Shown here one piece after another: positions 1-32,000 of a DNA stretch of 32,000 bases (the stretch's first letter is position 1; the number at the start of each line of letters is the position of its first letter). Below the pieces are notes generated by a model. That model was not told the DNA's origin. It saw nothing but the letters and a program-made list of their open reading frames with translations, and did not search any database. Origin of the DNA: a virus; the IMG/VR virus record IMGVR_UViG_3300045988_016577, positions 2 through 32,001 of that record; one strand, written 5' to 3'. Both the position numbers and the translations under genes were made by a program.

Positions 1-426
1 GACTATAGAATTATTTTTTCAAGTTGTAGAATGATTTCAAACCACGGTATTCTGTTAGTGCGATTTAAAATGCGTATATAATAGGAAGAAAACCTATTAA
101 ATAAGGATATATGCGTGTAAGATATAGACGGTAAAACTCACATAAAGTTACTAAAGTTTACACTTATTGCCCCTTATTTGCCCCCTTTTTCATAAAAAGA
201 CTTGGCAGCATGAGCTACCAAGCGACAATAGAAAAAAACAAAAACATTCTGCACGTAATCCCCTAAAGTACATATATAGTGTCCCTCTATTTAGATTTGA
301 TGTCTAACGATATACAAAGAAGACACAAAAAAACCCGACATAAAGTCGAGCAGTTCGAGAAATTATCGAAATGATACCAAGTATTCCGTGACTATAGTAT
401 CACTTATCTACGGAAATCACAAACAT

Positions 427-458
427 AAAAAAGAGCTATGAGATAACCTCGTAGCTCT
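427..458 (-). terminator. Rho-independent terminator-like hairpin, second of two tandem terminators downstream of the lysin gene
   Basis: Plus-strand agagctatgag (432-442) and ctcgtagctct (448-458) form an 11-bp stem (one G.U) with a 5-nt loop. Read on the minus strand, the stem is followed by the U-run encoded by the a-run 427-432. Confidence 0.5.
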
Positions 459-491
459 TTGCCTATGATGGATAGATATATTATACCAAAT

Positions 492-519
492 AAAAAAAGC
501 CCCAGCAAATGCTAGGGCT
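492..519 (-). terminator. Rho-independent terminator of the lysis cassette
   Basis: agccccagc (498-506) and gctagggct (511-519) form a stem (one mismatch) with a 4-nt loop. On the minus strand it is followed by U7, encoded by a492-a498. It lies about 95 nt downstream of the endolysin stop. Confidence 0.6.
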
Positions 520-614
520 TCGACCACTACCACCATGATTTCCGAACTGTGGTCTGTCGGGAGGTGATATACTCCTTTTTATTTTATTTTGATTCGTGGT
601 CTGTTATTTACATT

Positions 615-1361
615 TTAGGCGAATGAACCGAATGACGTTACACGACGACCATTTTCTGATTGTCCGACTGCAACATAGCGACGATTACCAGACCCGCCAA
701 TGTAACTGATCCAGATATAGCCGTCAACATCACACCAGCCATCATAGTTGATAGTTTCACCGGCTCCATAGACTGCCACGATTTCAGCGCCTAGACCGGC
801 ACCAGCTCGAACGTTAAGAGCTGATACTTCAACCGTGAATGTCCCGGTTTCCTCGTTGATAGTAATTATACCATCAAACGGGGCTGGGGTTGGTGCAGGG
901 GATTGTGATTGGTTGTCCGTTGGGAAATAGAACCAGCCTACAATGCCATCAAAATTACGTGTGTTGTAACGAGCGGGACCACCGACATATAAGCTATCAG
1001 CGTTGCCGTCAATATTTTGCTCGATGGTTCGCATGGTGTAGCCGTCTGAATCTTCGATAACCAAGCCAGTGTGGCCGTATGAATGCCCTGCGATGTAAGT
1101 GGTATCCATGACGAATACAGCCCCACGACGTGGACGGCTGTCGAGGTTGCCTTCTTGGTTGTACTCGACCTCGTAGCCTGCTGCTGCCGCTGAGTTTAGC
1201 AAGTCAATGGCGTTACCCCAAAGAGCACGGCCAAAGAAGTTAATTGAGATAGAGTTAGGCAGGTCAACGCATTGTGTCCCCCACGATCCATCTGCATCAG
1301 TACCGACGCCGGCGTTAGCTAGATTTTCTGCGAATAGAATGATGTCATTATCTGTTGCCAT
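615..1361 (-). CDS. Endolysin: N-terminal CHAP amidase/peptidase domain, Pro/Ser/Thr linker, C-terminal SH3b-like cell-wall-binding domain
   Basis: 248-aa ORF. CHAP-type catalytic Cys context (WGTQCVDL) and His context (YGHTGLVI). Linker QSQSPAPTPAP. SH3b-like C-terminus (VRAGAGLGAEIVAVY...GYIWISY). Strong SD AAGGAGG 8 nt upstream of the ATG. It is the last gene of the late operon. Confidence 0.9.
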   Translation of the reverse strand: MATDNDIILFAENLANAGVGTDADGSWGTQCVDLPNSISINFFGRALWGNAIDLLNSAAAAGYEVEYNQEGNLDSRPRRGAVFVMDTTYIAGHSYGHTGLVIEDSDGYTMRTIEQNIDGNADSLYVGGPARYNTRNFDGIVGWFYFPTDNQSQSPAPTPAPFDGIITINEETGTFTVEVSALNVRAGAGLGAEIVAVYGAGETINYDGWCDVDGYIWISYIGGSGNRRYVAVGQSENGRRVTSFGSFA

Positions 1362-1379
1362 ATAGTAGGCCTCCTTAAA

Positions 1380-1652
1380 TTATTTTTGAATAGCTTGTTT
1401 AATCTCCGAAAGCGTTCTTTCCAATTCTTCGACTTTCTGTTTTAAAGTCTCAATTTCGCTTGTAGGTAATTGAGATTTTGTTACAAGTGGGTCTTCCGCC
1501 CATTTGTTTTGCTCTACAACCTGTTGGAAAAAGTTATTATAAGTCGGAAATAACCCATACGCTTGGCTGATAGACAAGGATGAAGATTGTTTATCTTTAA
1601 TTTCCTTGATATCGTTCCCGACCGCTTGAGCAAATTCTGTGAACTTACTCAT
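1380..1652 (-). CDS. Hypothetical small phage protein, N-terminal paralog of 1657..1986
   Basis: 90-aa ORF. N-terminus MSKFTEFAQAVGNDIKEIK matches MSKLHDFAQAVGADIKEIK of the upstream gene. Coiled-coil-like C-terminus. Confidence 0.65.
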   Translation of the reverse strand: MSKFTEFAQAVGNDIKEIKDKQSSSLSISQAYGLFPTYNNFFQQVVEQNKWAEDPLVTKSQLPTSEIETLKQKVEELERTLSEIKQAIQK

Positions 1653-1656
1653 AGGC

Positions 1657-1986
1657 TCACGCTTTCGCTGTGTTGTATACGCTCACAAGGTCTTCTTGCT
1701 CGATGGTATCGAGACGGCCACCCAATTCGGTCATTTTCGAGATAATGCCGCTATCAGTATTGCCACCCGCTGCACTGATTTTATCAGCAATTTCTTTGAG
1801 CGTATCAAGTTCTTCCGGTGCATTACCGATGATATCAGCCTTAGCTTGCGTGATTGCGGTGTTAAGTTGGTCTTGAGTGATACCGTTAGCGGTCACTTCG
1901 CCTTTCTCAGCCTTGCCAGCTAATGCCGTTTTAATTTCCTTGATATCCGCACCCACGGCTTGGGCAAAATCGTGTAATTTACTCAT
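1657..1986 (-). CDS. Small fibre-like phage protein
   Basis: 109-aa ORF with SD AAGGA. Contains the GNAPEELDTLKEIADKI motif, which I recall from phage tail-fibre proteins. The C-terminus EDLVSVYNTAKA resembles the C-terminus of 2000..2452. Confidence 0.65.
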   Translation of the reverse strand: MSKLHDFAQAVGADIKEIKTALAGKAEKGEVTANGITQDQLNTAITQAKADIIGNAPEELDTLKEIADKISAAGGNTDSGIISKMTELGGRLDTIEQEDLVSVYNTAKA

Positions 1987-1999
1987 TTATTGTTTCCTT

Positions 2000-2452
2000 T
2001 CAAATTTTAGCTAGATTGTAGATATTAACGAGGTCTTCCGTAGTATCACTGCCACCAGTAATTAACCCAGACTCTCGCAATTCATCCGCTAGTAACTTTA
2101 ATTTAGGGCTCTTGTCCGATGGCACGACGCTATCTGCATTCAGTGAGTTCTTCACTTTGACCTTGAAATTATTAGACGGGAAAATATGTCCGTTCAGTTT
2201 AATTTCGAGGTAGTATGTTCCGGGCTCTACGACATCCCCCATGACGAATGTAAAATGTCCGTTCTCAACGGTTACATCTTGGTAGAGTGCCACCGTTTCG
2301 TCGTTTGACAGCGTGAGCTTACCAGTGCCGGACAGTTCCATGCGTTTTCCATCGTAACCCAAAATTTCAAAACCAAATACGGAAGTGGTGTCCCCAGATT
2401 TTAGGACATCACCGCCTTGAATTTGGTTGATAGAGGTCATGAGCTTAGCCAT
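2000..2452 (-). CDS. Hypothetical phage protein, beta-rich and possibly Ig-like
   Basis: 150-aa ORF with SD GAGGA 7 nt upstream. Its C-terminal motif EDLVNIYNLAKI is shared with 1657..1986. Confidence 0.65.
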   Translation of the reverse strand: MAKLMTSINQIQGGDVLKSGDTTSVFGFEILGYDGKRMELSGTGKLTLSNDETVALYQDVTVENGHFTFVMGDVVEPGTYYLEIKLNGHIFPSNNFKVKVKNSLNADSVVPSDKSPKLKLLADELRESGLITGGSDTTEDLVNIYNLAKI

Positions 2453-2455
2453 AGG

Positions 2456-2692
2456 CTAGTCCTCGCGAGGTTCGTTATAGTTTAAAGCTCGTTCACTGTC
2501 TGCAACGCCCTTGGTAGTTGGGTCAGTAACGATTCCGAGGATAACCAAAATTACAACGAAAGTATTTACACCCTCTTGGATATTGTGTGGGATATTAAGC
2601 CCGAATTGTTGCAACATCAAGAATACTGCTGAGATAAGAGCTACTAGAGTAGCTTTGTTTTGCAAACGTAGTTTAAAATTAATCATTGTCAT
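2456..2692 (-). CDS. Holin, phage phi LC3-type family
   Basis: 78-aa ORF with two hydrophobic helices and the motif DPTTKGVADSERALNYNEP, typical of phi LC3-family holins. SD AAGGAG upstream. The start could be either of two ATGs (MTM...). Confidence 0.85.
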   Translation of the reverse strand: MTMINFKLRLQNKATLVALISAVFLMLQQFGLNIPHNIQEGVNTFVVILVILGIVTDPTTKGVADSERALNYNEPRED

Positions 2693-3110
2693 TCTTCTCC
2701 TTTTCTTCTGAGTTAAGAAAAAACTTCTCTTTGTCGATATTTTTCTTAATGTATTTGTCGATATAAGGGATTTCCACCCCTAGTGCTGATAGACTAGCCA
2801 AAATACTAGATCCGTAAGCCGCAATCATGGCAAAGATAAATGTATCTAGGACACCACCTAAATTCATGAATACTGCGAACGGATAGAAGATGGCTACAAA
2901 CGTAATCATGGCTGTATGACTGACTAGCCCTTTACGAAATTTAGAGCTTGAAAACTCATGAGCGGCCCAAGCCCTGGACACACCAATAACGATATCGCTG
3001 AAAATGATAATCATGAGCAGGAACACCCATAAATGCTCATCGATACCGTGTGCATAGAAGTCTCTGACCACATCGAAAACCCCAAAAATACCGTCTGGTT
3101 TCTGTGCCAT
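2679..3110 (-). CDS. Holin-like membrane protein (Phage_holin_4-like, 3-4 TM helices)
   Basis: Start trimmed from the ORF-track start (3137) to the ATG at 3110. That ATG has SD AAGGAG 5 nt upstream and overlaps the stop of the preceding ORF (TGATG). The protein is strongly hydrophobic. Confidence 0.75.
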   Translation of the reverse strand: MAQKPDGIFGVFDVVRDFYAHGIDEHLWVFLLMIIIFSDIVIGVSRAWAAHEFSSSKFRKGLVSHTAMITFVAIFYPFAVFMNLGGVLDTFIFAMIAAYGSSILASLSALGVEIPYIDKYIKKNIDKEKFFLNSEEKEKNDND

Positions 3111-3403
3111 CAATTCTCCTTCGGTTTGAATAGCCATGCAGTAGCAACCCCATTATTTTCTAACTTGCCACCTTTTGCGAAATCTGAGAATGGTTGATTT
3201 TCGTAAGTGAAAGACCCGTTAACTTGGATAAGTACCAGTTTGCCTTCTCCATCCACTTCTTCGTGGTCTGGGGCTTCGATAGCAAAGATATCCCCAGCGT
3301 TGAATACATCGCTTTTTTTAGCGACTGGCAACAATTCCAAGTATTGCTTGTAGATTGTGCCGTACTGGATATTCTGACTCATTACCGCATTGAGGATGGA
3401 CAC
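3110..3403 (-). CDS. Hypothetical phage protein, possibly the C-terminal part of a frameshifted gene with 3318..3635
   Basis: 97-aa ORF starting at a GTG with no SD. It overlaps the upstream ORF by 86 nt in another frame. See finding. Confidence 0.45.
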   Translation of the reverse strand: MSILNAVMSQNIQYGTIYKQYLELLPVAKKSDVFNAGDIFAIEAPDHEEVDGEGKLVLIQVNGSFTYENQPFSDFAKGGKLENNGVATAWLFKPKEN

Positions 3404-3635
3404 GTTGGCAATTTTCTGACTTGGCTTGATAGCGTGCCAATGCCCCTGCGGGGTCCAACTCAGTCGCTAAGATATCCAAGATAAGCTGGATTTTAGCTTC
3501 ATCCGTCTTGCTTGTGTGGTCGCCCGGAACATCACGGGTCAACCACGTCGAGCCATCTTTGGACTGGATAGCAATCCTCGTAGTTGTCGGGTTGGTCAAA
3601 TAGCTTGATGTGACACTGAAATTAGATTTGTTCAT
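3318..3635 (-). CDS. Hypothetical phage protein, possibly the N-terminal part of a frameshifted gene
   Basis: 105-aa ORF. The first ~74 aa look protein-like. The last ~31 aa (NCQRVHPQCGNESEYPVRHN...) have the atypical composition of an out-of-frame read. Confidence 0.5.
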   Translation of the reverse strand: MNKSNFSVTSSYLTNPTTTRIAIQSKDGSTWLTRDVPGDHTSKTDEAKIQLILDILATELDPAGALARYQAKSENCQRVHPQCGNESEYPVRHNLQAILGIVASR

Positions 3636-3849
3636 TGCCAGCTCCTTTCTGTGCTACCTCATTAAAGAGGTCGTTAAGGTCTGAATCAGACGCTAGTACA
3701 TCTCGATAATGCTCTAGTTGCGATTTAACTTGCTCAAGTTCGCTAACTGTTGCCTGCAAGCGAGCCTTAAACTCAGCTTTCTCAATCGTCAAATTAGCGT
3801 TCTGACTTGCGATATCTTGAATCATTGAAGTGTAAATTTGTTCGTTCAT
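3622..3849 (-). CDS. Small coiled-coil phage protein
   Basis: 75-aa ORF directly downstream of the Tal gene, with heptad-like composition. Confidence 0.6.
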   Translation of the reverse strand: MNEQIYTSMIQDIASQNANLTIEKAEFKARLQATVSELEQVKSQLEHYRDVLASDSDLNDLFNEVAQKGAGNEQI

Positions 3850-3860
3850 TAGTTCTCCTT

Positions 3861-6800
3861 TTACCAGTGGGAAATTTTGCTAAAATGTGCTTTCTCTGCT
3901 TTAAGTGCATTGATGAAGTTAGGATGTTTAACGTCGTTCCCTGCATTTAAGAAGTGTTGCCAGACTCTAGCGAGCGCCGCAGCGGCAAACGCTAGGTTGT
4001 TGATGTTAATCCAACGTCCTATTGGCAAATCGGAAGAGTGGAAAGAGTATCCACGATTTACGTCAAACGAGTCCTTTAAATAGATGTTGTCACCGTAGAG
4101 TTCCGATTGATCTAGCACTGCATCGTGCTCCAAGCCTCTTGCAGCACGATATACCCGAAGCCCAGCAAAACGCCCGGATGATGCTGAATTAATTCCATCT
4201 CCAGAAGACGTTACCCCTATCGAAGCAAATAAGGACCCGACACCTTTGTCCTCACTTGCCGGAACGTCGTTGAAGTGAATGAATGCTGTATGTGGTCCTT
4301 TTTTTCGAAAAATAGCGTTTGTCTCATTATGAAATTCAATCTTTGCATTGTCGTAGAAGTGCATCTCTGAGCCGTTTAGATCTACCCTCATCGCTCCGTT
4401 AAGGGCTTCTATTCTGCCTCCTCGATAATTAAGACCAGTAAACGTGCCACTAGTAACGCTTGAAGCGTTTAGATTGACAACATCAACCAGTGAAGCGTTT
4501 AAGCGCCCGCTAGTGATTTTACTTGCTGATAATTCTCCAATTTTAGCCGAGCTAATGACACCATCTTCGATGTAAGTAGAACCAGTGATTTGAACCAATT
4601 TACCGTCGATTTTAACCGAGCCGTCTTTGTTAAGATTGATTTGGTTGAGTACATCCCCCGACCTTGTTAGGTTCTTGACAGCCCATGAACCAGCAATCTG
4701 GGACATTTCGGATTTAGTAGCTTCTAACCCGGTGTCTAGCTTGTCTAGTTGCTTGTTAGTGACACCGAGATTAAACGCCCACTTATCCTCTAGGTTCTCC
4801 ACCTTCCAAACTGTACCCTTGGCATCTTGGATAATCTGAGAAATAGACTGCCCATGTTCGCCAATGGTACGGCTGAAACTGTCAACGGTTGACTTGATTT
4901 CGTTGAACTTGACTGTTACCTCTTGACTTGCGTCTTTTGGAGACGGTTGCCAAGCACGGTCCATAGTTCCCTCGTAGCAATCAAGCTCGGTGAAGAATAG
5001 CAACGACTTACTGCCGTTTGTCGTACCCGTATTATCGACACGGATGAAACCTTCATCACAGTCTCCGGAGTTAAAAGTGAAGTGAAATTTCTTAACACCG
5101 CTTGTTGATGGCGAACCGTCAAAGTGTTTGATATTGACAACCTTGCTAAAATCTTTGGTTTCGTTTGACTTGCGCCCAAGGAAATAGATATCCATCCCCT
5201 TTAGGTTGCCGCCTGCCAAAATTGAAATATTAAGAGAATAGTTAGTATTTCGCTTCACTGGAAATCTCAGCGTAGCGCTAGGCGTTGTTGTTGTTGTTGT
5301 TGAAAGCAAAAACAACGGCTTAGAACCGTTGTAATAGAGTGAATGACTTGATATAGATAGATTCGAGTTAGGTTGCGTAGCTACCCAATAGCCCCAGCCG
5401 TCCAGGTTGTCCGGAAATGCTGAGTTACGGATCAAGTTCTCACCACCAACAGAAAGCGTGTCAATTGACGGAATCTGCTTTTTGACCTCGCTAATAAGCT
5501 GCGTTGTCCCTTGCTCAGACTGTTGGATAAGGTTAGTTACAGCCGTAGCCGTCGCAAAACCTTTGTTATCGACCAATCTGTTGACGTCAGACTCTTTCAA
5601 AAAGCCTTTGCTATCAATAGCGCTGTCTAGGTCAACCCTAGAAAGTTTAGTTTCAATCTTTCCAGCTAACGTGCCGATCTGAGTTTCGGCGTTAGTGACT
5701 TTATTTCCAAGATTGTCAAAATCGACTCTCGAAACTTTTTGGGCGATGGAATCTGCTGTAACACGCAATTCTGCATTAGTCTGGTTGATTTTACGCTCTA
5801 ACTCTTGACCTTTGGAAGCCGCACTATCAGCCGTAGCTTTGGCAGCTTGAACTTCTGTTCTATCCGCTTTCAAACTGATTTTATTATCAGTCTGAGTGAT
5901 TGCGGTACTATTAGCCGCTACGCTCTTAGACAGTTTGTCAAAATCAGTTTTCGATACCTTCGATGAAACTTCACCGACCAATTGATTGACCTCGGTTTCA
6001 GCGTTAGTCATGCGGCTATCTGTTTCAGATTGTTTCTGAGATAGCTGACTGACACCCTGCTCGGTCTGTGTAATCGTTGTTTTAACCGTGCTTATTTCGG
6101 CTTCGGTGTCTTCTGGCGCTACTGTGTGCTGCAAAGGGATAAGCGCCCCTCTGACCAACATAGGCGGTTTGATTTTTAAATAGCCGTTTCTAATAACTGT
6201 AATATAGAATGGCCATTCACCGAGTGTGATGTCCTTGCCGGCAGTAAAAATCAGCTTAACGTCAAACCATTCATTTTTTAAGTCTGTGGGCACATTGAAC
6301 GCAACCAGATTGTCATTGTTTTTATGATTCTTAATGATAATCATAGCGCCACGATCAATGTCTACCCCGCTATCAATGTAAACCGGAACCAAGAGCGAGA
6401 ATGTTTCACCAGCTTTGATTTCTGGGATAGCCATGTCCCATGAGATACCACCATAAACATCATTTGAATAGCTGTGAGACTTGATTAGGAATGATTGCCC
6501 GTCAGTAGTAGTAGTAGTAGTATTTCCACTTCCTCCAGGCTGTCGGTGTAGATTCTCGAAATCTGCTGATTTCAAAATCAAGTTACGACTGCCAAAGTCT
6601 GTCGGGATCTTGCTGTCCACACGGCTAATCTCAGTAGTGATTTTATTTCCTAGCTGAGTAATTGAGCTCTCAGCCGTCGCAAGTCTCTGGGTAGCATTGT
6701 TAAAATCACTTGTCTTCACTCGTTGGCTAATCTCGTTAGCTTGTTGAGTAATGCGGCTTTCAGCGTTCAATACTCGATTATTGACGTTGTCAAGCTCTTG

Positions 6801-8894
6801 TTTGTTAGCTTTAGACGCAATCATGTCCGCTTGCTGAGTGATTGATGTTTCAGCACGATTCACACGCCCTGTCAGCGTGTCTACGTCCTGCTTGTTGGCT
6901 TTCTGGCTGATTTGCCCAGCCTGCACTGCCAACGAGCTCTCAGCCTTGTTTAAGCGCCCAGAAACAGCATTGATATCCTCTTTGCTAGCCTTAGCTGAAA
7001 TCTGCCCTGCTTGCTGTGTCAAAACCGTCTCAGTATTAGACACGCGCTGGCTGACTTTGTCAACGTCTTGCTTGCTAGCTACTGAAATCAAGGCGTTATT
7101 GATCTTGGCAAACTGTACTGACGTGTCATTTGACAATGTACCAATAGAACCCTTTAGAGCTTCAACTCTCTTTTCAGTTTCTGATAAGTCCGTGTTTAGC
7201 GTACTTTTAGCATTATCGACTAGTTTGACAGCTTCTGAAAGTGCATCTTTTTTAGATGCAGCAATCTTCTTTTCTGTCTCTGTACGCTCGACGGTGTCTA
7301 AATAGCGAGCTTCTGCAATGGCTTCACTCTTGACGTCGTTTAGACGGTTAAAAGTGTCCTCTGCGGTTGATTTAGCTGAACTAGCTAATGTTTCCGCATT
7401 AGTAGCCTTGGCTGTGATTTCAGCAACCACTCTGTCGTGTTCCGATTGCTGTTTAGCCATGTTGGCTGCGACTTTTTCAAACTCTTTCTTGATTTTGTCT
7501 TGAAGTCCTGTACCATCCCACGTTCTCAATACCTCTTGCCACATTTCACCAGTCCAGCGATACATGATAGTGTGTCCTTCGTGTTCTGGGTCCGGTTTGT
7601 ACCAAGAATCATTGATTAAAACTTGTCCCGGATGTGATTCTGTTGGATCAGTGCTTGTGTACCAGTTATGGTTAAAACCATTAGCTGACGGGATAAACTC
7701 TGGCAGCTTCTTGACAAACTCAGTAAACTCACCAGCTTTAAACTCATCAAGAGCCTTGTTGACGGTATTCTGTACCTTTGAGTCATTGCTCTCGCTAACT
7801 CGGTCCCCTAGCTTGATGTCGCTAGATTCGTTGTTTAAGCGGTTGAATGTAATTTCAAAGATACGTGTATCATAATCAAGGTGTCTGTCATGTCGGACCA
7901 CTCGGATAGTGTCACCAATTTGGACGCCCTTGAGATAAACCGTTGACGTTTTAAGTGTCAGTTTAGGTCTTGAAGACTCAATCAAAGCATCGTAAGTCTG
8001 CTTGATAAGTTCGTTCTTGTCTTCTTCCTCGCTAAATTCGACAAAGCCAATCTTTGGGCGCATCTTGCCGTCTGGTTGTTTAATGCCGTATTTAGCGGTC
8101 ATTTCTGGGATTTCAAGGTATTTCTGACCAAGGGGCTTATCTAGTGGGTCCCCTTTGGCTTTCGACCAGACAATTTCCTCAAAGTTAATTTTGCGTCCGT
8201 ACCCGTCAGCATCTTTTCCAGTATCTTCCGCTGAGCTGACTTGTTCCCCTTTACCACGGCCAACCAAGGCGGTGTATAGGTTTGTCTTCTCAACCTCTTG
8301 CAGAATTTCAAGGGCGTTATGCCCGTAAACTACACGCTTACCGACTGCTTCACCTATTTTCCGCTTGAAATCAATGTATCTAGCGCCAATCTGACTGCCG
8401 TTCATTTCAACGAAGAACTGCATTTCTAAGCCCCACACCTTACACACCTTTTTCAAAGCGTCAAATGTGGAAATGTAATAGAAATTAGTGCTCTTTGGGT
8501 TTGTTTCTGCAATAAATCGAGGGGACCAGTTCGTCCCAGTTAAAAGCCATTCAATAACCGTTCTAGCACGTTGGTCTGTTGGGCGTTTGTCGTAAACTAC
8601 CGTCTTGCGTAATTCCTCGATACCAGATTGAACACCGATAAGCGTTGTGATATCCCCTTTGGTATTCCCTTGGGCAATGTAGAAGTAATGGAATTTATGG
8701 GCGTCGTCGATTGACTGAATAGCCATGTATTCCAGTTTTGCCAGTTCGTCGTCCTTCAAGGCTTTCATTTCGACAGTCAAGCGGTCTGAAACGTAATTTT
8801 CAGTGGTAAGACTGAATTTCTGCAATGCCGTCTTAATGGCAGGCTTGCGAATAATCTTGATAAGTTTTTCGTCCTTATCGAATAAATAGATCAT
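3861..8894 (-). CDS. Tail-associated protein (Tal) / host-specificity (receptor-binding) protein
   Basis: 1677-aa ORF immediately after Dit, with an ATGA start/stop overlap. The N-terminal ~380 aa resemble the prophage-tail (Tal) structural domain. The rest holds coiled-coil repeats and two beta-rich modules, each opening with the NLI(L/R)xSxF motif. Confidence 0.85.
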   Translation of the reverse strand: MIYLFDKDEKLIKIIRKPAIKTALQKFSLTTENYVSDRLTVEMKALKDDELAKLEYMAIQSIDDAHKFHYFYIAQGNTKGDITTLIGVQSGIEELRKTVVYDKRPTDQRARTVIEWLLTGTNWSPRFIAETNPKSTNFYYISTFDALKKVCKVWGLEMQFFVEMNGSQIGARYIDFKRKIGEAVGKRVVYGHNALEILQEVEKTNLYTALVGRGKGEQVSSAEDTGKDADGYGRKINFEEIVWSKAKGDPLDKPLGQKYLEIPEMTAKYGIKQPDGKMRPKIGFVEFSEEEDKNELIKQTYDALIESSRPKLTLKTSTVYLKGVQIGDTIRVVRHDRHLDYDTRIFEITFNRLNNESSDIKLGDRVSESNDSKVQNTVNKALDEFKAGEFTEFVKKLPEFIPSANGFNHNWYTSTDPTESHPGQVLINDSWYKPDPEHEGHTIMYRWTGEMWQEVLRTWDGTGLQDKIKKEFEKVAANMAKQQSEHDRVVAEITAKATNAETLASSAKSTAEDTFNRLNDVKSEAIAEARYLDTVERTETEKKIAASKKDALSEAVKLVDNAKSTLNTDLSETEKRVEALKGSIGTLSNDTSVQFAKINNALISVASKQDVDKVSQRVSNTETVLTQQAGQISAKASKEDINAVSGRLNKAESSLAVQAGQISQKANKQDVDTLTGRVNRAETSITQQADMIASKANKQELDNVNNRVLNAESRITQQANEISQRVKTSDFNNATQRLATAESSITQLGNKITTEISRVDSKIPTDFGSRNLILKSADFENLHRQPGGSGNTTTTTTDGQSFLIKSHSYSNDVYGGISWDMAIPEIKAGETFSLLVPVYIDSGVDIDRGAMIIIKNHKNNDNLVAFNVPTDLKNEWFDVKLIFTAGKDITLGEWPFYITVIRNGYLKIKPPMLVRGALIPLQHTVAPEDTEAEISTVKTTITQTEQGVSQLSQKQSETDSRMTNAETEVNQLVGEVSSKVSKTDFDKLSKSVAANSTAITQTDNKISLKADRTEVQAAKATADSAASKGQELERKINQTNAELRVTADSIAQKVSRVDFDNLGNKVTNAETQIGTLAGKIETKLSRVDLDSAIDSKGFLKESDVNRLVDNKGFATATAVTNLIQQSEQGTTQLISEVKKQIPSIDTLSVGGENLIRNSAFPDNLDGWGYWVATQPNSNLSISSHSLYYNGSKPLFLLSTTTTTTPSATLRFPVKRNTNYSLNISILAGGNLKGMDIYFLGRKSNETKDFSKVVNIKHFDGSPSTSGVKKFHFTFNSGDCDEGFIRVDNTGTTNGSKSLLFFTELDCYEGTMDRAWQPSPKDASQEVTVKFNEIKSTVDSFSRTIGEHGQSISQIIQDAKGTVWKVENLEDKWAFNLGVTNKQLDKLDTGLEATKSEMSQIAGSWAVKNLTRSGDVLNQINLNKDGSVKIDGKLVQITGSTYIEDGVISSAKIGELSASKITSGRLNASLVDVVNLNASSVTSGTFTGLNYRGGRIEALNGAMRVDLNGSEMHFYDNAKIEFHNETNAIFRKKGPHTAFIHFNDVPASEDKGVGSLFASIGVTSSGDGINSASSGRFAGLRVYRAARGLEHDAVLDQSELYGDNIYLKDSFDVNRGYSFHSSDLPIGRWININNLAFAAAALARVWQHFLNAGNDVKHPNFINALKAEKAHFSKISHW
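5283..5301 (-). repeat. Trinucleotide microsatellite (ACA)5ACG encoding Thr6 inside Tal
   Basis: Plus strand cgt(tgt)5, translated as STTTTTTPS (aa 1198-1206). Confidence 0.95.
6504..6521 (-). repeat. Trinucleotide microsatellite (ACT)6 encoding Thr6 inside Tal
   Basis: Plus strand (agt)6, translated as NTTTTTTDG (aa 791-799). Confidence 0.95.
6621..7070 (-). repeat. Five tandem 90-nt (30-aa) coiled-coil repeats inside Tal
   Basis: aa 609-758. The units align as QDVDKVSQRVSNTETVLTQQAGQISAKASK / EDINAVSGRLNKAESSLAVQAGQISQKANK / QDVDTLTGRVNRAETSITQQADMIASKANK / QELDNVNNRVLNAESRITQQANEISQRVKT / SDFNNATQRLATAESSITQLGNKITTEISR. Confidence 0.9.
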
Positions 8895-9682
8895 AGACTT
8901 TCATCCCTCCACTGAACTTCACGAATCGCCACGTTTTTCCCGCTCAATCTGTCACCGTCTTTCACATAAAACTGCTCTAGTGGGCTAAAACGTTGTAATT
9001 CACTTAGGATATTACGACCATCATAAGTAGCAGTCACTTCTTCGTCGCCAAATTTAATGACAATTTCCTTGTTAGCTGCATAGCTACCCTTAAACGATAG
9101 CTTGGTTTGACCGTTGATGATTTCGATTTCTGTTGCCGCTGTCGATGTCATGGCTACAATCTTTTCAGGTATCACCTTCTTAGCGTATGTAAGGTAAACA
9201 ACGTCATTAGAACGCTCTGGAACCCGTTTTTTATAGCCGTCTGGCACTAGCAAAACGAAACTGCTAATGACTGAAAGCCTATCTTCCTCGACTTCGTCCG
9301 CTTCCTTGAATATTGCGTAGTAAGTGAAATCCGGCTCATCGTCAAATGTGACTTCAAGATAGCCGCTAGGCCCTACCTCTCTCAAAATGCGGTTAAGCTC
9401 TCGGAAAGAGGTCCTCATGACTTGGCTGGTGACCGTAGTTAACTGATACTTAACTTCAATCTCACGCTCTGAGTCATTAACGCTGTCCACCCAGACACCA
9501 CGGCGCCCAGGAACACGAGTAGTTGAAATTTCACGATTGAGCAATGAACGTCCCTTAACTGTGAGCTGTCGATACCCTTGGATGATATCTTCTATAGGCG
9601 TCCCGTTGATACGCATGTTATCAACTGGCGCTCTTTGCAGCACCGTTGATTCCGTGCGCTTCAATGAAGCATAATCATACAT
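8891..9682 (-). CDS. Distal tail protein (Dit)
   Basis: 263-aa ORF between the tape measure and Tal, the canonical siphovirus position and size. Confidence 0.75.
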   Translation of the reverse strand: MYDYASLKRTESTVLQRAPVDNMRINGTPIEDIIQGYRQLTVKGRSLLNREISTTRVPGRRGVWVDSVNDSEREIEVKYQLTTVTSQVMRTSFRELNRILREVGPSGYLEVTFDDEPDFTYYAIFKEADEVEEDRLSVISSFVLLVPDGYKKRVPERSNDVVYLTYAKKVIPEKIVAMTSTAATEIEIINGQTKLSFKGSYAANKEIVIKFGDEEVTATYDGRNILSELQRFSPLEQFYVKDGDRLSGKNVAIREVQWRDESL

Positions 9683-9704
9683 TAGCTAAAACCTCTTTTC
9701 TCTC

Positions 9705-12128
9705 TTAATAGTTATCAAGCATTAATTCCATTGACTGAGCGTTAGTGATGTCCTCAGTAAATGCTCTGTAAGTTGTATCACCCATCTTGAGCACGATATC
9801 CGCTGCTTGTTGAGTAACTGACATCTTACCACCGTTGAATGAAACGGATGGATCATACCCTGCTAAACGACCTAACTGGCCATCCATGCTACCAAGTTCA
9901 TCAGTGATAGCTCCGTTGATGTCTTGCCCGGTGAATGCGTCGATAGCTCCTTGGGCCATATAGCGCATTGAACGGGCTACTTGGTCCGCTTTGCTATCAA
10001 TACCAATGATGAAACCTTTATCCGTGTAGATACCGAATTGACGGAATACACGGGATGGCGATTTGATACCAAGCAAAGCTTTAGCTCCGTTAATGGCATT
10101 ACTTACCGCACCTTTAACCGCTGAAATCAGTTTGCCGGCTGCAGATGTAACCCCGCTAACGAAACCGCTAATCAATTGAGAACCAACGCTTGCAGCTTGC
10201 CCAACGAATCCACGGGCTGCACTAAGTGCACCGCTGAACGCTGAGCGGACCGCTGAAATGATACGCTGACCGGCACTTGTTACCGCTGATACCACGGCAC
10301 TAAATCCGCTAGTAATAGCTGATTGAATTGAGCTCATGGCGCTTGATACTGCTGACCTAACAGCGCTCCATGCTGAGCTGATAATGCTCTGAACCGAGCT
10401 CATAGCGCTTGAAACGATTGACTGGATAGATGCCCATGTACTTGATACAGTGCTAGCAATCGCACTTAGTACGCTACTAATAAGTGACAAAATGGCGTTC
10501 CAAATCGCACTGATAGTGGCTTGAATAGCTGACATAATTGACGAAATAGCCGCTTGAACTTGTGAGAAGTTACCAGTAACCAAACCGACAATAGCAGCTA
10601 ATACACCAGCCAAAACAGCTTGAATCCCCGTCCAGATAGCGTTCCAAATCGCTTGAATAGCTGACAAAGTGCTTGAAATAATGCTTGATATGCCGGCCAT
10701 GATAGGTGACAGAATAGACATGATTGTATTCCAAACTGTCGAGAAAACTGTCTGGATAACTGTCCACGCCGCTGACCAAATGGATTGAATCACGGCGATA
10801 CCGGCACTAATCACACCGCTAATGGCAGTCATAGCTCCGCCAGCGATTTGTTGAAGTAATGCCCAAAGCGTTTGGAATGGAATAGCTAACAATGCCCATG
10901 CTGCGTTCCAGATAGCGAGAATGAATTGAATACCCGCTTGGATAATCGGACCAATAGCATTGATACCGATTGAAACAAGAGACTTGATACCTTCCCACAC
11001 AGTAGACAAGATAGTCTTGAGTGTTTCCCACGCTCCAGACCAGTCACCTTGTAAGATTTGCATAGCCATCTTAATGATGTTTAACACGATTTCAAGAGCC
11101 GTGGAAATGACAGTGGTAATAAGTTGCCAAGATGTAGAAAACAATGTAATAAGCAAATTCAAGCCAGTTTGAATCACTGGTAAGATAGCGTTCATTACAT
11201 TTTCAATCACACCCTTAAACATGTTCCAGTAAGTTGTCGCCGTTTGCATAATCAAGGCGTGGTTTTCGTTCCAGAATGAAGTCAACTGCCCCCAAATTGA
11301 CATAACGAACGACACAATGGCTTGAACAGCGCTAGTGATTGCACTCTTGATGGTTTCCCAGATTGCCGTAACTTGTGCACGGAAATTCTCGTTATTGTTC
11401 CATAAGTCAACGAGCGCAGCCCCAACTAGAGCCACTGCAGCAACAATGCCGGCAAAAGCAGCAAGAGCCCCGGCTGATAGCCCGCTAAAAGCGGCACCTA
11501 GACCGCTAGCTGCGGTAGAACCGCTTGAAAAGAACCCTACTACTGAGCTGATAGCTCCACCGATTGTGCTCAATGCTGAAACAACGTTCCCGATCCAAAT
11601 GATTAAGGTTCCTAATATTGCAATAATAGGCCCCGCCGCTCCAATGATCAGCGCTGCCCATTTAACCCAGCCGTCTACTGGCAGATTGTCCCAGATAGTC
11701 CCTAGAACACGCACCACATTGTCTTTAAATGTGATGATAGTCTGCTTCATGTTTTCCATGAGTTGCTTGATATTAGCTTCGTTGTTCCCAAGACCGGCCA
11801 CTAAGTTTTCAGCGGCAGCCTTCATGGAATTGAACGAACCGGACACGGTTGTACTCGCTTCTTTTGCGGTCGTTCCGGTTACTCCAAGTCTATCTTGAGT
11901 AATACCAATGGCATCAATCAAGGTATGGAATGGGATATCACGGATATTGTCAGCTGTAGCTTCGAATTCACCGTTTAAGACACCAGATTCATTGACCAAA
12001 CGAGCCATTTCGGACATGGTACCGCCATAACCAAGTTTCAAGTTATCCAGCATTGAATAGTTGTCTTTGGCAAAACCTTGATAAGCGTTTTGAATGTCCG
12101 TCATGTTAGTACCGAACTTGTTTGCGTT
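9705..12128 (-). CDS. Tape measure protein, exon 2 (C-terminal 807 aa)
   Basis: Begins NANKFGTNMTDIQNAYQGFAKDNYSMLDNLKLGYGGT, the conserved TP901-type TMP core. A long Ala/Ser/Ile-rich region follows with periodic Trp/Phe. The first 5 codons of the ORF-track ORF (GTG at 12143) are intron sequence. Confidence 0.85.
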   Translation of the reverse strand, partial: NANKFGTNMTDIQNAYQGFAKDNYSMLDNLKLGYGGTMSEMARLVNESGVLNGEFEATADNIRDIPFHTLIDAIGITQDRLGVTGTTAKEASTTVSGSFNSMKAAAENLVAGLGNNEANIKQLMENMKQTIITFKDNVVRVLGTIWDNLPVDGWVKWAALIIGAAGPIIAILGTLIIWIGNVVSALSTIGGAISSVVGFFSSGSTAASGLGAAFSGLSAGALAAFAGIVAAVALVGAALVDLWNNNENFRAQVTAIWETIKSAITSAVQAIVSFVMSIWGQLTSFWNENHALIMQTATTYWNMFKGVIENVMNAILPVIQTGLNLLITLFSTSWQLITTVISTALEIVLNIIKMAMQILQGDWSGAWETLKTILSTVWEGIKSLVSIGINAIGPIIQAGIQFILAIWNAAWALLAIPFQTLWALLQQIAGGAMTAISGVISAGIAVIQSIWSAAWTVIQTVFSTVWNTIMSILSPIMAGISSIISSTLSAIQAIWNAIWTGIQAVLAGVLAAIVGLVTGNFSQVQAAISSIMSAIQATISAIWNAILSLISSVLSAIASTVSSTWASIQSIVSSAMSSVQSIISSAWSAVRSAVSSAMSSIQSAITSGFSAVVSAVTSAGQRIISAVRSAFSGALSAARGFVGQAASVGSQLISGFVSGVTSAAGKLISAVKGAVSNAINGAKALLGIKSPSRVFRQFGIYTDKGFIIGIDSKADQVARSMRYMAQGAIDAFTGQDINGAITDELGSMDGQLGRLAGYDPSVSFNGGKMSVTQQAADIVLKMGDTTYRAFTEDITNAQSMELMLDNY

Positions 12129-13023
12129 CCTTAGTACCCCCACTTTCGTGGTATTTAAAAAGACCTACAATTAATGTTAGGTCTTAGGGAGTAGACTATA
12201 TCATGTTATACAAATTCAAATTTGTGCCCTTTATGAATACCACCATGATTGCACGCTCTTGAAACTTCTGATTTAGTAAAACCATCCTTCGCTGTTTCAA
12301 TTAGGGCGCCGTAAATTTTCTGTTCTCCGGTCGTGATATTAGTTGATTTCACCTTTTTCGCTTTTTTGCTCTTTGAACCGAATTTTCCATAGTTGGGATG
12401 CTTACTCCCTGAAATATGGTTAATCAATCCGTGTTTATAAGCGTGAATTGTATTTTCTTGAACTGTCACCCACTCTAAATTATCGATAGAGTTATTCAAT
12501 TTATTGCCATCAATATGATTGACTTGGGGCAAGTTGTTTGGGTTGTCGATGAAATGGGTAGCAATAAGTCTGTGAATGTAAAACTGTTTACGCTTCCTAT
12601 GAACCGAAAGCGTTACCCTATAATATCCGTTTGGTGCGATATCTGGGTTTAAGGTTTTACCTTTCCAAGATCTAGTTCTACCTCGTGGGTCTGTTTGTGT
12701 TCTGTCTTTGCTTCTTACAATTCCTTTATCTGAAATCTCATAATAATCTTCGTAACCTTCGATGTCTTCAAACATAATAATACCGCCTTTTCGTATGGTA
12801 CTATTATATCACAAATTTGGCATTTTGCACAACCGCACCGCTTCGGTTTGCGTATCAATAGCAAACCTACTTCCTCTCGGAATAGTCGTTACACTTTCTA
12901 CTTTCGTAGCTTAGCACGGGATTGTCATAGGCTTGTACCCTTAGAGTTTCCCCGTTAGCAAGCGATACAATACCGCTCACACCCCTGATTGGGTTCAATG
13001 CGTTTTAGTCGGACTAACATTTT
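12129..13023 (-). mobile_element. Group I intron (895 nt) interrupting the tape measure gene, carrying an HNH homing endonuclease ORF
   Basis: P1: exon GUCGGAU (13030-13024) pairs with intron GUCCGAC (13014-13008), with the U.G wobble at the splice site. P10: GUU (13018-13016) pairs with exon-2 AAC (12128-12126). The last intron nucleotide is G (12129). GAAA-tetraloop hairpins lie at 12898-12909 and 12140-12151. An 8-bp hairpin spans 12160-12185. Exon ligation is in frame. Confidence 0.8.
12206..12775 (-). CDS. HNH homing endonuclease (NUMOD4 N-terminus plus HNH_3 core), intron-encoded
   Basis: 189-aa ORF. NUMOD4-like N-terminus IEGYEDYYEISDKGIVRS. HNH motif VNHIDGNKLNNSIDNLEWVTVQENTIHA. Basic C-terminal DNA-binding tail. 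Own SD (AAAGGCGG) and an extended -10 (TGATATAAT, 12803-12811) upstream. Confidence 0.9.
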   Translation of the reverse strand: MFEDIEGYEDYYEISDKGIVRSKDRTQTDPRGRTRSWKGKTLNPDIAPNGYYRVTLSVHRKRKQFYIHRLIATHFIDNPNNLPQVNHIDGNKLNNSIDNLEWVTVQENTIHAYKHGLINHISGSKHPNYGKFGSKSKKAKKVKSTNITTGEQKIYGALIETAKDGFTKSEVSRACNHGGIHKGHKFEFV

Positions 13024-13569
13024 ATCCGACATTTGGACAAGGGCTTTATCCCCGTATTTCGCAGCCTTGGCAGTGTCCCCGCCTAGACCTTGTAGCAAAG
13101 TAGCTGAGAACGATGTGACCTGCTCCATGTATCTGTTAGCAGACACACCAGCCGTCCTATAGGCTCGGTTGGCGTTCTCGATAACATTGGTCCCCTCACG
13201 GTCCATTGTGTTATAAAGCGCTTGGGCTTGCTCCCTGGTCATGCCGTAATCTCTGGCAAGTGTATTGACACTTGAGCCATTCTGTTTGAACAGTGTAGAA
13301 ACACCGCCTAACGATTGCTCAAGGTCTGCATAACCTTTGATTACGGCCGTCAGACCTCCGACCATGGGCAGTGTGAAAGCTGTAGTCATCCCAGCTCCGA
13401 CTGACTGCATGGCACTACCGACTGACTTCAAACTGCTACCAACTTGAGCGAGCATGCCCCCAGACTGATTTCTCAAATCAGCAAGGGCAGACTTGGCAGC
13501 ATTGACACCATTGGTGAAGTCGCTTGAGTTGGCACGTAATATGGCCGTAACGTCAAAAGATGCTCCCAT
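13024..13569 (-). CDS. Tape measure protein, exon 1 (N-terminal 182 aa)
   Basis: Reads MGASFDVTAILRANSSDF...AAKYGDKALVQMSD. The remaining 22 codons of the ORF-track ORF (KMLVRLKRIEPNQGCERYCIAC) are read-through into the intron. Confidence 0.85.
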
Positions 13570-13904
13570 TAACTACCCCCTTTCTTTATTTGATTGATGA
13601 TCCTATTCTTATCAGCTAACGAGAGCGCTCGACTTCTAGGCGCAGTGTCCTCTGGTTTAAATATCTTACTGAACTCTTTTTCATGGTCATAAAACTCATT
13701 AAAGGTTCTGTAAGCTGAGCGAACACTCTTGCCCTTGCCTTTGGTAGCTTGCACGGTCTGGTTATACCATGCTTGGATTGCTGCATTGAAGCGGATATCC
13801 TCTTGTTTAATTGCGTAGGCGGTATTGTATACCTCAAATTCAACAAGAGTTGTCCTGGCAGCTTCAACGTAGCTCATGCCGTGCCTTGCAATCAATAGAG
13901 CCAT
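13569..13904 (-). CDS. Tail assembly chaperone, T portion, probably made as a -1 frameshift extension of 13946..14287
   Basis: 111-aa ORF with no SD. Its frame is -1 relative to the upstream chaperone ORF and stays open back to about 14021. Its stop overlaps the TMP start (ATGA-type junction at 13569). Confidence 0.6.
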   Translation of the reverse strand: MALLIARHGMSYVEAARTTLVEFEVYNTAYAIKQEDIRFNAAIQAWYNQTVQATKGKGKSVRSAYRTFNEFYDHEKEFSKIFKPEDTAPRSRALSLADKNRIINQIKKGGS

Positions 13905-13945
13905 TGCGTCATCATAGCTGAAATCATAATCTGGTTGACTTTGCC

Positions 13946-14287
13946 CTACTCTTGAACGTTCATTGCGAGTTTGAGTAGGGATGACGCTTTTAACTCGTCG
14001 ATAATAGAGTCGATTGTCTCCTTGTATTTACCTTTGTCAATCAAATCAGCAAGATAGGCTTCAATGTCAGCATCACTTGGCTTTTGTGGCGCTGTAATCG
14101 TACCAGCTTTGATGATATCTACAAATGCAAGAGGGTCGTTGATAGCGACACCCGCTGAAATCAATGTCATAGCTCCGTAGCCAGTCTTCATGCCTTCAAG
14201 CTCTGCTGAGTGCAACTTGTTGATTTCACGCAAGAACGCAAGTCCAAAAATCAAATTAAAGTCTCGTCCGTTGATAGATAGAATCAT
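13946..14287 (-). CDS. Tail assembly chaperone (gpG-like)
   Basis: 113-aa acidic ORF between the major tail protein and the TMP, the canonical position. Confidence 0.7.
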   Translation of the reverse strand: MILSINGRDFNLIFGLAFLREINKLHSAELEGMKTGYGAMTLISAGVAINDPLAFVDIIKAGTITAPQKPSDADIEAYLADLIDKGKYKETIDSIIDELKASSLLKLAMNVQE

Positions 14288-14307
14288 GTTTTATTTCTCC
14301 TTTATAC

Positions 14308-14336
14308 AAAAAAAAGCAAGGGCACAAAGCCCCTGC
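14308..14336 (-). terminator. Intra-operon rho-independent terminator after the major tail protein gene
   Basis: On the minus strand, GCAGGGGC-UUUGU-GCCCUUGC forms an 8-bp stem (one G.U) followed by U8 (a-run 14308-14315 on the plus strand). Confidence 0.6.
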
Positions 14337-14343
14337 AGTTAGA

Positions 14344-14886
14344 CTAGATAGATGAAACTAGGCCGTCTTCTTTAGCAAGAGTGTGGTAGTCGTATTGAGC
14401 ACTTGCAACTGCTTTTTTCTGAGCCTCTGTCAAGCTGTCGGTTGAAATAATACCGTTGCCATCAATAGCCATTTCATAAGAAAGCTCAACTTTGTCGTCA
14501 GCGGGTGCTGAAGTTTCAAAATTCTTAAGGTAGCCTTGGTAGTATTCAACGTTATAGACTTCTTTGCCCCCAGACATGCGTTTAGAAGCAAGGTCAACTT
14601 GCCAGCACTCTACTTTGTCGCCTGCAAAGAACCATTTCTGCATTTCACGCCACATTTCAACAGTAGTGCCATCTTCACGATACGCAAGTGATACGAATTC
14701 TCCAGACACTTCACCGTCTGAAATAGAGTTGACTACGCCGTCTTTGGTTTTGGTGGCTTCGACCTCTTTTTCAGCGTTGAAAGTGTGTTCTGTTTGGAAA
14801 CGTACTTTAGCAGCGTCTTGCGTCTTTTGGTCTTTAACACGGCGGAAGAAGACCATGAGGTCTTTCCCTAAAACAAGTTCTGTCAT
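14344..14886 (-). CDS. Major tail protein
   Basis: 180-aa ORF directly upstream of the chaperones. Its size and position fit the phi13/TP901-type major tail family. Confidence 0.8.
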   Translation of the reverse strand: MTELVLGKDLMVFFRRVKDQKTQDAAKVRFQTEHTFNAEKEVEATKTKDGVVNSISDGEVSGEFVSLAYREDGTTVEMWREMQKWFFAGDKVECWQVDLASKRMSGGKEVYNVEYYQGYLKNFETSAPADDKVELSYEMAIDGNGIISTDSLTEAQKKAVASAQYDYHTLAKEDGLVSSI

Positions 14887-15267
14887 TTATTCCTCCTTTT
14901 TGGTATATGAAAATGAAAAATCCAGCACAATGTGAATCAATGGCTGGACGTCTGTATTATCTGGTAAGACTTGCTTGTCTGTCCCAGTCTTCAATAAGTT
15001 GTATTCAAACCCTTTAATTCGTTCGCTAGCTTGTTCCAACGTCTGACAGTGAGCGTCTAGCTCTGCACGCTGAACTCTAGTCCCGTAGATATGGACGGTT
15101 TGTCTTATCGTTCCAAAATTGTCGTTATTGAGCGTAGGCGCTGAGCTATTCTCACCGATGAAAGCGAAGGGATAGCTGGCGGATGAATCGGGTAAGTAGT
15201 CATAAGTTGCCAATGTTTCGTCAGCAATAGCGAATAGATTTCTGAATAAGTCGTGGCTAGGTGTCAT
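14887..15267 (-). CDS. Tail terminator / tail completion protein
   Basis: 126-aa ORF between the gp10-like protein and the major tail protein. Assigned by position only. Confidence 0.55.
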   Translation of the reverse strand: MTPSHDLFRNLFAIADETLATYDYLPDSSASYPFAFIGENSSAPTLNNDNFGTIRQTVHIYGTRVQRAELDAHCQTLEQASERIKGFEYNLLKTGTDKQVLPDNTDVQPLIHIVLDFSFSYTKKEE

Positions 15268-15617
15268 TTAAAGGCTCCTTCCATAACTTTCCGAATTTGC
15301 TCCGTGAAGTAAGGCTCGATTTGTTGCATCATTGGACGCATAAACGGCTTGCCGGGCTGATAGCGTGTGCCAAACTCTTGGAATCCGCTATAAGAGGCGG
15401 CTGAATGAATGTGCGATTCCTCGCCCATGTGCCTAGTGGTGATGTTAGCTCTCAAGAAGCCGGTATCAACTGGCGCAAGCCCTTTTGAAATGCTCTTGCC
15501 TTTCTCGGCTGAGTTTTTAAGAGCATTTTGAGCTTGTGTTCTAACTCCTTGACTTGCTTTGTTCAAAGCGGCAGCGAGGACTGTGTCCCCTCTCCACTCG
15601 ATTGTGAAATTAGCCAT
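15264..15617 (-). CDS. HK97 gp10-family head-tail joining protein
   Basis: 117-aa ORF with the motifs PVDTGFLRANIT and EFGT, characteristic of the HK97 gp10 family. Confidence 0.7.
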   Translation of the reverse strand: MANFTIEWRGDTVLAAALNKASQGVRTQAQNALKNSAEKGKSISKGLAPVDTGFLRANITTRHMGEESHIHSAASYSGFQEFGTRYQPGKPFMRPMMQQIEPYFTEQIRKVMEGAFK

Positions 15618-15918
15618 TTAGCTCACCTCGTTTCAATCGAATTGCCCCTTTTATCGGTGCGTCAATGCGTTCGATAGGATAATACTTCTTACCCTCGTAC
15701 AGAGCGTAGTCAAACGGCTTCTGCTCTTTACTGAATCGGCATATCATGACCACGTCGGACCTACTCCCGTAGGCTTCAAACGCACGTTGTTGGTCAATAA
15801 AGTTGACTAAACAAGGCACAATCTTGCTAGACTGCGCCTTTTCTTCGTGCTTATCAGTAATCGGGTTGTAAGTCGAAACGCCTTGTTTCACTAGCTTGAT
15901 GCGGTGCGGTGTTTTCAT
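15610..15918 (-). CDS. Head closure / head-tail adaptor protein
   Basis: 102-aa ORF in the connector cluster, overlapping both neighbours. Assigned by position only. Confidence 0.55.
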   Translation of the reverse strand: MKTPHRIKLVKQGVSTYNPITDKHEEKAQSSKIVPCLVNFIDQQRAFEAYGSRSDVVMICRFSKEQKPFDYALYEGKKYYPIERIDAPIKGAIRLKRGELNG

Positions 15919-16262
15919 AGGAATTTCACCTTACCTTTTCGAGCTAATGAACCATCAAGACCGAAATCTTTATCCAGAATCTTTCTGTAAGGCTTGAACA
16001 TGTCGTCCCAATCCTCGTAGGTGACTGAATAGCCGTCTACGTTTTCGGTTTTGACACCCTCTGACCCCTTACGACCATAGAGTTTGTAAACCACATTTTC
16101 GATGATGAAATGATATTTCTTGTCAATCTCGGTTGTTCCGACTAATGCTTTGAAATAACTCTCAGCGTCGTTGACTAAGTCTTCAATCAATTCATCCTCA
16201 AGATCGTCTTCAACGTCGATACCCAACCGACGCTTAATCTTTTCGAGCTGGATATCGTTCAT
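15915..16262 (-). CDS. gp6-like head-tail connector protein
   Basis: 115-aa acidic ORF. N-terminal helical region (IKRRLGIDVEDDLEDELIEDLVNDAESYF) is typical of gp6-like connectors. Confidence 0.6.
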   Translation of the reverse strand: MNDIQLEKIKRRLGIDVEDDLEDELIEDLVNDAESYFKALVGTTEIDKKYHFIIENVVYKLYGRKGSEGVKTENVDGYSVTYEDWDDMFKPYRKILDKDFGLDGSLARKGKVKFL

Positions 16263-16263
16263 T

Positions 16264-16536
16264 TTAGACCTCCTCCGCAGCCTTTAGAAGTTCTTCTAAA
16301 TCTGCTTTCTTTGCTTTGGCATCGTACTCGACACCAGCTTCATCAAGTTTTGCTTTGAGCTCTTTGACTGTAAGCTCTTTTGACGGCTCGACTGGTTCGA
16401 TACCGCCTTTTTCAAGAACCTCTGCCACGCGCTCTTTAGATGGCTCATAGCCTTCTCGTGGATAAACTTCCCCGACTTGGTAGATATACTCGTTATCTTG
16501 CAAGTCACGGAATGTGATCTTAGCTTTATAGGTCAT
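16264..16536 (-). CDS. Small head-associated protein with a C-terminal HeH/SAP-like motif
   Basis: 90-aa ORF. TVKELKAKLDEAGVEYDAKAKKADLEELL resembles the Rho-N/HeH helix-extension-helix motif. Confidence 0.55.
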   Translation of the reverse strand: MTYKAKITFRDLQDNEYIYQVGEVYPREGYEPSKERVAEVLEKGGIEPVEPSKELTVKELKAKLDEAGVEYDAKAKKADLEELLKAAEEV

Positions 16537-16549
16537 TTAAACCTCCTGA

Positions 16550-17482
16550 CTAGACTCCTACTGGTTGGATTGCTGCAAATGCTTCGTCGTTTGGAATCGC
16601 TACGGCAATTTCAAAGATAGCACGGAGTGCTTGCATGTCTTGTTCGAACAAATGAACGTCACCAGAATCAAGTGTGCCATCATTTTGAACCTTAGACAAA
16701 GTAGCTTGGTCTGCGATTTTAAGACGCAAGTTAGTTCCGTTTGGAATACCGTACACCAAGCCATTGAAGTTACCAGTAATCAACGTACCTGCTGGGTAAG
16801 TTTGCCCGTCTTGCAATTGAAGTTGTGAATATGGAAGACCGTCAAGTTCACCGATTGCATTAGGGTTAGCTGGTTTAGTGAAGATGTGTTGACCACCGTT
16901 AACATTGTCGACAATCCCACGAAGTGTGCGGTTGATAGTGCGGTGACCTACGAATGCGTTAGGTTCTTTTTCTGATTTATCCTCAACATCGTAGATGTTA
17001 TTGAGGTTGATGTCCCCAGATACGATGTTTTGAGCACGTTTAGCAGACGCCAAAACGTTGGCACCGAATGGGTTGTTATACAAACCGAGGAATGCTGCCC
17101 CGTCGATTTTTTTGTTAAACAAGTCAACAATCTTATCCTTGATTGATTCGAAGAAGTCAGTCCAAGTGTAGTTGAGGACTTCTTCTGTAACTGGCAAGAT
17201 AACCGCCAACTTACGAGATTCAAGAACGTAAGATTTAGTTTGTACTTTTGCAGTACCAATTTTTTGACCTTCACCCACAAAATAAGCGTCTGTCAATTGA
17301 CCAACTTCAACACCTTTACGGACCATTTTGCCGTCCATTTCAACTTTTTGGCCAAGTTGGATGACTTTTGAAGTTTTAACGAGTTCGTCAGTGAATAGAT
17401 CAGTGATTTGTTCTGATGTGACCTCTTTTCCGAGGGAATCAGACAATAGGACTGTGTCTGGATTAAATTTTTGTTGAGCCAT
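16550..17482 (-). CDS. Major capsid protein
   Basis: 310-aa ORF directly after the scaffold gene. Size and context fit an HK97-fold capsid protein. Confidence 0.85.
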   Translation of the reverse strand: MAQQKFNPDTVLLSDSLGKEVTSEQITDLFTDELVKTSKVIQLGQKVEMDGKMVRKGVEVGQLTDAYFVGEGQKIGTAKVQTKSYVLESRKLAVILPVTEEVLNYTWTDFFESIKDKIVDLFNKKIDGAAFLGLYNNPFGANVLASAKRAQNIVSGDINLNNIYDVEDKSEKEPNAFVGHRTINRTLRGIVDNVNGGQHIFTKPANPNAIGELDGLPYSQLQLQDGQTYPAGTLITGNFNGLVYGIPNGTNLRLKIADQATLSKVQNDGTLDSGDVHLFEQDMQALRAIFEIAVAIPNDEAFAAIQPVGV

Positions 17483-17500
17483 GCGCTCTCCTTTCTTAAG

Positions 17501-18052
17501 TTAGAAATTAGTGATTTTGGCTTTGTCAAACTTGTCTTTTCCACGATGTGAACGCCCTTCCTCTCCACCGCTTGTTCGAGGTGGTAGAGCTTTGGCTTCT
17601 TCTCGTTTCTGCGAGTTTAAGATGTTAGCCATATTTGAAACAGCTAACTTGGTAGCTTCTTCGTCACCTTTAACAACAAACGCAAGCGTTGACTCATTGA
17701 CAGGAACGCCTTGAGCTTCGAGCTCTTTAATAGCGATATCCTGCATTTGACGTTGAGCAATTTGAGCTTGAAGTGCTGCAATTGTGCTCTGTGCTTCTTC
17801 GAATTCTTTATCACGCTGTTTCTGTTGCAGCTCCTGAAGTTCTTCTTCGCTCATTTTAGCTTTAGCAACGGCTTCCTCGATTTGAGATTGAATACCGGTT
17901 TGCATATCAGCGATTTCAAGAGTATGTTTTTCTTCCATCTGCTTGAGTCTACGCTGCATCTCAGCAACTGACACCATTTTTTCCTCTTTTTCTGGTTGGC
18001 TAGCTTCAACCTCTTGAGGATTTTCGACTGTTTCAAGTTCTTTTTCTGCCAT
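17501..18052 (-). CDS. Capsid scaffolding protein
   Basis: 183-aa ORF, highly charged (Glu/Lys/Gln-rich) and helical, immediately upstream of the capsid gene. Confidence 0.75.
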   Translation of the reverse strand: MAEKELETVENPQEVEASQPEKEEKMVSVAEMQRRLKQMEEKHTLEIADMQTGIQSQIEEAVAKAKMSEEELQELQQKQRDKEFEEAQSTIAALQAQIAQRQMQDIAIKELEAQGVPVNESTLAFVVKGDEEATKLAVSNMANILNSQKREEAKALPPRTSGGEEGRSHRGKDKFDKAKITNF

Positions 18053-18138
18053 GATAGGCTCCTTTCTTTACGCTTTTACGAGCAACCCCCTCGAACTCAT
18101 GCAGCTTTTAATGTCGTCAGCACGGTCTGGACAAGGGG

Positions 18139-19095
18139 TTATTCACCCCAAACACCGTTAACAGCTTCTTCATCAAGAGTGCTGCCACCAGCTTTATATT
18201 CCATTTTGATATGTCCATACGCTGAACAACGACAGTTAGGGTGCATTGGGTACATGTTAACCCCTTTCTCTGCCTTGTTAATCGGTATGGCTTTTCTATC
18301 CAAAGGCTTACAGATATCGCAAGCCCCACTTTCAGCGACATAGATTAAATGCGTGAAGTCATTTTCCTTCAACATCATCAATTCTGTATCAGCATTAATG
18401 CGAGCTATTTCGGTTTTGAGCAATCGTTGGGCGTTGGCTTGGCTTGTGTTATATTTCTTAGCTAATCGCTGCCGTTCCTGCTTAAAACCGTCCATGTCGG
18501 TGAAGATACGTGCTAGCGAGCTAAACACATCCTTCTGCATACTTGCATGAAGTCCGTTCCTGCCCCAAACTCTGCGACTAAAATTCTGTCCGTAGAAATC
18601 AGCGTCTAAGATGGCTCTCATGCGGCTTACTGCATTGACGGCAGAATTGCCCAAAATACCCGCTTGGCGCTTAAATTCGGCTAAATATTCACTCTCACGC
18701 GCTTCGTCGAAGACTTCGTTAACGTCTGATATAAGGCTAGCTATTTCAAGCCTTAATTCTGCTTTGAGTAGTTCCAAACGGCTGACTTTCATTTTGAGGT
18801 TAAACAGTCTTAGCCATTGATTGGTGCCGTGTGAGAAATCTTTCTCGACTACTGCCTTCCTAGCTCGGTCCTTGTACTCAGTAACATCGAACTCACTAGC
18901 TCGCTTCGTAGCTTCGGCACGACTCAACCCCTCTTTGTCAGCGTAGCGCATGTAAAAACCGTTTATTTGGCTCTGCATGCGGTTATAAGACGCTTGATAA
19001 AGCTCTTTTAAAACCTTGTCCCGCTCTATGTCACGCTTGATTAGGTCTGATTGTGCTTTCCGCTCGGCATTGTAGCGTTCGTTATTCGTCATCAT
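18139..19095 (-). CDS. Head morphogenesis / minor capsid protein (SPP1 gp7 / Mu F-like)
   Basis: 318-aa ORF following the portal gene. C-terminal motif CDICKPLD...MYPMHPNCRCS is typical of the SPP1 gp7 family. Confidence 0.8.
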   Translation of the reverse strand: MMTNNERYNAERKAQSDLIKRDIERDKVLKELYQASYNRMQSQINGFYMRYADKEGLSRAEATKRASEFDVTEYKDRARKAVVEKDFSHGTNQWLRLFNLKMKVSRLELLKAELRLEIASLISDVNEVFDEARESEYLAEFKRQAGILGNSAVNAVSRMRAILDADFYGQNFSRRVWGRNGLHASMQKDVFSSLARIFTDMDGFKQERQRLAKKYNTSQANAQRLLKTEIARINADTELMMLKENDFTHLIYVAESGACDICKPLDRKAIPINKAEKGVNMYPMHPNCRCSAYGHIKMEYKAGGSTLDEEAVNGVWGE

Positions 19096-20581
19096 CCTCA
19101 GTACCTACAATCTGACTAACTTCTAGGTCAGTAGCCCCACCCTCTTTGAGTAAACGGCTCTTTTCTTTTCGGGCGTCTGTGAAGCTAGCTGATTCCATAA
19201 GCGTTTCTTGTGAGATTTCCATGCCTGAATTGATAGCAGATTGAATCTCAGCCCACACGTCCGTTGGTAGGTTCTCATGGAACGTGAATGTCAGCATGTC
19301 AGCGTCCACTGGTTCGATACCTTTGAGGTTGTTTGATAGCAACTCAAGCAGTTTATAGCGTCGTCTGAGTGCCTTAACAAAGAACCCACGCTTAACGGCT
19401 GTAACTTGCTGCAAGTCAACTAACTTGTAGCGGATAGCAATCCCAGACGTAGCTGAGAAAGTCGAATCGTCTTGCAAATTAGGCAGCCCGACAATGCGGA
19501 AGAAGTCTTTAATCAAGCGTGACTTATACGCCTCAACACCGCTGACATCGTATTGCTTGTAGATATAACCGGCATCTAATGACGTTTGCTGTCCGTTGTG
19601 TCCAACACCGCTCTCAAGCACTAGCATGTTAGCGTGTTTCATTTTCATGATGTCAGACGCATTCATGCCGGTACTTTCGACGTCACCTTTGATAACAAGC
19701 ATGGCATCGTTAAGGTCTGACATATAGTTAGCTGTGTCAGATTCTGCTGCGTCGTAAGCGTCGATGATTGGAATACCTTTCTCCCAGTCCCCCGAACGCT
19801 CTCGGTTGTTCTGCCACTCGACCACTGGCACCATACCAAACGGGTTTTCTTTTCGCTCGATTTCCTGCCAGTTCGGATCATAGCTAACAATCTTGTTATC
19901 AGTGTATACTGTGACAAACATTTCACCGTTGTACACCGGGCAATGCACAGCCGCAACGATGTCCTTTCGGACGTCTGCGCTACGAATAGTGAACATCTCC
20001 CTTGCGTCAATCAAGACCACTGCGGGATTGCCAAACTCGTCATAATAATGCAGCTCGAATGCTCGTCCAAAGCGTGAAGCGTCATAGACCAGCTCACGGT
20101 TAAGAGCTTCAATATCGTTGTAAGCATTGAAATCGTCAATAGCTGTCAAGTTGCTGTTAGTGTCAGCAGCACCGATTGAAATAGGTTGCCCTACTGTATA
20201 TCCAGTGAAGAAACGGCTAGCTTGTCCGCCTAAATCGTGTCTAATGCGGTAGTCAGCCTTCTCTGGTTCTAGTCGCTTACGACCATTTAGAATCGTGTAG
20301 TTGTTCCCGTTTGAATAGCTCTCTAGGATGTTCAAACGCTCAATCTGTTCGTCTTGGAACTGAGCTACCATCTTCTCTAACTTCTCACGTCCTTGGAACG
20401 TGTCCACCAGGTCGTCTGCTGACTGAGCCATGAAGTGCGTGTTAGCTTCTTTTGCGAAACGAAGAAAATCTTCACGTTTCTGTAAGCTAGTTGGCTCCAT
20501 GTCCCGCTCGAATTGATACGATCTAGGGATATACTGTCCTTCATGTAAGATGTCGTCAGCACTATGTGTTGTGTTCGTCAT
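19082..20581 (-). CDS. Portal protein (SPP1 gp6-like)
   Basis: 499-aa ORF directly downstream of TerL, with an acidic C-terminus. Size and position are canonical. Confidence 0.85.
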   Translation of the reverse strand: MTNTTHSADDILHEGQYIPRSYQFERDMEPTSLQKREDFLRFAKEANTHFMAQSADDLVDTFQGREKLEKMVAQFQDEQIERLNILESYSNGNNYTILNGRKRLEPEKADYRIRHDLGGQASRFFTGYTVGQPISIGAADTNSNLTAIDDFNAYNDIEALNRELVYDASRFGRAFELHYYDEFGNPAVVLIDAREMFTIRSADVRKDIVAAVHCPVYNGEMFVTVYTDNKIVSYDPNWQEIERKENPFGMVPVVEWQNNRERSGDWEKGIPIIDAYDAAESDTANYMSDLNDAMLVIKGDVESTGMNASDIMKMKHANMLVLESGVGHNGQQTSLDAGYIYKQYDVSGVEAYKSRLIKDFFRIVGLPNLQDDSTFSATSGIAIRYKLVDLQQVTAVKRGFFVKALRRRYKLLELLSNNLKGIEPVDADMLTFTFHENLPTDVWAEIQSAINSGMEISQETLMESASFTDARKEKSRLLKEGGATDLEVSQIVGTEDDDE

Positions 20582-20582
20582 T

Positions 20583-21863
20583 CTATCTCCTTATCAGTTT
20601 GTTAACCCGTCTAATTTTAGCGTCTACGTCCGGTCTATCCTTGACGAAGATAAGATTTTGCAGTGCGTATCTAATAGCGTCGATACAGTGGTTGTAACTA
20701 TCACACGGCTTGTTGATGTACTCGTTTGTGTGTTTATCTTTCTGCCATGTATAGTTCTCAAGTTCCTCAATCGTCTTAACACATCTCTCATCAACGATGA
20801 TGTCGAATTGCTGCAAGAACTGAATTCCTTGAAGGACTGAACCTTTACCCTTATCTACTGGAATAGCTCTACGCAAGCCCAGTGTTTGAAGTTCAGCAAT
20901 AGACTTCTGCTCCGCTGAGTCAGCCATAATCACCTCTTTTGAATAGCCAAGACTAGTTATGGCTTCTGCTATTTGGTTGTTAAGCAGCCCCTTCTTGACG
21001 TATTCCTCTAGGATATATAGTCGCTTGTTCTCTCGGTCTATTTTGACGTGCATAAATGCCGTTGGGTCGTTAGTAAACCCAAAGTCCAGACCAAAAAAGG
21101 ACGGTAACTGTTTAAGCTCGTCCTTATTGAGTAATCTCTTTTCATACTTTGGAAATACTAGCTTATCAAGAGTGGCAAATTCACCTAGAGCATAGATTTT
21201 GTAGTACGCTTCGTTTCGGTTTGCTAGTTCCTCAATATTCTCCTTAGTCAAGTCGTCCAGGAACCGATTATCCTTATACGTTGTTTGGTAAACCACTGTA
21301 TTCTTAGGGTTCTTCACAAAGAACGCATTATATACCCAGTTAGCTTTAGACACCGGGTTAAACATTAAATAGATTTGTTTCTGTTTATGAGCTTTATCCC
21401 TCAAGCGAAGTGTCAGCTGCGTGTAATCATCGAGCGTAAACTCTGACGCTTCTTCCATAACCACGTCTGAAATGCCTTTGATAGACTTGATTTTCTCTGG
21501 GTTATCCATCCCTTTGAAAATCAATTCGGCACCGTTTGGCAACTCTATTCGGAATGCACTCATGTTAACCTTGCATAGATTAAGCACACCGAAATAAGAC
21601 AAGGCTGCCTGCACATCCGCAAACACCGAGTCACGAACAGTGGAACCTACTTTTCGCAATATCAATATTTTTCGGGGTTTGTCCCACTTTTTAAGAGCTT
21701 TAAGAACTATCTTCTGGAAAACCCCATGACTTTTACCGCTTGACGCTCCGCCGTAATGAACCTCAGTGAACGTGTCATAATCAAACAAATGCTCATAGAT
21801 ATGCCGATTAAACACCCTACTTGGGTTGATATCAAGATTAATCGTCATTCCATTCACCGACAT
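20583..21863 (-). CDS. Terminase large subunit (PBSX/Terminase_3-like)
   Basis: 426-aa ORF. Walker A-like GGASSGKS. The C-terminal nuclease region contains the DSAEQKSI motif. Overlaps TerS. Confidence 0.9.
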   Translation of the reverse strand: MSVNGMTINLDINPSRVFNRHIYEHLFDYDTFTEVHYGGASSGKSHGVFQKIVLKALKKWDKPRKILILRKVGSTVRDSVFADVQAALSYFGVLNLCKVNMSAFRIELPNGAELIFKGMDNPEKIKSIKGISDVVMEEASEFTLDDYTQLTLRLRDKAHKQKQIYLMFNPVSKANWVYNAFFVKNPKNTVVYQTTYKDNRFLDDLTKENIEELANRNEAYYKIYALGEFATLDKLVFPKYEKRLLNKDELKQLPSFFGLDFGFTNDPTAFMHVKIDRENKRLYILEEYVKKGLLNNQIAEAITSLGYSKEVIMADSAEQKSIAELQTLGLRRAIPVDKGKGSVLQGIQFLQQFDIIVDERCVKTIEELENYTWQKDKHTNEYINKPCDSYNHCIDAIRYALQNLIFVKDRPDVDAKIRRVNKLIRR

Positions 21864-22317
21864 TGATATTGATATCTTGCGTTACATCGGCTTCGACCTT
21901 ATCTGTCCACATTCTATAACGCTTACCGATATCAACTGCCGCAGCTCGACGGGTAGCGACGTTTGGTTTGGCTTGAGCAATACGCTGCATGCCTTCGCCG
22001 TCGAGAACAAGCAAAGGTTCTTTAACCTCACCACGCATTACCGCTGTGAGAAATTCCATGACCTCTTGTTGATCCGCGACACGTTCTGACTTCAATTTTT
22101 CAAGTTGCTCGTCTATATAAGCCTTGATGTTAGCTTTAGCAAGCAGTCTACTCCCATTAGCCTTTGCAACATCATTGTTCTTGATATTAGGATAAGCCTT
22201 CTTATACGCTTGCGAAGCATTTAGGCTGATGATGTACTCATCGGCAAACTTCATTTGTTTCTCGGTCATCCCATTTTCCATCAACTCCTTTCCGATACTG
22301 AAAAAGACAACCCACAA
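21838..22317 (-). CDS. Terminase small subunit (Terminase_2 / P27-like)
   Basis: Contains MTEKQMKFADEYIISLNASQAYKKAYP...SRLLAKANIKAYIDEQ. The start is ambiguous: TTG at 22317 (SD GGAGG 9 nt upstream), ATG at 22281 or ATG at 22269. Confidence 0.8.
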   Translation of the reverse strand: MWVVFFSIGKELMENGMTEKQMKFADEYIISLNASQAYKKAYPNIKNNDVAKANGSRLLAKANIKAYIDEQLEKLKSERVADQQEVMEFLTAVMRGEVKEPLLVLDGEGMQRIAQAKPNVATRRAAAVDIGKRYRMWTDKVEADVTQDININVGEWNDD

Positions 22318-22409
22318 AATGAGTTGCCTCCGTTTTTCTTCGATAATATAATAATACCACTTTAAACAGTTGTAAGATACCGTGCTTTATCCGTCAAAAT
22401 ACCGAAATT

Positions 22410-22826
22410 TCAGCATTCCACAACTAATTGACCATTTCTATACAATTCTGCAAATGCTAGGATAGCATTATTTAGCAATTCTTGAAAGGCTGTCCTTTCA
22501 AAACCGATTGCTTGGGCGATTTGCCAATTTGGTTTAGGTGGATAAGCTAGATATTTCTCTATCAGTATTCTGCGATAGTCTGGGCGATATAGCCCGCTAA
22601 CTGCTTGCTCTATGGCTTCTAGCTCGTTCAGTGCATCGACACGTCTGACTGCAATATTTTCCACTGGTCTGCTCACTCCACTGCCACCACGGGGCATAAA
22701 GGTGAATTCCTGTGTTATCTTTTGTTCAGCGCTATCGTGTGCAATCTCTCGCCATCGTGGATATTCTCGAAGTTTGCGCTTGCAACGTTTGATTGTTGCT
22801 TTTTCATCAATTTCTGGCAATATCAT
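22410..22826 (-). CDS. arpU: ArpU-family phage late transcriptional regulator
   Basis: 138-aa ORF just upstream of the terminase genes. The N-terminus (IDEKATIKRCKRKLREYPRWREIA) and the sigma-region-4-like C-terminus match the ArpU family as I recall it. Confidence 0.75.
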   Translation of the reverse strand: MILPEIDEKATIKRCKRKLREYPRWREIAHDSAEQKITQEFTFMPRGGSGVSRPVENIAVRRVDALNELEAIEQAVSGLYRPDYRRILIEKYLAYPPKPNWQIAQAIGFERTAFQELLNNAILAFAELYRNGQLVVEC

Positions 22827-23204
22827 TGTTCTATCCTCTTTGGTATAATAGTAGTGTTGACTTTCAAAGAGTGCCGGCCATTGTGTCGGTCTTTTTTATT
22901 TTGGCCCAAGAAACGTTAAGAGATTTTATTGAAAAGATAGAATACGTATTTATTCTTGGGGTTGTCTCTTGGGCCTTTTATCACCTCTTTTCTAGCCATC
23001 GACACCAGCAAGGTCTTTGGCTTTTATTTTGTAATGCGATATCAATAAGAAAGAGGGTGTTTCACATCCTTTTGTCTTAAATTTGCTGGGTTTGTTTGGA
23101 CAAGGTCTGTCAGCTTGTCCGGTGTTAAAAAGTGTTCAAGCCACTAAAAATCTATATTTATTTTTTAGCTTCATTTTTTATTTTTAGTGTATTTGACAGA
23201 CAAT

Positions 23205-23247
23205 GACTGGCAAGAGGAATCGAACCCCTTGAGTAACCATTCCAGCC
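23205..23247 (-). ncRNA. tRNA-like minihelix E2 (acceptor-like stem plus T-arm)
   Basis: Minus strand GGCUGG-AAUGGUUACUCA-AGGGG-UUCGAUU-CCUCU-UG-CCAGUC. A 6-bp outer stem and a 5-bp stem enclose the canonical T-loop UUCGAUU. No D or anticodon arm. Confidence 0.35.
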
Positions 23248-23417
23248 TGCGATAGATAAAATCATTATGGAGATATTTCTCCTTTTCAAGAATAAAGTAG
23301 TAGAATTATGGAAATTTTATCCAGTTTCGCATTGTGCATCCACGACCAGTCACGCTTCCGCTGATTTGAATGAAAAAAATAAAGGATTCCTCTTTTCTAA
23401 TATATATTGACTGGTAA

Positions 23418-23459
23418 TAGCTAGTGAGGGAGTTGAACCCTCGTAAACCGTTCTAGCTA
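23418..23459 (-). ncRNA. tRNA-like minihelix E1 (acceptor-like stem plus T-arm)
   Basis: Minus strand UAGCUAG-AACGGUUUAC-GAGGG-UUCAACU-CCCUC-A-CUAGCUA. A perfect 7-bp outer stem and a perfect 5-bp T-stem. It begins at the stop codon of the upstream CDS. Confidence 0.35.
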
Positions 23460-24167
23460 CACGCCTAGTGCATAGGCTGTATAAAGAGCTTTTCTGACCG
23501 ATGTCTTATTGCGACCTATCTTGCCTTTATTACGATATTCGAGCGTGATGCGATCAACTTCATTGTCCAATCTCTCGCTCCATTCATAGTTATTGAAAAC
23601 ATAATCAATAATCTCGCTGAATAACCCTCTTGAAAGTAGCCCTTCCATTTGGATAGCCTTCAACGGAGTTAGGGCGGCTTTTTCTGCATAGCACAGATTG
23701 AGGGCGTTTTGGGTTCTGTTAGCATTTTTCTGGTCGCACCCTTTAACCTCTCTAATGTAGTTGTTTATTCCGTTAGGGTGTTCCTTGCGTAGTTCTTCCA
23801 CTTCCTCTTGGAATCGTTTGAACAGTTCCTCTGGCAGTCCTGCGTTGGTTTTCTCCAAAACAGGGCGCGTGGTTTTACCTCTTTTGTAATTAGTAGACAG
23901 ATAATCTTGAAGGTCGTCGAATAATTCATCAGAAATAATGCCTTCTAGTCTGTCGACAGTTTTGGGCGATATCCTCGCACGTTCTACGACTGCACTGTTA
24001 AATGCTTGATATATGATGCGAGCTTGTACTTCGCTGCACTGTTTCACATCTTGAAAGAACTGTTTATAAGAGCCTTTTTTGTGCGTCTCTCTCAGTGCCG
24101 TATGTTCATTGACCAGCCGTTGATATAGTCCCTTGGTCAACCCGGAATATTTGTATTTCACGCTCAT
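23457..24167 (-). CDS. Hypothetical protein with two tandem ~85-aa homologous domains
   Basis: Start trimmed to the ATG at 24167, which has SD GGAGGTG 5 nt upstream and an ATGA overlap with the YopX stop. An internal duplication is visible in the translation. Confidence 0.7.
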   Translation of the reverse strand: MSVKYKYSGLTKGLYQRLVNEHTALRETHKKGSYKQFFQDVKQCSEVQARIIYQAFNSAVVERARISPKTVDRLEGIISDELFDDLQDYLSTNYKRGKTTRPVLEKTNAGLPEELFKRFQEEVEELRKEHPNGINNYIREVKGCDQKNANRTQNALNLCYAEKAALTPLKAIQMEGLLSRGLFSEIIDYVFNNYEWSERLDNEVDRITLEYRNKGKIGRNKTSVRKALYTAYALGV

Positions 24168-24550
24168 GAGCTCACCTCCGCCAGTTCTGGGTGTTCCCAT
24201 ATATTCCCGATAATTTTTCTTGAGCTGGCTACGTTGCATAAGCGTTCAAAATTGTTGTACTCAACCAAATTGCTAACAAACATCCCCAAATCTTCTCTAA
24301 ATTCAACTACCCCAGTCATAAACCCGTCTGTCGAATCGATAATGTCCCCCTCAAAGATTTCCTTGCCATTCTTGTCGGTTAGTCCAGTTGATTGCATTAA
24401 AACGATATCATCGAATTTGTAGTAATTTGTCCGTTCGAAAAAGAGTGTCTTTACAGAAATTTCGCTTTTCCCGAAATCGATAGACATAATATCATCAACT
24501 TCGTACATTGTTTTATGGATTTTATCCCACGCTCTGAATCTTGGAATCAT
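24164..24550 (-). CDS. YopX-family phage protein
   Basis: 128-aa ORF. MIPRFRAWDK...MQSTGLTDKNGKEIFEGDII...IGNIWE matches the YopX pattern. Confidence 0.8.
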   Translation of the reverse strand: MIPRFRAWDKIHKTMYEVDDIMSIDFGKSEISVKTLFFERTNYYKFDDIVLMQSTGLTDKNGKEIFEGDIIDSTDGFMTGVVEFREDLGMFVSNLVEYNNFERLCNVASSRKIIGNIWEHPELAEVSS

Positions 24551-24855
24551 TGTCCTCGCCCCCTCAAATAGCTAGGGATATCATCCCCAACCTGCACACT
24601 GTCATATTGCTCCTTGCTTACAAGGAATTTCCCATACGCCCCACAATCAATGGTGTAGAGCTTACCAACCATTGATTTTCCAGTAACCTTGCCGTGTAGC
24701 TCCACTGCATTATCGGCTTTATGGATAACTACTGTCTCGATAGGTCTATTAACCACTCGCAGAACAGTAGTCACGTTAATCGCTAGCGACACCATAAGTA
24801 ACACGGTAGCAATAGCTAGGTCATTATAAATCGTCTTCTTTAACAAACGTTCCAT
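24547..24855 (-). CDS. Small membrane-anchored phage protein (DUF1372-like)
   Basis: 102-aa ORF with one N-terminal TM helix (LAIATVLLMVSLAINVTTVL). Confidence 0.6.
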   Translation of the reverse strand: MERLLKKTIYNDLAIATVLLMVSLAINVTTVLRVVNRPIETVVIHKADNAVELHGKVTGKSMVGKLYTIDCGAYGKFLVSKEQYDSVQVGDDIPSYLRGRGQ

Positions 24856-25336
24856 TTACCATCTTTCCTTTTCTGTTCTTGATTTCCTCATAAGCAATGC
24901 TTAGACACTCAGTAACATCGAGGTCTAATTGATGTGCTAGCACAATAATCGTTACCAGCGTGTCACCGATTGCATCTTTCAGTGCAGCTTGTGGTTCAGT
25001 GAATTTCGTCGGTTTCAAGAGTACGTCTCGAATTTCTCCGACCTCCTCCGTGATTCGCATCCACTGAATTTTAGGGTCAGCTTGTTTTAAGTTGCGTTCG
25101 TCTGCCCAGTGGTTGATTTTATTAATTAAATCTGAGAATGTGTTATCAGTACCGTAACCAAGTAAGTAAGGGATTGATACATCGAAGTAGTCAGCTAACT
25201 TTTTAGCGTTACTTCCTTTGATTTCATGGGTGCCATGTTCCCAATTAAGGATGGTCAATTTTGTAACCCTAATTTTTTCGGCTAACTCCACTCTTGTCAT
25301 TCCCCTTGATTTCCGTAACTGTTTAAGATTATTCAT
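24824..25336 (-). CDS. Fusion protein: N-terminal XRE-type HTH plus C-terminal MazG-like nucleotide pyrophosphohydrolase domain
   Basis: 170-aa ORF. HTH region: LRKSRGMTRVELAEKIRVTKLTILNWEHG. MazG-like region: MRITEEVGEIRDVLL...AIGDTLVTIIVLAHQLDLDV...AYEEIKNRKG. Confidence 0.7.
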   Translation of the reverse strand: MNNLKQLRKSRGMTRVELAEKIRVTKLTILNWEHGTHEIKGSNAKKLADYFDVSIPYLLGYGTDNTFSDLINKINHWADERNLKQADPKIQWMRITEEVGEIRDVLLKPTKFTEPQAALKDAIGDTLVTIIVLAHQLDLDVTECLSIAYEEIKNRKGKMVNGTFVKEDDL

Positions 25337-25841
25337 CCGTTACCTCTTTCACTTCAACGCCTGGGCAATCGAATACCCAGCCAAAATCAGCTTCTTCTAG
25401 CTCTTTGCGGGTGTGGGCTACTCTTACCCCCTTCGCGCCTTCACCATCATCAAAAGTCCAGTCTTTAAAAGATGTACCATAGTTCAAAAACTTGTAATTG
25501 TCGTCAATCCCTTTAAACTCAACCGTATATCTAGGCTCGCTCTCGACCTCGTAGCCATCAAGCCATGCTCTAGCGAAAATTTCTTGGTTTGTCTCTGTTC
25601 CTAGAAATTCTTTTAGTTTTGAACAATCTTCTTGACCTTTATAATTGTAAAAATCTATATCACTAATAAATAAAGCCCGACCCAGATTAACGTTAGTAAA
25701 TTTACAATACTTAATCCAATCCGCCACACATTGCGGAACGACTGGTTTCGGGAAGAATGAATCGTATAGGTCTTCTGCGTAAGATACTGAAATCTTACCT
25801 ATCTTCGATAGTGCTTGTATTACTTCTTGTCTATCCATCAT
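25329..25841 (-). CDS. DUF1642-like phage protein
   Basis: 170-aa ORF in the early-gene cluster. The family assignment is from memory of streptococcal phage proteins and carries low certainty. Confidence 0.6.
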   Translation of the reverse strand: MMDRQEVIQALSKIGKISVSYAEDLYDSFFPKPVVPQCVADWIKYCKFTNVNLGRALFISDIDFYNYKGQEDCSKLKEFLGTETNQEIFARAWLDGYEVESEPRYTVEFKGIDDNYKFLNYGTSFKDWTFDDGEGAKGVRVAHTRKELEEADFGWVFDCPGVEVKEVTDE

Positions 25842-25843
25842 GC

Positions 25844-25996
25844 TTACACCTCTTCTAGCTCCACTGTATACTTCTTCGAATTGCGGTATTTTACACCTCT
25901 CAATCGATGTAGCTCGTTGATAGCGTCATTTTTGTTGTTAAAAATATGTTCACTGTCTTCCATATCGTCATAATAGACAATAACCTTATATTTCAT
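25844..25996 (-). CDS. Small hypothetical protein (50 aa), absent from the ORF track
   Basis: Hand translation: MKYKVIVYYDDMEDSEHIFNNKNDAINELHRLRGVKYRNSKKYTVELEEV. SD GAGGTG 5 nt upstream. It exactly fills the gap between two neighbouring genes. Confidence 0.55.
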   Translation of the reverse strand: MKYKVIVYYDDMEDSEHIFNNKNDAINELHRLRGVKYRNSKKYTVELEEV

Positions 25997-25997
25997 G

Positions 25998-26186
25998 TCA
26001 CACCTCGCTTCTATCTGCGTAGATCACTGTTGCAGTAGCTACCATGAAGCCATACTCCTTATTTTGGTCATAAGTAACTCTGACATCTAGTAATTCAACA
26101 CCGTTTTTTTCAACCCATTTGTTTATTGTTTCATCCAAACCTTTATATGTGTCACTGTCGCTAAATATCTTTACTTTCCGTTTCAT
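25998..26186 (-). CDS. Small hypothetical protein (62 aa)
   Basis: Start trimmed to the ATG at 26186 (MKRKVKIFSD...), which has a G-rich SD (GGGGGT) 7 nt upstream. This removes the overlap with the upstream gene. Confidence 0.55.
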   Translation of the reverse strand: MKRKVKIFSDSDTYKGLDETINKWVEKNGVELLDVRVTYDQNKEYGFMVATATVIYADRSEV

Positions 26187-26260
26187 ATTTCTAACCCCCA
26201 TAGTTATTGGTTCCGGTCCTTCTCTGAAAACCTTTGCTGGATTCTTTGCTATAAATCGCC

Positions 26261-26500
26261 TTAGCCATTGCATAGCTCCATCATTCCTTTCAGTAATTCC
26301 TCATCCGGCAACTGCTCCAGCGTTAAGATACGATTGAGTTTCTTTGCGTTGATTCCTAGCTTGGCGCTGATAAATTCCATATCTTCGTGATTAGACCAAA
26401 ACCATCTTGAGAATGCTTGTGTCTGATCTAATACGCTTGTATGCCCATAGTTGCCCGGTGCATACACACCAACCAACTTATCTTTATATTTGCTATTCAT
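26261..26500 (-). CDS. Hypothetical phage protein
   Basis: 79-aa ORF overlapping the RusA stop by 4 nt. Confidence 0.55.
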   Translation of the reverse strand: MNSKYKDKLVGVYAPGNYGHTSVLDQTQAFSRWFWSNHEDMEFISAKLGINAKKLNRILTLEQLPDEELLKGMMELCNG

Positions 26501-26958
26501 TCAAGCTCCTTGATTTCAAATTCAATGCGTGGGTTAGGACTGTACTTTTTACGAGCTCTTAAATCGCAAACAATACTGTCATCCGTCCAGACGATACCCT
26601 TCTTATCAACTTTGTTGTAACCAGCCTTTGAGATGCTGTCAAAGAGCGCTTTGACCAGATTATCAACGTCTGGAGTTTTCGCATGCCAAAGTGTTTCAGC
26701 CATGAACCGCTTGAATGTGTCCCACGTTTTAGCTCTTGCTTTTGGCGTGGGCTTTTTCGAGACATTAAGCGGGGCTTTCATGTAAAAAACGACATCTACT
26801 GAAATCGGGCCGTCAAAGAATTGCCCGTCATATTCTTGCTCAATAAGTTGCGAACATTGACGGCGCCATGCTTTCATTTTAGGGTCTTCATAAGTTCCGA
26901 ATTTGCTAAATCGTGGCCTTGTTTGTGGTTTAGGCTCGATGTTTAAAATCATTTTCAT
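26497..26958 (-). CDS. rusA: RusA-family Holliday junction resolvase
   Basis: 153-aa ORF. The motif KTPDVDNLVKALFDS...GIVWTDDSIV is typical of RusA. Confidence 0.85.
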   Translation of the reverse strand: MKMILNIEPKPQTRPRFSKFGTYEDPKMKAWRRQCSQLIEQEYDGQFFDGPISVDVVFYMKAPLNVSKKPTPKARAKTWDTFKRFMAETLWHAKTPDVDNLVKALFDSISKAGYNKVDKKGIVWTDDSIVCDLRARKKYSPNPRIEFEIKELE

Positions 26959-26970
26959 GTTTTCACCAAA

Positions 26971-27474
26971 TTAGAAAGGTAAATCATCACTAGTGATATC
27001 CATTGGGTTTGCGTTTCCGTATGGGCTGCTATCCCTCGCAAAGTTTGGCCCTTGTTGTTGTGGTGCTTGCTGCCCATAAGGCCCTGCATAGCCGCTATCA
27101 TTGCCAAATGCTCCCGATGTATTGCCTTGAGTAGCGTTGCTACCTTCACGCGCTGCACGGCTTTCTAGCATTTGGAAGTTCTCAGCGACTACCTCGGTTA
27201 CATACACTCTTTGACCTTGCTGATTCTCGTAGCTACGAGTCTGAATGCGTCCAGTAATGCCAATCAATGCGCCTTTTTTAGCCCAGTTAGCCAAATTCTC
27301 AGCTTGCTGACGCCAGATAACACAGTTAATAAAGTCTGTTTCACGCTCGCCGTTAGCGTCCTTGAAGTTACGGTTAACGGCAAGGCTAAACGTAGCTACT
27401 GCGACATTGCTAGGCGTATAGCGTAGCTCTGGGTCTTTGGTTGTTCTTCCAACCAGCACGACATTATTGATCAT
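26971..27474 (-). CDS. ssb: Single-stranded DNA-binding protein
   Basis: 167-aa ORF. OB-fold N-terminus [20 protein letters not shown], a Gly/Gln/Pro-rich linker and the canonical acidic tip DDLPF. Confidence 0.95.
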
Positions 27475-27523
27475 TGATTTTCTCCTAGAATTTTTTTGGT
27501 TCTTTAGATCTTTGAATCTGACA

Positions 27524-28534
27524 TTAACTTAAATGTGTTTTCAGTTCTTCTTCACTCACACTAGCTATGTTTTGATAGCCGCTGACGGTGTAGTTTTGTT
27601 TGTATTCCCATCCGTTTTCGCTAAGCAGGCGCTTGAATCTGTCTTTGTCGTCTGAATCTTCAAAGTAGACTTCAAGTGTCATTTTTTGGCGATAACGTTT
27701 TGGTTCTGGAATGTTAGCTTCTTCAATTGTTGGCGTGTTTTCGATAATTTCGCCTGTTTCTGAATCAACAACTAATGCCGTTGGTGTTGTTTCTACTATT
27801 TTTTCTTTTTGCTTTTGTAATTCAGCTTGTCGCAGTGCTTCTTGTTCTTGTCTTTGGCGTTCAGCTTCTTGCTTTTGTAATTCAAAAGCATGGTCTGAAC
27901 GAATCTGATCTAACACCTCTGCCAATGTCAGATTTTGAAGCATGCGGATATACGGTTGGTCAGTCATTCCGTACTCTGAACAAAGTCCGGATATGGATTG
28001 GGTGGCTTTTTTAAATTCCTCTTGTTTTTGATATTCAAAAGTAACCATGTCGTCTAATGCCTTCATAGTCGCTTTTTTAAGAGTTACACCGTCCGCCATA
28101 AAATCGCCATTTTTGATGTATTCCGTTGCTTTTCCATCAAAAATGCGAGGGTCAATCATATAGTCGCTGGCTTTGTTAGCTAAATAGCTTTTAATAGTGT
28201 CCAATCTCAGTGCTTTTTGATGATTTTCGAACTCTTTCACATCATTTGCGATTTGGTTGATAATGTTTTTAAGAGGTTTCTCTGTTTCCTTGATATATTT
28301 TTCAAAATCCGTCGCTGGTTTTGATAACTCGTTCTTGATTTTGATACGTTCGTCTGAAATTTGCTTGGTTAATTTTCGTAATTCAGCCAAGACTTTCTTG
28401 TCGTCTTTGATAGTGCCAGCGGTGACTGTGTAATTTTGATACTTAGCAACTACATCAGCAATGCCTTTTTCAAAAACCTCTTGCCCTACAATTTCAACTT
28501 TAGCTTGTTCAATATTAACTTGTAATTCTTGCAT
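27524..28534 (-). CDS. DUF1351-like phage protein, partner of RecT
   Basis: 336-aa charged helical ORF between RecT and SSB, as in many streptococcal phages. Confidence 0.6.
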
Positions 28535-28547
28535 TGTTCACACCTCG

Positions 28548-29303
28548 TTAATAGTCGAGAAGTTCGCCTTGAACTGGCTCGTTTTGTGAATTAGCAACCG
28601 GTTGAGAATTGCTTTCACTTGTTTGTTGGAAATGCGTTTGTTCTTGCTTCATTTGTTCGATTTGCGCCAGCTTACGAGCTCTAACATCCTCTTGTGTCTC
28701 TTGTGGCGTTACATCCTTGATTCTGTCGAATGTTTCACCGCCGTCATCCTCAGTGTACATATTTCCTAAATCCTCTGGGAAAGCTTCACGTAAGGCATTG
28801 ACAAGAGCGGTTTTTCTAATCATGGTAGCTGGCATAGCGTTCCAAGTGCTTTGCTTTTTATCGTATTCTTCACGACTAACGAAAACCTCTACAGGAACCT
28901 TGAAATTCTTGCGGTAAACTCTTGCCCAGCCACCGACGAGCGTGTCGTTAGGTAGCAGCAGCGCCCCTTTCCGCTCTACCATATCACCAGAATCGTCAAC
29001 AACTACCACTCCGGCTTCAAAGCCTTCATAGTTTGGGTTTTGTGCTGCACGCTTCAAGAATGCTTCTTTTGAGACAATTAAGCTAAATTCAGCCCCACCA
29101 TTTTTCTTTTTGTAAGCTACGATATAGACCTCGTTTAGCAATGGGTTGAGGTTACGACCTTTAATCAGCGATAAAGCTTGCCCAACTTGTTTTTCTGTCA
29201 ACAAATCTTGTGGGTCGTAGTAGCGTTTAATATCTTGAAACGTCCAAGCGCTTGTATCTGTTGAAATATCCCTTTTGTTTTGTGTTTGTAGTTGATTTGT
29301 CAT
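28548..29303 (-). CDS. recT: RecT-family single-strand annealing recombinase
   Basis: 251-aa ORF. NPLLNEVYIVAY...MIRKTALVNALREAFPE is typical of RecT/Bet-type proteins. Confidence 0.8.
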   Translation of the reverse strand: MTNQLQTQNKRDISTDTSAWTFQDIKRYYDPQDLLTEKQVGQALSLIKGRNLNPLLNEVYIVAYKKKNGGAEFSLIVSKEAFLKRAAQNPNYEGFEAGVVVVDDSGDMVERKGALLLPNDTLVGGWARVYRKNFKVPVEVFVSREEYDKKQSTWNAMPATMIRKTALVNALREAFPEDLGNMYTEDDGGETFDRIKDVTPQETQEDVRARKLAQIEQMKQEQTHFQQTSESNSQPVANSQNEPVQGELLDY

Positions 29304-29326
29304 GTTTTTGTCCCCCTTTGGGCTTT

Positions 29327-29509
29327 CTAGTGTGTGCTAAAAATCTGCGTTGATTTCTTAGCGAAATACATATATTCATTAATTTTCTCGATGAATGAAT
29401 ACAAATCTAAATCATCCATCATTTTCTGCTTATGCTCTTGTGAGAATACAAGGCCATGAATACGCTCGTAGTCTTCAAAGAGCTTTAGTTTTACTTCTGT
29501 CTCTGTCAA
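29327..29509 (-). CDS. Hypothetical small protein
   Basis: 60-aa ORF overlapping the upstream stop by 4 nt. Confidence 0.5.
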   Translation of the reverse strand: MTETEVKLKLFEDYERIHGLVFSQEHKQKMMDDLDLYSFIEKINEYMYFAKKSTQIFSTH

Positions 29510-30297
29510 AGCATCATCCTCTTGTCTTGTTGCGTTTTGAATTGATAAACATGTTCATTTGTCGTTCCAAGTCCTGTCTTCTTGAAAACTCGAGAATAGA
29601 CACGCTTTCCATAAGTGCCCCTAATGTCCCGTGGACTTAGGTTAGTGGTAATGATAGTTTTGGTACGCTTGTTCAAAATACTGTACAAAATACCGTTAGA
29701 CCACTCTGTCACTTTTTCAGTCCCTAAATCATCGAGCACTAGCCATTCAGCTTCCGAAATCCGTCTGATATATTCAGCTTCAAGACTGAAATCCTCTTTG
29801 ATTTTTGCTAACAGGTCAACCACGTTGATGAATAACCCCATCTTTTTCGTGTGATCAGACAAGGCTTTAAGTGCTGAATATGCTAGGTGGCTTTTGCCAA
29901 CCCCAGTATCACCAATCAAAACAATGTTGTAGTCTTGACCGTCCAGATAGCCTTTAAGTTGACTTCTAACATTCTTCAAGTCTTCTTTCTGCTCTCTGGT
30001 TACTGCCTTGTAATTGTCAAAGCTAGCAGTTTTTAAATCATCATCCAGCAAGCTGAAATCCTTGAGAAAGTACAAGCGTTTCTGTTCTTGCTCACGCTCA
30101 TACTGTTCTTGTGCCTTAGTGGCGTTCAATCGCTCTTGCTCTTCCCTATGGCAAAGCTCACACACTGTGTATGGTTCGCTATTTGGAAACTGAATCATGA
30201 CATAGTGCCTTTGGTGCTTGTCACAGTATTTATCGCTAACCGTCATATACTGCTTGCGCATTTGCTTGGCTGTTTGCTCTAAACTCATAAACATCAC
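29506..30297 (-). CDS. DnaC/IstB-like AAA+ helicase-loader ATPase
   Basis: 263-aa ORF. Walker A GDTGVGKSHL and Walker B LVLDDLG. The N-terminus has a Cys/His pattern (CDKH...CELCH) suggesting a zinc ribbon. Confidence 0.8.
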   Translation of the reverse strand: MMFMSLEQTAKQMRKQYMTVSDKYCDKHQRHYVMIQFPNSEPYTVCELCHREEQERLNATKAQEQYEREQEQKRLYFLKDFSLLDDDLKTASFDNYKAVTREQKEDLKNVRSQLKGYLDGQDYNIVLIGDTGVGKSHLAYSALKALSDHTKKMGLFINVVDLLAKIKEDFSLEAEYIRRISEAEWLVLDDLGTEKVTEWSNGILYSILNKRTKTIITTNLSPRDIRGTYGKRVYSRVFKKTGLGTTNEHVYQFKTQQDKRMML

Positions 30298-30299
30298 CT

Positions 30300-31079
30300 C
30301 TAGTATTTGCTACAAGCTGGGCCAAATTTAACTGGTTGGTCATCAAAACTTTTACGACTGTCAAATTGACGTTGTTCTTCATCTTGCTGGGCAACGGTAT
30401 GAATCCCGTTTTGTGCCCAAGCTTTTAAGATAGAGTTGACATATCCAAATGAGCGTTTTGAGTTATCAGCGGCTCTATCTATGGCACGTTTGACCAACAT
30501 GATTTCTAACTTATCGAAATCGATATAGCCTTTTAGTTTTTCCATTTGGTATCCGTCAATAGGTCCGATTCGTTCTTGATAATGTCTGAAAATATTAAAA
30601 TCTGATTGTTCATCAGCAGCAGAAGAAGAAAATTGACTAATTTCTGATGTTTCATCCTCTCTACTGTTAGATTTACTTAAATTAGATTTACTTTCATTAT
30701 CTTTACTTATATTGGGTAAACCAGTGGTTGCCGTTTGGTTTACCAGTGGTTTACCAGTGGTTTCATCGGTAGTTTCGTCTAGCAATTCTTTGTAAATGCT
30801 AGGTATATATCTGTCTTTTCTGACAGTGTTCTGTTCGTGGAAATCGACCACGAAATAGACCATTTCATCGTTAAGAGGTTTTACGAATTGCTTGATAACT
30901 AGAAGTCCTAAGTTATCCTCGTTAGCTCCTATCATTCTGAGAATTGGGAATGCTTCCACCACCCCATCATCGTCGCAATTTTGGATGAGGTGAAAATAAA
31001 GAGCTTGTGCTTCGAGGGGCAAACGTAAGAATCGATGTGTTTGAGTGACAGTTTTACTTATCATTCTACGGTTTCCCAT
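30300..31079 (-). CDS. Phage replisome organizer (Phage_rep_org_N plus DnaD-like C-terminal domain)
   Basis: 259-aa ORF with SD AGGAGG 5 nt upstream. N-terminus FLRLPLEAQALYFHLIQNCDDDGVVEAF. The C-terminus (YVNSILKAW) is DnaD/DnaB_2-like. Confidence 0.8.
   Translation of the reverse strand: MGNRRMISKTVTQTHRFLRLPLEAQALYFHLIQNCDDDGVVEAFPILRMIGANEDNLGLLVIKQFVKPLNDEMVYFVVDFHEQNTVRKDRYIPSIYKELLDETTDETTGKPLVNQTATTGLPNISKDNESKSNLSKSNSREDETSEISQFSSSAADEQSDFNIFRHYQERIGPIDGYQMEKLKGYIDFDKLEIMLVKRAIDRAADNSKRSFGYVNSILKAWAQNGIHTVAQQDEEQRQFDSRKSFDDQPVKFGPACSKY
30668..30762. repeat. Iteron cluster, candidate phage origin of replication inside the replisome-organizer gene
   Basis: ttagatttactt at 30668-30679 and 30682-30693, plus a degenerate copy ttatctttactt at 30697-30708. 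accagtggtt occurs three times (30720-30729, 30742-30751, 30753-30762), the last two in an 11-nt tandem. Confidence 0.55.
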
Positions 31080-31152
31080 TTTTACCTCCTACGTAATAGT
31101 ATTTTTGATTGTCTGCCATATTTAATGCCTACCCTCCCACCACTGCTATTAA

Positions 31153-31479
31153 CTAATTAATTATTTTTCTCAAAAATGCTTTGATTTCGTCTCTTGTAAC
31201 TTCTTTACGTTCTGTGCGTTCGAAGTCCGAACCGTCAAGTTTAGTTACGTTGTACTCAACTTCCACATTAAGCACTTCGCAGCCAAACAGTTCAGCAAGC
31301 TTGTCGAGCTCGTCTTTTTGGTCTTCATACGACTCAAGCGGCATAGATAGAGCATTTTCTAAATCTTCGCTGAATCCCGCTTCAAATGCTAGACTCCCTC
31401 TGTCTTTGTATTTTCCAAGAAACGCATCTTTTTTAGCGCTGTAAAATACGACTTGTTTGTTGTTTTCTTTCATGATCAT
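31153..31479 (-). CDS. Hypothetical acidic protein
   Basis: 108-aa ORF. Its start overlaps the stop of the LPXTG gene (ATGA). Confidence 0.6.
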   Translation of the reverse strand: MIMKENNKQVVFYSAKKDAFLGKYKDRGSLAFEAGFSEDLENALSMPLESYEDQKDELDKLAELFGCEVLNVEVEYNVTKLDGSDFERTERKEVTRDEIKAFLRKIIN

Positions 31480-32000
31480 TCCCCTTTTTCTTCGTTGTGT
31501 TTTTTAAATCCAAGAGTAAGTCCAGTAATGCCGGCAGCAATGACTACCAATCCAAAAGTGCTAGCGATGCCCTCTTTCTCGCCGGTACTTGGTAGAGTAC
31601 CACCATAAACGGCTGTTTTTGGTGTCTCTTTGCTCACTGGTGCGAGGTTGTAAGATACTGCGACAGATTGTGCCGCTTTTTTATCAACGCTCGTTTTAGG
31701 GGCTTTTTCTGGTGTTGGTTTTTCTGGCTCTACTGGAATTTCCAATTCTGGCAAGTCCAAAACTGGTGCATCAAATGGTACGACACCTCCAGACCATTCT
31801 GGCTTATCAATGCTAGGTGCATCGAATGGAGTAGTTCCGCCATGCCATTCAGGAATCTCTACGACTGGTGCTGGTGGCATGAGTGGGATATCGTTGATAT
31901 CAATTGAAGGCTTATCGTAAACCGGGGCATCGTTTGGTACTACGCCGCCTTCAAATTCCGGGATGTCAACTTTTGGAGCTTCACGAGGAATTTCAAACGT
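31476..32000 (-). CDS. LPXTG cell-wall-anchored surface protein, C-terminal part (5' end outside the window)
   Basis: The frame stays open to the window edge. PE(F/W)xGG(V/T)(V/T)PxDAP occurs three times. LPSTG lies at 31581-31595, followed by a hydrophobic helix and the charged tail KKHNEEKGE. Confidence 0.8.
   Translation of the reverse strand, partial: TFEIPREAPKVDIPEFEGGVVPNDAPVYDKPSIDINDIPLMPPAPVVEIPEWHGGTTPFDAPSIDKPEWSGGVVPFDAPVLDLPELEIPVEPEKPTPEKAPKTSVDKKAAQSVAVSYNLAPVSKETPKTAVYGGTLPSTGEKEGIASTFGLVVIAAGITGLTLGFKKHNEEKGE

What the first reader, a model, noticed from the sequence alone, without database searches (positions are those of the whole stretch)
12129..13023. Self-splicing group I intron with an HNH homing endonuclease splits the tape measure protein gene
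ORFs 12955..13569 and 9705..12143 are the two halves of one TMP. Exon 1 reads ...AAKYGDKALVQMSD and then runs 22 atypical codons to a stop. The downstream ORF becomes TMP-like only at NANKFGTNMTDIQNAYQGFAKDNYSMLDNLKLGYGGT. Joining 13024 to 12128 is in frame and restores ...LVQMSD|NANKFGT... in the most conserved TMP core, giving 182 + 807 = 989 aa. At roughly 0.15 nm per residue, that predicts a tail near 150 nm. The 895-nt insert shows group I hallmarks directly. Exon GUCGGAU (13030-13024) pairs with the intron guide GUCCGAC (13014-13008) as a 7-bp P1 whose last pair is the U.G wobble at the proposed 5' splice site. GUU just 5' of the guide (13018-13016) pairs with the first exon-2 bases AAC (P10). 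The intron ends in G (12129). Two GAAA-tetraloop hairpins and several long stems flank a free-standing NUMOD4/HNH ORF, which has its own SD and a TGATATAAT extended -10. Automated annotation would call this a broken TMP plus a stray HNH gene. I am not aware of a characterised intron in a streptococcal phage TMP gene, but I cannot verify novelty here.
Basis: partly seen in the sequence, partly recalled or inferred. Interest (0 to 1): 0.8.

Follow-up and report, generated by a model that had tools for sequence, protein, structure and literature searches.

The report
Group I intron splitting phage tape-measure gene
An 895-base self-splicing-type (group I) intron carrying its own homing-endonuclease gene interrupts the tail tape-measure gene of this streptococcal phage; the call is correct, but it is one member of a widespread intron family, not a new kind of element.

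Summary
Window 13023..12129 (minus strand, 895 nt) is exactly absent from a 94%-identical phage (L011), whose tape measure protein (TMP) reads straight through ...LVQMSDNANKFGT.... Hundreds of uninterrupted TMPs are colinear across that junction.

The insert has a 7-bp P1 ending in U.G, a terminal G, and a core (P3, P4-P6, P7, P7.1, P7.2, P8) backed by strong covariation: 99.5% of cells paired and 25 of 45 pairs with compensatory changes. A covariance model built only from relatives at another site scores the window at 136.9 bits.

Rfam RF00028 gives only 20.3 bits (threshold 50). The I-HmuI-like HNH gene sits inside the P8 loop, and the true J8/7-P7' lies after its stop codon. ORF-less relatives pass the threshold.

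This is not a novel kind. TMP group I introns were described in Bacillus cereus-group prophages in 2008. About 20 same-site copies exist in public contigs, and streptococcal phage records already hold such introns, mostly misannotated. Sister introns occupy three more sites within about 40 codons, with up to three in one gene. Splicing itself was not tested.

The parts
13024..13569 (-). TMP exon 1 (182 codons, ...AAKYGDKALVQMSD)
   Evidence: It is 94% identical to L011 up to exactly this point.
12129..13023 (-). Group I intron, 895 nt (subgroup IA-like, with P7.1 and P7.2)
   Evidence: Exactly absent from L011-L014. Homologous same-site introns occur in L015, L116, L118, L120, L135 and others. 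Lineage CM gives 136.9 bits. RF00028 gives 20.3 bits, sub-threshold.
9705..12128 (-). TMP exon 2 (807 codons plus stop, NANKFGTNMTDIQNAYQGF...)
13008..13030 (-). P1: exon GUCGGAU (13030..13024) paired with internal guide GUCCGAC (13014..13008). The U.G pair marks the 5' splice site.
   Evidence: Recovered by RNAfold alone. Co-varies: exon UCG goes with guide GUCCGA and exon GCG with guide GUCCGC in 20 of 21 same-site introns.
13016..13018 (-). P10 intron strand GUU, pairing with exon-2 AAC (12128..12126)
   Evidence: Window-type GUU/AAC against AUU/AAU in L015, L129, L134, L140 and GCAUU/AAUGC in L120. Absent in several other copies, so support is moderate.
12996..13002 (-). P3 5' strand CGCAUUG (pairs with 12840..12834)
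   Evidence: 7 bp. Five of its pairs show compensatory changes across 17 sequences.
12958..12994 (-). Two extra hairpins between the P3 5' strand and J3/4: ACCC...GGGU (12994..12981) and GUGAGCG...CGCUUGC (12980..12958)
   Evidence: RNAalifold and pair counts. The second hairpin has 3 co-varying pairs. The position is unusual for group I introns.
12893..12957 (-). J3/4 (UAA) and the P4-P5-P6 domain: P4 ACGGGG/UCCCGU, P5/P5a, and P6/P6a with the GAAA loop at 12905..12902
   Evidence: Sequence similarity to Twort, nrdD and TerL introns.
12882..12887 (-). P7 5' strand GACUAU (within AACGACUAU)
   Evidence: Invariant in the family and identical to the Twort and Rfam consensus. Pairs with 12199..12194.
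12845..12881 (-). P7.1 (UCC-GAGA-GGA, 12881..12872) and P7.2 (GGUUUGC...GCAAACC, 12867..12845)
   Evidence: P7.2 has 6 of 7 pairs with compensatory changes. P7.1 co-varies.
12834..12840 (-). P3 3' strand CGGUGCG
12824..12833 (-). P8 5' strand GUUGUGCAAA
   Evidence: Pairs with 12214..12205. Strands defined by position pair in every lineage member, with about 12 sequence variants.
12803..12819 (-). Upstream copy of direct repeat CAAATTTG (12819..12812), followed by the extended -10-like TGATATAAT (12811..12803)
   Evidence: TGnTAnnAT is present at the same position in 11 of 13 ORF-containing same-site introns. Both ORF-less forms examined for it lack it: L015C (site C) and the site-A intron of L134. 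The promoter function is inferred. The consensus scan found no -35/-10 pair here.
12206..12775 (-). Homing endonuclease gene (189 aa, NUMOD4 + HNH_3, I-HmuI-like). The SD AAAGGCGG lies at 12790..12783.
   Evidence: Pfam. PHROG 59 HNH endonuclease, E 1.2e-43. Full-length match to I-HmuI, PDB 1U3E, E 2.4e-14.
12205..12224 (-). Downstream copy of CAAATTTG (12224..12217) and P8 3' strand UUUGUAUAAC (12214..12205), which overlaps the last two codons and the stop of the HNH ORF
12194..12204 (-). J8/7 and P7 3' strand (AUGAUAUAGUC). This is the true J8/7-P7'.
   Evidence: GAUAUAGUCUA is conserved after the ORF in all relatives and sits directly after P8 in ORF-less L015C.
12129..12189 (-). P9 region: CCC/GGG, hairpin AAGACCUA...UAGGUCUU followed by a U-run (12185..12160), GAAA hairpin CCAC-GAAA-GUGG (12151..12140), and terminal G at 12129
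   Evidence: The tail UUUAAAUA-hairpin-GGGUA is conserved across the family. The long hairpin co-varies between copies.

Best explanation
Window 13023..12129 (minus strand) is a mobile group I intron of the phage IA type, with P7.1 and P7.2. It is inserted in the conserved N-terminal block of the tail tape-measure gene, between the codons for ...VQMSD and NANKFGT....

Inferred mechanism, from the established group I pathway:
- The late transcript folds.
- P1 (exon GUCGGAU with guide GUCCGAC) presents the U.G pair at 13024.
- A free guanosine bound in P7 attacks there.
- The terminal G (12129) then replaces it, and the exons are ligated, helped by a short P10.
- The result is an mRNA for one 989-aa TMP.

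The P8 loop carries an independent cassette: a TGnTATAAT promoter-like element, a Shine-Dalgarno sequence and a 189-aa I-HmuI-like HNH endonuclease gene. By analogy with I-HmuI, this enzyme is inferred to nick intron-less TMP alleles of co-infecting or resident relatives. Repair would then copy the intron in (homing).

Shown here: exact presence/absence of the insert, the in-frame colinear junction, the RNA structure with covariation, and homology of the RNA and the protein to proven elements. Inferred only: catalysis, promoter use, endonuclease activity and target.
For: Presence/absence and junction:
- L011-L014 (94% identical flanks) lack exactly these 895 nt. They carry a different 282-nt intron at a site that is continuous in the window.
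- P0001 is 99% identical over exon 1 and continues ...MSDNANKFGT....
- 344 of 380 phage records match the junction peptide in one piece, and the alignment has no gap at the junction.

RNA structure:
- RNAalifold on 17 sequences including the window recovers P3, P4, P5, P6, P7.1 and P7.2. That is 45 pairs, 25 of them with compensatory changes.
- 99.5% of cells are paired, against 81% in shuffles and 37-45% in slid registers. The covariation score is 0.516 against 0.139 and about 0.07. None of 500 shuffles reaches the observed value.
- P8 strands defined by position pair in all members.
- P1 and P10 co-vary with the exon sequence.
- The window sequence folded alone recovers the same helices, z about -3.

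Membership:
- CM R1, built from 13 site-C cores only, scores the window at 136.9 bits, E 2.4e-50, over the full model length. It also detects MissG1 (59.6 bits) and the Twort introns (27-51 bits).
- Rfam passes ORF-less lineage members (51.5 and 53.0 bits), site-D introns (about 60), MissG1 (69), Str-PAP-1 intron 1 (82) and Twort (64-101).
- The core matches Twort, nrdD and TerL introns by blastn.

Endonuclease:
- NUMOD4 + HNH_3 domains and a full-length I-HmuI match.

Mobility:
- About 20 same-site copies sit in different phage backgrounds, in both ORF-containing and ORF-less forms.
Against: - RF00028 does not reach its gathering score on the window: 20.3 against 50 bits. This is explained but not removed, because an ORF-deleted sequence could not be submitted to the Rfam tool.
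- No RNA or splicing data exist here.
- P7 and P9 (CCC/GGG) are invariant, so they carry no covariation evidence.
- P10 is only 3 bp and is absent from several same-site relatives.
- The two hairpins between P3 and J3/4 are not part of the textbook architecture.
- A hairpin followed by a U-run inside P9 looks like a terminator. It could lower read-through into exon 2, though the scan tool did not call it.
Confidence: 0.9

Rival explanations
1. The intron is decayed. The RNA descends from a group I intron but no longer splices, so this (pro)phage has a broken tape-measure gene and is defective.
For: The window may be a prophage, and nothing here shows viability. RF00028 scores only 20.3 bits. 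P8 in the window has two G.U pairs where L015 has A-U.
Against: Every helix of the comparative model is intact in the window, with 100% pairing in P3, P4, P5, P7.2 and P8. It scores as high against the lineage CM as other same-site copies. The exons, the HNH ORF and the rest of the structural module are open and 94-96% identical to independent contigs L011 and L135.
Confidence: 0.05
2. The gene is split without RNA splicing. A homing-endonuclease cassette has cut the TMP gene into two separately translated polypeptides that assemble, as in some phage genes split by free-standing endonuclease genes.
For: Automated annotation of relatives calls two TMP CDSs plus an HNH gene. A GTG-initiated ORF (12143..9705) covers exon 2.
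Against: It does not explain the roughly 325 nt of non-coding sequence with a conserved, co-varying ribozyme fold, nor P1 and P10 co-varying with the exons. ORF-less copies of 293-304 nt occupy the same site, so the insertion unit is the RNA element and not the endonuclease gene. The GTG lies inside a P9 hairpin, 5 codons upstream of the junction, without a convincing ribosome-binding site.
Confidence: 0.03
3. It is another kind of intervening element: an intein, a group II intron, or an insertion sequence.
For: None, beyond the bare fact that the gene is interrupted.
Against: The insert has in-frame stops after 22 codons, so it is not an intein. It has no reverse transcriptase or maturase and no transposase, and the only Rfam signal in the region is RF00028. 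The only repeat flanking anything is the 8-nt repeat around the internal ORF cassette.
Confidence: 0.01

Closest known systems
Group I introns TMP-IVS1, IVS2, IVS3a/b in the tape-measure gene of Bacillus cereus-group prophages (Tourasse and Kolsto 2008, PMC2504315)
   Same: Same host gene (phage TMP) and same intron class (IA1/IA2). Several nearby insertion sites occur in one gene. Related introns are retargeted through changes in P1/IGS. Copies exist with and without a complete endonuclease gene, and they insert in the most conserved part of the gene.
   Different: Different hosts (Bacillus rather than Streptococcus and other Firmicutes). I could not compare sequences or exact sites, because the figures are not held. 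Here four sites lie within about 40 codons, and one contig has three introns within about 120 nt of coding sequence.
Staphylococcus phage Twort orf142 group I introns (AF132670; the Twort ribozyme)
   Same: Direct sequence similarity of the core: AACGACUAUUCCGA-AGGAAGUAGG, P7.1/P7.2 and GAUAUAGUCU. Detected by the lineage CM at 27-51 bits. There are also three introns in one structural gene.
   Different: The Twort introns are ORF-less and have a canonical P2 and P3-J3/4 junction, and they pass Rfam at 64-101 bits. The window intron lacks P2, has two hairpins between P3 and J3/4, and carries an ORF in P8.
Bacillus phage SPO1/SP82 DNA-polymerase intron with I-HmuI/I-HmuII
   Same: The intron-encoded protein is a full-length homologue of I-HmuI (1U3E, E 2.4e-14). 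From my own knowledge, not checked here: I-HmuI is a nicking HNH enzyme encoded in a phage group I intron.
   Different: Different host gene (DNA polymerase rather than TMP). Only the sequence match was measured here. The target and the cleavage chemistry of the window enzyme are untested.
[quoted passage not shown] 2000, as cited in PMC3952083)
   Same: A streptococcal phage late gene interrupted by a group I intron with an endonuclease ORF, with naturally occurring ORF-deleted derivatives (compare L134).
   Different: Different gene and a different intron. No similarity to it was looked for here.
Public streptococcal and lactococcal phage records with TMP introns: MissG1, IPP23, Str-PAP-1, Javan271, Lactococcus phage 38502
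   Same: Same TMP block interrupted by introns of the same or a sister lineage.
   Different: They use other sites. Site C (NYT|MLDN) is used by 38502, Javan271 and Str-PAP-1. Site B (NKMG|) is used by Str-PAP-1, and site D (LKLG|YGG) by Javan271. None in the INPHARED collection was seen at the window's site A. Most are annotated as two TMP genes.

Membership tests
Group I intron | P1 helix between the end of the 5' exon and an internal guide sequence, with a U.G wobble at the 5' splice site | tested here: met
   GUCGGAU/GUCCGAC, 7 bp ending in U.G. A compensatory U-A to G-C change tracks the exon codon in 20 of 21 same-site introns.
Group I intron | The intron ends in G (omega G) immediately before the 3' exon | tested here: met
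   G at 12129. The boundary is fixed to within 2 nt by the intron-less allele L011, and only this register gives both U(-1) and a terminal G.
Group I intron | Conserved core helices in canonical order: P3, P4-P6, P7, P8, with the P3/P7 pseudoknot | tested here: met
   P3, P4, P5, P6, P7.1 and P7.2 are supported by covariation, and P8. P7 GACUAU/AUAGUC is invariant and matches the consensus. The order P3-[P4-P6]-P7-P7.1-P7.2-P3'-P8-P7' holds. Caveat: two extra hairpins lie between P3 and J3/4.
Group I intron | Score at or above the Rfam RF00028 gathering threshold (50 bits) | tested here: not met
   The window scores 20.3 bits, E 0.015. ORF-less members of the same lineage score 51.5 and 53.0 bits. 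Lineage CM R1 gives the window 136.9 bits. The failure is attributed to the 570-nt ORF in P8 and to misalignment by cmscan.
Group I intron | Guanosine-dependent self-splicing with exon ligation | not testable with these tools
   Needs RT-PCR or an in vitro splicing assay.
Subgroup IA (phage type) | Extra helices P7.1 and P7.2 between P7 and P3' | tested here: met
   Both are present and co-vary. Assignment to IA1, IA2 or IA3 was not attempted. The definition of the subclass is from my own knowledge.
Mobile (homing) group I intron | Presence/absence polymorphism at an identical site in otherwise homologous genes | tested here: met
   The window and L135 carry it, while L011-L014 (94% identical) lack it. 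The same site is occupied in TMPs only about 45-62% identical.
HNH homing endonuclease, I-HmuI-like | HNH nuclease domain with the conserved His/Asn motif, plus a NUMOD-type DNA-binding module | tested here: met
   PF13392 and PF07463. Alignment to 1U3E over residues 3-186 with the HRL...NH.DGNK.NN...NL.WVT motif conserved.
HNH homing endonuclease, I-HmuI-like | Site-specific nicking or cleavage of the intron-less allele | not testable with these tools
   Needs a cleavage assay on the L011-type sequence ...CAAATGTCTGAT|AATGCGAATAAA...
Tail tape measure protein | Position between the tail chaperone genes and the Dit/Tal genes, and homology to TMP families | tested here: met
   The spliced N-terminus matches PHROG 6900, 3981 and 991, 'tail length tape measure protein', with E down to 1e-71. 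The gene order is seen in L011 and in the window ORFs.

The most novel reading that the evidence does not exclude
The window intron belongs to a large, apparently undescribed lineage of phage group I introns. The lineage has spread over at least four insertion sites within about 40 codons of one conserved tape-measure block, with up to three introns in a single gene, by changing only its guide region. It also carries two extra conserved hairpins at an unusual place, between P3 and J3/4. Generic Rfam-based annotation largely misses it when the endonuclease ORF sits in P8. If so, it would be a natural system for studying how group I introns retarget to neighbouring sites, and a systematic source of 'broken' TMP annotations.
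Probability: 0.4. Interest if true: 0.45.

Novelty: new member of a known kind. Interest (0 to 1): 0.3.

Why it matters
**Annotation.** Automated pipelines call this locus a truncated TMP, a stray HNH gene and a second TMP, as in the public records of Lactococcus phage 38502, Str-PAP-1 and Javan271. Recognising the intron restores a single 989-aa tape measure and avoids scoring the phage as defective.

**Detection method.** The standard Rfam model misses this lineage when an ORF occupies P8. A lineage-specific model finds it at over 130 bits.

**Biology.** It adds a well-documented example of a homing intron targeting the most conserved stretch of a structural gene, with sister introns at adjacent sites. 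This may be useful for studying intron retargeting and marker exclusion between competing temperate phages. It does not reveal a new mechanism.

Tried and rejected
- **cmscan's layout and my first hand model.** Both placed J8/7-P7' at the TGATATAAT upstream of the ORF, and I had added a 'P9.0' GUACC/GGUAC pairing enclosing the ORF. I rejected this once the family alignment showed the canonical GAUAUAGUCUA after the ORF in every relative, and directly after P8 in ORF-less L015C.
- **An alternative P3.** Pairing CUUGC (just 5' of J3/4) with GAAG-proximal bases is not conserved in relatives. The Rfam alignment of L015C uses it only with mismatches.
- **MAFFT seed alignments A2 and A3.** They offset the P3 5' strand by one column between site-A and site-C introns. 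I used anchored extraction and a larger alignment instead.
- **My first regex extraction.** It mis-registered several loci and was fixed.
- **Scan of species genomes for the site-A signature.** It gave 10 hits across many phyla. About 9 chance hits are expected for this pattern in 596 Gb, and CM R1 finds no core in six of them. The apparent cross-phylum spread is therefore rejected. Only Tissierellia, Lachnospiraceae and two low-coverage 'Streptomyces' contigs are real, and the last are probably contamination.
- **Consensus promoter/terminator scan.** It found neither the extended -10 (which has no -35) nor the P9 hairpin (loop too long), so it gives no support either way.
- **Megablast against phage genomes.** No close full-length relative of the window was found.
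- **Literature searches.** No paper on a streptococcal TMP intron was found.
Full report
**What is there.** On the minus strand the window has three ORFs in a row.
- The first is a 204-aa ORF (13569..12955). Its first 182 codons are tape-measure-like.
- The second is a 189-aa NUMOD4 + HNH_3 ORF (12775..12206; Pfam E 1.9e-14 and 1.3e-9).
- The third is an 812-aa ORF (12143..9705). It becomes TMP-like from its sixth codon.
- Joining 13024 to 12128 is in frame and gives 182 + 807 = 989 aa.
- The joined N-terminus matches PHROG tape-measure families with E down to 1e-71.
- The locus sits where a TMP gene belongs: after the major tail and chaperone genes and before Dit/Tal (gene calls of the 94%-identical contig L011).

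**Is the junction real?**
- A 200-aa peptide spanning the junction matches 380 phage records by tblastn. In 344 of them the match is a single uninterrupted piece.
- Javan85, SMP and Javan383 align across ...VQMSD|NANKFGT... with no gap.
- A protein search with the 'broken' exon-1 ORF found P0001. It is 99% identical over exactly the 182 exon-1 residues and continues ...LVQMSDNANKFGTNMTDIQNAYQGFAKDNYSMLDNLKLG.
- Its contigs (L011-L014) are 94% identical to the window on both sides, and window 13023..12129 is exactly missing.
- The DNA comparison leaves a 2-nt AA ambiguity in the boundaries.
- The polymorphism is reciprocal. L011 carries its own 282-nt insertion after ...LKLG, at a point where the window is continuous. 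That insertion's core is 82% identical to the window intron's core.

**Rfam.**
- At the gathering threshold the whole window has no hit.
- Scanning 12000..13150 alone gives RF00028 at 20.3 bits (threshold 50), E 0.015.
- That alignment took the TGATATAAT upstream of the ORF for J8/7-P7'. This is wrong.
- A family alignment shows the canonical GAUAUAGUCUA directly after the HNH stop codon in all relatives. In the ORF-less relative L015C it sits directly after a short P8.
- The ORF therefore lies in the P8 loop. P8 is GUUGUGCAAA (12833..12824) paired with UUUGUAUAAC (12214..12205), and the second strand overlaps the last two codons and the stop.
- ORF-less members of the same lineage pass Rfam (L015C 51.5 bits, L084 53.0). 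So do site-D introns (about 60), MissG1 (69.4), Str-PAP-1 intron 1 (82.1) and the three Twort introns (64-101).
- Rfam's generic model still force-fits this lineage poorly around P3 and P8.

**Structure and covariation.**
- A core motif scan of IMG/VR gave 100 loci. Anchored extraction gave 21 distinct cores.
- RNAalifold on 17 sequences including the window, with no structural input, predicted P3, two hairpins, P4, P5/P5a, P6/P6a, P7.1 and P7.2. That is 45 pairs, 25 of them with compensatory double changes.
- The formal count gives 99.5% of cells paired, against 81.0 +/- 0.9% for shuffles and 37-45% for slid registers.
- The covariation score is 0.516, against 0.139 for shuffles and about 0.07 for slid registers. 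None of 500 shuffles reaches the observed value on four of five measures.
- P3 (CGCAUUG/CGGUGCG in the window) shows all four Watson-Crick pairs at its central position.
- P8 strands defined purely by position pair in every member, with about 12 sequence variants. They enclose either about 20 nt or 490-630 nt.
- The window's sequence folded alone recovers P1, P3, both hairpins, P4, P5, P6a, P7.1, P7.2 and P8. The 5' domain folds at -55.4 kcal/mol, z about -3.
- As an independent test I built a covariance model from 13 site-C cores only. The window's 13002..12834 scores 136.9 bits, E 2.4e-50, over the full model. The same model detects MissG1 (59.6 bits) and Twort (27-51 bits).

**Splice-site helices.**
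- P1 is GUCGGAU/GUCCGAC, 7 bp ending in U.G.
- Across about 21 verified same-site introns, exon ...AUG UCG GAU goes with guide GUCCGA-. Exon ...AUG GCG GAU goes with GUCCGC-. There is one exception.
- P10 is GUU/AAC in the window type, AUU/AAU in L015, L129, L134 and L140, and GCAUU/AAUGC in L120. Several other copies lack it, so its support is moderate.

**The endonuclease cassette.**
- The protein aligns end to end with I-HmuI (PDB 1U3E, E 2.4e-14), with the HNH motif conserved.
- More than 500 clusters of homologues exist, with a best identity of 86%.
- Three of the closest on long contigs are again in site-A TMP introns of unrelated phages. One has a myovirus-like gene layout.
- TGnTAnnAT lies at a constant position upstream of the ORF in 11 of 13 ORF-containing site-A introns. 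The ORF-less forms examined lack it: L015C at site C and the site-A intron of L134.
- The cassette is bracketed by an 8-nt direct repeat, CAAATTTG. The 304-nt intron of L134 equals the L015-type intron with everything between the repeats removed.
- Promoter activity, endonuclease activity and target are inferences.

**Family context.**
- The same conserved TMP block holds at least four insertion sites.
  - Site A (MSD|NANK) is used by the window, L135, L015 and others.
  - Site B (NKMG|) is used by Str-PAP-1.
  - Site C (NYT|MLDN) is used by 38502, Javan271, Str-PAP-1 and all IMG/VR hits of the motif scan.
  - Site D (LKLG|YGG) is used by L011, L015 and Javan271.
- L015 has three introns within about 120 nt of coding sequence.
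- Site-A and site-C introns share the core and the 3' tail but differ in P1. Site A also lacks the GNRA-capped P2 seen at site C.

**Known or new?**
- Group I introns in TMP genes, at three sites and of classes IA1/IA2, were described for B. cereus-group prophages in 2008 (PMC2504315).
- Streptococcal phage introns are known in the lysin gene (PMC3952083).
- I found no paper on a streptococcal TMP intron. Public records nevertheless contain them, and one (MissG1) is annotated as an ncRNA.
- An IMG/VR contig (L135) is 96% identical to the window over 9.2 kb, with the same intron.
- This is a new member of a known kind.

**Caveats.**
- Nothing here shows catalysis.
- P7 and P9 are invariant and therefore uninformative for covariation.
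- The two hairpins between P3 and J3/4 are not textbook, and I could not place them in three dimensions.
- Six of the ten species-genome hits for the site-A signature are chance matches.
- The tail-length figure of about 150 nm is only a rule-of-thumb calculation.

Noticed in passing
L015:6556-8119 (Logan DRR502094): One TMP gene carries three group I introns, at sites A, C and D, within about 120 nt of coding sequence. The exons between them are only 77 nt and 22 nt. L122 has A + C, Javan271 has C + D, and Str-PAP-1 has B + C.
   Followed up: partly
window 12812-12819 and 12217-12224; L134:3599-3902: The promoter + HNH cassette is flanked by an 8-nt direct repeat, CAAATTTG. An ORF-less same-site intron (L134) corresponds exactly to deletion, or non-insertion, of everything between the repeats.
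   Followed up: partly
window 12958-12994: Two covariation-supported hairpins lie between the P3 5' strand and J3/4. The second is often GNRA-capped in relatives. This is an unusual position for peripheral helices in group I introns, and Rfam's model misaligns the region.
   Followed up: partly
L001:2911-3774, L015:7532-7814 and other site-C introns: By my reading, site-C introns have only a weak P1 (GAU/GUC plus a bulged continuation), although the splice junction is unambiguous from the protein alignment. I did not resolve this.
   Followed up: no
L127, L131 (Streptomyces sp. P17 and P9 assemblies): Low-coverage contigs (5x and 1.7x) in Streptomyces assemblies carry a 44% GC site-A intron whose first 16 nt equal the window's. 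This is probably contamination by Firmicutes phage DNA.
   Followed up: no
L001, L002, L003 (Lactococcus phage 38502, Str-PAP-1, Javan271): The public annotations call two separate 'tape measure' or 'minor tail' CDSs plus HNH genes. These are intron-split single genes, and RF00028 at its gathering threshold misses the ORF-containing introns.
   Followed up: yes
window 13180-13263 (exon 1): The window TMP has a 28-aa segment (VNTLARDYGMTREQAQALYNTMDREGTN) that is absent from Javan85, SMP and Javan383 but present in the closer metagenomic relatives P0002-P0009.
   Followed up: no
window 12160-12185: A hairpin AAGACCUA...UAGGUCUU followed by UUUUU sits inside P9, upstream of exon 2, and looks like an intrinsic terminator. 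It co-varies between copies but is missing in some (L120, L015C). Its effect on TMP expression is unknown.
   Followed up: partly
window 487-2701: S. thermophilus phage VA460 matches this lysis region across 4.4 kb of its record, which includes an 'endonuclease' between two 'lysin' CDSs. The window's lysin therefore seems to lack the classical lysin-gene intron. I did not check this.
   Followed up: no
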